NCBI GenBank assembly: GCA_010015805.1
Contig: ML978139.1
Coordinates: forward strand, 310,001-374,000
Length of the DNA: 64,000 bases
Reading direction: 5' to 3'
Source: Rhizodiscina lignyota
Taxonomy: Eukaryota
Made by a program: the position numbers and the translations under genes
The notes under the pieces: generated by a model
What the model was told of the DNA's origin: nothing
What the model saw: the letters and a program-made list of their open reading frames with translations, nothing else
Database searches by the model: none
Shown here: piece after piece, positions 1-64,000 of the stretch
Position numbering within the stretch: position 1 is the stretch's first letter
Layout: each line of letters begins with the position of its first letter

Positions 1-2556
1 CAGAAACTTCTCTCCGGCAAGCTTCCAAGCTCCGCAAACGTCTATTTTGTTCCCGCAACTCTTCGACCAGAGACCATGTATGGTCAAACCTGCTGCTTTG
101 TAGGCCCAAATATCACATACGGCATCTTCAAAGTAACCGACGACGAATACTACTTCTGCTCCGACCGTGCCGCCAGGAATATGGCATTTCAGAGTGTCTT
201 CCCGGAATGGGGCGTATTCCCGAAGGTTGCGGAGTTACAAGGCTCAGATGTCGTGGGCACACTTGTAAATGCTCCTCTCTCTGTTCACAAAGAGGTGCGC
301 ATTCTCCCCATGGAGACTGTCAAAGCGACAAAAGGCACAGGCGTTGTCACCAGTGTGCCGTCCGACAGCCCCGACGACTACGCGACAGTAATGGATCTTG
401 CGAAGAAAGCTGAATATTACGGAATCAAGAAGGAGTGGGCAGAGCTTGAAATAATACCGATCATCGAGACACCAAAATATGGCAATCTCACCGCGGCCAC
501 ACTTGTCAAACAATTGAAGATCCAGTCTCCAAAAGATGCAAAGCCACTTGCAGAAGCAAAGGACGAAGCGTACAAGGAAGGATTCTACAATGGCAAGATG
601 ATATATGGCGAGTTCAAGGGTAAACCGGTCTCAGAGGCGAAGAATCTCGTGAGAAAAAGCTTGATTGACGCAGGCGACGCTTTCAATTATGCTGAACCTG
701 ATGGTTTGGTAATCAGCAGAAGTGGTGACGACTGCGTTGCTGCCCATCTCGATCAGTGGTTCCTCAACTACGGAACATCAGCGAATGGTGGAGATGGTGA
801 ATGGTGCGAAGAAGTCTTCAAACATCTCGAAAGTGGCAACATCAACATGTTCTCATCGGAGACCAAGCATCAGTTTGAACAAGTCCTCGGCTGGCTCGCA
901 CAATGGGCATGTGCCAGATCGTACGGCCTAGGTACGAAGTTGCCATGGGACGAAGCTTTCCTCGTCGAGTCTCTTTCGGACAGCACCATATACCCCTCAT
1001 ATTACACTATTTCACACTATCTCCACTCTGACATATTTGGGACGAAGCCTGGCAAGTTCGACATTAAGCCATCGCAGATGACGGACGAAGTATGGGATTA
1101 CCTCTACTGCAGAAGGGACACTGTGAATTGCGACATTCCAATAGACCAGTTGCAGACGATGAAACGGGAATTCCAATACTTCTATCCAAACGACATGCGT
1201 GGTAGCGGGAAGGATCTCATTCAGAATCATCTTACTTTCTACCTCTACATCCACGTTGCTCTCTTCCCGAAGGAATACTGGCCACGCGGCATACGGGCAA
1301 ACGGTCACCTCTTGCTCAATGGTGAGAAGATGGCCAAGAGCACAGGCAACTTCCTCACTTTGTCTGGCGCGGTTGAGAAGTTTGGCGCTGACGCTACTCG
1401 AATTGCTCTCGCAGATGCCGGCGATGGCATCGATGATGCAAATTTTGAAGAGACCTCTGCTAATGCCGCTATCCTCCGCTTGCACACGTTGAAGGAATGG
1501 TGCGAGGAGATGATCCATGACGCACGTCTTGTCCAATCACCAGAGGAATTCGCGAAACTGCGAGACGCGGAGAAGATGAAGAATACGGATGTCATTCAGC
1601 GCACCGGCCCGAAGAACTTCTGGGACGAGCTCTTCGAGAACGAGTTGAATGGATTGGTGAAGGAGACATTCGACAACTACAGCTCGACGTCGTACAAAGC
1701 CGCGCTTAAAACTGGCTTCTATGACTTTTTACTTGCACGAGACTCCTGGCGAAGTGCCACTGCTGGTGCAAGTGTCGGCATGCACCATGATCTCGTCAAG
1801 CGGTATATCGAGCTCCAGGCTCTGATGCTCGCGCCTATTGCACCGCACTGGGCTGAATACATTTGGCTCGAGGTGCTCAAGAAGCCATCTACAATACAGA
1901 ATGCTTTGTGGCCTGAGGTCCCTGCTACGGTGCCCGCTCTCACCGCTGCGCGCGAGTACGTTAGGACGACAGCCTCCAACATTACATCTGCAGAGGGCAT
2001 GCAGCAGAAGAAGCTTGCCAAGGGCAAGAATGTCGACTATGATCCAAACAAGGGTAACCACTGTGTTAATTCTCAGGCAGAAACCAACTTTGCTAACATT
2101 TTCAAAGACAAGAGACTTACAATCTACGTCGCGGCCTCCTTCCCCAGCTGGCAAAACTCCATCATCGCAACCATGCGCGACGCCTTTGACGGCCTCTCCC
2201 TCGACATGAAGGCAGTGACATCGAAAGTGCCCAAGCCAGAATTGAAGCGCGCCATGCCCTTCATCCAGGAACTCAAGAAGCGCCTCGATTCAAAGGAGCC
2301 CGCGAAGGAAGTGTTTGAGCGGAAGTTGGCGTTCGACGAGGTCGAGGTGCTCACGGCGATGGTACCATATTTGAAGGCTACAGTCAAGAAGTGCCTGCAA
2401 GTACAGGTTATCAAGGTTGAGGACGCCGATGGAGGGAAGAAGAAGAAGGGAGTTGTTGTAGTCGGTGAGGGTGAGGGAAGTCCAGTTGCTGAGTTGCCTC
2501 AGACGGCGGAGGGAGCGGTACCGGGGAAGCCGGGGTATTTGTTCGCGAACGTTTAG
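1..2556 (+). CDS. CDC60: Cytosolic leucyl-tRNA synthetase, 5' truncated by the window edge; in-frame intron 2054-2107
   Basis: TLRPETMYGQT (start of the editing domain), KGTGVVTSVPSDSPDD, WACARSYGLGTKLPWD, ESLSDSTIY, SGKDLIQNHL and a KMSKS-equivalent loop (KMAKS). The 54-nt GTAACC...GCTAAC...AAAG intron is read through in the ORF track. Confidence 0.97.
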   Translation, partial: QKLLSGKLPSSANVYFVPATLRPETMYGQTCCFVGPNITYGIFKVTDDEYYFCSDRAARNMAFQSVFPEWGVFPKVAELQGSDVVGTLVNAPLSVHKEVRILPMETVKATKGTGVVTSVPSDSPDDYATVMDLAKKAEYYGIKKEWAELEIIPIIETPKYGNLTAATLVKQLKIQSPKDAKPLAEAKDEAYKEGFYNGKMIYGEFKGKPVSEAKNLVRKSLIDAGDAFNYAEPDGLVISRSGDDCVAAHLDQWFLNYGTSANGGDGEWCEEVFKHLESGNINMFSSETKHQFEQVLGWLAQWACARSYGLGTKLPWDEAFLVESLSDSTIYPSYYTISHYLHSDIFGTKPGKFDIKPSQMTDEVWDYLYCRRDTVNCDIPIDQLQTMKREFQYFYPNDMRGSGKDLIQNHLTFYLYIHVALFPKEYWPRGIRANGHLLLNGEKMAKSTGNFLTLSGAVEKFGADATRIALADAGDGIDDANFEETSANAAILRLHTLKEWCEEMIHDARLVQSPEEFAKLRDAEKMKNTDVIQRTGPKNFWDELFENELNGLVKETFDNYSSTSYKAALKTGFYDFLLARDSWRSATAGASVGMHHDLVKRYIELQALMLAPIAPHWAEYIWLEVLKKPSTIQNALWPEVPATVPALTAAREYVRTTASNITSAEGMQQKKLAKGKNVDYDPNKGNHCVNSQAETNFANIFKDKRLTIYVAASFPSWQNSIIATMRDAFDGLSLDMKAVTSKVPKPELKRAMPFIQELKKRLDSKEPAKEVFERKLAFDEVEVLTAMVPYLKATVKKCLQVQVIKVEDADGGKKKKGVVVVGEGEGSPVAELPQTAEGAVPGKPGYLFANV

Positions 2557-3760
2557 ATGGAGTTGCATGCGCTTGTGTGTATGACTAGATATGGAGAGGA
2601 TTAGATGCATGCCGTTTGACGACTTGATGGTTGAAGAGATGTGTCCAGTGGTTCGAACAAAAATCGCCGATAGTAAATCGTACCTGATAATTGAATTCCC
2701 AAAGACCCTTTTTGAATGTGAAATGCTAGAATTCTATATGCAATTTAATTTTCTGGCTGTGTACGATACATGCGCTGTTGGGACAGATTTGATTATGGGT
2801 TGACACGGAATTTTCCTTTTTCGTAATACTCCACGTGTTTCAACCCAGACGACGCGTCTAGGTACCTGCCATGGTCACTTCCACCTCCCTCTACCGCTTT
2901 ACGATATTGTCTTCGAAGATACGATCAAATAATGCTCTACAGTCTCTCTACACATTTCTTGATCTCTCTCTCGCTACTCTTTTGCTGAGTGACTTGTTCC
3001 TGTTGTCTCGGTTTCTTCAGGTCTAGGTACCTGCCACAGAGGACTTGCCAATGCGCTTGAGGACTCTTTCCTAGGCGGTACATCGGAACCAAGTCGCTAT
3101 ATCCTTGCACTACAGAAGGCTGTTAGTGAGAATGGCGCCGAATGTCACGCGGCACCAATTTTCTCATTCATCATGCATCTCGATGCGAACTCGTCGTGTC
3201 TTCGCAGGAAAGGGGTGCCGCCTGTTCAATCTGCGGAGTTTGGAACATGTATCTTTGATCCAACTCCTAGCAGAGCGGGTGTGTATGCGGCAGAGCCATA
3301 TGACCGCTTCACACTTCCGTAGAATTCAGCGAAGCTCTTTTCCGACGTTATCAAGTCTCCTTCCCGGTTCTCCGACGTGCATTCTCATTCCGCTAGGGGC
3401 GACAAATTCCTCCGATACTATTATTGATTTCCTCAACAGCACCGACTTCGAGCCGGAAACTAAGTTGGAAAACTTTTCGTATTATTCCAAAGTTTCCTTT
3501 AAGGTAGAATAGCCTAATCTTATGTTGCAGCGGAAAATTGCAAGCTTGTCGGGTTTATCGCTGCGAGGCTCTGAGGTCTGACCAATCACAGGCGGCGTGC
3601 ACGTGTAGAGGCGCCACTCTCTCTCGTGCCATTTCAGGCAGTTGGGCTTCAGTTATTCATGATTGCAAGAATTTCTGACTTATAAAGCGCCATGAACCTC
3701 GATCTGGCAAAGTTTATGCTTAAACAAACACCAAGCAGCATCCTCGATCCAACGCCCACT

Positions 3761-4978
3761 ATGAATACTCCATTGCCCCTCAACACCGGGGCCACGATCC
3801 CAGCCTTGGGCTATGGAACCTGGCAAAGTCCACCAGGTGAAGTGAAGAAAGCTGTTCTCTACGCGCTCAATGCTGGATATCGACACATTGATGCCGCGTA
3901 TTGCTACCAAAATGAACCCGAGGTCGGAGAAGCCTTGAAGGAGGCATTCGCAGGTGGTCTGAAAAGAAAAGATGTCTTCATCACGTCGAAGCTCTGGTGC
4001 ACGTATCATAGACGGGTTGAGGAAAACCTCGACATAAGCTTAAAGAACTTGGGCGTCGATTACTTGGATCTGTATCTCATGCATTGGCCCGTACCAATGA
4101 ACCAGAATGGTGTGTATGCGCATCTCAAGTAACTGGGTGCCCTCTGCAGTTGTCTCTGTGCTTGCACATATATTGTAAGCTCTACATGCGCATGGCTTGA
4201 CAGTATATTTTTCTCAGTACTTCATGTCTTTAGTCGATGATATTTCACACGGAACCAAACCCCGCCTCGAAACTCAAGTTTGCTAACATTGCAACTTAGG
4301 CAATCACCCACTATTCCCAAAGCATCCGGATGGCAGCAGAGATCTTGACAGCGACTGGTCTTACATCCAGACCTGGAAGTTGATGGAAAAGTTGCCCGCA
4401 ACTGGCAAAGCCAAGGCCATTGGCGTGGCCAACCACAGCGTTCCTTATCTGGAAGGCCTTCTGAAGGAGGCGGAGATCACGCCGGCTGTAAACCAGATCG
4501 AGAACCACCCATACCTTCCACAGCAGGAAGTTGTGGATTTCTGCACTGCAAAAGGCATCCACGTGACCGCATATAGCCCATTCGGCAGCACGGGAGGCCC
4601 ACTGTTCCAGGAAGAAGGCGTACAGGAAGTTGCGAAGAAACACAACGTTGGCCCTGGAACTGTGCTTCTCAGCTACCACCGTAAGTCTCATCTGCCTCGA
4701 CTCTTGACATATGATCTGATGTGCCGCATGGCAGTTGCCAGAGGAAGTTCAGTACTCGCAAAGTCCATAACGCCCTCCAGGATTGACGAGAACCGCACGC
4801 TCATCAAACTCGACCCAACAGATGTTGACGCACTCGATCAGATCCACAAGACGAAGGGCGTGACAAGATACGTCTTCCCTCCATTCGGAGTAAGTGCCTG
4901 TTACAATGAGCTCAGATAGTGCGAACTAACAATGAGCAGCCAAAATTGGGCTTCCCAGACACTGAAGCGAAGGCATAG
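3761..4978 (+). CDS. Aldo-keto reductase (Gcy1/Ypr1-like, NADPH-dependent); introns ~4110-4299, 4681-4733, 4890-4939
   Basis: [83 protein letters not shown]. The spliced last exon ends [12 protein letters not shown]. Confidence 0.93.
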
Positions 4979-5368
4979 ATCAGGAATCCTCCTCTTTACT
5001 GCTTCGATTATCATCGATAGAGCGTATTCATAGCCGTCTCTACGGGTTCCATTTCGGTTTCTTGAGTAGCTGGCCTCTCATAGCGTGGATTTGCTTGAAT
5101 TCGGCGATCATTTGAAGGCATGGCTTGCTTGAAGGCATGGCTTGCTGGACAGATATGGGATGAGATCGAATATTGACGATGCTACGACACCTGCAGATCA
5201 CCTCTGGGTTCACATGACGAGCTATGTACATGATGACTCTAAATAACATCGAGGTAACAGAATTCGATTAAGTCTAGTCAATTTGATCATTCAGTCCTCA
5301 GAATCGCTATTCAAATGCCATCATAATATTCTAGCTGGTCTAGTATTGCATTTTGCTGCTGCGTACCA

Positions 5369-6205
5369 TTATCTCCCCATCCATCCCCCATCCACTGTCA
5401 ATATCTCTCCACTCACGTACGACGACGCGCGACTCGCAAGAAAGAGTACTGCGCCCTTGAAATCCTCTGGCGTACCCCAACGCCCCGCCGGTATCCGCGC
5501 CAGTATACTTGCCGCCCTCGCCTCGTCGTTTATGAGCGCAGTATTCATCTCCGTTGCAATATACCCCGGTGCAATGCAATTGATTGTGATCCCCTTGCTC
5601 GCCCAGTCATTACTCATCGTCTTCGTCATCTGCGAGACACCGCCCTTGCTCGCCGCATACGCTGGTATATTCAAGCCGCCCTGGAAGGACATCAAGCTCG
5701 CGAAGTTGATAATCGAACCCCGCCGCCCGCGGCTGTCTGGCTCTCGGGAGAGCATGTGCGCGCCAACATCACGGCAGAGCGTGAAGACCGTGCTGAGGTT
5801 AACTTGCAGCACCTCGTTCCAGTCGTCGTCGGGGAACTTGTGCACTGGATGGCGCCGCTGGATGCCTGCGCAGTTGACGAGGATGTGGATGTCGTACTTG
5901 TCGGCGAGGATCTTAGGGATAAGTGCTGAGACGGAGGAGTGCGAGGAGAGGTCTGCGGTGTATATCGAGCATTTTCGCCCGAGCTTCTCTACAGCTTCTT
6001 TCGTCTCGGTTTTGGAGGTGTCTCGCTATGAGGCCTGTTAGTTGTTGAAGCTGATATGAGACGGAATCTGATATACCTGGACGAGCAAGATGTCTGCCCC
6101 AGCTTCTGCTAATGCCAATGCGATAGCTTGTCCTATTCCACGGGTTGCTCCAGTAATCACAGCGGTCTGGCCTTCCAGCGAGAACAATTGAAGGACCGAA
6201 GGCAT
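5369..6205 (-). CDS. SDR oxidoreductase, KduD-like (2-deoxy-D-gluconate 3-dehydrogenase / 5-keto-gluconate reductase family); one intron ~6025-6077
   Basis: [45 protein letters not shown] (YxxxK), [38 protein letters not shown]. Confidence 0.92.
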
Positions 6206-6379
6206 CTTGGTGGTTTGTAGACTGAGTTCAAGGGTCAGGCAAGCCTGATTGTAGAAAGTCTGCTGGCTCGGTGGCAGCCAGTTGCACTGAAAGGGCTGTC
6301 ATCGTGGAATTCCCTCCTACCTGTGAATGCCAAATGCTCAATTGGCTCTTTCCCATAAATTGTTGGCGATGCTATCAAC

Positions 6380-6445
6380 AGAAACTCGGGCGGAAATGTC
6401 GGAATACGGGAAGGAAGTCCGCAGTCGGTGCAGATCGTGCCGAAT
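6380..6445. promoter_or_regulatory. CGG/CCG-rich patch in the divergent SDR / polyol dehydrogenase promoter; possible Zn2Cys6 binding sites
   Basis: Several CGG/CCG triplets (CTCGGGCGGAAATGTCGGAATACGGGAAGGAAGTCCGCAGTCGG) inside the ~445-bp intergenic region. Confidence 0.35.
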
Positions 6446-6649
6446 TCCCCCAGGCGTCAAATTAGGAAATTCACCTCCTTCATGTGCATCTCCGTATGTA
6501 ACCGCCCTGCGAGCTGCGTATGACTGGGTTCGGCCCTGGTTTTCGAACTGCCCAAATATAGATTGTGATTTGTCTCTTCGTTACCCTGATACTCGCCAGA
6601 CAGAATAATCCTGTCAATTGCGTCCTTCATCAGACTTTGAGCCTCCAAC

Positions 6650-7993
6650 ATGTCGAACATCTCTACCAAGGTCCCGGAGGAGAAGTCGCAAAAGATTCGA
6701 GCTTCTGTTCTGCATGGCGTGAGAGATCTTCGAATCGTACGCCGATGAAATTACCATCGTGTCAGCATGTCTAATTGTCTTTAGGAAGGCCGATTCCTCT
6801 TCCCTCCAAATCCTGGAATGGTCCAAGTAGCAATACGGACAACAGGCCTCTGCGGATCCGACTTGCATTACTACAATCACTACCGGAATGGCGACATCAT
6901 AGTCCAGGAGCCCCTTTCATTAGGTCACGAGTCTGCAGGCGTAATAACCAAGGTCGGTGATGGCGTCACCAATGTCAAAGTTGGTGACAAAGTAGCGCTC
7001 GAAGTCGGTCTACCGTGCGGGCAGTGCGAACGATGTCAGGAGGGCAGATATAACATCTGCAAGGGGATGAAATTTCGAAGTTCTGCAAAGAGCTTTCCTC
7101 ACTCGCAGGGTACGCTTCAAGATAGGATAAATCACCCATCTGGATGGGTTCACAAGTTGCGTTTCCTGTGTAAGCCAGAATCTCATAATGCGGCTAACTC
7201 AATGCAGACTTCCGGATGGCATGTCCCTAGATCTGGGTGCGCTTCTTGAGCCATTGGGCGTAGCCATACACGCAGAAAGAAGGGCCAAACTGGTACCCGG
7301 CAGCAAAGTCCTCGTTTTCGGCGCTGGCACTGTTGGCCTTCTAAGTGCCGCTGTTGCCAAGATAAAAGGAGCTAGTACCGTAGCGATAGCGGATATTGAC
7401 GAGGGCCGGGTCAATTTCGCGACTCAGAACGGTTTTGCAGACATCGGGTACACAGTTCCCCTGAAGCGCGGAAGTAATATCGAAGAGAACTTGGAGATTG
7501 CCAGAGCTACAGCCGAAGCCATTGGAACACAAGCCAAGAAGGGAGGAGATGTCATTGGAGAAGTTGACACAGTCTTCGAATGTACTGGTGTTCCTTCGTG
7601 CGTACAGGCCGGGATTTACGTTAGTATTTGATGATTCCTTATTCCATGATAGTGCTAATATGCCGGTCGCAGGCAACAAGACCAGGAGGCCGCTTAATGC
7701 TCATTGGAATGGGCAGTCCAATACAAACACTCCCGGTATCAGCCGCGGCTCTTCGCGAAGTCGACTTGGTTGGAGTGTTCCGATACGCAAACACTTATCC
7801 AGAAGGCATCGAGATCCTGTCACGGAAAGACGCCGGATATCCTGATTTCTCGAAGCTAGTGACGCATCGCTTCCAGGGATTGGATAATGCGCCGGAGGCA
7901 TTCGATATGGCAGCAAAGACGAAAGACCGGGATGGAAAGCTGGTGCTTAAAGTCATGTTGGAGACAAAAGAGGATGGGAAGGCACAGTTATAA
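6650..7993 (+). CDS. Zn-dependent polyol dehydrogenase (sorbitol/xylitol/L-idonate dehydrogenase-like MDR); introns ~6737-6784, 7156-7208, 7620-7672
   Basis: RASVLHGVRDLRI, GLCGSDLHYY, LSLGHES, structural Zn C-x2-C-x2-C-x7-C, VLVFGAGTVG, FECTG, REVDLVGVFRYANTYP. Confidence 0.93.
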
Positions 7994-9038
7994 GCACTTG
8001 TGATCACAGTGTCCAGGCTAAGTGGAACACAACCAGAAGTATAATATCTACAAAATTGATCAATGCCGGCAAGCCGGTGGAGGTGGTTACTGCCGATGGC
8101 CCGATTTTCATCGATCAGTCGGAAGCAGTTCCAAAATGCATTATCCTTCTTCAAAATTAGAGATACCTAGAGTCAATCTAGCATGAGATACAAGTCCCAA
8201 GGGTATTTGACGCTGATGAGAATAGTCATAGATTTTAAGTAGGGATTGCCGTTCAACTATCTTCTTCTCTTAGTTCACGTACGGCCCAGTTCCAATTCGA
8301 GGAGCAGTTCAGCGAGGCACCTATCTTATGGTGAGAATGTCGGTGTGCTTAATGCTTAAGACATATGCTACACGATTTCGCTATGTCGGTGGGCTCGACT
8401 GAGACGCCCCTCTGTGTCCCCGTGTAGTTAGGGACAGTTTGATTATGATCAGGCACTGATCGGACTTAGCGAGATTTACGCGAAGCTAGCTTGAGGTTAT
8501 GTGCAGTATGAGCATTATTGGGCATCGCCATGTGCTCAAGCAGGGGTGGGTAAATCTCACGGCCATTCTTCTCCAGTTCCGAGACGCTTTTTGGAGGAGA
8601 TGTCCTGCATTCCGGAACTTGCTATCCTCAAATGTGTGCCAGTGCCTACAGCTTGCATTTGCTTTGTACAGGAGAATCTTGAAGGAAATGGACACTTATT
8701 AACTGTTAGGGTATTGAACTATATCGTCAAACTAGTCCAACTCCATCGCCACAACTCAACACATAGCACGGCATTATCAGCAGAGATATGATGAGCAAAT
8801 TGTGTTGTATTGCTAAGAACAAGAGTGAAGGAAACTCGTTATAGCTAAGCAAAACTAGTCCCAACTCCCGAGAATGCAGTATGCGAGCGTCATCCATTAG
8901 TCATTAATGTCCAACACCTTCCAAAAATCATCGCTGTCATCACGGTCGTCTATAAAAAATCAAATAGAAAAACAATTTAACTCCATTGTGCCTGCCTGGT
9001 GTGCCGTGCAAATCCCCCTCACAACCTCCCAAAAACAC

Positions 9039-9916
9039 CTAAATCTCCATGTCGCCCGCCTTCTCCATCGCCTTAAGAAGATCACCCTGAAGCAGATTCT
9101 CTACCTCCTCCATGCGCACCGAATCGTAGTCCATCCACACGTCCTCCGGGTGCTGGGGGACGACGTCAAAAGTGTTGCCGTGATCGAATTGAAGTGGTTG
9201 AATGGGCGCCGCCATGAACCACTGAACGGTCGGGTTGTTCGGGATAATGCGTGGGAGCGGAATCATGCGGCGAACGCCCGTCTTCTGCCTCTCTTGTCCC
9301 TCGTACTTCAGCTCGTTGTGGCACGGCCATCCTGTGCGCTGCACCTGACTCCAGCATGGATTCCAGACCGTGGGATGCACGAGCACAGCGCCACGGCCGT
9401 CCCAGAATTGCTTGCCATTGAATGGGGCATTGAGTTGTGACGGTTCTGTCCGACCCTCCTGTTGCTGAGCCTTCTCCATCATGTTCTGTATCTTGGCCTC
9501 GTGAACGTCCACCCCGTGTTGCAAGAAAGCGTCGAGTTCCCACTGCGCGATTTCGGAGGAAGGAAAATGCTTGTCGACTTGGCCCTTGATACGCCTCCAC
9601 CTCCGCTTGTGGATCGTGTACGGACTCTCCCACGTGTTAGAAGACGTATACGCCACGTGTGTTCCCTCGCCCAGCCCACTTTGTGCCATTTGATCAAATG
9701 CAAGCGGTATATCCTCGGGCACCGTTGTCAGCTGTCGGCGATGCGTGTACACCCTGCCAATTTGCGGCGTAGGGACAGGAGGTGCTCCAGTGAGGAGCGG
9801 CGCCGCAGGAGGCGTTATTTGATTGGCGGGCTATGCTCGAGTAAGCCACATCTGTATTGGAAAATATGGTGAAGATGAAGTAGAAATAGTCTGAAATAAC
9901 CCACGTCAACCTGCAT
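9039..9916 (-). CDS. Uncharacterised fungal protein; predicted micro-exon (MQ) at 9911-9916 and intron ~9831-9910
   Basis: 237-aa ORF whose frame stays open up to a TAG acceptor at ~9831; contains WPCHNELKYEG...RMIPLPR. The start is inferred. Confidence 0.65.
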
Positions 9917-12405
9917 AGAGAAGTGTTCTACTAGATGATTGTGGTGAAGGAGAAGGGTTCTGATTCAGTTCGCTACGTGTAGCTTTGGAAGGTGTCGGCG
10001 AATGAACTTGAGCTCACTGACTCCAGGAAATCTGAAATCCTGGAAGGCGGAACATTTTGATCAGCAGACGTCAAGAAAAGAGGCAACAGCGTGCACCCCT
10101 ATTCAGTGATGCAGTGACATCGGAAGAAGTTGCAGTCTTACAGTTCTCGTGATAATTGACCACTCCCTTCAACTGTAGCCTGTAGGCGTGTATGACACCG
10201 TAGGAAGTTGCTTCGAAATAGGGTAATTTCGTGCTTCTTTTTGCGCCTTCTCGTGCTATTGAAATTGGACGTTAGCCTTTCAGACCTGTCCGAAACGTTT
10301 GTTCTGGCGCTAGAAGGAACGCCATAATCTCTTCTTGACATTAATTGTTGAACATCAGCAATCTTCCTCACAGCCTCGATAGTGTCCTCAGCAGGCGAGT
10401 TGTCGGGCCAGTGTCGGACAGCTATCATCGAGCGCCTTCTCCAACTTTGCTGCAGCTCTACACGTTCAGGCCCATCTCTCTTTACCTCCCCATATGGATG
10501 TCTTCTATGCGAGCCCTGGAGTGACATAATCCCAGTCCAAAATGACGGGGCTTAGTGAAGATGGTGTAAATTGGCTTACCTCTGTCTTTGTTGGTTGTCC
10601 TTCTTGTTGAATCAATTCAATGCTGCAGCATGAATGACTCTCAGATGGTGAACACCTTTGGACTTTTTGAAGCACTCGGGTTTTTCACGGCTCGAATTGA
10701 GGAATATCGGCTTGTACCAACTCTCTCAATGTTGTTGTTGATTGTACTCGTGGAAGGCTTGTGGTGGTGTGGCTTTATAGAGAACGAAGGCGCCTCCGAG
10801 ATCGGTTGGTGAGAAAGGGATATCTCGGTTCTCCAAGGTTGGGATCGTGATAAGCTCGATGTGCCTGCTGAAGGCTGTTGGCAAAGAGTTGTTCGAATGG
10901 CCTGATTTCTCCTTATGTGCTGGTCTTCCGATGCCGCAGGCTCGCTTCAAAACGAGTTAACAGTGCCAGATCATGCGCGGAAGTCGTCGTTGCCAAAATG
11001 GAACGCAATGAATTGCCTGACGGAAGCAAGAGAACGTGTCGATGTGAAGCGTCGGCGTTGTGGTTGGCCTGGACGCAGTACGCAATGTGCTAGCGCTCCA
11101 AAGCAAATTTCAAAACAAAAGGCCGTGATGGTTAGTGTTGCAGAACACGTTGCTCCCATGGAAACGCCGCACGGGCATGATTTAGCCACTGGCCCCTCCC
11201 TTGTCCTTGTGGAGGCTTTCGTAATACCTGCTGGAGTACAATAGTTGACAGTAAACACGTCTCCCATTGTAGGCCACTGCCGCCTTGAGAACTACAAGCT
11301 TCACCGCTCAAATTGAAACACCGTCGACTCCTGACCAAAGAAAGGCATGCTGAGAACCGTCCCAGCGATGCCAATTAAAACCATTAACCCGCATGGACGC
11401 TCGTGGAACTCTAGATTCGCGCACAGCTGCGTGTGACGGGAATCGGTTGCATCTGCACCTTACGACGCCTATGGAGAAGCGTGCCGGCATCATTCTTCAC
11501 TGGAGAGCATAGCAGGCACAAGGATACCTCGAGGAGGTATTTCTGCCTCAAGGATGCAGCATCTCTCGTCCACGAGAGAAATCTTTCCATTCTTTGAAGC
11601 TAGAGGTGGCCAAAACGCTGTGGCGAATAACGTCCGGAAGGCAAATCGGCGCAAACGGTCCTTAAACGAACATATCCAGCGTTTCATGAAGCCTGATAGA
11701 ACGTAAGACTGTTCTCAAAGAGCGAAATGACACAGGAGATGGATTTTCTGAAGTCAATCCAGCTTCATATACTCACGATGTGAACCATGGCAAATTCTCT
11801 ACAGCCGTGCCATTCTCACTACAAACCTTTCGATACACCCTACAATCGTGCTCTTGAACCCCTTTTGCGAATCCGTCTCCTCACCCTGACCGCAGAAGCA
11901 CGAATATCATCATCGTCCCCAACTCTAGCATTGGGCTACATAACAAACTATAATACTAATACGAAAGGCAGCAGGCCTTGTCAAGTGCTGAAAGGCCATA
12001 GACGTGTAGACGTAGAAGAAGTGTCTTCAGACAAACGGCAATGATTCATGAGGCCGGACTGCGTCTTCCTTCGCATTAATGGCAAGGAAAGATGTCGACG
12101 CGTTGGACGAACATAATAACTTGGCTACACTGATGCGAAGTGATAAAGCCACGAGGAAAACGTGATCCTGGAACGGTTTGTTGACTTCGTCTCAACTCGC
12201 AGTTGAGATGGAATGAAGATATCGCCGCTCCGAGCCGGGGTTTAACCATACGGACAGGGGTTTCCCTTAGCAATGACGCTAAAGTGGGGAAGCTCCAAAG
12301 CTCGTCAACAGCTTCCAATGACACCAAATACAAACGCTCTCAGTAAATCGATTTGATTCTCGTATTGGACATCAGAACTTTTGCATCTTCCTTCTCTCAA
12401 TCAAC

Positions 12406-13149
12406 ATGAGCGCTCGATCTTCGACCAGATTTCTCTCCCACTCAATCCACTCGACCCTTCGTCCGACTAAGCTCCAATCTTCCAGACATACGTCTTCGTT
12501 ATCCTTTCAATGTCGCCGACACGTCTTTCCTAGAAGCTACAGACACACCGGAATCCCTATCCTGTACTTCTGCCTTCCTGGCCCACGACAATTCCATGTA
12601 GTCGCCAAATCCCAGGCAGGTATCATGCCTGACACGAGCGATCCACAACCAAAGGAGAGCGAACCACATGAACAAGACGTACAACCTGCCGACATCACAT
12701 ATGAAGAGTTCCATAGTCTGGCAGATGCATATTTGGAGGAGCTGCTGCAGAGGGTTGAGAAGATGCAAGAGGGCAATGAGGGCATAGACGTTGAGTATTC
12801 AGTTCGTTCCCATACCTATTTGAGCAATCGAAGTTTTTGGATAGAACTGACTGGCCCACAGGCAGGCGTCATGACAATCGAATTAGCAGACAAAGGGAGT
12901 TACGTCATCAACAAGCAGCCACCAAACAAACAAATATGGCTCAGCTCACCAATCTCTGGGCCGAAGCGATTCGATTGGGTAGTCGTCGGCGAGTCGATGA
13001 ACCAGAAGGAGGGCAGCGGATCAGGAGAATGGGTATATCTCAGAGATGGGTCAAGACTGTCGGATTTGTTGAGGAAGGAGGTTGGCGTAGAGTTTGGCCT
13101 TGGTGAGGAGGCGTGGGAGAGCGAGCAGAGACCAACCGTCACGGAGTGA
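12406..13149 (+). CDS. YFH1: Mitochondrial frataxin; in-frame intron 12802-12861
   Basis: Arg/Ser-rich presequence, then [57 protein letters not shown]. Confidence 0.96.
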
Positions 13150-13580
13150 TAACATGCGGCGCACTTGTGGCTTTGTAAAATACTGATTGGGCGTGGCTGC
13201 ACTATGGACACGAGCGTTGCCTTCTTGAACTGGGATACAGGAAGCCGTTTCTGAATGCACTCATCTCAAATTCACGACTTGTCCCATGCAGATTGACATT
13301 ACTCCGACTATGCTCTCCCTCCAACTTGCAACTTGCCATACACCATCTCCTTTTCACTTCCACCATCTTCACCTCGAACTCGCCGCAATGGTCTGGCCTT
13401 TTGTATGTTGTCTACTTCATCCATGGGGCGGCCTTTTGCCTGCGAGATGATTTGTTGAGATTGTATCCAATCAGGAGCCCCCGGAATCATCGCTGGATGA
13501 ATGCTTAAGCATTCCCAAGATCAGGCTGATGCCTTCTAAGCATGTCGCTGTGTCTTTAATCGGCTAGATCTGATGCTCGT

Positions 13581-13885
13581 TCAGGCAGTGAGCGCAGCCT
13601 GTGCCTTCGGCGCTGGTGGAGCAGGAGGTTCTTCTTCCTTTGGCAGGTCGCTCTGAAAATGGGCGATTAGCTTATGGCACAGAGGAAGATATCAATAACA
13701 CATACAGCTTCAAAGATGACCTTGATCATTAGACTGCAGCTTGGACATACGGCGACTTCTTCGCCATCGCGTAGGTCACCGAGAGAAATTTCGAAGCGAT
13801 CGCCGCAAGGACATGGATAGTGGTAGAGCTGCATTTTCTTGTCGAAAGTCATGTCCTCAATCTCGATTTCGTCGTAGTAAGACAT
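13581..13885 (-). CDS. DPH3: Diphthamide biosynthesis protein 3 (CSL zinc finger); one intron ~13653-13705
   Basis: [37 protein letters not shown]; second exon SDLPKEEEP...ALTA*. Confidence 0.95.
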
Positions 13886-14529
13886 TTCGAGAGAGTTTGT
13901 CTCAGCAGCTGTGTGCTTCGAGCAAAGAAGATATGAGTTTGCAAGAGTCAGATGGGACGAAAATTTGTGGCGTAAAGCCTGGACCCACCCAGAAAATCCG
14001 GGGTACGCTAAACTTGTTTAGGATGCCGCGACTCCTCTGATTCCTCTTTACATCTTCCTTGGCTTCTGGGAGGTCATATCCGTGTTTAATGCGGAGAACG
14101 TATTTCAGCACAACTTCTAATACACAGGCATTTCTTGCATGGTGGAAGCCTGAAGACAAAATCGCGCAAGCTCAGTTCGCTCGCCACGGAGCCAACCTCC
14201 TCCCCAAGACGACCATCATCTCGATCTACAGCAGTAGCGCTTCTAAGGATTCTACCCGCATTGGTCACTGACATAGCTGTGCGGCTCCTTGCAGCTTTCC
14301 CCATGTCCACAGGTAGGGTTTACTACCCCAGAAGCGAATTGATGGACAGCTCATCTGAAACTCATTCCTCCACACCACGCAGCCTTGGAGGAAACCCCGC
14401 TCGTAAGCCCTCGAAAGCATGAAATAGTCTCCGTAGGTTTCAAGGCTTTCTCTTCATCCAAATTTCTCTATTTCCCCCAACATCTTTCATCCAAGCTTTT
14501 GAGCCTACAGAGAGCATTTTCATCTCAAG

Positions 14530-15577
14530 ATGCCGTACACAAAGAGACAGATTGTGACGGTCCTCAGCATCATCGTACGCAAGAATCTCGTGCTACCACA
14601 ACTTTCACATGCAAATCCAGCTCACTGATCATAGTATCTTCTCGCTCTCACTGCTGTCGCTAGGTTCGTCAATATGTTTGATTCTCTTCAGTATTTTCAA
14701 CTGCTAATGGAACTACAGCTATGCTCTTCACTCGATTCGCTACTATTCTCTCCCAATTCCCACCGTCCTCTCGGCCCTCACTGTCGGCTTGCCCGCCATA
14801 GCAGGCCTCAGCATCGAAAGTATAACTGAGTTCCGGCGCCGACCACCCACCCTCGCCCTTACATCAAAGAGCCCCGGCGAGAGACAGAATTATGTCACTA
14901 TCACCGTCATCATACTCCTCATTCTTGAAACCGTGCTGGCAACTCTGTCTGGCACTTACCTTGCTCCGGCAGGCAGCCTTACCTGCCCATTGAACGACCA
15001 GTGGCAGAAGCTCTTCCATACAAAGAACGCAAGAGCGATCAAGCGAGTTCAAGATGCATTGAACTGCTGTGGTCTGCACAGCTTGATGGACAAGGCTTGG
15101 CCATTTCCGACAAAACATGTCTCACCAGACACTTGCTCGAAGAGATATGACAGGAGCAATACCTGCTTTGCAGGATGGAGGGCAGAGGAACAGAAGGCTG
15201 CTGGAATGATTCTGCTCGTCGTAGTACTGGTATTCATCTGGAAGGTAAATTGATATGCTTTCACTTCGCGATATTGAAACTGATATTTCTCCTCACAGAT
15301 CCTCATTGTTACCGATCCACTCGACCGCCCCTCCTGGATACATCGTGCCCTGCGCATTCCGACTCGGCAGAATGATGCGGAGCAGGGAGAGGATAGACGC
15401 CGAGCGCTGGAGTACCCTGAGGCACAGGAGCATTACATTGACGACCCTCCTGCTCAAGCTGGCGACCTCGTTAATGCAGTACCCAGACTCAGCAATCCGG
15501 AGAATCGAAACCCTACTATGAGCCCAACACTTTCTTCGAGAGTGCAGCCTTCGGGGTTGTTGAACCGTGACGAGTAG
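14530..15577 (+). CDS. Fungal tetraspanin (Tsp3-like), multi-exon
   Basis: Hydrophobic helices flank a loop with C...QWQKLF...IKRVQDALNCCG...AWPFP...C...C; start MPYTKRQIV; last exon after intron ~15244-15298 ends QPSGLLNRDE*. Confidence 0.8.
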
Positions 15578-16543
15578 TTCAGACATCAGTTGAGCAGGAG
15601 TTGGGGGCGCGGACCTTACGAATTATGAATTGTGGGAAATTTATAGGCGTCGGGGAGTAACATTGGGGAGAGTAATCACGAAATTTCAATCTTCGATTAT
15701 GTTTTTCTCCTTCCGCTCTTTTAAGTGACTGAGCTGACCGCGATTTCCAAATGATAAAGTGCCGGTTGGTCAGTTCGTGGTGGAGACCTTCTCAACGGTC
15801 ACAACTACCCAACGTTTTTCATCAATGCGTTGCCCTATATTTGGGTCCCCTCCCTCACTTAGCTTCCCTTCCCCCATGAACAGTTTGATCATTCAGTCTC
15901 GCATATTGAAGAAAGCATCAGCTACAATGACATCACTTGGCTTCTCTCCTGTAAATCGACGCCTCGCGCGACGGTGTATGGGGTTTTTGAGGAAAGCGAA
16001 GAGGGCGTGGTTGGGAGATCCCTACTGGCGGCCGAAGGAGATGTGAGGAGCGAGGAGCGAGTAGTGAGATCGGCGTTGCCCGAATCAGCAAGTATGTGGA
16101 CAGCTGTTCACAAACCCTTTTTTTCATTATCTCGTCTGTCTTGAACAGGCGGTTGACGAAGAAATGAGTTTGCAAACCTGGTCACTCCTGAGAGGGCGTC
16201 CTTTCTTTTAGATTCATAGCACGAGGATATTTACATGGAACCGGAGTGAGGAATCATGGACCAGTAACCGCCTACGTATCTGTTACTGCCGCACTGGCGA
16301 CTGGTGGGGAATAGCATTTAATCTACGGGACGAAGGCTTGTTTGCGAGTTGACCAGAAGGACGTTCTGTTACATCGCAAATGAAATTTAGCAACATTGCT
16401 AGTTGACTGGAGAATAGTTCTAGCACATCGCACTCCATCTCTAGCGACAGCGCGGAAGGATGGGTAGAGCATGCTGGGATGTCGCAATTTGCTTCAGGCA
16501 CAATAGTAGAAAGCGTGATAGAAGGCCAGAATCAGTTGATTTG

Positions 16544-16587
16544 ATGCTAGCTGACGGGATGTATTAACAGTTCCCGTCAGCTAGCAT
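16544..16587. repeat. Perfect 16-bp inverted repeat with a 12-nt loop
   Basis: ATGCTAGCTGACGGGA (16544-16559) is the reverse complement of TCCCGTCAGCTAGCAT (16572-16587). Confidence 0.9.
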
Positions 16588-16721
16588 ATATGGATATCCA
16601 ATGGCCCAAGTTCTGATTCATGTCCTGACAGCCTAATTTCGGCTAGTTCTAGCTCCTCTTCGACCCCATGCTCATCTTCGACTCCCTGCTCTCCAGTACC
16701 ATCTTCGTCCTGCCTTGGCTA

Positions 16722-18251
16722 TCACGACCTATCATGATAGAACAGTACTCCATCATCCTCATCAGCCACTCTCGCCGTGATAGGACACAACAGAAACCAG
16801 CACCTCCGTCCGGGCTCAGTGAATTGAGCACGCATCCTCGTGTTCCTCCATTTCATGTCCTTCTCACGCAGCACATTCCTGTCAATCAGCAGTCTGAGCG
16901 CAGGCTGAAGCCACAACACCTTCAAAGACGGTATGCCGATCTTCGCGTAAGGTACCTTGTCGAGCTGAGCTATGATGTCAGATGGGAGCATGAGGCCCAT
17001 CCAAGCCGCTTTCCAATCCTTATTAGAAGGCGTAAGGCTATGGAGGAAACGATGCAGAGCCTGCTTCCGAGCGGTAAGAGTCGAATGCGACACAATCTTC
17101 AAGGTATGGTGGAATCCTCCGATGAGTAGGAGAGTAGCGATGTCCATTGAGGAGACATAGGATGAGTTCCGCGCGTGGAAGGGACCACGAGATTCCGAGT
17201 TGATGCGGACGAGTGACCAATCTAAGTCATCCAGCAAGCTAGCAAACTCAGAGAAGCCCCGTGCCAGCTGACGCGAACTGGTCAATTCCAGAATGGAAGA
17301 CTGATCCTGCCAGTCTGTCGTTCCTAGCACGAAAGCGAAGTTGCTCTTGTTGTTTCCAGAACAGTTGACGCGTGTCAATGCTCGGCGGAGAATGATGTCG
17401 CGATATGTCTCCAGAAAGTGATTGAGGCTAAACAAGTCCGAAGCTATGACCCTGAGGGCTGTCCACCATCCACATTTGCAGTCCTTGCCATCTTTTGTAC
17501 TCGGTGTAAAGACTCCTTTGAGTTCATGGCCGCAAGGCCACTCCGGTAGGAGAAGGCGCGCCGCGAGCTTCAACGAAACGGCATAGCGGTGGTAATAGTC
17601 GAGTAGGTAGCGCAGTGTGCGTTCTGATGACGCAGGAAGAGGATATAGTGATGTTCGCCATGGCGACGTACGCTGCACATGCAGGCGAATGTACGCTGGT
17701 TCGCAGGATTGGACGACTCCAAAGAGGGAACGAGAGGTAATGCGAAGGTTCAGAACTGAGAACAGATCAAGATAGCCGAGAATCTGCACATGGAGTTCCT
17801 CTGGAAGAAGGAGGAAGAGCTCCTGGAAGCTGGGGTTCTGTTAGCATACGTTTGCCATTGGCATCTAGAAATAGGTCTGAGAAGCTGGGTTGACTGGGGA
17901 TATGTGAAGACTGAGAGATGACGACTACGAACCTTCTCTGCTTATCCTCCTCTGCCTTTCCTTCTCTGGAGTTCAATGGAGCAGCAACTCTCTTGAAAAG
18001 TGCAGACATTGACCTCCCCAGTCCGGGAAGTCTCTGCTGGACACTCTCGCTGCTGCTCGTACGCGATCCTTTCTGCTTCATCGTTCCACACGAGCTTGAT
18101 GGTCTAGAATCGGTAATCTCGAAGTCTCCTGGCGCGTTTTCTATGCCGCGAAGTCGCCATTTTCAACTTACGGAGCGGACCATCCAGTCAGTGATGAGGG
18201 GTTAAACGAGGAGGGTCCATCGCGACGCGTGGGATTTAAAATCGATAGCAT
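16722..18251 (-). CDS. F-box domain protein; introns ~17831-17932 and ~18105-18171; start uncertain
   Basis: The spliced frame gives FQELFLLLPEELHVQILGYLDLFSVLNLRITSRSL (F-box). The upstream exons join in frame through GTTCGT/CAG and GTAAGT/TAG sites. Confidence 0.8.
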
Positions 18252-18818
18252 TTGGAGAACCATCGACACCGACAATGCAGTTCCCCGACTCGCCGCTGGC
18301 GTCGAATTGGCTGGGGGAACCATGGTGCATGAAGCACAGGTGATTGCGGAGTTGACGCCGCTTGCAAGTGATCCAATTGGTAATGTCTCATCCAATGGGA
18401 TGTTCCGCAGAAGATTTCGAAAATCCCAAGGGCTAAGGAGGCAGCCAAGCGCCGCACCGGAAGAATGATAATCCGAAAATTGTTTTCGGGGTCTCAGGGG
18501 ACGTCGACGTCGACCTACGTCACAGCATGACTTCCATTTGCGATAACCTGGATGATCTGCACGCGCGCTCCAGACACGGCGTCCGCGGAGCCTCATCAGG
18601 GTCTGTGGCAGGATTTCTGTCGTCAGAAACTTGGACAAACTTGGTGACGATCGGAGATGACGACCTTGCCTCTAACGTCAAAGGCAGCGTGGCTGTGGGA
18701 AAATTAGGTATAAGTATAAGCATAGAGTCGCCATTGCTTCTTCTCCAGTTCAAATCTAAAATCATACATCCTCCTGTCTACTCATCAACCTACCAAAGCA
18801 AATCATATTCCATCTATA

Positions 18819-19030
18819 ATGGATTCTCAGCAGTCAATGGATTACTCCAACCAGTCAATGGATTCACAGCAGCCAATGGACTCTCAGCAGTCAATGGATC
18901 CTCAGCAGCAGCAGATGGGCGGCCAGATGGGCGGCCAGATGGGCGGCCAGATGGGCGGTTCGCAGATGGGCGGTTCGCAGATGGGCGGTTCGCAGATGGG
19001 CGGTTCGCAGATGGGCGGTTCGCAGATGGG
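18819..19030 (+). repeat. Coding minisatellites: ~18-nt ATGGATTCTCAGCAGTCA-type units, then 12-nt CAGATGGGCGGC and 15-nt CAGATGGGCGGTTCG units
   Basis: Tandem repeats directly visible. Confidence 0.92.
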
Positions 19031-19406
19031 GGGTTCCACTGGCGCTCCCAAGGAGGACTACCTCGACAAGGGTATGCCATCCTCACTCCACAACCCATTC
19101 CTGCGTTAGACTGACATACATTTCAGGCCTCGATACCGCTGAGAAGAAATTTGGCGGCCAGTATGGCATGGGCGACCCTCAGAAGATGCGCAGCACCAAC
19201 GAGAAGATTGTAAGTGGCTTCATAATACCTGAAGTCGAGATCACGCCGGCCACGCCTCCTGTTTAAGGTCCGCCCTGCCTTGGACCGACGTTTTTCTACA
19301 TTCTGAAGTCGTGAGCTAACGATTGAGTGTTGGATAGACCGACGGTGCACGCGGCATGTTCGAGAAGATGACTGGCAAGAACGTCCCGGACAAGGTTTCC
19401 AACTAG
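18819..19406 (+). CDS. Small hydrophilic Gln/Gly/Met-rich protein; introns ~19072-19126 and 19209-19336
   Basis: MDSQQS and GGSQM repeats, then spliced KEDYLDK|GLDTAEKKFGGQYGMGDPQKMRSTNEKI|TDGARGMFEKMTGKNVPDKVSN*. Confidence 0.85.
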
Positions 19407-19531
19407 ATTACGCTCTCACGAGGTTATGAACACAAATGCATGAAGGCGTTGTATGACAGGGGTTTCGGGATATATGGAAGGACTTGGCATGTATAATAGC
19501 TGCCACAATTAGCGCTCGTCGCACCCCTTCC

Positions 19532-20165
19532 TTAATTGAAGCTCTGCAGAGCATTCTCCAGCGTCTCTTCCAAACTTGTCGGTCCTAATCCCAATATCTC
19601 AAATGTCCAAACCGATATTCGTGAATCTGGCACGTCCCCCCACCTCGGTCGACATACAAGTCTCAATAAGCTTCAGCGTTCCCAATGGATCGCCCTCCGC
19701 AATTTTCTCCCGCCCCAACGCAATAACAACCTCACTGTTCACCTTCTCTCGCACCCGCTTTTCGCCGGACAGCTTCTCTACCAAATCGAACATTTCGATA
19801 TACGACGTTGCAAAGTCGTGGACAAACAAGCTATGGTTAGTGGTCTTGTCGGATTAACCAAGCTCGAGCGACGTAAAGCGAGCGCACTATGCTCCAAAGA
19901 AGTGCACGACAACTTGCCGGCACCCAGCATCCCACAAGGTAAGCTTCTTCTCCGCGACGTTGAAGCCGACAAAGTTCTGCTGCATGCACCTGCTCTCACA
20001 ATCATCTGAGTACATTCACGTTCAATCTCATCTATTATCCTAGGCGTACCAGTTGAGCCACATCCCACAATTAATAGCATGCCAACTGAACTTCCCATCT
20101 CCCACTCCTTCCTTCGTCTTTCAAATAGTCTCTCACAGTCCCCTTATCCCTAAACACCGGACCCA
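19532..20165 (-). pseudogene. Degenerate, 5'-truncated NmrA/isoflavone-reductase-like gene
   Basis: Pieces in different frames: PVFRDKGTVRDYLK, DGKFSWHAINCGMWLNW|CMQQNFVGFNVAEKKLTLWDAG, GKLSCTSLEHSALALRR, LFVHDFATSYIEMFDLVEKLSGEK, LGPTSLEETLENALQSFN*; several frameshifts. Confidence 0.75.
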
Positions 20166-20229
20166 TCTTCCGTTGTATCACTAGACCGCGAGCACCTCTG
20201 AAAACTCAGTTTTACGCTCATTGGACGAG

Positions 20230-21350
20230 CAGAGTAATATCATACGGTTCAGAAACTTGTACACTTTGTTTATTAACTTATAGGCGCTATTCCTCATAAT
20301 TGTTCAGTGTCTCAAAAGTCGCGGCAAACCATTCTGTGAGCCAGCTTTGTCTCCGGCTACCGGACAAGATGTAACCGGTATTGGTGAGCAGCTATTGCGC
20401 CTCAAAAGCGAAGCTGTCGCTGAAAGGCCAGTTCCACGTTCATTGAAGTGGATAGAACAAAAGCATCCCAATAAGATGTAACGCGTAAAGGTAAGTAATT
20501 ATTACACCTCCAGATAAGTGAGACTATCTCTGAAAGCTTAGTCGTACGTTCTTTAGAGTATTCTAAGTGACAGTGGACCTTCGAAAAAGTTGTAAGCTTG
20601 GTATATTACAGGCGCTATATCTTACAACCGTTCGGTGCCTTGAAAGCTGCGCCAAAAATTTTGTCCTCAAGGGAAGTCAACTTCGTGATGTGGAGTTTGC
20701 TGTTGAGTAAACCACCATTGCGCAAGGTGGTTCCACTGGTCGCCGGATAAAATGTAACGCATGAAATTGATGCTGTTGCACTTCAAGGTAATCAAGCCTA
20801 TCTCTGAAATCATAGTTCTGCATTATGAAGATGGCTTATAACAGCAATGGACCTTTGGAAAACTTGTACGCTTTGTTTCTTGCAGGCGCTGTGCCTTATA
20901 ACTGTTCGGTGCCTTGAAAGCTACCGCAAGTCTCTGTCTAGGGGAACTTGTGAGGCGTAGTTTGGTGTTGACTGTTGAGTAACCACCATGGTGCACGGCC
21001 ATTGCATAAGATATAACGCGTAAAGGTAAGCAGCTATTACTCTTCAAGGCGATCGATATTACCTCTGAACGTCTGGTCATATGTTCTTTGGAGTGTATAC
21101 GCTGATTGTGACTTCGTTACAGCAGTTGTATGCTTTGTTTATCGTCGGGGCCACATCTTCCAACTGTACAGCGTCTTGAATGCTGCGCGCAACAATTGTG
21201 TAGCCTTAGAGGCGGCTTTGTGTCCATACAGGCCAAATGGCACTATACATGATAAGCACGCAGCTCTGCGGTCTTGGGAGTAAAGTCTTAACCTGGCGGA
21301 ATTCGGGATGCGGAGCTCGATGTTGAGTGAACTACCATCGCACAAGATCG
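20230..21350. repeat. Degenerate tandem repeat, about four units of ~270-330 bp
   Basis: Collinear blocks recur: (A)ACTTGTACRCTTTGTTT...AGGCGCT...ACTGTTCGGTGCCTTGAAAGCT-like (~20251, 20583, 20857, 21122); AAGATRTAACGCGTAAAGGTAAG...TATCTCTGAA-like (~20473, 20748, 21007); TGTTGAGTAA(A)CCACCAT-like (~20701, 20973, 21321). Confidence 0.8.
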
Positions 21351-21958
21351 GATCGACGATTCAGCAGCAGGAGCAAGCATAGTGCGGACCAATATAGTTA
21401 CTTACTCGGGTACGCTAGATGTAGCTTCACTCTGTTAGCGTATCGAGAGTTTTTGGAAGCTACTTTAGATACATGAGAACTTCTGCATGGTGGATTGAGC
21501 CATGGTCAGCTTGCTACAAGGAATTCCGATGCCATTGGCCGTGTGAAGTGAAAAGCTGAACGCATACTCTATAAAAGCTCCTTTAAAGACTTAATCTATA
21601 TGGAGGACCTAGTTGTGGGTTAGTAGGCAGAATGTTGGCATCGCATTGTTTCACTTCGATCACGGCGAGATTGTTTTACATAAGCTAGTAGAGTCACAAT
21701 GCACAACTTATTTAGAGTAGAGTCAGGTTAATGAAAATCATTGATTTTATTGATGTCAACACGTATCTAAAGGCCAATAGGCCGTGTGATGTTGACCGCT
21801 GAATGACAACTATGTACAGAATCTCCTCCGAGAGGAGACCCATCCAAAGGAGCCATTAGCCAAAAAGAAAAGCAGATGCTGTGCATGAAGTGAAAGAGTG
21901 AAGTGGTGGCTTAAAAGCAGCACCAGAGTGAAGTGTGCTGAGCACGATGATGAGTCAC

Positions 21959-22680
21959 TTAAGCGAACGCAAAAGCGAGCAGGTTGGTGGTCATGAGGCC
22001 CACACCGACAACGATGAGTGAGGCGTACATGTCACAGGCCACACAACCGGCAGCAGCGCTGGTTGGAGTGAACGTGCGAGTAGTAGTAGAGTGAGTGCCG
22101 GTGGTAGTTGTCTTGCTGCCCGTGGTGACGCTGGTGACAGAGTGAGCCTTGGAGGAGACCATGGTGTGGTTGCCGGTGATCGAAGCGACGACAGAGTTGA
22201 TACCGTAGGTGATCTCAGAAGAGACAGAAGCGACCTCGGAGCTGACGGAGGAGATCATAGAGCTGACCGAAGCCATCGGAGCGGGAGCAGTTGGAGTGCC
22301 AACGGGAACGGGGGTGACCTCGATGGTGGTGGCAGCAGTGACTGGAGTGGTTGGATAGGTAGCCACGAGAGGAGCGGAGGACGTGCACCAGTCGGGAATG
22401 GTGGTCGAAGTGACGGCAGTAGTCACTGTCACGGTGAAGGACACGGTGACAGCATTGGCTGAAAGCAACCTGGAGTTTAGCATCGACTGTATAATTCAAA
22501 GAGGATGGGCGTGTTTGATGAATCTTACCGGCACCGCCATACGCTTCCGGAGTCACTGGAAGCAGAAGTGTTAGCGAAGTTCATGATGATGAGGCATGAA
22601 ACATGATGCTTACTGGCAACAGCAAAGCGCGCAGAGCCGATGACAGAGGCCAGAAGACCCAGAGACAAGAGAGAACGCAT
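21959..22680 (-). CDS. Secreted Ser/Thr-rich, probably GPI-anchored cell-wall protein; two short 5' introns
   Basis: Signal peptide MRSLLSLGLLASVIGSARFAVA, Thr/Ser-rich body, hydrophobic C-terminus after SAAAG. Confidence 0.8.
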
Positions 22681-23578
22681 CTTGTAGATGTTGATTGAAG
22701 AAGTGTTGTAAGTGAAGTGTTGTATGGAAGCAAGTGAAGTATTTGCGGTAAGCTGTTGAGGGAACAAGTCAGCAAGTCAAATATTGATCAAAAAAGATGG
22801 GGGAAGGGTATCACGGACCTTGCTCGCGAAGGTTGAATTGATGCGCGGTGGAGAAGGAAAGAGAAGAAGAGGAAGAGAGAAATGGTTGTATTTATACCTC
22901 GAAAACGCGCTAGTGGCGAGTTGTTGATGAGCTCTGTGAATGAGGTGGCATAGAGCAACACTCCGAAACCGGGAGCTTCAGGAAAGTGTATTCGAATCGA
23001 CGCTAGCAGTAGCTACACATCAGGTTCTAGCCAATTTAATTGCACGATCAGGAACGCGCTGCCCAATGTCGAGTCCACGGAAATTGCCTTCGGGCAGCGA
23101 ACGACTCTTGGTGTTCACTGGTGCTAGGGACGACTATCTCGACGTCCAACTCCACCTCTACGACGCGTCGACGTTGGACGCGTTCCATGAGTGACATTCA
23201 GCTTCCCATGCTCTTCCGCGGCCAAAGGGCGAGGCGATTTGGTAGATACATGGCAGTAGATTCAATGTGTGATGTAGTACGTTCCGCGGCTCCTTCTCAG
23301 AGGCCGATGTAGTCATATCGTGCCTTCCTCGTTCGACGTCAATTGCTCAACCGCAGAGCGTGGTGCCTTCTCTGTTCGCACAGATGGCGTGTCATACGTC
23401 TCCGTCCTCAAAAAGCCGTACTCGCCCTCCTCCCATCTCTTCAACTGCATCCAACTTCTGACAATCGCTGGCAGGCGTTTGCTATCTCATTCAACCTATC
23501 GTCAGCATTTGCCTCCTTCAGTGCCCTGAGCATCGTCTTTCGTTTGAGAGTCACTTTGCAGTCCGTTTCTTCGCCGCC

Positions 23579-25878
23579 ATGAAGTTGCTGGGGCTCGCTG
23601 CGGCGGCTGCAGTGACATTGCCGTCGCTGGCTGCAGCTAAATACGCCCACGAGGCAAAGGCTGTTGCTCCTCGAGCATGGTGTACGTCAACCAATCTTCA
23701 TTCTCTTGATAGGCAGCTCACATACCAGCAGACCCAAAGTACAATACAACCACGCCAAGCTTGACCTCTTCGAGCACTGAAGAATCGGCGACGCCGACCG
23801 CCTCGCTCTGCACAACCACCGTCCCGGTTGTCGAGTACATTCCCGCCATCTCAACATCGACTGTCTACTCAACTTCCGAAGTGACAATCACAAGCTGCGG
23901 CCCAGAGGTCTACTCCTGTCCGGCACACTCCACGGCGATTGTCACTTCATACGTGGCAGTTTCGACGACAATCTGTCCCCTGACGTTGACAAGCTCTTAC
24001 TCCACTGTGATCACAACCATCACGGTTCCGGCCCATTCCCCTTCGACCATATACAAGACACACTCGGTCACGGTCACGTTGTCTCAGAGCCTCCCGCCGG
24101 TCTACGTGCCACCATATGGAAAGCCAGGCTCTTCAGCACCTCCAGTGTATTCGAAGCCAGGCAGCCTCTCAGGCTCTTCCTCGTCTCCGCCGTTGTACTA
24201 CACATCGGAGAGCTTTTCCACGCCGACGCATTTGTATTACTCGCTGAAGAGCAAATCCAGTTCGACTCCATCTCCGCATTGGTACGGGTACGGAAGTGTC
24301 TCAAGCCAATCCAGTTCAACTTCTCCACCAGTGTACTACGCACCAAAGAGTGAGTCCAGCTCTTCCTCGTCGCCTCCGGTATATTACACGCCGAAGAGCA
24401 AGTCCAGCTCGACTTCGCCTCCATGGTACTACTTCTCGAGTCCGTCGAGTAAGTCCAGCTGGTCTTCGTCCCCACCAGAGTACTCAACTCCAAGCTCAAG
24501 CTCGCCTTCGGCCTACCATGAACACAGCTCTTCCTCTCTTCCAGTGTACACGCAATGGAAAACGGCAAGCTCGAAGACTTGGGAGCGTTCAGAGTCCAAG
24601 CCACCTCCATACACGGCGCCGCCTTACGGATCTGTGCCGCCTTATGGATCTGCGCCGAAGCCGTCGAGCTCAACTCCAACATGGCATGTCTATTCCTCAA
24701 GCATAACCTGGACACTGCCTCCTTGGGTCCCACCATCAAAGGAAACGACTTGGACAACAGCAACAATCACGGTGCCTTGTCCCGTATGCCACGAGTCGAC
24801 GACAACAACCTGCGTAACTGTGCCAGTTATTCCACCGCCTCCAACTTCTTGGTATGAGTCGCCGCCTCCATCATCCTCTTCAACCCCGGCACCACCTCCA
24901 CCACCGCCTGTCTCGGTGCCTTCATACGTCTGGATAAGCCCTCCTGTTTCGCTATCGTCCTGGAGTTCGTCAACGCCTGTGCCACCACCACACTCTCCAT
25001 CTCCGTACTCTCCTCCATACATTTGTATCACTCTCACTCCGACAACCACACCACCGGCTCCGTACTGGACACCCACAAGCTCTTCAACATCTCTGCCTGG
25101 GCATCCTCCACCGCCAGCGACTTACTCCAAGCCACCGGTCAGTCCACCACCATACGTTTCTCCTCCATCGTCACCAAGCAGCACGCCAAAGTATGGCCAG
25201 CCACCTTCAAGCACGTCAACATACGGCGCACCACCTTCAAGCGCTCCGTCAACATATGGACCTCCTCCAGCGTCGCCGCCTTCAAGCAAGCCACAAACGT
25301 ATGGACCCACCACAGCATCACCTCCTGTTCGCACGCCGTCAACATATGGATCACCGGCTTCCAGCACTCTGCCAGCATACGGAACGCCAGCTTCCAGCAG
25401 CCCGCAGACATACGCACCTCCGGCATCGCCTCCTGTAAGCAGCACCCCAACATACGGACAGCCTCCAGCAACTCCATCTGTCTACACACCTCCAGCGGTT
25501 CCAAGCGAATCGAAGATAACGGTTACGGTGATCCCGAGTCCTGTGCCCTCATCTTATTCTGTTTCCGGTGTACCGCCAGGCTATGGGGTATCAATCATTG
25601 TGCCAAGCTCAACGACCATCGTCATTCCACCATACACGACACCAAGCTCGCCCGAGAAGACGAAGTCTCTTGCTCCTCCAGCATACACTCCGCCGTATGC
25701 ACCACCTGCAAGCAGCACACCAGGCGCTCCGACTACACCAGCTGGCCCAGCGCACCCTGGAAACGTCACCGTTCCAACATCGCCATACACAAGCCTTTAC
25801 ATGAGCAAGGCTTCACTGTCATTTGGCACTGCTTCCACGGTGCTCATTGCGGCCATGGCCTTTGTGCTCTTCTACTAA
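23579..25878 (+). CDS. Secreted Pro/Ser/Thr/Tyr-rich (extensin-like), probably GPI-anchored protein; intron ~23681-23729
   Basis: Signal MKLLGLAAAAAVTLPSLAAA, STVYSTSEVTITSCGPEVYSCPAHST wall-protein motif, SPPVY and STYG repeats, hydrophobic tail LIAAMAFVLFY. Confidence 0.88.
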
Positions 25879-26947
25879 TCAACACTGCGCAAGTGAATGA
25901 ACAGACTGTCACATTGACAAGATTCAATAGACGAAAATGAATATGTTCAGAGGGTTGGCATCTTGTACTGGGGATATACTTGGACAGCTCGCAGCCTCTC
26001 GTTCTTTCCTTCAATGTCGTATGTGTTGGACATGTTACGTTGCATCCCATTGTTGGCATTTTGTCTAATGTCTTTTGCCTCTTGCTTTTTGCTGCATATT
26101 AGAATGATTACGCCTCTCAGAGGTGACAGTAATGCTTAATGAAAACCAAACTGCCTCTGACCATTTGTCGCTGCTTGTGCTCCTCGGGTAGTGTGAAAGA
26201 TGGGCCAGAGGTTCATACATCACTGCCAATGAATCGTGATCATGCTTTACCTCATGCCAAGAGCATACTTTGATGGAACTGATGAATTATGCTCTGTTCA
26301 TCTTCAACTGAAGTCGGACGTTGAGGATGGATGGCTCCGAGATGGCGCTTCACGCTAGGACAGATTGGGAGCCGACGCGTGCTCTTCAATTTTAAAACGT
26401 CCTCCGTGACGATGAAACTTTGTCGAATTCGCGGTATCCCACTGAGACCGCATTGCCTAGCCTTCTGAGGGGATCAATTCGTCTTTCCTTACAAATAACA
26501 TAGAAGCCCTTACAGCTCAACATATATGCCCCCTCTCTCGGGATGAAGCGAACTCCCGAACCCCAACTTGGTCAGCCTTATTATCTCATCTCAACCTCAT
26601 AATCGCTTCCTTTCCGTGTAGACCATACCTGGACCTCAATCAGTGCTAGACAAGATGACGTGAGTCTTCTTCGTTGAAACATGCGTGGAGATGCTCCATC
26701 GGAATTACTTCTCAAGTTAGTCACATGTCCATTCGAACGGACCGTGTGAGATCTTGGAGGCCCATTATCTGGCAAGGTTCTCTCTTTATGATTATTCTCT
26801 CTGACTGGGCAGTTGAAGCCTCCATTTTCAATTCAGACGAAAGATTCCTTTATCGAACTTGAAGCTGTTACTGAATTTTTATGGTTTGACTGGACTTTCA
26901 GGTCTGGCAGATATTTCAATAATTGCCTCAAGTCTCCTTGACGTGAA

Positions 26948-28580
26948 ATGGATCTCTTCACGTTCATCAAACTCAGCGCTCTCCTTTTGACACTGTGTGC
27001 TTTGTACCACTATATCGTCGTATCCAAATCTCGTTCCCAATCCAAAGCCCAGCATGGCTGCCAACCCTGTCGCGTACTCCCCGTCAAAGACCCAATCTTC
27101 GCCTCAGACCAGATCATAGCGCTACTCCGCGCATTCAAGAACAAGAAAGCACTAGAGGATCGCAAGAAGCTGGTGGACTATTTCGGCAACACCTATGTCG
27201 TCAAATCGCTGACCCAAATGACATTCTACACCTCCGAGCCCGAAAACATCAAGGCGATGCTCTCGACCAAGTTCCCGGACTACCAATTCGATGACCGGAC
27301 ACATACCCACTATCAACTCTTGGGTGAAGGGATTTTCGCAGTCAGTGGGAAGAAATGGGTTGAGAGTCGCGCGTTGCTGAGACCAAACTTTGCACGCGAG
27401 CAGGTCGCGGATATTGCGACCTTTGAGACGCACATCCAAAAGCTGTTCGAGCTAATTCCTACTGATGGCCGTACGGTTGATCTGCAAGATCTGTTCTACT
27501 GCTTGACGATGGACTCTGCGACGGAGTTTCTGTTCGGCTCTTCGATCCATTCCTTGGGCATGAAAGATGTTCCAGCTACGGACCCGATTGCTGGCAAATT
27601 CTCGAATGCGTTTTACGTTGCAGGGAGTTGGGTCGGGAAGCGCACTATCATGGGACCTCTCGCCCGATTCGTAAGGAGCAAAGACGAAACCGAAGCCCTC
27701 AAGGTGTGCCACACATTTATTGATCGCTTCGTAGAAGATGCTGTTCAGTATCGTGAAAGACTCGATCGCGCTGGCGAAGACGAAGAGCACGGCCAGGAAC
27801 ATAAGAGGTACATTTTCCTGCAAGAGCTGGCGAAGGCTACGACGGATAAGAAAAGGCTGCGGGACGAGATACTGAACATCCTGCTGGCCGGCCGCGATAC
27901 AACGGCGGGTATGCTGAGTAATCTCTTCTTTATGCTCGCGAAGAGACCGGATGTTTGGAGCAAGCTCCGCGCGGACGTCGAGTCCCTCGACGGAAAGCTG
28001 CCGACGTACAAGGACCTTCAAGAGCTGAAGTATGTGAGATATTGTTTGAATGAATGTATGATTCTATTCCCCGCTACAGATATCGCGCTGCTGATGGCTT
28101 CAGCCCTACGAACGCACAGTGTCGTCCCTGCGAACAAGCGTACAGCAATGCGAGACACCTTCCTCCCCGTCGGTGGAGGCGACACAAGAAAATCGCCCGT
28201 TTTCGTTCCCAAGGGTGCAAATGTAATACTCAACATCGATGCACTGCACCGTCGAAAGGATATTTGGGGCGCGGACGCAGACGAGTTCAAGCCGGAGCGT
28301 TGGGAAACGTGGAGACCGGGATGGGAGTATTCACCGGTAATTCGCCTTTTCATATTTCCCTGATTTCGAGTGCAATGCTCTAAATGTTGAGTAGTTCAGC
28401 GGCGGCCCAAGGACATGTATCGGACAGCAGTACGCGCTGACGGAGGCGGCGTACGTGACGGTGCGGTTGGCACAGCAGTACAAGACCGTTGAGAGCCGGG
28501 ATGATGGGCCGTGGGTTGAGGGATACTCGATCACGCTTTGTAGCGGGAATGGAACTAAGGTTGCGCTGAGGACGGAATAA
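26948..28580 (+). CDS. Cytochrome P450, CYP52-clan (alkane/fatty-acid hydroxylase-like); introns ~28056-28103 and 28337-28393
   Basis: N-terminal anchor, [38 protein letters not shown] after splicing, FKPERW, heme motif [14 protein letters not shown]. Confidence 0.95.
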
Positions 28581-29114
28581 TGCTCCTGAGAAATTGAGAT
28601 GGAAGATAAGCACTGACAAAGGGAGTTATGTTCGTGGTCATCCTGCGCTGAAGTCAGCGAAACCAACTTGAACTCGTTTCAGCGACGTAAACTGGTGGCG
28701 TTGGAGACCTGGGTATTGATGCCCAAGTTCACATGAAGCTTGGTGCGCTTAATAGAGTGCTCACGCTTAAAGTTCAGTTCAACGATTTCATTGACGGCAC
28801 ATGCAAGCTCTGCTTTTCCGACATTTGCTAAGTAGATGAGGCTGGTAATGATACTGTCGTTACCAACTATCTAAGAGCTGCCGCGTAGCAGACTGTATCT
28901 TTCATGCCGAGGTAGGAAAATGCATAGTGTGTAGATACGCTGTCCGGGCTCGAGTGGACACCATCAATCAACTTCAAGCATCACCTTGATCTAACACGCG
29001 ATCTAATCAAATGGCTTGTGCAAATATTTCGAATTCTAGCTACTAACTGCAAAGCTCGAGGAGAGAATTGTAGCAACTGTATGCAGAGATCAGAGCTAGT
29101 GGGTATACGATGTT

Positions 29115-30350
29115 TCACTTCAGGGTCGCCATTGGGCCTTTGACGCTCTCAAACAACGCCTTCATGCGCTGCTCCTCCTTCTCCCACAACTTCAGAATCT
29201 TATCCTTCTGCTGATCGTAACGTTTCTGAGCTCCGTCGGCTTCTGCATCACGGGCCTGGTATAGAGCCTTACACATCTCGTGGAAGACTGGCTGACACTT
29301 GAACTGGCGGACCAGGTCGGTGAGGGCCGGCAGCGTGTCGAACGTTGGTCGCAGAGCTGGATCTTGGCGCGCATCGTCGCTCATCATCATCTCGACAGTC
29401 TCAGCTTTGAATTCGTCGTATTGGTCCTCGTTTGCCTTGTTGCGCTTGGCGCGTTCATCTGCCGTTTCATGTTGCTGCGACCACCAGACTCCAACCGGGG
29501 GTGCTATTTTGCCGAAGGTGACATTTGGAAGATTGCGAGCTTCCTTCAGCGGTTTGAGCAGCCACACCGTATTATCCTTCGACAGCCTGTTGCGACGATT
29601 GTAATTGAACGAGCCTGGCCACTCCGCACAAATGTTGACCCGCTTCAGCTTTGGAGCATTCTCGAGCAGGTTCATCACTTTTGTCATACTGTTGCGGACG
29701 TCGTATACCTCGAAGATGTCATCGAAACCGCTATCAGGAAGCTCGTTGCGGCGTGAGAGTCCGTGGACATTGCCCCAGTCGTTTGGAATCCCACCAATCA
29801 TGACGACCTCGACGCTCTGCACAAACCGAAATAAGGTAGGACGCGGACCATGGAAGGGAGGTCTGAACTGTGGCTTCTTCTTACGAGTGCCATGGTTGTT
29901 GATCGATGTGGTGATCCTATGTTCGGCCAGGCACGCTGATATGTGGTTGCCTCGAACCTTGATAATGTACGGTACGGCGCCGTAGAGAATGTCACAGGAT
30001 TCTTCGTGCTATACATAAGTTAATAGAGCGACATTTGCTTGCACCATAACATCACTTACGATCAAGCGGCAGGTAGAAGTAATGGCAAGATGGCACTTCT
30101 GACCATCCTCCCTCAAAAGTTTGCCGACGGAGATGTTGTCAATGCCACGTGCACGGACGGCAGGCACTTGCTTGTCAGGGAACAGGTAGCCGTAGATTCG
30201 AATGCGAATCTCCGCCGGCAAGCGCAGGAAGGAGGTCTTCTCGGGGTCGCTGGTCTTCTCGGAGTCGCTGGTCTTCTCTGGAATACTGATCTTGAACCTC
30301 TTCGTTCCAGAGCTCTTTGAGTATAATGGAAGCTTCCTCTTCTGCGCCAT
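29115..30350 (-). CDS. Uncharacterised protein with N-terminal F-box-like motif; intron ~30012-30060
   Basis: SFLRLPAEIRIRIYGYLFP ... LAITSTCRLI|...LYG; 235-aa downstream ORF continues the reading. Confidence 0.75.
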
Positions 30351-31358
30351 TTTGCCGATGAGAAGCAGCGTGGCAAGTAGTTTCGGTTAAAGCAAACTCT
30401 CGAGTTGATACGGCTCTCAGTGTTGCATGATGCAAGCAAGGCTGTGTCTCTTTGAACTGTGTTAACACTATCAGTCGGCTCGAAGCAGAAACTCCCTCGG
30501 CTGGAAACCTTACATTGACGATTTGATTTGATCGTAGTATTTGGCGAGAATGAAGAGTGATGAGAGTTGAGCCGAGAGGTATTGGGCAACTGCTGGCAGG
30601 GCGATGATGAAAGTGGGGAGGTGGAAATTAGATTATCAACGGTGGATGATGTTGAAGTAATTGGCAGATTCCACAACACGCCGATAAGTCGCCGCGCGTT
30701 ACCGTTGGAACACACGCAAATCCAGCACAGATTTCGTGAAGCTGTGCATTTGATGGAGATATGTGTAGAGTGAAGGAAATCAAGAGTGGGAGGTGGCAAA
30801 GTCGGGCGACGTTCAAACTTCGAATGAGGCCATCCGCGGCGAATGGAGAAGGCGCGTAAGGCATCCACGCCATCACGACGACTTGGCGCCCCATCACGTG
30901 TGCGCATTGGATGCAGACGAAAGCGAAAAGGGAAACAAAGCCGGAGATGGAGTTGAGAGAGCTTTACTTTCTACGAAATGGCTGCGCGTCTTAGATATCC
31001 TCCTACAGAGTGGAGCGCTGAGCGCGCGCACTGCGCGTTGGCGCAAGCCACGCAATGACGTGTAGAAGAGTCTCCGCAGTGCTTTAAAAGCATTAGATTC
31101 CACCGGATGGGAGCGGATGGCGTCCCTCCGGCTTTATAATTTTGAGAACATCTTGAACTCGCTACGCTGCACCCATGCAACGCTGCAATGTGACCAACCG
31201 CAGAGAGGCCAGATGTCTCATGTGCGCGCGGATGTAGGCTCCTTAAAGGCGCTGTTAGCAAAGGAATGCGTCCATACGCTCTCTTAAAAGCCGGAGCCTT
31301 TCATATCTCCGATTTCTGCAGGATCTATCCAACATTTCATTCATTCCTCAAACAGATG

Positions 31359-32555
31359 TCACCGCACGCCCATCGGTCTTGACGCCGGGAAGTTTCTTGC
31401 GCTCAGAAGAACGCCTTTTACACCTCTTATTTCTGCTTTCAGTGCATCAATAGCATCCTCTTGCTTCTTTGTCCCACTGTCGCTGCCGAGACCTGCATTG
31501 CCTACGCTTCGTCCATCCAGTCCACCGTAGCCATAAGAATAGTATGGAGAGGAGTACGACATTTCGGTCAAGTATGAAGTAAGGTCTCCGAGCGTAGATG
31601 TGAGGTCAGTGGCCACAGTCTGGTGCGCTTCTGAGGAAGACCTAAGATCGGACATGTGGGAGGTGAGCGATTTTATTCGTGACTCGTGGTAATTTGTGAT
31701 ATCGGCGTTCGCATCGGAGGAAGAAAGTGAAGTCTTGGAGTCTTGGCGTGATAGATTCGGAGAGGTCTGTGTTCCAATGTCGCGGTGGAAGAGTTCTGTA
31801 GGATCGGAATCGGTAGGAGATGGTGGCTCTAGGTCTTGATCGGGGATCAGGACCCTCGAATTCCTCTTCGAATCTGTAGGAGGAAGTTCTGAGACGGCTT
31901 TTTCAAGCCGAGAGTTGAGCTCATCAATGTGAGTTGTTGAGTGGGTGAGAAATTCGTGACGTGCGGCGGCGAGCGTTTCGCTCATCGGTTCGACGATGTA
32001 CTTCGATAGGCCGTACATTGTTGCAGCTAGACCTCCAGTTACATATGCTATACCCAGCAGACGCTGTGTAGTCACCAATGGTGGTGGTTTGGTGGACTGC
32101 AGCATGAACTCGGGATATGTGATGATCGGTGGCACATCTTTTCGCGAAGATTGTGGTCGAGCCTGCGTCCGCGGCTGGACATCCTTCTTTTCAGTACTTG
32201 AGCTTGAGTGCACGACCTTTGGCTCGGCCTCTGTTTGCCGCGGAGCTTGTATCTGTGTCTGTTCTGGAAGTGATCGCTCAATCTCGTCTTTGCCGACGCC
32301 CTTGGATTCAAGGAAGGCGACCTTGCGCTCCCGTGGCGCATCTTTGATGGACGGATCCTCGAGGAATCTAGTTGCTTGCTCTGACAGGTCTACTTCCGAC
32401 TCCGGTCCTTCCTTCTCTTCTACTGTCGATTCCGGCGGTGGAGGCGTCTCTTCCTTAGGAGATTGGTCTGCGTCCGATGGCTTGGGAGTGTGGACACGTT
32501 GCCACGATGGTATCGACGCCTTTGAAGGCTTTGGGGGGTTGGAATTATCTGACAT
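31359..32555 (-). CDS. Peroxin Pex14/17 (Pex33)-like docking protein
   Basis: Pex14_N-like EQATRFLEDPSIKDAPRERKVAFLESKG, DVPPIITYPEF, hydrophobic segment, DSDPTELFHRDIGTQT, C-terminal KAEIRGVKGVLLSARNFP. Confidence 0.85.
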   Translation of the reverse strand: MSDNSNPPKPSKASIPSWQRVHTPKPSDADQSPKEETPPPPESTVEEKEGPESEVDLSEQATRFLEDPSIKDAPRERKVAFLESKGVGKDEIERSLPEQTQIQAPRQTEAEPKVVHSSSSTEKKDVQPRTQARPQSSRKDVPPIITYPEFMLQSTKPPPLVTTQRLLGIAYVTGGLAATMYGLSKYIVEPMSETLAAARHEFLTHSTTHIDELNSRLEKAVSELPPTDSKRNSRVLIPDQDLEPPSPTDSDPTELFHRDIGTQTSPNLSRQDSKTSLSSSDANADITNYHESRIKSLTSHMSDLRSSSEAHQTVATDLTSTLGDLTSYLTEMSYSSPYYSYGYGGLDGRSVGNAGLGSDSGTKKQEDAIDALKAEIRGVKGVLLSARNFPASRPMGVR

Positions 32556-32861
32556 TGCTACAGCACCGGGAGAAGAAGATGGAAGGAGCTAACGAACAGA
32601 GAGATTTAGAGCTCTGAGGCTCGAGACGTCGTCTTCAAACCCTTGGGCCTCGGCAGCGGACCGCTGTGGCTAGTGAGCGATTACATAAGCGTCAAGCCGC
32701 TGAGATGTGGCGGTGTTCGCGATCGCAAACTGTCTCGGGCTCCTCAGTTCAATTTCCCCAGCCAATCCGCACGACCTTTCAGGAAGGCAATTTGCGAATT
32801 GCCAAATTAGCCAGCACACAGCGTTCTCATCCTTGTCTCCTCTGAACAAACATCTTACCTC

Positions 32862-34545
32862 ATGTCCTCGCGCCCGGATCGCCCCGTCAAGCGGCTGCGT
32901 CGACTAAGCACCGAGTACGACGACAGCGAGGGGACTGACGATTGGATGCCCGACAAGGACAAAGGCCACTCTCACAGGTATGTGGCGCAAGTGCTGTATC
33001 TGAACCATATATCTCTCCGCAACGCTGTGCAACCGGTGCCATTGGGCGCGTAGCTGCTCGAACTGCATCTGCACCGCGACCAGCGAACTCCACGTGCGGG
33101 TCGCGCGTCTGCACACGCGGAAACACGGCTGGTCGCCGATGCAAACAGGATTTAGCATGCTGAATTGTTGCTCGAGCTTTGACTTCTTTCCTTGTACACC
33201 CCACATCCACCGCGAGAGCCCTGTTGCCATCCGCCAAAATGACTACACGTCGCCTCAGACCGAAAAAGGAACTAATCAAGCCTCCATCAAATAGCATCTC
33301 CGCGCCGTCGAACAGGCCTCGTCGCGCCGCCGCTCAAGCCTCTGCTGCTGCTACGACCTCTGCACTTGACCGCGAGACAGACTCTCCCGATGAGCCCCGG
33401 CCGGAGAAGCAAGCTATCAAGCTCAAAGTAGGCAGTCGTCTACGCGAGGTGGAAAAGCCATCGATCACAGTCGGTGGAAGAAAGTCTGGTGGAACCAGGG
33501 ACAGCTTCGAAGGTGGGGAGATAATTGTTGGCTCTCGACCCACGCGGCCAAGGAAGAAGGCCATCGTGGAGGAGACGTCTGAAGATGAAGAAGGTGAAGA
33601 AGCTGACGGTGATGAAGAGGAAGATGAAGACGCCGAGGGAGACGAAGACGACGATGCCCAAGGGAACGAGGATGCCGAAGGAGATGATGACGTAGACATG
33701 GAGGACGCACCACCAGCGGTTGCAGCAGTCAAGGTCGGTGGTGCAAGTGGCATAAGAACAAAGCCTAGCGTCACGATAACACCTGCAAAGGACGATAAGC
33801 TGCCGGGCGTCGAAGACCAAGAGATGGCCATGGATGATGACGATGATGAAGAACTATCTGAGCTTGAATCACAAGAGGAGGAGGGCGGTGAGGAAGACGC
33901 TGAAGGAGAGGAAGATGAAGAGATGGATGCAGAGGGCGATGAAGAAGAAGATGCTGAAGGCGACTCGGACGAAGACGATGATGACGAGACGCCAGCAAGT
34001 ATCAGCAGGAGCAATACTCCTGACCCAAGCAAGTTGACACGAAGGCAGAGAGGCGAGTTTGAAGGTGGCTTGATGGCACTGTCCAACGAGGCTCAGAAGA
34101 AGAAGCACTTGACGGCCGAGGAGCACGCAGCCAGGAGGGCGGAGATGGCAAGGCGAAGGAAGAACTTGAGTGAGAAGCGCAATGAGGAAGAAAAGGTCGG
34201 TTTCAAATCTCTCTATTTCGCCGTTCATTCTGCTTTGAATCAGATGCAGCTGATGTACAGACACAGATGGATACTATCAACCGGCTTCTCAAGAAGCAAG
34301 CACCCAAACGTCGCGGCCGAAGAGAAATCGATCCCGACGGCGGCGACGAGACCATGGATCTTGAAGAGTTCAGACCTTCCCCAATATATGTTCGCACTGT
34401 GAGCAATGCGTCCGGAAGCATGGTGGCTGTCCCAGAAGAGTACATGGAGGCAGAGAATATTTCTGGCGTTTTCAAGGGCGGAGTTACTGGCGGTAAACCT
34501 ACGCCGTTCAGGGGTAGGATGGTCGAAGAGGTGGAGGCGAATTAA
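32862..34545 (+). CDS. IES2: INO80 complex subunit Ies2 (PAPA-1 domain); introns ~32978-33258 and 34195-34266
   Basis: Long acidic tract, then KLTRRQR, LMALSNEAQKKKHLTAEEHAARRAEMARRRKNLSEKRNEEEK|MDTINRLLKKQAPKRR and YVRTVSNASGSMVAVPEEY. The first exon is inferred; an alternative start is at 33239. Confidence 0.88.
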
Positions 34546-35481
34546 GAAAAGTTCTGAGATTTGCATTCATCGGCGGCGTAATTGGGGTGGATCCTCCAAT
34601 TGTACAATAGACGCAATCAATTGCACCTACAGGAACTGAAAACTAGTGCGGTCCATTTTCTTGATCATACACAGAATAACTACCTATTCTGCTCTATCTG
34701 CTCTCGAGGGCGACAGACAAGTTGGCCAAACGCTATAATATATGGAGTCATTGAGGTGTATAGACACTGCAATAGAGACAGACTGTGTTTGTTAAAGCTG
34801 CATAATCTTAATAAATACTATTCAAGGTGTATCACACCGTGCTTTCAACGATACTCTCGCCTAAGTTGAAGAGCAAAACTCGTGTTTGCTGCACGCATTC
34901 GGCATCCATTAGGGTCAGCACATCGACCGCCCACCCTTGAAGATCGACTTGGAGGAATCATGTTCACCCAGACTCCTTATGCACACGGCTGTCTTATCTA
35001 CACCTTTTGGAAACTACCACCAATCTGTCTTCTCAATCGGAGTTTTTTGGTTCGTCTGCCACCTGAATAGATGCGTCCAGTGCCGAGAAGGGCTAAACGA
35101 TTTCGCCGACGTCATGGAACCACGAAACGCTCGCGCTCTTGAACTCACAGCTCCACACTCTCTCCGGGAGCTCCAAGGACAGAGATGTCACAGTTTTCAT
35201 GACATGCGCTTATGCGGGCGGTAGCATTTCGATGTACGCGAAGGAACATCCGGACTGCATATCTTGCAAGTTGCGCTCATTCCCGCCGCAAACGGATCAA
35301 TACATGTGAACAGGTGCGCCTTCGATCCGAGCCCACTCGAACCAGTCCACTTGGTGACTTCTTACAGTCTACGGGAAATTCAAAACTGCATTCTATTTCT
35401 CCGCCACATATTAATGGCGCTGGCCGAATCCGCGGCATCAACATCCTCAATTGGAACTATTTCTCCCCACACTCATCGAAA

Positions 35482-36198
35482 ATGCCATCCCCGACAGATT
35501 TCAAAGTCACACCCTACGAACCGCAGTACAAAGAATGGCCGTACAGCGAAGAGGATTTCCAGCGCCAGGATAACTCACCGGATAGTAATTTTTACTCGAG
35601 GCCGCGCTTCGTCACGCATATCGACAGCGCCGCGATTAACGCCCTGAGAGCGTACTATGCCCAGAACTTACCAAGGAGAGGACGGATTCTGGATCTGTGC
35701 TCGAGCTGGATCAGTCACCTTCCCAAGGAGTGTGAGCAGGCTGTTCAGGAGGGGACGCTCTCGGTAGTGGGTGTAGGGATGAATCACGCAGAGTTGGAGA
35801 GGAATGCGCTATTGGCTGGACCGAGCGGTAGAAGGGTGGTGCAGGATCTCAACTCAGACCCAGAGTTGGTGGAAGAGGCTACGAAAGGAGGGCTATTTGA
35901 TGCGGCCGCGTGTGTGGTTAGTATCGACTATTTGACGAGGCCGTTGAAGGTGCTGCGTTCGGCGAGAGAGAGTACGAGGGAAGGTGGAAGCGTGCATTTG
36001 GCGGTTAGCAACCGATGCTTTCCGACGAAGGTTGTGGGACGATGGCTGCAGGTGAATGAAAAGGAGAGACTGAAGATGGTGGGTGATTACTTGTGGTTTG
36101 CTGGGTGGAGGCGGGTGGAGATTGTGGAGGTAGTGCCTATGAGGGAGGACTGGAACTCTGGGGATCCGCTATGGGTTGTTCGAGGATTTAAGGAATGA
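35482..36198 (+). CDS. SAM-dependent methyltransferase (type 11-like)
   Basis: DFQRQDNSPDSNFYSRPRFVTHID, RILDLCSSWISHLP, GVGMNHAEL, VQDLN, CVVSIDYLTRP, SNRCFPTK, GDPLWVVRG. Confidence 0.88.
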   Translation: MPSPTDFKVTPYEPQYKEWPYSEEDFQRQDNSPDSNFYSRPRFVTHIDSAAINALRAYYAQNLPRRGRILDLCSSWISHLPKECEQAVQEGTLSVVGVGMNHAELERNALLAGPSGRRVVQDLNSDPELVEEATKGGLFDAAACVVSIDYLTRPLKVLRSARESTREGGSVHLAVSNRCFPTKVVGRWLQVNEKERLKMVGDYLWFAGWRRVEIVEVVPMREDWNSGDPLWVVRGFKE

Positions 36199-36701
36199 AA
36201 GGACTCGAGGATTCACAGAACTTTTGAGCTACGGCTATACTATACTGAGCCTTTGTGATGTATACTTGACAGTTAATATGACCATGCTTGGTCATACTTG
36301 AGAAACCGGCGTGTCTTTGATACGTGCCATCTGGGGAATTTTAGACTATGGTTTCGGAGATGCTCATTTCTGTTATTGTTCCAATTTGAGGCCTCTAACT
36401 ATTGTGTCATAAACGGGTCATCTCAGGGAGGTGCAACAATGGGTACGAAATAGTGCGCATGCCGAAAGCCTAGATCCCATTGTAAAACTAATAAGTGAGA
36501 GCGGTGTTGGTCGTTACATGAGTTATTTTGCTTTGGAGCATACAAATATGAGCGAGTGGAATGAGTACCGTAAGAAGTCGAAACATATGAGCAAACGAAC
36601 GAATATGTCCCAACCATGATTTCAAATGAGCGTCCTCCAGAGTGGATCCCGGCTCTCCAACACCATCCCATACCACCAGCATCGCAGTTTCCGGTTCGAA
36701 A

Positions 36702-37841
36702 CTACAGTTCGACCGATCTATATTCCGAAGCCTCGTTCTGAGTAGCATTCTTGCCATGCTCCTTCTTTTGATGTTTGATCAGGTCAACCTTTCGGAAGTA
36801 GCCCCTGCCATCAATCCTGTCGCAGCCTGGTTCAGGACATGGAAAGGGAGACTCATTGTGCACTTTCTTCATGTGCTCGGTGTAATCTCTTCGCTTCGGG
36901 AAAATGGGTTCATCCTGCCAATGTAGTCTCTGCTCACGATACTGAGGGCAGCCTGCAAGTGGACAGCGGCTAGTGTCGACAATACGCGTTCCGTCCCAAG
37001 AATCCACATGTCCTTCCCTCTCATCTACATCGATGTGGTGATAGTTGCGGAGATGCTGCGTCAAATGGTCCCTTCTCTTGAATCCGTTATTGCCGCGGTA
37101 TTTCTTGCAGTGAGGGCATGGATGCCGGGGAGTCAGAGGGTTGTGGACCTTCTTATGTCTACCTAGATCTCGTTTATGGATGAATGTGGCCTCACACGAC
37201 TCCTGCTCGCATGCAAATGCCATGTGCCCGGAGCCTTGGGCATGATATTCCAGGGAGTAGTCTTCGACAAAAGATTCATTGCATTCTCGGCATTGGAATC
37301 TTTTACCCCCTCTAGTTAAGTTGGATAGGTTCACGTTGTCACCAGTCTTGTTGTTGGAGGATGAGTCGTATTCATTGCCCTGAAGTTGGCCGCTCGCACA
37401 ATTGGAAAGACCATCATGTTCTAATTCTTGGTCGCCAGCGCAGAGCATGAAGTTGTTGTCCGTCAAGTGGTCTGGATGATATAACTTGGGTATCTCAGTG
37501 GCATGGCGAGCATAGATATTGTCACTAGAATAGGGGGAAAAACTACGCAGTCAAATTAATATATGTCTATAGACTTGATGAGTGTTACAGACCTTTCAGT
37601 TGCAAGGTTATAGGGGATGATGCAGTTACTTGCTCTTGCCGACAAGATAGTGGTCTGTGCGCTTGGAAATGAAGTCGACGTGCCCTGCGTGACTGCGGTC
37701 GCTGGGGAGTCCGCCCTTTTTCTAAGTTAGTTCAAAAAAAAAAAGGGGTTACCAGAAATCCGGTCCGGTTATTGCAGGCGTCGGGGCACCTGCATCTGGC
37801 CATTGGCCGAATAGCTGTTGGTAGTCGAAGTCTTCGTCCAT
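36702..37841 (-). CDS. C2H2 zinc-finger protein, multi-exon; 5' exons approximate
   Basis: Fingers CRECNESF..H..GSGH, CEQESCEATF..HKKVH, CPHCKKY..FKRRDHLTQHLRNYH, HMKKVH, CPEPGCDR..HQKKEH; probable first exon MDEDFDYQQLF. Confidence 0.85.
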
Positions 37842-39639
37842 GGTGACGTGGCGATCTGAGTGATGGTAAAGCAGCGACGAGGCTGAAAGATTTTGAGGAC
37901 AAGAGATGCGGGAGCAGACCGCGAAACGTGCAGAATCGTAGGACTGGGATTTCATGCACGTAAGTACTTGCCTCTCTGACGGCGGCTCGGACGTCTGGCT
38001 GCTTTACGAGAGGAAAGCATTGGGCATGAAAAGGGCGCTGGCGAGGCAAAAGAAGGCAACTGGTCACACCTCCCACATAAAAAGGGCGTTGGCGGTGAGG
38101 CCGGCGTGACCTGTCATTTCTGCACGCCTTGTTCTTCGATACGTGAGTGGGCTGTAAGAGCCTCATTATGGCCATGCGAAATCCTATGGTTCACAAGTTG
38201 TTCAGGCAATGCGAGGTAATGAAGGCGAATATTTGTCCACGGGAGAAGTCAACATCGAAACGGCACCAGTGATGATTCGCTCGCCCTGGCAGGCCCGCAT
38301 AGTGCGCATTTGACATACGTAAGGAAATAAGACGAGCTGCTAGAATGACATTGAGCACGTTTGTGATATAAAGTTGCTTAGGAAGGACTTCGGGAAGATT
38401 GAAAGGGGTTGTTGAGTGGACAGCACCCAAAAGGAATAGCGTCTCTCTTTCTTCCTCCACAGATGGACCTTGCCCGAATCCCGACAGCACCCGGCACCCA
38501 CTGCTGAAGCACATGAGTACAAGAGTTTCAGTCATCCAGCTTCAAAAGTGCCTGACTTATATGTACCAGCATGACTTTCATCTTTCGGACTCTAGATCTG
38601 GAGATCTGCCGGCATTCCAGTACAAAGTCCGTCTGTCGAGTGCATTTCTTCTCGCCGAAGACCCTTCATCATGTTACATATGTTCTTCGCCGGTTGGATT
38701 ACGGAATCTCATTCTATTTTATCACCTGCTTCATCGTCAATCTCGTCTTTAGTGATCTCGATTCCCTGGCACGGCACTGTTTAAGCATCTCGCTAAACTC
38801 GCTTAGAGAAGGACTTCAGGCCTGTCATTCTTCGCGCCCTCTCGTTCAGGCCATATGGCGCGCAGTTATTCCGTACCATAAACATATTGCAGTCTTCTTT
38901 GGAATTCACATTATTAAGCTTCGAATGTCCCTATAGAGGAGCTGAGGGCGAAACATCTCAACGTCCGTGCGAAGCATTAAGACTGTGGTGTCAGTAGATG
39001 GGTGGTACTGTGTAAAAAGGGGCTCGATACTCAGATCGCCCCAGGGAGAGCATCAGCTCTGTCGTCAGGCAGTCTCCGGCAGCAATAGCATTAGCATGAA
39101 GCAAGTAGGGATAACCATTAGAATAAATATTTCCATTTGAGCTTCATGCTGCTTGCATGTGAATTCTCTGGCTTGTCGTAGCGTAGAAAGTAGAATATCT
39201 GGCTATCTTGGCAAAGACCTCCTTGAAGACTGGGATATCTGCCCATCGTGCTTGCACATGAATGGAAAGAAGTGTTGCATAAGATATGATATCATTGATT
39301 TTGGGGGTAACATTAGCTATTATGACGTCTATAACGAGATTAGCCAGTCGACGAGAAACACTTGGAAGCCAAATGGGCCATTAGCCAATGCGATGCTGAA
39401 GTGCAGATATCATAATACCGCCGATGTTTCATGCATCCGTTCGAATGCCGCATGATTAAACGCATTGCTCAAAGTCGACGTTTGACGACAGCTACCCTGT
39501 GTAGAGCGATGAAGCCCTTCCGAAATACAGGACACGCCCGACGTATCCTTGCGCCCTTCTAAAGTCATCGTGAACTTCGCCACCGCATTCCCCATTGGCC
39601 ATCCATACGAGAGATGTTGATCGCTCAAAGTGGCCATGA

Positions 39640-40741
39640 TCAGCCAAGATCGACAACACCCCGGTTTCCTATCCACCGACTCCTCGGCAGCTTCCGCACG
39701 CTCGGATCCCGATACATCAGCCATCTGTCGCCGGCGCGCAAGTCGCAATTCGGGATGTTTGCGAATTCCTGCACGTTGCACGTTGTCGCCCTGTTCAGCC
39801 AGCTCTTCTCGCGGGTTGCGCACTTCTCGTAGTGGCCTTCCTGATTGGTCACCTGGATACCTTGACTCGCGCTTGGAGCGAGGGTTATCGCTGTGGTAGC
39901 AACGGCAGTAGCGGTAGAGGGTGCCATCAAAGTGGCGCCCATGGGGAAGGCTACTATCGATGGCCATGTTGTCTGGCTCGGAATGGTCTGATTGATGATG
40001 GGCTGAGTCACTTGGTACGTCGACGTGGTGATTGTGACTGTCGTAGAGGCAGTTATGGATGAAGCTGTCGCTGGCACGGCATTGCCCATTGATTGTAGCG
40101 TCGCGCCCGTAACTGGAGGCAATGGCAAGGGGTGGCCATTCCACGTTGGTGGAGGCATCGGCGTGACATCAACAGTTTCTGCTTCGAAGGAGACGGCGAG
40201 TACTTTAAGCCGGTCGAACTCGATGCCGAGTGAATCTATCCAGCGCTTGACGTTCTTGTGCGTAAGGAGATGCGGGTACGTGGAGTGGACAACGAGCTTG
40301 CGGATGAGCAAGGCATTGTGCGGGCCGATGGAGGCGTGAAACGAGAAGGAGTAGATTGGCTTGAAGCCGATGGTGCCTGTAAAGACTATTAATACCACAA
40401 CATGTCCGCTTGTTGTTCACGTCTCTTCACTCGGCGAGTGACACGTGCCTCGTTGCAGAAGAGGAGAACTCACCAAGGAAGAAGCTGTTCGAGCCGTACA
40501 AAATCGGCGCCGCCTCGAAATACGTCTTCCTGCTGGCTCTGAGGATGGTCGGATACGTGGGCTTCCTCTTCACCAGGCAGAAGGGACCGTGGTGGCCGAG
40601 CCTGAAGCTGGCGTCGGCAACGAGTAACTCTTCGTAGACTTGCGTGCGCAGTTCGGCGGGCAGGGCGAAGAAGGGAAAAGCCTTCGGACTTTCCGACGCT
40701 GTGCACTCCTCGCTGCTCTCCATCGGGGCGAGAGATGCCAT
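39640..40741 (-). CDS. Uncharacterised protein with N-terminal F-box-like motif; intron ~40378-40472
   Basis: FPFFALPAELRTQVYEELL ... ILRASRKTYFEAAPILYGSNSF; second exon GTIGFKPIYSF... Confidence 0.8.
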
Positions 40742-41124
40742 GTTGTCGGAGGAGCGGTGGAGTTGGAGGTGGAGGGAAGGGCGAGGAGGGTTGGTGAATT
40801 CGGGGAGGGGGAGCGTTGTGTGCATTGCTTCATTTCAATTGAGGCTGAGCACCGCACGACGCGCGCAGATCATTCAAGCAAGCAAGCAACCTTGCGCGCT
40901 GCAGCACACGAACCACTGCTGACTCGCCGGCGCTGCCCGCGTCCCTGCCAAGACCTGCCCGATTGCGCCGAAAAGTGGCATTCCGTATGCCGGACTCCAA
41001 CTCCTACGCCTGCTCCGCCTACAGCGCTCTATACAACAATCGATATCAGAACTCTATAAAGCTACTGCAGATTCGCCTGTTCGACTCTTGACTGGCAAGC
41101 GGATTTTCCTGACGATTTTCCAAC

Positions 41125-43409
41125 ATGGAGAGAATAAAACAGACGTTTGCACAATGCAAAAAAGATCAGAGGGTACTCATCTCCTCGAAAAATAGTCAAT
41201 TGAACATAAAGACATATGCTAATAGCTCTACAGTCCGCCTTGGTCACCTATGTGACGGCAGGATATCCCACGCCTGAAGAAACCCCCGACATAATGCTGG
41301 GGATGGAAGCTGGTGGCGCCGGTACGCTTACCACCAAATACCCCACCACCTACCCCACACACTGACAGATATATCTATACAGACGTCATAGAACTCGGCA
41401 TGCCCTTCACAGACCCCATAGCTGACGGCCCCACGATCCAAAAGTCCAACACCCAGGCCCTTAAGAACGGCGTCACCACCTCCTCATGCCTCCAAATGGT
41501 CCGCGACGCACGATCGCGGGGCCTCAAAGCACCAGTCCTGCTCATGGGCTACTATAACCCGCTTCTGAGCTACGGCGAAGAGCGCATAATGAAGGATGCA
41601 AAAGAGGCTGGCGCTAATGGCTTCATCGTCGTCGACTTGCCACCGGAAGAGGCGGTCAAGTTCAGAAACTTCTGCGCAAAAGGTGGCTTGTCGTACGTGC
41701 CGCTCATTGCACCGGCGACGTCAGATGCACGCATGCGACTGCTGTGCAAGATTGCGGATTCCTTCATATACGTTGTCTCAAGAATGGGTGTCACAGGAGC
41801 CACGGGCACGCTCAACACTGCACTGCCAGAGTTGCTCGAGCGGGTACACAAATACTCTGGCAATGTGCCGGCAGCGGTGGGATTTGGCGTCAGCACGCGC
41901 GACCATTTTCTAAGCGTCGGCAGCATTGCGGAGGGCGTGGTGATTGGGAGCCAGATAGTCAACGTATTATCAGAGGCCGGCCCGGGAGGCAATGGAGCAA
42001 AGAAGGTGGAAGAGTACTGCAAGATGATCACAGGACGAGACGGACGCGCAAACGGAACTACGAGAGAAGTCGGCATTGTTGAAGCAGTGGCCGAAGCAAA
42101 AGAGCCGAGTGGTGTGCAAGTGGATGGTGTTGTAAAGGACAGTGGAGAGCCTGGACTAGTAGATCAGATCGAGGCGCTCAATGCAGACGGTACTGCAGAT
42201 TCGACGGTCCTCCCATCAAGATTCGGCGAATTTGGAGGACAGTATGTTCCAGAGTCGCTTATGGACTGCCTGACTGAGCTCGAGGCCGCATTCAACGAAG
42301 CAAAGGACGATCCGAAATTCTGGGAGGAGTACCGGTCATACTACGACTACATGGGACGACCCGGCAGACTACACATGGCAGAGCGATTAACGGAACACGC
42401 AGGAGGCGCAAACATCTGGTTGAAGAGAGAAGACCTGAACCACACCGGAAGCCACAAGATCAACAACGCCCTCGGACAAATACTCCTCGCGCGCCGCATC
42501 GGCAAAACCGAGATCATCGCAGAGACCGGCGCTGGCCAGCACGGCGTCGCAACAGCCACCGTCTGCGCCAAATTCGGAATGAAGTGCACTATCTTCATGG
42601 GCGGCGAGGATGTGCGCCGCCAGGCCCTCAACGTCTTCAGGATAAAACTCCTTGGCGCGCAGGTCATTGCGGTCGAGGCGGGCTCGCGAACACTCCGCGA
42701 CGCCGTCAACGAGGCGCTGAGAGCGTGGGTCGTGAGACTCTCGACGACACATTACATCATCGGCAGCGCGATCGGCCCACATCCTTTCCCCACCATTGTA
42801 CGAACGTTCCAGTCCGTCATCGGCGCAGAGACGAAGGAGCAGATGCAACAGAAGAGAGGGAAGCTGCCCGACGCAGTGGTTGCGTGCGTCGGCGGCGGGA
42901 GTAATGCCGTCGGCATGTTCTACCCGTTCGCCAACGATCCCTCAGTCAAGCTGCTTGGCGTCGAGGCCGGCGGCGATGGCATAAATACCCCGAGACACAG
43001 CGCCACCCTGAGCGGCGGCACGAAAGGCGTGCTGCACGGCGTCAGGACGTATGTCCTCCAGGACGAGAACGGCCAGATCAGCGACACACATTCCGTCTCC
43101 GCTGGTCTCGACTACCCTGGTGTTGGCCCAGAGCTGTCGAGTTGGAAGGATACCGAGCGAGCCAAGTTCGTTGCTGCTACTGACGCGGAGGCACTAATTG
43201 GGTTCAGACTGCTCAGCGAGTTGGAGGGCATTATCCCCGCGCTGGAGACGAGCCATGCGGTCTTTGGCGCGATGGAGTTGGCGAAGCAGCTTGGAAAGGG
43301 GAAGGATGTTGTTATTTGTCTGAGTGGCAGGGGGGATAAGGATGTGCAGAGTGTGGCGGATGAGTTGCCAAAGCTGGGCCCGCAGATTGGGTGGGATTTG
43401 AGGTTTTAG
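41125..43409 (+). CDS. TRP5: Tryptophan synthase (fungal alpha-beta fusion); introns ~41173-41233 and 41322-41382
   Basis: [37 protein letters not shown]; beta domain [64 protein letters not shown]. Confidence 0.98.
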
Positions 43410-43524
43410 AGTTTGGGGATTGTAAGGCTGGCGTATTGGATGGACGAAAAGTTAGATATTAACGTGTACATGATATATCTTAGGCGCGAGCATCGAAGGC
43501 CCGTTCCGTTCCTGAGATTATACG

Positions 43525-43794
43525 CTACTCTGCTTCCCAGGTGCACGCGTGCGCTTGTAGCAACCGCACCACCCCAATCTGGTGGGGCGAACTCGTCAAT
43601 GGCCGCCTCAGTATCTCTGCTATAAGGTAGCATATGATAGCCGGGGTCTGGCCATCTCTATCCCCGCATTCTATGTCAACTCTGCCTGTCTCAAGTAGCA
43701 TGATTACTTGCGCTTTAAACCCTCTCTGAGCATGCATATCGAGACTAACGTAAAGGTTTAAGGTTGTTGACAATAAGTTCTTTAGGCGTATCAA
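43525..43794 (-). pseudogene. Ankyrin-repeat gene remnant
   Basis: HAQRGFKAQVIMLLETGRVDIECGDRDGQTP resembles a single ankyrin repeat; no intact gene surrounds it. Confidence 0.5.
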
Positions 43795-43996
43795 CTGGTC
43801 ATGCCTTAACTTTCTCTTGAAATGGAAGCCTTGGGATGATAATCTTGCAGTCAGTCGTTTCGAATATTGTACTTTAGCAGGCTTTTACGTAAAAACGAAT
43901 AGAGTACAGCATTAGTACTAACGGCACATTCTCCACTATAGGCCGAATTGAAACTACCGCGTTTATTTAGAGTACATAGTCGCAGACTTGAGGTGT

Positions 43997-44231
43997 GCTT
44001 CCACTTAGAGAGCTTCCGCCACAAGCTTCCACCACAGCTTCCACAGGACTTCCACCACGGGCTTCCGCAACGACAAAGCTTCCGCAATTATGGGGAAATG
44101 AACAAAGAATGCAGGAGCTTCCGCCAGATATCAAATTCTGCCTTAATGTTTGTAAGCTTCCGCCAGAGTACAGGCAGTCTAATGGAGGAAGAATACTACA
44201 AACTCCTAGTGGAGGCCTTCAGTGCTTCCGC
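43997..44231. promoter_or_regulatory. Cluster of ~10 RCTTCCRC motifs upstream of the SDR gene
   Basis: GCTTCCGC at ~44012, 44061, 44078, 44117, 44156, 44224; GCTTCCAC at ~43997, 44025, 44037; ACTTCCAC at ~44048. Confidence 0.6.
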
Positions 44232-44390
44232 TAGGCACTCCGCAATATGACTACATAGCGTTCCGATAGCATCGGTCTATAAAGTGGAAGGCTTTCACAA
44301 GACAAGACTAGCAAGACGCCGAGAAGCCTTGCATCAGTTCCCGCAAGTCGTAAAGATACAACAACCGTCTGAAAGCTCATCCCCATCACA

Positions 44391-45316
44391 ATGGCTCACC
44401 CTTCGTTCACCCCAACCTACCACACCAAGCCCTACGCACAGATATCGGCCTCAAATCCACACCTCTCGTGTAAAGGCAAAGTAGCCTTCATCACCGGTGG
44501 TGGCCGTGGCATTGGCCGTTCGATCGCAAGAGCGTTCGCCATCGCCGGTGCCAAAGTCTTCATCATTGGCCGCTCCGAGGCCAGCTTAAAGGACACGTGG
44601 GAGGAACTATCGAAGGTGAACGAATCTTCCGATCCTGCCGACGCCGCGTACATGGCTGCAGATGCTTGCGATCGCGCTGCGGTAAAATCTGCTCTGGATG
44701 CTGCTATGCGGCTTTTCGGCTCGATAGATATTTTGGTCAACAACGCCGGCTACCTGGATGCAAATCGCTCAATTGTCGACTCCGACTTCGACGACTACTG
44801 GCGCTGCTACGAAGTGAACGTCAAAGCGGGGATCATCATTGCACAGGAATTTCTGCACTTGGCCCAGCCGGGTGCAACGTACATCAACATCTCCTCGGGG
44901 GCGGCGCACATCCCGTATATTCAGAACTTCTCAGCGTACTCCTCCTCGAAGATGGCGTTTGCGAGGATAGTAGAGTTCATGCAGGGAGAGAATCCGGAAC
45001 TCCGGGTATTCAACGTGCAACCGGGAGCGCTCAAGACGGATATGCAGTTGAAGGCACCGCATATTCAGGCTGATGATCATATTGGTAAGTTTGCCAGTAT
45101 GACGTGGTTCTTAGGAGTATTTCAGACTAACAGTCGATCTTCCCAGATTTGCCCGGCGGATTCTGTGTTTGGCTGACCAGTAGTGATGCCGACTTTTTGA
45201 AGGGTCGCTTCGTATGGGTGAACTGGGATGTCGATGAGATGCTGAAGCGCAAGGACGACATCTTGAAGAATGATTTGCTGAGGTTGCGTCTTTCTGGATG
45301 GCCGCGAGAAGACTAA
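44391..45316 (+). CDS. Short-chain dehydrogenase/reductase; intron ~45085-45146
   Basis: VAFITGGGRGIG, IDILVNNAG, YSSSK, VQPG, last exon DLPGGFCVWL...FLKGRFVWVNWDVDE. Confidence 0.93.
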
Positions 45317-45331
45317 GCAGGTACCTCAGCC

Positions 45332-46582
45332 TCATGCATAGGCCTTGTATTTCTTGACAGATTCCCAGTCCAGTCCACACATTTGTAGATTATCTTCGCC
45401 AACCCATTCCGCTGTACCATCCACATCATCCATCAAAGCTGTCATTAATAGTCCAAGCTCTTTCGATTGCTCTACGCTCATACCCGCGGCATCAGTCGAC
45501 CATTGTGATACCCTAAGCTCGAAACGAGGCTTCTGGTCCCATGTCTTTCTCCAATGGTACTCGGATGGAGCTTCCCATAGTTCTGCCTGACCCGTGAACG
45601 ACAGCTTTTCCACTTTGCCACAAACCGGATCCATGCCGTGTCGCATAAAGCTGTAGACGCCCTGAAGCATGTACGATGTGAGAATGGTCCGCCGAACGCT
45701 CTCATCAAACACCCAGAACATCCAGTTCGAATTCTCAATCTGCGACTCGATGCCGAACAGAGGATCCATGAGAGCAGTCTTCAGGGGTTTAAAGTGCTTC
45801 AGCAATTCAACTGTCCACCGGACTTGTACTAGTGCATCAGCTTCGGCTTCCGCTCTGGACCTTATGTCTCCATCTAGAAGTCGCATGATTTGATAAAGGA
45901 CAAGACACCGCGTCGTCACGAGTAGCTCGCTCGGCGTCGCAAATGGTATGTCCTGACGGTCAACTAGCGCCTTAGCTTTCCGCCGGATAACTTCGAAGAC
46001 GAATGTCTGGTTCTCCGCGTTCTTCGTCGAATACAAAGCACACGCGCTAAGTGCATCGAGAATCATCTCGGAAGTCTTCACAGAAAGAAGTTCCTTATGG
46101 ATGAATGGATTGGTCCGGCGTTGGGCGAATCCTGCAGGCCATTTCTTGAGAAGTGCGGCTGCGTAGTAGACTCGGGGCATGTAAGCCTGGCCGGACATAA
46201 TCGAGTTGTCCTCTTCAATCTCTTTCGCCAGAGAACTCGGCATTATAACGTCATCTACGTCGGCATACATTGTCGCATCGGCATACCAGTTCATCTCATT
46301 GCCTAGCGCGAAGGACGGGTTGAAATCCAAGTTATGGCCATCAAAGTTGTTGCTCTCTGGGGTCACAAGCATTGCCACATTTGCAGCATTTCCGTCATGA
46401 GTTGAAACTCCATTCGACGGCATTGCCCCAAAAACAGCAGCGGTGGCGGGAGACGGCGGCTCATTTTGATATGAGCAAGTGAGGCCTCTCTCCGCACATC
46501 TCTTGCAGAGTGGTACGTCCAGACTGCATTTACGCTTTGATTTGACGCAGTTTGCGCACGATCGTCGGATTGGGAGTGGCAT
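45332..46582 (-). CDS. Zn(II)2Cys6 transcription factor
   Basis: RRSCANCVKSKRKCSLDVPLCKRCAERGLTCSY; C-terminal NPFIH, YQIMRLLDGDI, WVFDESVRRT. Confidence 0.94.
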   Translation of the reverse strand: MPLPIRRSCANCVKSKRKCSLDVPLCKRCAERGLTCSYQNEPPSPATAAVFGAMPSNGVSTHDGNAANVAMLVTPESNNFDGHNLDFNPSFALGNEMNWYADATMYADVDDVIMPSSLAKEIEEDNSIMSGQAYMPRVYYAAALLKKWPAGFAQRRTNPFIHKELLSVKTSEMILDALSACALYSTKNAENQTFVFEVIRRKAKALVDRQDIPFATPSELLVTTRCLVLYQIMRLLDGDIRSRAEAEADALVQVRWTVELLKHFKPLKTALMDPLFGIESQIENSNWMFWVFDESVRRTILTSYMLQGVYSFMRHGMDPVCGKVEKLSFTGQAELWEAPSEYHWRKTWDQKPRFELRVSQWSTDAAGMSVEQSKELGLLMTALMDDVDGTAEWVGEDNLQMCGLDWESVKKYKAYA

Positions 46583-46837
46583 CGGATGTTCACATCCTCA
46601 AGAAGGGAACAAGCCGGTTTGTATAGAGGACGGTAGATGATAAATCTTCTGACCTTGACATGGATTTCCTGTCTAAGCCAAATTAGGCTAGACCGTTAAC
46701 CTTCTCTATTTTCCCCTTTCTGCAAGAGATGTTGAAATTCATGAAAAACCCTCAGGATAATATTCAAAGGTGTCTATCTCTTTGAACGCTGAATTCCGAA
46801 GTCTATTTTTGATTCAGTGCCATCTAAAATATCAGAA

Positions 46838-47782
46838 CTATTCTCCAATCCGACGACCTCCCAACCCGACTCCGTTGTCGAATGCAGTGCTCCTCGCGAC
46901 TTTGTCAATGATGTCTAGATCTTTGGTAAACTTGTCGACATATTCTCTCGCTTTGTCCATGGCATCTCCACCAAGAGGTAGCCGCAGACAACCTTTGATA
47001 TCCTCTGCAGCACCCGAACCCGTGCCAGTAGCAACGTCAATGATCACTTTCGCCGCTTTCGCTGGATCTCCTTCCTGAGTTCCATGTATCGTGGGATAAT
47101 GCGACAAGGCGCTATCCACGGGGCCTCCAACATAGTCGTCACCGAGTCCCTTCGCAGGCGTGGCGTATGAGCTCACCAACCAATTTGTCCGAAACAGCCC
47201 AGGCTCGACAATGAGAAGGCGGATCCCAAACGGCTTCAGCTGCAGCGCCAATCCCTCGCCGAGGGCTTCGAGAGCAAATTTAGACGCAGAATACATGATG
47301 CCGCTTGCCATCGATAAGGTCAGGCCGGATATGCTGGACATCATGACTATTGCCCCTCGTCGTTTTTGGCGGAAGTGTGGGATTACGCCTTTGGTCACTT
47401 TTATTGTGCCGAAGAAGTTTGTTTCAAATTGAGCTCGAATCTCCTCTTCACTAGATTTCACTGTCAACATGTAGCCCAGAGATGGATATGGTAGTACTAA
47501 CCTCATATCTTCCAAAGCACCGTAAATTCCATAGCCTGCAGCATTAACAAGTACATCCAGATCTTCTCGCTCCACAAGCTCGCAGACTACCTCTTGGATA
47601 TTGGCAGCAGTCAGATCAAGTTGCAACCATTTCCCTCCAGCTTGAGCGAATTCTGGATGTTGATCTGCCGCCTTTTTGATATTGCGGCCGGTACCAAATA
47701 CCACATGACCTCTCTGAAGCGCGTCCAATGCAATTGCAAGGCCGAGACCGGATGACGCCCCCGTAACAAGAAATTTGTGCAT
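46838..47782 (-). CDS. Short-chain dehydrogenase/reductase (17-beta-HSD-like); in-frame intron 47451-47501
   Basis: FLVTGASSGLG, LDVLVNAAGYG, QFETNFFG, YSASKFALE, IVEPGLFRT, GDPAKAA, RLPLGGDA. Confidence 0.93.
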   Translation of the reverse strand: MHKFLVTGASSGLGLAIALDALQRGHVVFGTGRNIKKAADQHPEFAQAGGKWLQLDLTAANIQEVVCELVEREDLDVLVNAAGYGIYGALEDMRLVLPYPSLGYMLTVKSSEEEIRAQFETNFFGTIKVTKGVIPHFRQKRRGAIVMMSSISGLTLSMASGIMYSASKFALEALGEGLALQLKPFGIRLLIVEPGLFRTNWLVSSYATPAKGLGDDYVGGPVDSALSHYPTIHGTQEGDPAKAAKVIIDVATGTGSGAAEDIKGCLRLPLGGDAMDKAREYVDKFTKDLDIIDKVARSTAFDNGVGLGGRRIGE

Positions 47783-48222
47783 CCCGTCTCTTTCAGTCAC
47801 GATCTTCGAATGTGTCTTGTCCTTTCTTGCGAATGGTCGTTGGGTTGATGAGGTGCCGAGGATCGGCGGAGTGTTGTCCACCGAGTCACGAAACCTCTCC
47901 CCTCTTCAAGTGACGAAGCTAAATACAAGAACTCCGTGCCCTTCTCCAGGTTTCGCTCTTCCAGTCATTAGTGCATCGTCCGGAGAGTATTGCTGCGGGA
48001 TAGATTTCTGGCGCTCCTTTAAGTAAGTTCCGTACCCCACCACAAGGAATGACCCCACTCGAAGCTGACGTTGAAATAAGGATCCATCGATATAGCTGCA
48101 AACAGCCATTGATAATTTCCTTCTGCCACTGAACTTCAAGAATCAATCCTTCTTCTATTTCGGTATAGTCCTTAGTCACTTGAAAACAACCACGCCCCAT
48201 AGACCTCTGAATACGTGCGACA

Positions 48223-49084
48223 ATGTCGTCCGACGCTGAAGTAAAGACTCTATGCGAGGAAATCAAGAAGAATTTTTCAGCGTGTGATGTAATCCTTCTT
48301 TCCACTCGAATGCTTCAAAATGCCAACCTTATGCACTACAGGTGTCAGACGCTCTGCTAACGCTGCACGTGCCTTCTGCGGGTCTGCTCCCGGATATCCG
48401 TATGCCTTCCTCAAATATATTATGGAAGTGAACTTTATTTTCCCCTAATAGATTTTGCTAGACCCAATACCGCGACAGAAGTACTGGTACACTCGTATCG
48501 TTGCGCCCATCAGCACGGTCGTTTTCGTCCCGACAGATCTCTCGCCAGGCAGCCCGTTATGGATTGAGGGCGTCCCAAAGGAGTCCAATATCCCGGCAGG
48601 AAAGCACTTTACAGACATTCCTCCCCCAGGATCCATTCTACTGGAGCATAATCCAAAAGATCAGCTCGTGGCGCTGTTCGGTGATATTGTCGCCACACGT
48701 CTCAAGACCCGCGGCGTTCTGGGTGCCATTGCTAACGGCCGTGGACGCGATTTTGTTTCTTCCGACAAGGTCTGTGATGAGAACTTTACCATGTGGTGCA
48801 AGGGTCTAAGTACCGTGGGCACGTCGATGGAGGCGAAGCCGTGGGCTGTGGACGTGCCGGTCAAGATTGGGAAGGTGGAGGTTAACCCGGGAGACATCAT
48901 GGTCGCGGATGAAGGTGAGAGGGGAATTGCAGTCATTCCGAGGGATAAGCTGAAGAAGATTGTTGAAATGCTTGCGGTGCAAAAGAAGGCAGATGATGGG
49001 CTGCTGAATGACGTAAGGAATGGACAGAGCATGGCGGATGCGATTAAGAATTGGCCGGAGCATTATAGTGTTCAGCCACACTGA
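48223..49084 (+). CDS. RraA-like / 4-hydroxy-4-methyl-2-oxoglutarate aldolase family protein; two short 5' introns
   Basis: FSACD|VSDALL, ALFGDIVATRLKTRG, GRGRD, VNPGDIMVADEGERGIAVIP. Confidence 0.88.
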
Positions 49085-49345
49085 TTGTGCGGACTTTGTG
49101 GCATTATACTATCCACTGCAGTATCTTCAGATGCTCAATTAGTAACAGGACCTATTGTTCGCGCTTGCGTGCGAACTACGAAGGGCCGAGCAAAGTGTGT
49201 CTCTTTCGTACGGAGCTCCCGTCTTTCACAGAGAACCAGTGACGGAAGTTCTCCTCATCTTCATTTTAAATCATCACTTCCATGCGTTCCGACGTCAATG
49301 GTCCAGGCATGCGTTGATTCTTTATTTTCAGGCAGAATAATAACT

Positions 49346-49867
49346 CTACAGATCATGTTCTCTCTGTGGCCACCGAAACAAGTCCATATACTTCTCGACA
49401 AAGTTCAGATCCGTCGTCATCGGGCCCGTAATCCGACTGTCAACTCGGCGATCTCCATTCGAATAGGTCCTATGTTTACGAGAAAGGCTCTCGATTTCGG
49501 CGTCCTCCATTCGCCTGACGGGCCAGAAATCCATAATATCCAATGCGAACTCCCCAGCCGAGGTCAAGGCCTTCCTCGCGGCTTGCCTCATAGCAACCCA
49601 ACGCTCCCCCAATATTGACGTTTTAGAAACACTGCATCCGGATGTCCCAAAACATTCCGGCTCTGCTCTGGTCCGGTGCCCGGTGCAGCGTGTATTGCGA
49701 CATATCCAGAGTCCTTTCCAGCCGACGACTGAGTTAAACCAGTCGCTATACGAAAAGCACTCCTGACATGATGGAGCTCCAGCGCGAAGATGCTCGCCGA
49801 CTAAGTGCTCGGGAATGTCTTTGAGTTTTAGTGCCGATGGGTACGCTGGTGAGGCGAAGTTAAACAT
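49346..49867 (-). CDS. Cys/His-rich domain family, paralogue 1 (173 aa, unknown function)
   Basis: EHLRAGAPSCQECF...LWICRNTRCTGHRTRAEPECFG...W..MR..A..ALTSAGEFALDIMD...TTDL; aligns by eye with paralogues 2-6. Confidence 0.8.
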   Translation of the reverse strand: MFNFASPAYPSALKLKDIPEHLVGEHLRAGAPSCQECFSYSDWFNSVVGWKGLWICRNTRCTGHRTRAEPECFGTSGCSVSKTSILGERWVAMRQAARKALTSAGEFALDIMDFWPVRRMEDAEIESLSRKHRTYSNGDRRVDSRITGPMTTDLNFVEKYMDLFRWPQREHDL

Positions 49868-50078
49868 CGTGTTCTTGCGAAGAGAGTGAATTGTTTAACA
49901 AGACTTGATGGAGAAGTATGACCACTCGAGGAACTGTGATGGAATGACAATATTGAGATTTACTGAGGTGTTCTACGCTAACTTGTATTTAAGGTCGATA
50001 AGTTCAGTGACAAGAACGTTTCGAGGTCCGAGAGCATTCACTCAACGTACCATGTCACATCAATTACCATCGACCAAG

Positions 50079-50630
50079 TCAAGTTGTATCATATGACCAC
50101 AGATCATGCTCTCTCTGCGGCCATCGAAAGAGATCTAAAAATCTCTCCACACGAGCAAGATCTGTCACCACAGGCCCTTTCAACTTGCACATGAGACCAT
50201 AATCAGCCGGAGCCAATAGTACGCCCCTCATTGTCGGCCCTGGGCAAGCATGTCGATAATCATCTGCCAACTGCTGGATATGCATATCAGTCATTTCCCT
50301 GACCGGCCAAAAGTCCATGATGATATCGAGAGCCCATTCACCAGCTTGCGGAAGCGCCTCTTGAGCGGTGCCCCTCACAGCGGCCCAACCGCCGATCCAG
50401 CCGTTTTGATATACTATATGCCTTCTACCGAAGCATTCGGGCTCGACTTTTGTTCGATGGCCGTAACAATGCTCGTTATGGCATTTCCAAAGGCCAGAAG
50501 TAGAGCAAGCGTAGCATTTGCGATTGCATGATGGCTCGCCGGCGCGAATGTGCTCGCATTGTAAATTCTCAGGGACTTCATCGCGATTGACGTCGATTAG
50601 TCGAGTCCATGAAGTGATGCCCGTTGCCAT
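50079..50630 (-). CDS. Cys/His-rich domain family, paralogue 2 (~183 aa)
   Basis: CEHIRAGEPSCNRKCY...LWKCHNEHCYGHRTKVEPECFG...ALPQAGEWALDIIMD...VVTDL; start taken at MATGITSW. Confidence 0.82.
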   Translation of the reverse strand: MATGITSWTRLIDVNRDEVPENLQCEHIRAGEPSCNRKCYACSTSGLWKCHNEHCYGHRTKVEPECFGRRHIVYQNGWIGGWAAVRGTAQEALPQAGEWALDIIMDFWPVREMTDMHIQQLADDYRHACPGPTMRGVLLAPADYGLMCKLKGPVVTDLARVERFLDLFRWPQREHDLWSYDTT

Positions 50631-51107
50631 GATTCCGTTGTAAAGGGAGTTGAAATATAGGAAATATTTGTTTGGCCTCGAAGGAATACCGAGTTTGAAT
50701 CTTTGCAAAAGAACACATTTAAGAGTATGAAACATTCAAACATAATAAATATTAATAGCAATAGCCGGCCTTGTGACAGCCAGTGTCACTATTATGTCCA
50801 TGGGACTACGAAGATATTGTATTTAATTGTGAAACACTGAAGCGCCTTTGTCTTATAATGGAAGCAATGTGATTCAGATCAATTTTTTATTTAGATTCAA
50901 CTTTAGCCTATGAATCTCGCTGCTCATATGAATCTCTCAGTTACCTATTGAGAGCTCGGGAACAGTCATGTATAGACAGATTGGTTATGATAAGCTGCAT
51001 CATCGCTATTCACTCAGCTCATACCTTAATTCTCAGTCTTCCAGCCGCACGACACCAACCCGCTGAAACAATGTAGTAAGTGCGCCGGGAATGGGAAAGG
51101 CGTATCA

Positions 51108-51650
51108 TCATTCCAGAATCCGGTTCATCCTGGACATGTCCGGTAGAGGGATCCCAGCGGCCCTCTCGAAGTCCCAGACCTTTTGCAAAGCGTCGTCGTC
51201 CTGGTTGACAATTCTCCGACCTGTACTGGCAGTGTCTCCTGCCTGAAACTTTGCTGCCACCTCTCGCACCTGAGCCTCGCTCATGCGGATAACATTATCC
51301 CCGTAAACGATAACCTCGAGTGCCCAGTAGTCAGCAGCTGGAAGCGCATGCTTTGCCTTCGCCCGCTGCTTGCGCCAGAAGTTCAAAGTGTGGTTGTAGA
51401 GGAATGGAGCTGTACCAAAGCACTGGAACTCGCACTTGGTACGGTGGCCAATGCAGTGAAGGTTATCGCATTTCCAAGGACCAGCAGAGGCCCTGGTGTA
51501 GCAACCACCTGTGCAGGCTGGACCTTCAAACATGATGTGCTGGCATCGCATCATCTCGGGGACTGCAGCAACATTGACATCGACACCGTTGATGCGCCAC
51601 GTCGTAGTGGTGTTGGCACTAGACCATTCAGGGTGCCAGTAATCGCTCAT
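51108..51650 (-). CDS. Cys/His-rich domain family, paralogue 3 (180 aa)
   Basis: WRING...RCQHIMFEGPACTGGCY...PWKCDNLHCIGHRTKCEFQCFG...ALPAADYWALEVI. Confidence 0.82.
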   Translation of the reverse strand: MSDYWHPEWSSANTTTTWRINGVDVNVAAVPEMMRCQHIMFEGPACTGGCYTRASAGPWKCDNLHCIGHRTKCEFQCFGTAPFLYNHTLNFWRKQRAKAKHALPAADYWALEVIVYGDNVIRMSEAQVREVAAKFQAGDTASTGRRIVNQDDDALQKVWDFERAAGIPLPDMSRMNRILE

Positions 51651-51815
51651 GCTTGATCGATGAAAGTAGAATAAGTTGGTAATCTAGTGAACCGAAAGAG
51701 GTCTCGAGTGGTATTACCAAGTGACTTGCTTGCTTATAGAACTTCTAGCATAGAGGAAGAGTAGTAGACCGAAGACAAGAAACCGCCCTTCTTTTATACC
51801 TTGACACGTTAACCT

Positions 51816-52420
51816 TCAATGCCCTCTTATGACCCCACCGTTACGCAGAGCGCCTAGATCCATTGCCGCATTGCCGGTACATTCTGCCTTCGCGGATGCC
51901 TCCTTAGGTACTCTATAGGCGCGTAAGCAGGCCGAGTCTCCGTAATTCCCTAATCTCGCGACCTCCACAAGCGCCCTCGCCGCGTACCAATCCGTCACAA
52001 CCTGCCTGCCTATTGCCGTGATGGTTGGATCTGCCTCCTCGTACATCCTCGCGAGCATTGACCACTCGATATTAGGAAAGTGCCTTCACTCCGAGACCTC
52101 CTGAGCAAGTGTCCGTCGGCGATGATCTCGAGTGCACATTTTCCGGCCTCGGGAAGCAGTTCGGTGGTGCGCGCGCGAGTTTTAGTCCATCTTCCGGCTT
52201 CACGATTGGCGTAGAGGCATGGTTGGGGCCGAGGCACTGCTAGCCATACTTAACGAGAGAGCTGAAAGCTTTCGAGGTCTATATAGAATAGAAGACTTCT
52301 TGGGGTGTCCAACGTAGTGCGGATTTTCATATTCCCAAAGGCCGCCTGGAGAAGGCTGCTATCAGCCCTTCCTACAGAGTGGGCCATCTCGGGGATCTAT
52401 TATGACACCGCCACGAGCCT
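51816..52420 (-). pseudogene. Cys/His-rich domain family, paralogue 4 (pseudogene)
   Basis: GPLCRKG**QPSPGGLWEYENPHYVGH (conserved C and Y changed to stops, two C changed to Y), KYG*QCLG, then frameshifted RWTKTRARTTELLPEAGKCALEIIADG and RQVVTDWYAA. Confidence 0.8.
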
Positions 52421-52924
52421 CCGGGTGAAGGAGTATAGCAGCCGGCGTTGCTAGCCGCTCCACTTCCTTGCTAATCGCAAAAATGGAGGTCAGCAGAGAT
52501 CGAATTCCGAGACTCGTCGTGCTCCATTCATATCAATATACCACGTCTGGTACTCCCCCGCAGAGAATATTTTGCTTGATGAAATCCATTGGGGATAAGT
52601 GTGAGATTTTTTGGAGAGCTTAATAAATGGCCGAACTAGACAAAAGTAGTAAAATGAGAAAAATGGAACATTTATACTTCCCGAAAAAAGAATATGACGC
52701 AAAAGCCTTCACAGGAAGTCAAGAAAGGTATCGTTTTAAGCGCCAGGTGGAAGCATGGACCTCATGACGATATCTCTTCCAAGCCTTGAGCGCCCTTTGA
52801 GAATATGTCCCATGACGATAGCTCTCTTTCCCACGTCTAATCGGCAGCTGAAACCATGTCTCACGACAATACGTCTTTCCCGCCTCTGGTGGCGTTCCAA
52901 GCCACGATCGATACGCATGCACGT

Positions 52925-53434
52925 TCAAGCTCGCCCTCGCAGCCTCGCCTCACTTACCATCCACACTGCCGCCCCCAAATCAGTGACCACCTCCGTAGGT
53001 ATACTCGGATGTCCATGACGATACATATCAGCAACATAAGTCCACAACTCCGGATCGTGCCTAAGATCTATCTGTTTCAACCACCCATCACATATCAGTT
53101 CTAGCGCCCAAGATCCGGCAGATGGCAGCACTGTAGTCGCCTGTTGGCGCAAACTACGCCATTGGCGTTCGTACACATGGTTCCATGAATTGAGGCCAAT
53201 GCATTGGAAGTCGTAGCGCCACTCGTGGCCAGCGCAGTACGGGTTATGGCATTTGTAAGGGCCACCGGCAGAGGGGGCATAGCAGCCATTGTGTTCGCAG
53301 GCGTGCCCGACGTACTGGAGATGGTAGCACCTGACTTGTGGTGGAACGTTGTCGGGATTTTCGAATTGTCCATTGATGATGTAGAGCGCTCCCTCGGCGG
53401 CCCCTTCCCACCTTGGGGGATTTGGATCTATCAT
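52925..53434 (-). CDS. Cys/His-rich domain family, paralogue 5 (~169 aa)
   Basis: YIING...VRCYHLQYVGHACEHNGCY...PYKCHNPYCAGHEWRYDFQCIG...VLPSAGSWALELICDG...VVTDL; start taken at MIDPNPP. Confidence 0.82.
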   Translation of the reverse strand: MIDPNPPRWEGAAEGALYIINGQFENPDNVPPQVRCYHLQYVGHACEHNGCYAPSAGGPYKCHNPYCAGHEWRYDFQCIGLNSWNHVYERQWRSLRQQATTVLPSAGSWALELICDGWLKQIDLRHDPELWTYVADMYRHGHPSIPTEVVTDLGAAVWMVSEARLRGRA

Positions 53435-53884
53435 ACGCGACACCCTGGGAGACGAGGAATTTTCAGAAAGTTGAGGATGTTGCAGGGTTGCTAATAGTTT
53501 AACGGTGATGTGTGGAAACAACTGAGCTGGCACTTGGGGAACATCAATTAAATAGAGACCTGGAAGATCTGTTGAGCCGTAATGACGACCGTTGGGTATA
53601 TTCATAGGTGTATAAGGGGTTCGTTATCAAGTTCGTGGCCTCCAAAGTCGCCGTACAGAGCCGAGCAAAGTTTCGTTGACCCTTTCCGTGACAATGTTGA
53701 TATCACAGATATGTGTTAGCGCTCTGTGGAACGATCAGGGGTCATACGTACCGAAGTCTCCCAGTCATAGTGACCTTGATAAATTCCTCACATCGTTTCC
53801 CACATTAACAGTATCCCCAAGCCTCGCTCTCGGTCGTAGCTTTGTCGTGGATCTCAGGCGATTATCCTTTACTTAATTAGCAAG

Positions 53885-55834
53885 ATGTGGAGAACAGCAG
53901 CCTCAACCCAAACCTTCCTCATTAACGGCGTGGAAGAGCCCATATCAACCTTCCCTCATGACGCTAATGTCCGCTGCGCGCACATCCTCAACGGGAGTCG
54001 TGGCTGTCAGCATGGCTGCTACCAGACGCACGAAGATATGCGCGGCGACATGCCCCTCAACTGGTATTGCAATAACGTATACTGCAGCGGCCATCCATCG
54101 AAGTATTATGTGCAGTGCTGCGGCACAACGCCTTGGATTTGTGCCGAGAGAGCGCAATCAGCAATAGATCTATCAGGCGTAGCCGATACCCTCTTGCCGG
54201 GGTGTGATGGTTGGGGTCTGGAGATTATCTGCGATGGATACGCTGACTATCTTGAAAGCGCGGACCATATCCAAGAGGTTGCCATGGGGTATGCTACCGG
54301 GGAGGAAGAGTATGTCGGTGATGGCGCGGTTGTATCCGACTTTCAGGCAGCTGCGCAAGAGGTTGAAAGGTTTAGAGCGAACATGCCGCAATGGTTGAAG
54401 GCTATGGTGCCTGTTCAAGATCGGAGACGAGGTATCGTTCCACAGGAGCTATTGGGTGCAGGCGAAGCACACCAAGTTGGCGGGCAATTGAATAACGTAT
54501 TTGGCGGGAACAACGATGGCCACAGTTTCGATGGAAATGAATTGGGACTGTCGACTACAGAGCACATGACTCGTAATCAGCACATCAGGGGTACTCGGCC
54601 ATCCGCTTCCAATCAAAACCTTGGTGATCCAGGCATAAGAGTCTATGGCCATGGACTTGCTGGCGATGACCCAGAGGTACCGGAGCATGAAGGCGAGTAT
54701 GGCAATGACCCAGATGAGGACGAGGAGGAGGACGGAGAGCAAGACGAAGAGGAAGAGGGTGACGATCAAGAAGGCCAGTCCAGTGGCGAAGACGAGCGTC
54801 AAGCGATTGCTGAATCTCTCAAGGCAGCAAAGGCGGAAAAGGCCGCTGCCACTCGAAGGCAGGCTGAGTTGGAAGCTGAAGAACAACAACAGCTTGAAGA
54901 GATCCAAAGAGTAAGCAGAGAGGAAGCGGTGAGAGCGAGACGTGAGGCAGATATGAGAGATCGCATGGAAGAAGAAGCCTTTATGGCAGAACAAATTAGA
55001 ATGATTGAGGAGCAGGGACGAAAGGAAGAAGCGGCCTTTGCCAAAAACCGAAGAAAGTATGGAGAGATCGAAGCCGCGAAGCAGCAGAAACTAGATGACG
55101 CACAGCTCTTGGAAAATCTTAGGCGGATTGAATTGAGGGAGAAGGAGGAGAAGGAGAAGAGAGAATCTGAAGAAATGGAGATGATACGCCAGACGATTAA
55201 GCAAAGTCTGAAAACGACCGAGACACCTAAACAGAGTGGCACAAACAATGCTCCGAAGTCTAAACAGCGCCCCAGAATGAATGTTGAAGAGCGTCGAACC
55301 AGTAGTGGGGCGCACGCTGTATCTGCTTCCCCAGCGAAACCAGCAAGTCGCAGAGCTGAAGATCCCAGAGCTTCTGTGAAGCCCTCTGCTCAGCCGCAGC
55401 CGATCAAGTCTAGACCAACAAAAAACGGAGCATTGCTTAAGGCTCTCAAGGTACACACCACGAGTGCCTCGAAGCCTGCTTCAAATAATCCAAATTCATT
55501 GCGTCAGCCAAAGACCAAGGCCTCGAACACTCTAACTGTCTCTCAGACTCAGACGAGTATAGTAACGACAACGGTCATGAAAAGCTCCGACATCGCATCT
55601 CGTACATTTGGGAAAGCAAAGAAGACTACCAAAGATGCGGCGACGGAGCAGCAGCGGCTGGGATCTGCGACAACTCCAGATCCTTTGCTGGACGGAACCC
55701 GTGAACAAGCACCGCAACATCCATGGCGTGAAGCCGAGGCTAAGCTAGGTCTTCTCCATAATGAGCATGATAGTCTCCCAGGATACAGTGAAATGGCTGC
55801 TCCTGGAATGAGTATCGAGGCCGACTATGAGTGA
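53885..55834 (+). CDS. Cys/His-rich domain family, long paralogue 6 (649 aa) with acidic tract, charged helix carrying UIM-like motifs, and C-terminal LPxY
   Basis: FLING...VRCAHILNGSRGCQHGCY...WYCNNVYCSGHPSKYYVQCCG...LLPGCDGWGLEIICDG...VVSDF; EDERQAIAESLK; LPGY. Confidence 0.85.
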   Translation: MWRTAASTQTFLINGVEEPISTFPHDANVRCAHILNGSRGCQHGCYQTHEDMRGDMPLNWYCNNVYCSGHPSKYYVQCCGTTPWICAERAQSAIDLSGVADTLLPGCDGWGLEIICDGYADYLESADHIQEVAMGYATGEEEYVGDGAVVSDFQAAAQEVERFRANMPQWLKAMVPVQDRRRGIVPQELLGAGEAHQVGGQLNNVFGGNNDGHSFDGNELGLSTTEHMTRNQHIRGTRPSASNQNLGDPGIRVYGHGLAGDDPEVPEHEGEYGNDPDEDEEEDGEQDEEEEGDDQEGQSSGEDERQAIAESLKAAKAEKAAATRRQAELEAEEQQQLEEIQRVSREEAVRARREADMRDRMEEEAFMAEQIRMIEEQGRKEEAAFAKNRRKYGEIEAAKQQKLDDAQLLENLRRIELREKEEKEKRESEEMEMIRQTIKQSLKTTETPKQSGTNNAPKSKQRPRMNVEERRTSSGAHAVSASPAKPASRRAEDPRASVKPSAQPQPIKSRPTKNGALLKALKVHTTSASKPASNNPNSLRQPKTKASNTLTVSQTQTSIVTTTVMKSSDIASRTFGKAKKTTKDAATEQQRLGSATTPDPLLDGTREQAPQHPWREAEAKLGLLHNEHDSLPGYSEMAAPGMSIEADYE

Positions 55835-58078
55835 GATGCTAAGGATTGTGGACTGCGTACGAATTTGTAAGAAAGACATTGGCGAGGTCGAGATCAACGG
55901 ATTCAAGCTTGTTGCCGAGAATAGCTCGGAATTGATGTACCAGGAAAGACAGAATAACGATAGTTGCGATAAAATAGTATTGCCCAGGTGGCTCGGCCCG
56001 TCTATCCTCTCGGTCATCTAACGCATCTAAGTCAGATAGCCTTTCGCTCGAGATGATCAGAACGAAACTGGGGCTGTTGACGGGATTCCGAGAAGAGTCA
56101 ATACCAATTTAAGAATTACGAAAATACCAGCTTTGTCAAGTCGAAGAAGTGAATGGTGAATTTGAGATCAGCTTAGGCGTGCGTGCTAAAGGTTCCACTC
56201 CAAAGGCTCTATGTCCGATAGCCTGTTTCGTATTAGTTATTGCTAATTCAGGACTGTATCCACTACCGAGACCACCAAATTCGGGGGACGGTCTGAGAAT
56301 CCGTCCTCTCTGCCGACCGAAGGCAGGAAAGACGGGATCGAAGATGGAGCTAGAGGCGATAAACGGCAGCACCATCCGGTATTCGCGGCAGGCCGACATA
56401 TGGTGTGCGAAAAGCTTCAGTCCGGTGGTCACTGGCGCCGCGAGATGGTTCCTAAAGGGGGTGCTGAAGGATTACGTGGACTCAATAGAAGTGCAGAGGG
56501 GGAAGTGCAGCATGGGGATCCGACTGATAGACCGACCCCAAAGGTCACTCTAAGTCAAGAAGAGGTCGTGTTACTCCCGGCACTCTGGGCCAGACAGTGA
56601 CGAATGGGAGGAACGAGATGCGATCGGACGGTTCCTCGACGGAGGCTGGTGCTGACCTTGCTGGGAACAGGATTGCTGGGAACAGGATTGCGGCACTGGC
56701 GTTGTGCGTTGTGCCAAGGAAAAGCTTAGCCTTACTTATTTCGACGTCCTATTGCATCATCGCTTCACCACTGCCCTCTTTGTCTGTGTCTTCCGCGGCC
56801 TCTCGCGGTGCGATGTCTTTATCTTGCCGAGTCTCAGATGCTTCCGTTCTATCGAACGTGCGACACGTACCTGATGCGAAGTGCCGCGGACAGGAATGAT
56901 ATGTGTCTCACCCACGCCGTTCACTGCTGGGATCAGGCACTCAGCGCCTGATCTCCTTCAGGCATGGCTCGTCCACACTACCGCCAGCATTCGACCAATC
57001 TGGCGCACTTCACCCCGCCAAACGAGTATTCCTCCGCAATTGGGCCTACGCTTGACGCTGCAGACGCTGGATCCGTGAGTGCAGAGTAGTTTTCGCTCGA
57101 CGTCTTATACAACATACCTGAGATCGAAGTCGGAGTGGGCCAGAAGATGATGAAGATCTCGGCAATTGGGCAGCGTAGCCCAGGCACGTGCGCGGGACGA
57201 TGAGCGAATCGTTTCGCCAGCGTGAGGCTACAAAACTCGAAACTCTTCCTTGACAGCGTCCCGTCCGCGCCGTCGCACCCCGGCCGACGCCTGCGCTATC
57301 TCTGCACTCTGATGCGCTCGATGCGCTCGTGCGTGTACCGTGTCGCTTTTAGCCAATTGTGACGCCATGGCCCAGCTGAGCTGGACCGTCTTTTAAGGCC
57401 CTGTTCGCTCGTGAGGCGGTGCGGGCAAAGCTTCTTATATCACATCATCGACATGCATTCAGTATATGAGTACCTTCGCGCTCGCATTTCCTCATCCTGA
57501 ATCCGTTACTATACCAATGGGGAATACATCTCATTTGTCGTAAATTTAGTGTTAATTCCTTCTACTTGCGCCCCCGGTTGGCGTACCGAACTGACTCAAG
57601 ACGACTGAATTGCGGCAATGTTACAGCGAGATTTACGTCCTTCTGCTTGAGCAACTCGCCGACGCTGAGCTGAGCTCTGATACGTCGGTTCTAGCTGTCG
57701 AGGCACGAAATCTGATATAACATCGTCGTTCTGGAAATAGCCAATTCGGGCCACAATAACGGCGCGGTAACCACGGCGCAGCGCTGCTGACAATCTCAAG
57801 GGAGATGCGATGGCGCGGTGGTTCATAAAGAGACGGGGCAGCTTCTTTGTTCATATCGATCCACAACCAAGGCCATGGTGACGCCTCACTGATGTGATCA
57901 GATAAAGAGATACGGCATCACCCTTAACACAAAGGTCCAGCCATCCGCCAACCAATCCGAGCCGATTGTGAGGAGCAACCACACAAAGAAAAATACATAA
58001 CACAGTCTCACCAATTAATCTCAAAGATTTATTGGAATACTCTCCCACCTATCTTCAATTCCACTCGTTACTCCACCA

Positions 58079-59920
58079 ATGCCAATGGCAACTCTTCGAA
58101 GTCCTTCGCTAAGGTCTTTCCCCGCATCTTGTCTAATGGCGTCCCCATCGTCTGTCTTGTTACTGTTGTTTACCCTACTCACCATCTTCTCAACACCCTC
58201 CTCTGCGAAACCTTATCCATCCGCTTCAGCTTCTCCAGAGGCTCGTCCTTGGGCAAAACCATGGCCGCATCCGAATCCTTTGGCTGCAGCTGCGGCGCCG
58301 TCGCAGAGCAACACCTTCCAGTATGATGTTATCATCTACGGCGGCACTCCGGCGGCAATCAGCGCAGCAGTCCAAGTCAAGCGCATGGGCAAGACTGTTG
58401 CTATAGTCAACCCCGACGAGCATCTTGGTGGACTCACAAGCTCTGGCTTGGGCTGGACGGATTCCAAAAATGGCAACGCGATTGGCGGGATTGCGCGCGA
58501 ATTCTATAGCGCAGTCTACAAACACTATCTCTCCGACTCAGCTTGGATCCAAATGCCACGCCAGGAATACGTCGACATGAAAGTTTCCGCGCAACCTGGT
58601 CCCGCTGTCGACGGCGACAAGGAGATACAATGGACGTTTGAGCCCAAAGTGGCCGAGTCCATCTTCAAATCGTGGATCAATGACAACAATATCCCCGTCT
58701 ACAATGAGCACCTAGACCGATCGAGTGGAAGTGTCTCCAAGTCAGGCACCACAATCAAGGGCTTCAAGACTTTGTCTGGAAAGACGTTCAACGGCAATAT
58801 GTTCATCGATGCCGGCTACGAAGGTGACCTGATGGATGCAGCTGGCATCTCATTTAGCGTCGGTCGTGACAGCGCTTCTGTCTACGGAGAAAGTGCAGGC
58901 GGCCAGCGCGTCGCCGTTAACGATGGATACGAAGGCGTGGATCCGTACAAGACGAAGGGCAACTCGAAGAGTGGCCTTCTACTCGGAATCCAAGATACTC
59001 TCTCATCACCCCTGCCGCAAGGCTTCACGGGATCAGCAGATGACCTTCGCATCCAGTCTTTCAACTACCGCCTCTGTCTCACACATGATCCGGGTAACAA
59101 GATCGTCGTCACCAAGCCCGCCGGCTACCATGACTCCAACTACGAGCTCCTGCTTCGACTAATCGAAGCCGGCCACAACGCGTCCTTCACAGCTGATCCA
59201 ATGCCAAACCGCAAGACCGACTCGAACTCAGAAGGCAAAGTGAGCTTCGACCTCGTCGGCGGCAACTTCAACGAGGCCACTCATGAGACATATCCCACGG
59301 CAAGCTACGATGAGCGCAAGGCAATGATCGACGCCCACAAGAAATACCAGCAAGGTATCCTGTGGACACTTCAGAACCATCCACGCATCCCCGCCGAACA
59401 GCGCAAGAAGAATGCAGAATGGGGCTACGCAAAAGACGAGTTCACGTCCAACAACAACTGGCCCTATTCTATCTACGTCCGTGAATCACGCCGCATGAAC
59501 GGCATGCATGTCCTAACCCAACAGGACGTGCAGAACCGTGCTGGCTACATCGGCGACGCCGTCGCCGGCCTGGGCTCGTACAACCTCGACTCGCACGTCG
59601 TGCGCCGCGTCGTTATGGGCGACCAAATCTACGACGAAGGCTGGTTCTACATCAGAGAAGGCTCGACACCATTCCCCATCCCATACCAAGCCATCTTGCC
59701 GCAGGCAGACGAGGCGACCAACCTGCTCAACCCGGTCACGCTGTCGGCAACGCATGTCGGCTTCTCTGCCGTGCGCATGGAGCCGACGTTCATGGTGCTG
59801 GGCCAGAGCGCGGGCACAGCGGCCGTACTGGCGATCCAGCAGGGCTGTACAGTGCAAGATGTCGATCGGAAGAAGCTGAATAGTCGGCTGAAGAGCGACA
59901 AGCAGAAGGTTAGCTACTAG
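58079..59920 (+). CDS. Secreted FAD-dependent oxidoreductase (FAD_oxidored-type), intronless
   Basis: Hydrophobic signal, then YDVIIYGGTPAAISAAVQ, HLGGLTSSGLG, FEPKVAE, FIDAGYEGDLM, YVRESRRM, GSYNLDSH, IPYQAILP, SATHVGFSAVRMEPTFMVLGQSAGTAA. Confidence 0.9.
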   Translation: MPMATLRSPSLRSFPASCLMASPSSVLLLLFTLLTIFSTPSSAKPYPSASASPEARPWAKPWPHPNPLAAAAAPSQSNTFQYDVIIYGGTPAAISAAVQVKRMGKTVAIVNPDEHLGGLTSSGLGWTDSKNGNAIGGIAREFYSAVYKHYLSDSAWIQMPRQEYVDMKVSAQPGPAVDGDKEIQWTFEPKVAESIFKSWINDNNIPVYNEHLDRSSGSVSKSGTTIKGFKTLSGKTFNGNMFIDAGYEGDLMDAAGISFSVGRDSASVYGESAGGQRVAVNDGYEGVDPYKTKGNSKSGLLLGIQDTLSSPLPQGFTGSADDLRIQSFNYRLCLTHDPGNKIVVTKPAGYHDSNYELLLRLIEAGHNASFTADPMPNRKTDSNSEGKVSFDLVGGNFNEATHETYPTASYDERKAMIDAHKKYQQGILWTLQNHPRIPAEQRKKNAEWGYAKDEFTSNNNWPYSIYVRESRRMNGMHVLTQQDVQNRAGYIGDAVAGLGSYNLDSHVVRRVVMGDQIYDEGWFYIREGSTPFPIPYQAILPQADEATNLLNPVTLSATHVGFSAVRMEPTFMVLGQSAGTAAVLAIQQGCTVQDVDRKKLNSRLKSDKQKVSY

Positions 59921-61509
59921 AGATGATCATTATTGGGAGGCTTTTTGTTTGCATAGCGAGGCGCATTATAGATCTGGGAGATTGTGAGACATGGAGATCA
60001 GATGCTCATCTTTGATCTTTTGGCACGAATTCCCGAATTAAGTGGCAAAGTTGTTATATAACTTTGTAGAAAATGAAACCCTATTTTGAATCAAGGTTCG
60101 GAATGCGTTTCCAAATTATTTGTGAAATTCCACGCTGGACGGAACGTAAGGAGGCTACAACTAAATTCTAGACACAACTTTCTAAGCTACGGTGGGCGAA
60201 AGGCTATTTCACGCAATACCCCCAATTTGGCTGGAGTTTTGAAACGTCCTCCCATGAAACGATCAGTAGTCAAATGAAGACAATAATTTCTCTTTCAGCA
60301 GTACATGATGCTACCATCAATATGGAACGGGGAGACTTCCATCTACCTAAGTATGTCCGGAACCTGGAATATGCTCTAATCTCCATATCACCTTTTGTAC
60401 GGCCTTAGTTTCCTCCAACATCACAGCCCAAATTCATGTCTACATCGAGCTTTTCTTTTAGTCAGTGCTGAAAAGCTGCTTGGTCCAAGTGAGCTTCCTT
60501 ATGTCTTTCACCCGCTCACTTACCAGCGTTGCTATTTGCGTCGCATAGCTCTCGTTAGCCTAATACAGCGTCCGCTTCGGCCCCTACTACTCCCTCGGGC
60601 CCACACAATCGACAAATAGTCGAATCGATCACTGCAATATACCCTAGCGCACCTCCAGATCCGCATCAGGATCATTTAGCTCTCTAGGCTAGCATGGGCT
60701 GCAATAACGACGACGGCAGTGCAGGAGGCCCGCTGCTTCAAGCGATTTTGCTGTCGGGCAGTAGATCTGGATGCGTAAGATAGCCCGGACATACTCCGCT
60801 GAATAGATCACTGATGATGAAATTGTAGTGCATGCGGCGGCCAGGCAGACCAATGGTGTGTCTTCGCAAGCGAGTTGGACGGAACGCAATTTGAGCGGGC
60901 CATCTGTCCCGTTGTCGGCGGATGGAAGTGTGACGGTTCACTGTGCGAGATCCTTTGAGCTCCTTTCTCATTCTTGGCTGATATTGCTCAGACAAGTACG
61001 ATAACGCGACCGACACTTGGAACTAAGCAGTTAGCATGGGTGGTACTGTGGTGTCTACCCTTGCCAGATTCATGTCTCGAGTATGCTCATCTTCTGACAG
61101 TGAAATGGCAGAGGGCGGGGTACCCAGAGGCTGGGGAACGGCAGTCGAATGCCAAGATCAGTGTAGTGGTAGTGTGAACGTACATAGTGAGCACCGTTTC
61201 TAGCTACTTGAGCCGGAATCCTGACTGAGTCTTGGTACAGAATACGTTAACACCACCATTAGACTAGCTGTAGCAGATCCCTCTTTTTCGGACACCCTCG
61301 CGACGAGTGGTAGTAGTGCTACACAATTGAGCACTCCAGATGGCGGTATCACATGGACGATTGCACAGATTAACATCGATAAGACGTCTTTCTCGGTGTT
61401 GTCCTAATTGATGTAAATACGAAGCAAAGATAATCTTGGCTATTGAAATTCAACACTTGGGTATCTCAGAACTCACTATACCGCCCGATCATAGCCCTCC
61501 AAATCAAAG

Positions 61510-62370
61510 TCACAGAAGCAACACCAAGCTCATACAAAACACAACCACAGGCAATACCATGATGTACAGACCGCCGGTGACGCTCGTGGTCCCCGAAGGC
61601 AGATACGCTTGCGCACCAAAGTCGTCTGCACTTAAGTTCACCGCGCTCTTATTCGCCCGACAGTACATGCCTCCAAACAGCGTCCTATTATCCAATCCAT
61701 TCCCATCTTTCATCATACATGCCTTGAAGCTTCCCAACGTCTGATCTACTGTCAAATTCCCTGCGCCATCAGCACCATCTCCTCTCGGCAGTACGCAATA
61801 TTCATAGCAGTCTGTCACATCTAGCTTCAGCGGGGCAGGATCGCAGCATTCCTCAAACGAGTGTATATTCGACGCATTCAACAATATCGCGCATCCAGCA
61901 TGCGGATCGACGTAACCGGCAAGATCGCTCTGCCTTGGAGGCCACGCAGTAGCACAGGAATCGAACGTCGAAGTCGGAAACGATGCGTCTGTACCGGTTG
62001 CTGTCGCAGTCCCAAAACCGTCGTCGTCGCCAGAACCAGGTGATGAGCTCACGACATGCGGCTTCGCGCTACAGTACAGCACCTGCACAGTCGTCGTACC
62101 ATCCTGCTCAAGGCAGCTTTTCATGTAACTATACGCATCGTCGTCCGTTCCGATCGCCTCATCGAACTCCGCATTTAGGCTAGACGGGAGATCGCACCAG
62201 GAGTAGCATGGGTTCTCGGAGAAGACGTGCGGCTTCTCGGGCGCGCAACAGGTCGCAAAGCGAGTGTAGTTTGTTGCAGTCGAGCAGGAGTAGTAGTTCG
62301 AGGACGAGATGGAAGGGATGCCGAGCGCGAGGAGAGTGTCCACGGACAGTGGACAAGAAGAGTTGCTCAT
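61510..62370 (-). CDS. Cys-rich, probably membrane- or GPI-anchored protein with an internally duplicated Cys module
   Basis: Two repeats: FATCC..NPCYSWCDLP..MKSCL..LYC and FEECC..TDCYEYCVLP..FKACM..MYC; hydrophobic C-terminus; no clear signal peptide. Confidence 0.78.
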   Translation of the reverse strand: MSNSSCPLSVDTLLALGIPSISSSNYYSCSTATNYTRFATCCAPEKPHVFSENPCYSWCDLPSSLNAEFDEAIGTDDDAYSYMKSCLEQDGTTTVQVLYCSAKPHVVSSSPGSGDDDGFGTATATGTDASFPTSTFDSCATAWPPRQSDLAGYVDPHAGCAILLNASNIHSFEECCDPAPLKLDVTDCYEYCVLPRGDGADGAGNLTVDQTLGSFKACMMKDGNGLDNRTLFGGMYCRANKSAVNLSADDFGAQAYLPSGTTSVTGGLYIMVLPVVVFCMSLVLLL

Positions 62371-62403
62371 GCCATGGACTTGGCCGGGTTATAGCTCTTT
62401 CAA

Positions 62404-62451
62404 ACGGGCGTAAGACGCCGAACGGGCGTAAGATTCCACACGGGCGTAAGA
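62404..62451. repeat. Three copies of ACGGGCGTAAGA at an 18-bp period
   Basis: Copies start at 62404, 62422 and 62440. Confidence 0.85.
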
Positions 62452-63392
62452 TTTGGAGCGGCCGTCACGGTGCAAGTCAAGATGGGAGCAATCCGCACAT
62501 TCGGGCACGATGGGATCATAGGGGAAGCAGCGCAGTGGCCGAAGAGCACGTGGGGCGCTAAATTAAGCACAAACTTAGCATCCTGACGAGCCGCGTGGAC
62601 GCTAGCCTCTCTGCGGTTAGGAGAGTGCGGCCACACGAAGGGGCCTCGGCATCCCGTATTGGTTTATACCACAACGTCTCGAGGTCGCAGCCAACTGCAA
62701 TCTCGCTATCACCGGCCTCTTTGATCTGCTCGTATCGCTCTTTCAATTCTCCTCGATCACTGTGCTGACTAGGCTATCCGCTGCATATCTCACCGGGTGA
62801 GTAACCGATGTGAAGCGGGCCTATTCGCCAGTTTGAGGCCAAACTCTGGGCCTTCGGCTAAGCCACGATGTGCGACGTCCGTCACATCCAGATATCTCCC
62901 GATACAGTGCGCCTTGCGAAATGCCCGAACCGTGTGTATCAAACGCTGTGCAGGGGCTTAGAAATGTCACCGCGCCAAGGATCCTTTGTACGGCGCTCAT
63001 AGTTGCAACTACGGGCTGGGTGGGACGCCTCGTAGCCGCCAACCGGATGTGGTAGGAACGAGGACGTGGACATCAATCTCCGCCTCCATTGGCGATGATG
63101 CGAGCGAATGCTGTGCACGCCAGTAGGGCCATCTACGAAGAAGCGATCTTCGAGCATTTCATTTTGTTTCAGATCTATAGACTGTTATCAAAGTATATAT
63201 GTTGTTGCTGCTTCGCATATGGTGACAAAACCAATACCATCTCTCATCATCCAGAAGTCCGCTAGCCAGTGCATTTCCGACAACATCAAGTCAGCCCGGC
63301 ATTTCATCATTCCATATAAGATCTCAACGTTATAGACACCACACTACTGTCTTTTCTCCAGCTCAATCTCGGCGAAGAATCGCCTCTCCGCC

Positions 63393-64000
63393 ATGAGCAA
63401 CATCACCAACTCTTCGAGCTTCGTCTGCCCCGACAACGCCTCCGACATTTGCACAATAGGAACATGTCCGCTCGAGTGCGCGCAGGTTACCTATATTCCG
63501 ACACTAGCGGGCAATACGGTGTATGTCGCCATCTTCGGCCTCATCCTCATTGCGCAAATTGGTCTCGGTGCCTGGTACAGGACCTGGGGGTTCCTCGCTG
63601 GAATGGTCTTTGGTCTGATACTCGAGACTGTGGGATATGCGGGCCGCATTCTTATGCATAACAACCCGTTCGACTTTAACAATTTTCTGATGTAAGCCTC
63701 CATCTTCACCACTCTCCAACCAAATTATAGCTTGGGACGACAACTGACGTGGCCTACAGCTACCTCATCTGTTTGACCATCGGCCCTGCTTTCCTGAGTG
63801 CGAGTATCTACTTGTGCCTCTCGCGAATCATCATCGTCTACTCGCCCCGTCTATCCCGCCTACAGCCTCGAACCCTGTCACTAATGTTCATGTGCTTCGA
63901 CCTCGTCGCGCTCATCCTGCAAGCCGCTGGCGGCGCCATCGCTGCAAGTGCGGATGACGACCAAAACGAGTCTGACACGGGTCGAAACATCATGATTGCA
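63393..64000 (+). CDS. RTA1-family membrane protein (lipid-translocating exporter-like), 3' truncated; intron ~63691-63759
   Basis: CTIGTCP...[60 protein letters not shown]. Confidence 0.93.

Follow-up and report, generated by a model that had tools for sequence, protein, structure and literature searches.

Rhizodiscina lignyota is a wood-dwelling ascomycete. In the stretch of its DNA analysed here, referred to as the window (64,000 nucleotides), ORF listing and BLASTP identify an array of six paralogous loci at 49346-55834, five of them intact ORFs and one, c4, a decayed copy. The minus strand carries c1 (49346-49867), an ORF of 173 aa, c2 (50079-50735), of 218 aa, c3 (51108-51650), of 180 aa and identical to the public protein P0001, the dead c4 (about 51951-52520) and c5 (52925-53605), of 226 aa. 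The last copy, c6 (53885-55834), lies on the plus strand, and its 649-aa product is identical to the public protein P0003. The divergent c5 and c6 are separated by 279 bp (53606-53884), and judging from the coordinates alone this spacer may be a shared promoter. The region 49000-56000 is recovered in one contig, at a word depth of 151 and with no differences, in a separate assembly of a public DNA run that may be the source of this DNA, and therefore neither the array nor the lesions of c4 are assembly artefacts.

These results require the public annotation of the locus to be corrected, one model being probably fused, one gene missing and one pseudogene unannotated. The public model P0002 joins c2 to c1 through an 'intron' of 307 nt on the minus strand (49846-50152, GT..AG). 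This is probably a prediction artefact, because the splice would remove the conserved C-terminal motif of c2. The public model of c2 begins at an internal Met, at 50630. For c5, neither of the tested starts is present in the public protein collection.

The copies and their shared module

The five intact products are significantly similar by BLASTP in all ten pairings, with E-values that run from 2.8e-45 for c1 and c2 (45% over 170 aa) to 6e-4 for c1 and c6, which agrees with the paralogous array described in an earlier note on this DNA. In the alignment of the five copies, the invariant columns (c3 numbering) are P31, H38, C46, C50, C61, N63, C66, G68, H69, C77, G79, A99, L103, L111, I114 and D171. 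Two copies depart from the pattern of anchors that the note had given for a shared module: c1 has Gly in place of the first Cys ligand, and c3 is without V-V-T-D. The 'ING' strand is found in c3, c5 and c6, where the note had placed it.

The copies can be described most easily from c3, which has a β-hairpin with the 'ING' motif (residues 17-26), then a Zn-type module (residues 31-79, 51414-51560) and a helical half (residues 86-136, 51243-51395). In c1 the Zn-type module, at about 49646-49813, also has an 8-aa insertion ahead of the fifth ligand, and the FRWPQREHDL motif at the C terminus is common to c1 and c2. The module of c2 (about 50427-50573) has all eight ligands and is followed by the helical half and then by the C-terminal FRWPQREHDLWSY motif. 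In c5 the shared module begins near residue 58, with the Zn-type part at about 53195-53344. In c6 it forms residues 1-170 at the N-terminus (Zn part at about 53975-54127), and is followed by an acidic stretch, a long helical region rich in E, K and R, and a basic region rich in S, T and P; conservation with the counterpart P0009 is seen in the last ~50 residues (55673-55831).

The locus c4 is indeed dead, as had been claimed: its coding sequence is broken across three reading frames and interrupted by in-frame stops. An internal duplication has doubled the middle of its Zn module (52399-52458 and 52296-52388), and ligands are gone from several positions, at two of which Tyr has replaced Cys. 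Both the helical half (LLPEAGKCALEIIADGH) and the VVTD part can still be made out, and the copy is nearest to c5 and P0020.

A family found throughout the Dothideomycetes

A profile built from the five copies was searched against 1.84 billion representatives, and identified 32 relatives at E<=1e-3, 12 of them at E<=1e-10. A second profile, of 24 sequences, gave 117 matches, all proteins of ~155 aa, among 1789 candidates. All of the named sources that were looked up are Dothideomycetes, and all of the named relatives are annotated 'hypothetical protein'. The domain is private neither to the array nor to this genome, but is a class-wide Dothideomycete family. It has well over a hundred members in the largest class of fungi, which has many crop-associated genera, and defining it would account for part of the dark matter in the proteomes of this class. 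A literature search for the array proteins and their relatives, conducted on abstracts, found no paper. Other routes to relatives were unproductive: patterns for the c1/c2 subfamily matched 196 stretches in a metagenome scan, none of them a relative, and a word-indexed search with c3 alone as query returned nothing but c3. P0028 was rejected as a false positive (bacterial PPC repeats) and kept out of every alignment. Alignments A2 and A3 exclude the long proteins P0009, P0010, P0013, P0017, P0023, P0025 and P0027, and A3 also excludes P0035, P0073 and P0142-P0144. The 'longer' length class consists of a single protein, P0145, of 1010 aa, with no informative domain.

The family signature is [F]P-x3-4-C-x-H-x6-13-C-x3-4-C-Y-x9-18-C-x3-7-C-x-G-H-x6-27-C-F-G, which describes the ~50-residue core of its members. 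No columns of the family alignment are better conserved than those of the eight Cys and His residues: 127 of the 133 aligned members have the full set, and each position is Cys or His in 130-132 of the 133. One ligand is missing from c1 and two from the relative P0011. The two His are each found in 131 of the 133 members, and because they are as conserved as the Cys, metal binding is favoured over disulfides. The suggestion in the earlier note of two Zn sites is consistent with this pattern of residues. Nearly invariant besides the ligands are P31, Y51, G68, F78 and G79, and the 133-member alignment has no invariant polar residue outside the ligands. A crude hydropathy scan (not SignalP), which looked for a 10-residue window of mean KD at least 2.0 in the first 40 residues, detected no signal-like hydrophobic core in 132 of the 133 members, including all five window copies, and no TM-like segment in any of the 133; the array copies thus have neither a signal-like nor a membrane segment, in line with the lack of signal peptides noted before.

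A close comparison is with the ~155-aa 'hypothetical proteins' of the Pleosporales (for example in Alternaria rosae, Curvularia clavata, Boeremia exigua and Stagonosporopsis vannaccii), which share the Zn-type module, including its eight ligands and the FP and CFG motifs on either side, and are, like the array copies, intronless ORFs. They differ in being without the helical LPxAGxWALE half, in place of which they have, at the N terminus, a YFDPLGExEP...PPRPPPxWLP region and, at the C terminus, a KKGERMVC strand of their own, and in being encoded by single-copy genes at their loci rather than by a tandem array.

Predicted structure and proposed function

The domain had been described in the earlier note as unrecognised, and sequence and structure searches uphold this. 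The five copies match no Pfam family at or above threshold, and no Pfam family is common to more than 3 of the 133 relatives at E<=1. No model for PHD, LIM, Zn2Cys6, C2H2, MYND, B-box, AN1 or any other Pfam zinc finger reaches its gathering score in the five copies, and the sole zinc-type matches among the 133 members are sub-threshold, to DUF4379 (E 0.051) and zf-C2H2_7 (E 0.2), in one member each. None of the 133 members matches any RING model (zf-RING_2 or zf-C3HC4) at E<=1, and when hhalign was used to compare the family profile with six RING proteins from related loci, the probability was 0.2% (E 0.26, over 10 columns). A sequence search of the PDB with the five-copy profile gave no match at E<=10.

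AlphaFold was used to predict a structure for c3 with the 133-sequence alignment. The model has a mean pLDDT of 81.1 and a pTM of 0.70, with block means of 87-95 over residues 21-140, and in it the Zn part is joined to the helices in a single body. An earlier model based on five sequences alone was of low quality (pLDDT 55), and the quality of the later one therefore depends on the alignment. Foldseek searches with the whole model gave a best E of 1.5 against the PDB and a best E of 0.66 against BFVD, and a wide search, which mostly covered residues 49-180, gave no fold match in the PDB. As a whole, the confident predicted structure resembles nothing solved, in a family that is absent from Pfam, although a small known zinc fold, such as a treble clef or a zinc ribbon, may be hidden in the Zn part (residues ~28-82). 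The ESM Atlas gave no usable feature match for c3 (structure TM<=0.34), and for P0030 only Ascomycota clusters without a name, at 0.84-0.87, which is below lead level. A prediction of a c3 homodimer with four Zn, in which the alignment was not used, scored 0.00 and provides no evidence either way.

The nearest known systems are the two-zinc modules RING, PHD, LIM, B-box, MYND and AN1, which are likewise intracellular, of ~50 residues, with eight Cys/His ligands and little regular secondary structure, and like which some members of the family are fused to ubiquitin-interaction motifs (P0013). Unlike these, the 133 members match none of the corresponding Pfam models at E<=1, and the ligand order and spacing of the family (C-x-H ... 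C-x3-4-C ... C-x3-7-C-x2-H ... C) is not known to fit any of their patterns. Defining the family would also extend the range of ligand signatures recorded for zinc modules by a new one.

On balance, we consider it fairly likely that the array consists of members of an unnamed Dothideomycete-wide family whose domain is an intracellular, non-enzymatic two-zinc binding module, and that it arose by old tandem duplication. Judging from sequence, the domain probably binds zinc, and its role is probably one of binding rather than catalysis. Two Zn ions would be bound, the simplest division of the eight ligands being C-H-C-C plus C-C-H-C, and the ions would stabilise a small loop-rich domain that offers a surface to which protein, or perhaps nucleic acid, binds, in place of a catalytic site. 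In the lineage of the window, the module would be packed on a three-helix extension (LPxAGxWALExIxD ... VVTD) to make a compact domain of ~120 residues. The gene was duplicated in tandem long ago, leaving the four short stand-alone proteins c1, c2, c3 and c5, the pseudogene c4, and the long form c6, in which the domain heads an acidic, coiled and basic tail of ~480 residues. With its domain heading so long a tail, c6 therefore has the appearance of a scaffold, and the short copies resemble its head domain in free form. The array provides five natural variants of one domain, together with a long scaffold-like form, as a convenient starting set for biochemistry.

Age of the array and alternative readings

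The duplicates are old and are not turning over fast. For c1 and c2, which have 45-50% of their residues in common and had been taken for a recent pair, the NG86 dS is saturated and not computable; for c3/c5 and c2/c3 it is above 2, and no direct DNA repeat of at least 20 nt links any two copies. Each of c3, c6, c5 and c2 pairs best with a different protein of another fungus: c3 groups with P0006 (89/83) and c6 with P0009 (100/99), and the closest matches of c5 and c2 are P0005 (50%) and P0004 (49%). The presence of distinct counterparts in another species implies retention, not turnover. In the wider family, the gene is present as a single copy per locus in 26 metagenome loci, and the single-domain subfamily has a dN/dS of 0.09-0.58 in all 14 usable pairs, indicating purifying selection.

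It had also been proposed that the array is a conflict locus, a birth-and-death family engaged in allorecognition, meiotic drive or defence, with copies diversifying under antagonistic selection. The array, with its diverged local paralogues in tandem and a pseudogene that is internally duplicated, is similar to the tandem arrays at fungal conflict loci such as het genes and spore killers. Identity to the counterparts in the other fungus is no more than 35-50%, a divergence uncalibrated by housekeeping genes. The two-domain form is patchy, being found beyond this genome only in some assemblies and one metagenome record, and Aulographum hederae, the sole named genome of the same order among the matches, gives only the long single-module protein P0025. 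In one metagenome locus (L025), a single-domain gene lies directly upstream of a HET-NACHT-WD40 gene. However, such an NLR neighbour is seen at only 1 of the 26 loci, and Pfam detects no HET, NACHT, NB-ARC, STAND or toxin-like domain in the five intact copies, nor any repeat sensor or killer-type domain. Because the copies are ancient, with saturated dS, no DNA repeats and separate counterparts, and have relatives under purifying selection, neither the recent pair nor the conflict locus is supported, and we regard the latter as unlikely.

Alternatively, the copies might serve a metabolic gene cluster in their neighbourhood, whether in an accessory role or as enzymes. Upstream of the array lie two short-chain dehydrogenases, a Zn2Cys6 regulator and an RraA-like aldolase, with an FAD oxidoreductase downstream. 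The product of c3 has a sub-threshold match to the Pfam Diels-Alderase C-terminal domain, at 16.4 bits where the cutoff is 27 (E 0.0087). This match was rejected: it occurs in 1 of the 133 members, over a region that is helical in the model. The Diels-Alderase C-terminal domain family is a β-barrel. No PKS, NRPS or terpene synthase is found among the ORFs scanned, homologues elsewhere have unrelated neighbours, and conserved polar residues of a catalytic type are absent outside the ligands, all of which makes a metabolic role very improbable. Slightly more doubtful again is the idea of small, disulfide-rich, secreted effector-like proteins, in which the Cys would form disulfides in place of metal sites. 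They are indeed small and Cys-rich, in a class full of plant-associated fungi; against this stand the absence of a signal-like core from all members but one, the two His as invariant as the Cys, and the long charged tails, of an intracellular type, in c6 and several relatives. An origin from a transposon or other selfish element, as might be imagined for a Cys/His-rich domain in several copies with one decayed, is hardly credible, given that no Pfam transposase or transposon-type zinc domain is matched by the five copies and 133 relatives at E<=1, that 48500-56500 has no terminal or direct repeats save three chance-level matches of 22-23 nt, and that the gene is single-copy per locus elsewhere.

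Within the favoured reading of an intracellular two-zinc binding module, a connection of the family to ubiquitin signalling is a lead only, and a rather improbable one. In P0013 the module is followed by five UIM-like repeats, scored at 23.8 bits by Pfam UIM, whose cutoff is 21 (E 3.4e-5), and RING or RING-H2 genes lie 1.4-5 kb from the single-domain gene at loci L011, L013, L017/L019, L021 and L008, although this linkage may represent one inherited gene order rather than function. In the window, RING patterns are found in none of 482 ORF pieces, and no RING gene lies near the array. A more specific proposal, which we put forward as a long shot, is that a new zinc-stabilised fold belongs to a ubiquitin-linked pathway found only in Dothideomycetes, as a recognition or adaptor domain read by neighbouring RING-H2 ligases or fused UIMs, and was multiplied in this lineage, with c1-c5 as diverged receptors that share or compete for the scaffold-like c6. 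If true, this would amount to a system of intracellular surveillance or regulation that has not been described before. The tail of c6 matches no Pfam family, UIM included, at E<=10, and with a local model built from the five repeats of P0013, c6 and P0009 score no better than 350 shuffled controls. Compared with the Pfam UIM pattern (e-e-x-x-Phi-x-x-A-Phi-x-x-S-x-x-e), c6 has two short UIM-like candidate islands, AIAESLK and TIKQSLK, which are conserved in position with P0009.

The array and its public annotation

The array represents the expansion, within one lineage, of a Cys/His domain family that occurs class-wide, is unnamed and has neither a Pfam entry nor a solved look-alike. Five copies are intact ORFs, these being c1 (49346-49867, 173 aa), c2 (50079-50735, 218 aa), c3 (51108-51650, 180 aa) and c5 (52925-53605, 226 aa, with all eight ligands) on the minus strand, and c6 (53885-55834, 649 aa) on the plus strand. 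The 279-bp spacer between c5 and c6 may be a shared regulatory region. A decayed sixth copy, c4 (about 51951-52520, minus strand), lies between c3 and c5. All ten pairs of intact products are significantly similar by BLASTP, the extremes being 2.8e-45 (c1/c2, 45% identity) and 6e-4 (c1/c6), and about 150-170 residues are common to all five in the alignment. Together with the decayed copy, this demonstrates that the array of related copies described in the earlier note is real.

That note also called one copy dead, and c4 is indeed distributed over several frames with in-frame stops. It has an 'ING'-like start and a stop codon in frame immediately past the first Cys, with module pieces in two further frames at 52085-52388 (tblastn). 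The Cys/His middle is duplicated, at 52399-52458 in one frame and at 52296-52388 in another, and the second unit has two stops, and Tyr in place of two Cys. The helical half, LLPEAGKCALEIIADGH, is still discernible in a third frame, and the VVTD part in yet another. Across 49000-56000 there are 0 differences from a Logan contig (word depth 151) of a public DNA run, which may itself be the source of the window DNA; the c4 lesions are therefore not assembly errors. The degenerate internal duplication (52296-52458, minus strand) covers the 'PSPGG-W-C-N' stretch, and the two changes from Cys to Tyr codons in its second unit are of the G-to-A type.

In the public annotation, P0001 and P0003 are identical to c3 and c6 respectively. 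P0002, a hypothetical protein of Rhizodiscina lignyota (Dothideomycetes, Aulographales), joins c2, read from an internal Met (50630), to c1 through a 307-nt GT..AG intron (50152..49846, minus strand). This fusion is probably a prediction artefact and the locus two genes rather than one, because the splice would delete the C-terminal c2 motif RVERFLDLFRWPQREHDLWSY, which c1 and the stand-alone relatives P0004 and P0007 retain. Counting the other way, the relative P0010 has two modules within one model. The public protein collection contains neither c1 nor c2 as a protein of its own. c5 is missing from it with both starts tested, and is therefore apparently an unannotated gene.

The Cys/His module and its family

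The profile of the five intact copies was run against 1.84 billion representative proteins, and gave 32 hits at E<=1e-3 (12 at <=1e-10 and 6 at <=1e-30), three of them the window's own models. P0028, a protein with bacterial PPC repeats, was dropped, its match being weak and to the helical part only. In a close group of relatives (P0004-P0009, P0011, P0012 and P0020) the matches span both halves of the module; outside it they cover only the N-terminal Cys/His half. A 24-sequence profile picked out 117 of 1789 candidate proteins, almost all of them 140-200 aa long, with a single precomputed Pfam domain among them, in a probable fused model with scytalone dehydratase. The metagenome protein P0073 (277 aa) has a scytalone dehydratase domain at residues 1-106 joined to the Cys/His module, possibly because the model merges adjacent genes. 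Named sources for this profile include Stagonosporopsis, Boeremia, Alternaria, Curvularia, Periconia, Massarina and others, and further relatives come from Lophium, Mytilinidion, Pseudovirgaria, Polyplosphaeria and Aulographum. All seven source species looked up are Dothideomycetes, as, presumably, are the remaining named organisms. The family is more general than the earlier note supposed. Among literature titles and the opening parts of abstracts, no publication on these proteins was found.

In an alignment of 133 sequences (c3 numbering), C36, H38, C46, C50, C61, C66, H69 and C77 each hold Cys or His in 130-132 of the sequences, and all eight are present in 127. The six without a full set are c1 (Gly at the first), P0011 (two lost), two truncated models, P0015 (which ends early) and P0139. 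The spacing ranges give the family signature C-x-H-x6-13-C-x3-4-C-Y-x9-18-C-x3-7-C-x-G-H-x6-27-C-F-G. Besides the ligands, P31, Y51, G68, F78 and G79 are nearly invariant, and these residues are of a structural rather than a catalytic kind. The two His are conserved as strongly as the Cys. A crude hydropathy test found a signal-like N-terminus in one of the 133 members, and a membrane segment in none, which agrees with the absence of signal peptides already noted from the sequence. From these features we infer that the module would be an intracellular two-zinc structural domain, stabilised by zinc and serving binding.

None of the five intact copies reached a Pfam threshold, and their profile had no match among PDB sequences at E<=10, so that the domain is unrecognised, as had been proposed. 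In a Pfam scan of the 133 members at E<=1, no family occurred in more than three, and a profile-profile comparison with six RING proteins gave a probability of 0.2% for likeness to RING.

AlphaFold produced a poor model from five sequences (pLDDT 55). With 133 sequences the mean pLDDT rose to 81.1, at a pTM of 0.70, and block means over residues 21-140 ranged from 87 to 95. In the model, residues 17-26 form a β-hairpin, which is the 'ING' strand of the earlier note. The Cys/His part is rich in loops and contains short strands and a single short helix that begins at C36/H38; three helices, at 86-102, 104-116 and 125-136, are packed against this part. Structure searches found no match in the PDB (Foldseek, best E 1.5) or in BFVD (best E 0.66). 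A new fold is probable rather than proven, since these searches used the whole model and mostly tested residues 49-180.

Age and dynamics of the array

A birth-and-death conflict locus containing a recent pair had been suggested. The recent pair is not borne out, dS for c1/c2 not being computable (NG86) and DNA repeats of at least 20 nt common to any two copies being absent; dS exceeds 2 for c3/c5 and c2/c3. Counterparts in another assembly were found for c2 (P0004, 49%), c3 (P0006, 43%; tree support 89/83), c5 (P0005, 50%) and c6 (P0009, 35% over the full length; support 100/99). In the tree of array proteins and relatives, c3/P0006 and c6/P0009 are the supported pairs, the other branches being without resolution. 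The records of P0005, P0006, P0008 and P0009 each give one contig, 23,118 bases long, and we infer that they form a matching array on one contig. If they do, c4 may have its intact counterpart in P0008. As the window copies pair with individual relatives, the array is older than the divergence of the two species; most copies have been kept and one has died. These dynamics are not those of rapid birth-and-death, and with such pairing, and dS high or not computable, the conflict locus finds no support.

The single-domain subfamily (Pleosporales-type proteins without the helical half) is present as one copy with an uninterrupted ORF in each of 26 metagenome loci, with dN/dS of 0.09-0.58 in all 14 computable pairs. 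At one locus only, an NLR-type HET-NACHT(NPHP3_N)-WD40 gene (L025:9187-13674, plus strand) sits immediately downstream of the homologue with the single domain (L025:7938-8402).

Long forms and neighbouring genes

c6 and P0009 share their head domain, followed in both by an acidic run, a long helical stretch rich in E/K/R and a basic stretch rich in S/T/P, an architecture that, judged by sequence, looks like a scaffold. Their tails are low-complexity except for the last ~50 residues of c6 (55673-55831, plus strand; DGTRE-APQHPW-EAEA-LGLL...LPGY...APG-SIE), which are strongly conserved between the two proteins and may be a short docking motif. An N-terminal module with a long tail is also found in P0013, P0017, P0023, P0025 and P0027.

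Two features give a weak hint of a connection to ubiquitin. In P0013 the module is followed by five UIM-type repeats, with Pfam UIM above threshold; against this, the UIM-like islands of c6 have no significance. In the metagenome loci L011, L013, L017/L019, L021 and L008, the single-domain gene is accompanied at 1.4-5 kb by RING or RING-H2 genes, those in Pleosporales-type loci including L011:5945-6601, L013:3503-4153, L021:4559-5686 and, in L019, 2071-3288, 11724-12221 and 12721-13326. One RING gene is orthologous between L019 and L021 (58% identity) and another is common to L013 and L019, and the linkage may simply be inherited gene order. Also against such a connection, the RING pattern occurs in none of the 482 ORF pieces of the window.

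The other window genes are typically fungal, among them a fused tryptophan synthase, a Zn2Cys6 regulator, Pex14 and frataxin. The scanned ORFs showed no core synthase, and the ~2.2 kb downstream of c6 (55835-58078; eight pieces of at least 90 aa) had no Pfam match at E<=0.01. Upstream of the array (44391-49081) are two short-chain dehydrogenases, a Zn2Cys6 regulator and an RraA-like aldolase, and downstream (58079-59920) is an FAD-dependent oxidoreductase; these flanking genes may constitute a small metabolic gene group.

Follow-up and report, generated by a model that had tools for sequence, protein, structure and literature searches.

A fungal Cys/His-domain protein with UIM-like sites and a C-terminal LPGY motif, and its probable place in the ubiquitin pathway

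The 64,000-nucleotide stretch of Rhizodiscina lignyota DNA analysed here (the window) carries a long gene, P0001, as a single open frame of 649 aa on the forward strand (53885..55834). Its protein sequence is present letter for letter in the protein collection, and a second assembly, which may be of the same source, shows no differing letters across 47000-58500. Near the N-terminus pattern and alignments define a Cys/His core (53975..54118 (+), aa 31-78) with eight candidate metal ligands in the arrangement C-x-H..C..C-[YFW]..C-x3-5-C-x-GH..C, next to a helical sub-domain (54134..54394 (+), aa 84-170; alignment and model) that is common to a set of short siblings. Behind this shared domain come an acidic tract (54668..54784 (+), aa 262-300, 56% D/E), a charged helical region (54785..55222 (+), aa 301-446), a low-complexity linker and a C-terminal block (55676..55831 (+), aa 598-649) of which the genome holds no second copy. 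The charged region contains three UIM-like cores: site 1 (54794..54817 (+), aa 304-311) has the Ala, the hydrophobic residue behind it and the Ser and lacks the first hydrophobic, site 2 (54893..54916 (+), aa 337-344) has Ile in place of Ala, and site 3 (55184..55207 (+), aa 434-441) has Thr in that position. The [LP]PxY motif LPGY lies in the C-terminal block (55775..55786 (+), aa 631-634). The original prediction, which had named the open frame, the acidic tract and charged helix behind the shared domain, three UIM-like stretches and an LPxY motif near the C-terminus, is accurate in its coordinates for the frame and all four motifs; its first site, EDERQAIAESLK, lies at aa 302-313, its second at aa 332-347 and its third at aa 429-443.

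The shared domain and the short siblings on which that prediction was built are likewise real. Four intact short copies lie to the left of the long gene on the reverse strand, at 52925..53434 (169 aa when read from the second ATG, in a frame that stays open to 53623; oriented head-to-head with the long gene), 51108..51650 (P0003, 180 aa), 50079..50630 (183 aa from the second ATG) and 49346..49867 (173 aa, having lost the first ligand Cys). With the long gene and a broken copy of approximate ends (51816..52470 (-)), in which pieces of the domain are spread over three frames with stops, they make a cluster of five intact copies and one broken copy within 6.5 kb. The broken copy is best matched by P0022 (55% over 31 aa) and seems to contain a Gly-Gly-x-Trp/Tyr stretch twice (52399-52470 and 52296-52388); its RIP indices of 0.89 and 1.19, compared with 0.64 and 1.28 for the window, give no clear signal. 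Genome searches with three different family members found no further cluster, only one unlinked member, here called the C5 paralogue. A reverse-strand stretch of the window at 9042-9830 was rejected as a family member, its match to the subfamily profile being very weak (E 0.75) and taken as chance. Elsewhere in the window, 18818-19036 holds an 18-base tandem repeat in 4.9 copies and a 15-base one in 9, which read as NGxxAV and DGRFA/DGRP in the frame 18527-19114, and degenerate 30- and 33-base repeats lie at 25139-25477. Over stretches of 159 and 165 residues the NCBI record P0002 is identical to two window ORFs, and it was dropped from the family rows as their duplicate; its gene model fuses the two leftmost short copies (49346-50630 (-)) through a predicted intron that skips the 24-aa C-terminal tail of the first copy. 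P0004 and P0007 both conserve this tail, so the fused model is probably an artefact of annotation.

The long domain is 34, 31, 26 and 18% identical to those of the short siblings. Three window genes are nearer to proteins of another organism than to each other, P0009 being the counterpart of the long gene (56%), P0005 that of the copy at 52925 (47%) and P0006 that of the copy at 51108 (42%), with strong support for the long-P0009 branch alone; the 50079 and 49346 copies are 51% identical to each other and 47-51% identical to P0004. That the orthologue pairs (42-56%) are closer than any long-short pair indicates an old and stable array whose members have been kept separately and not homogenised. 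The longest contig given for each of P0005, P0006, P0008 and P0009 measures 23,118 bases, which suggests that they form one syntenic cluster in a second organism; metagenome scans for family neighbourhoods gave no confirmed locus. No membrane segment was found in any member: the highest 19-residue hydropathy is 1.28 overall, ranges from 0.55 to 1.01 among the five window domains and is 0.85 in full-length P0001.

When 1.84 billion representative proteins were searched with a profile built from these five domains, 36 matched at E 0.001 or better, three of them from this locus; P0030 was discarded as a false match to bacterial-type PPC repeats. Among 30 relatives whose records were consulted, seven bear a species name, and all seven are ascomycetes of the class Dothideomycetes. 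Of 38 family sequences 32 show the eight-ligand pattern, and three of the six exceptions (P0009, P0012 and P0022) start within or past it. From the ligand count we infer that the domain would hold two zinc ions. Most family members consist of the domain alone, and the window subfamily carries the helical sub-domain as an extra. In a second subfamily, with at least 14 short, domain-only members of 84-189 aa among P0013-P0036, the helical sub-domain is replaced by an N-terminal YFDPxGExE..Y stretch.

No Pfam family was matched by more than one of 37 aligned family members, and a search of the PDB by sequence with two profiles returned no match. The domain resembles known two-zinc fingers in having eight Cys/His ligands, a C-x-H start as in ZnF-UBP, and C-x4-C and GH elements as in others, and its spacing is not known from ZnF-UBP, B-box, IBR or the CCHC knuckles. 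The model of the N-terminal domain has a mean pLDDT of 74, with 67-92 per block from aa 91 on and low values of about 50-60 in the Cys/His core; with this model Foldseek found no match at E 0.001 in the PDB or BFVD, and the best Z in a fold comparison was 2.6; a second model, of a compact family member, reached pLDDT 51 and a best Z of 2.2. Fold searches with so poorly modelled a core should not be read as pointing to a new fold, nor as setting the domain apart from the ZnF-UBP, B-box, IBR or RING folds. Two ESM Atlas queries gave no usable feature match. Word-index searches with whole P0001 and with the C-terminal block returned the query alone, and a third, which set the family alignment against longer proteins, came back empty; all missed the known positive P0009, so none of the three has a bearing on rarity.

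UIMs bind the Ile44 patch of ubiquitin. Their consensus core, as given in PMC8273247, is hydrophobic-x-x-Ala-hydrophobic-x-x-Ser. Against it sites 1, 2 and 3 of P0001 fill 3/4, 2/4 and 3/4 core positions, none being complete, and 4/8, 4/8 and 5/8 of all consensus positions; the acidic positions are filled 1/3, 1/3 and 2/3, where the surrounding region has a D/E content of 27% in any case. The UIM profile scan that had been put forward as a check failed to support the motifs: the Pfam UIM model (PF02809, cut-off 21 bits) matched neither P0001 nor five pieces cut from it, and a home-made profile placed them at the level of shuffled sequence. This profile was built from the nine other sites that PF02809 found in the rest of the genome, where first-look candidates only were scored and three of the nine passed the cut-off. 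It gave the P0001 sites 8.4, 0.4 and 9.0, compared with 9.9-28.0 for the nine when each was left out in turn; shuffled P0001 helices equalled the best site in 22% of cases (p 0.22), and 4 of 25 background ORFs reached the same score. For a pair of 3/4 cores within the helix the shuffle p is 0.05, which like all shuffle values here is optimistic, shuffling having destroyed the helical periodicity. Judged by the sequence of P0001 alone, the UIM assignment is not above chance.

The comparison with P0009 (683 aa, a Logan record), the one orthologue that was found, alters this view. It aligns with P0001 over the full length from aa 59 on and has an acidic tract too; identity is 53% for the domain and 42% for the helix, drops to 31% along the low-complexity linker and rises to 67% in the C-terminal block (35 of 52 residues). 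Measured against the consensus its cores at sites 1, 2 and 3 are 2/4, 4/4 and 4/4, and sites 2 and 3 had been named from P0001 before P0009 came to light; the shuffle p of two complete cores is 0.0002 in the helix and 0.0024 in the whole protein. All three site Ser residues and their spacing are kept, and three of four helix Ser are identical. P0009 shows no Pfam UIM match, and its home-made profile score is low (3.3). A reading of aa 362-375 as an inverted UIM (MIU) was rejected, P0009 having a gap at that place. The original description of site 1 as a good fit to the consensus is overstated: it has 3/4 of the core in P0001 and no Pfam match, lacks the first hydrophobic in both proteins and drops to 2/4 in P0009. 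The two copies called weaker, with 2/4 and 3/4 in P0001, are those that are complete in P0009.

LPGY fits the [LP]PxY definition in PMC10721834, and all four residues are kept in P0009, where acidic and small residues flank the motif. Its conservation is not specific, because the surrounding block is 67% identical throughout (0.67^4, or about 0.2). An [LP]PxY occurs anywhere in 7% of shuffled P0001 sequences and in the last 30 aa of 0.4%, a window picked after the motif had been seen. Longer family members show a mild excess, 5 of 10 having [LP]PxY against 4 of 25 background ORFs, with one of the five cases falling within the Cys/His domain. The genome also encodes a presumable Rsp5, a gene whose three WW domains lie in a single frame.

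Two further long members join the same domain to UIMs. P0016, from Pseudovirgaria hyperparasitica (domain E 2e-6), has five strict UIMs behind the domain, matches PF02809 above its cut-off (23.8 bits) and has a non-canonical APPY 35 aa from its end, where no homology to the C-terminal block of P0001 is detectable (p 0.15-0.21). Six UIM-like units stand at a strict 24-25 residue spacing in its aa 142-273. The unlinked C5 paralogue (307 aa, L030:817-1740 (-)) belongs to the same Cys/His family (profile E 1e-9 among 1753 frames), with PPGY directly behind the domain and one 4/4 core at aa 250-257, worth p 0.02-0.05 alone; it has no Pfam UIM match and scores under 1.7 with the home-made profile. 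The strict UIM pattern, fixed before this paralogue was found, is carried by 3 of the 10 longer members; it occurs in 2 of 25 background ORFs and in 1-5% of shuffles. Six of the ten (P0020, P0026, P0028, P0031, P0010 and P0011) show no UIM. A quick tree with long branches does not unite the three UIM-bearing lineages in a single clade (three changes, weakly), and the UIM label is not clustered beyond shuffles (55/500). Domain plus UIM, in part with PY, is thus a family architecture that recurs and is partly eroded in P0001.

The link to the ubiquitin pathway, as originally predicted, is upheld in part: the complete cores and LPGY of P0009, the Pfam-positive array of P0016 and the core of the C5 paralogue argue for it, while the sites of P0001 are weak. 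We conclude that P0001 probably works in the ubiquitin pathway. As to how, we give an even chance to an Rsp5-linked adaptor and/or a soluble scaffold that is itself ubiquitinated, built on the Cys/His domain. LPGY would be the docking point for the Rsp5 ligase through its WW domains, the charged helix would bind ubiquitin weakly and by avidity, and the N-terminal domain would select the partner or cargo, so that P0001 may act as an Rsp5 adaptor and/or be ubiquitinated itself, by the logic of Rup1 or LAPTM5. Binding is proposed to be weaker in P0001 than in P0009 because two Ala positions have changed. The short siblings would be paralogues of the recognition domain that are old and have each been retained separately, and would not be its poisons.

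The combination of UIM and PY is an already known recipe, and the Cys/His domain that carries it here has no Pfam name. Hse1 has a PY element. Among Rsp5/NEDD4 partners LAPTM5 carries a UIM and three PY motifs (PMC2064599) and Rup1 a UBA domain and a PY motif (PMC2626285), each uniting ubiquitin-binding motifs and [LP]PxY in one chain as P0001 may do; they differ from P0001 in that there is no homology, LAPTM5 sits in the membrane, and P0001 has a single PY and the unnamed Cys/His domain. UIM proteins are often themselves ubiquitinated (PMC4276913, PMC7226360). Vps27/Hse1, epsin and ataxin-3 (PF02809) have tandem acidic-led helices ending in Ser within a multi-domain build with disordered regions. 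P0001 resembles them in its build and in its repeated Ser-ended sites, and P0009, P0016 and the C5 paralogue also have complete cores; unlike PF02809 proteins P0001 has no complete core or Pfam match, and its N-terminal domain is not VHS, ENTH or Josephin. A search of the openly accessible literature found no paper combining UIM, filamentous fungi, zinc finger and PY motif, and none on the domain.

The strongest competitor, which we consider unlikely though still worth weighing, is that the UIMs are vestigial in the P0001 lineage, ubiquitin no longer being read, and that LPGY is at most an Rsp5-substrate degron or else just part of a conserved C-terminal interaction block. The Ala and Ser of the UIM are described in PMC8273247 as strictly conserved ubiquitin contacts. 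In P0001 Ala has given way to Ile at one and to Thr at the other of the two sites whose cores are complete in P0009, besides the missing first hydrophobic of site 1 in both; the broken and the Cys-loss sibling also point to turnover in the cluster. Decay is opposed by the retention of the three Ser positions and their spacing, by the three of four helix Ser and the 42% helix identity shared with P0009, and by USP25, which according to PMC8273247 has Val in the Ala position and still counts as a UIM. More doubtful is a reading of the motifs as chance occurrences in a charged coiled coil, P0001 being a lineage-restricted zinc-finger regulator, for example a nucleic-acid- or protein-binding one, with no special tie to ubiquitin. 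It accords with sites at shuffle level, with the background ORFs that equal their profile score and with a family that is mostly domain-only, and it is hard to square with a small family in which three distinct lineages have complete cores, one of them in a Pfam-positive array.

It is improbable that an undescribed fungal domain with two zinc ions, coupled in the long member to UIMs and an Rsp5-docking motif, does the recognising in a circuit of ubiquitin disposal that has the linked short proteins as clients or competing decoys, an old and stable sensor/decoy or poison/antidote cluster working without near-identity. The original proposal, by analogy with the Wtf drivers of fission yeast, was that the long form could bind the short siblings and send them into the ubiquitin pathway, or that the short forms could act as decoys. 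Spelled out, contact would be made by way of the domain common to both and lead to Rsp5 and degradation, the long form being an antidote, or the short forms would compete for the partner of the long one. In its favour are the tight linkage of six copies in 6.5 kb with the long gene head-to-head with one short copy, the similar set apparently together on the 23,118-base contig of another organism, and the PY motifs that make Wtf antidotes (PMC10721834). The cluster does resemble those drivers in that the longer member has a PY motif absent from the shorter ones. Wtf proteins, however, are described in PMC10721834 as multi-pass membrane proteins: a single gene yields both poison and antidote through alternative transcription starts, and the two have their membrane domains in common. 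A Wtf poison is, according to bioRxiv 2024.08.27.609905, generally neutralised only by identical or highly similar antidotes, not by widely diverged genes; here the genes are separate, soluble and 18-34% identical. The analogy thus fails for want of membrane segments and long-short near-identity. A model of the long N-terminal domain with the 52925 sibling and zinc, run without alignments, scored 0.00 and is uninformative either way. With one-to-one counterparts of three cluster members in another organism, orthologue pairs closer than long-short pairs, many relatives that appear as domain-only proteins, no sign of toxicity in the sequence, no positive evidence for an adaptor or antidote and nothing observed that points to decoys, disposal of the siblings is the least probable of these readings and a very improbable one. 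A bearing on fungal poison-antidote systems would arise only if the short proteins proved to be clients or decoys, which present evidence makes unlikely.

Under the adaptor or scaffold reading, UIM and PY are attached to a Cys/His domain that lacks a Pfam name and is joined to UIMs in three lineages. Should binding be confirmed, the domain would be a new module by which the Rsp5 pathway of filamentous fungi recognises cargo, and P0009 with intact and P0001 with eroded UIMs would form a natural pair for the study of UIM decay.
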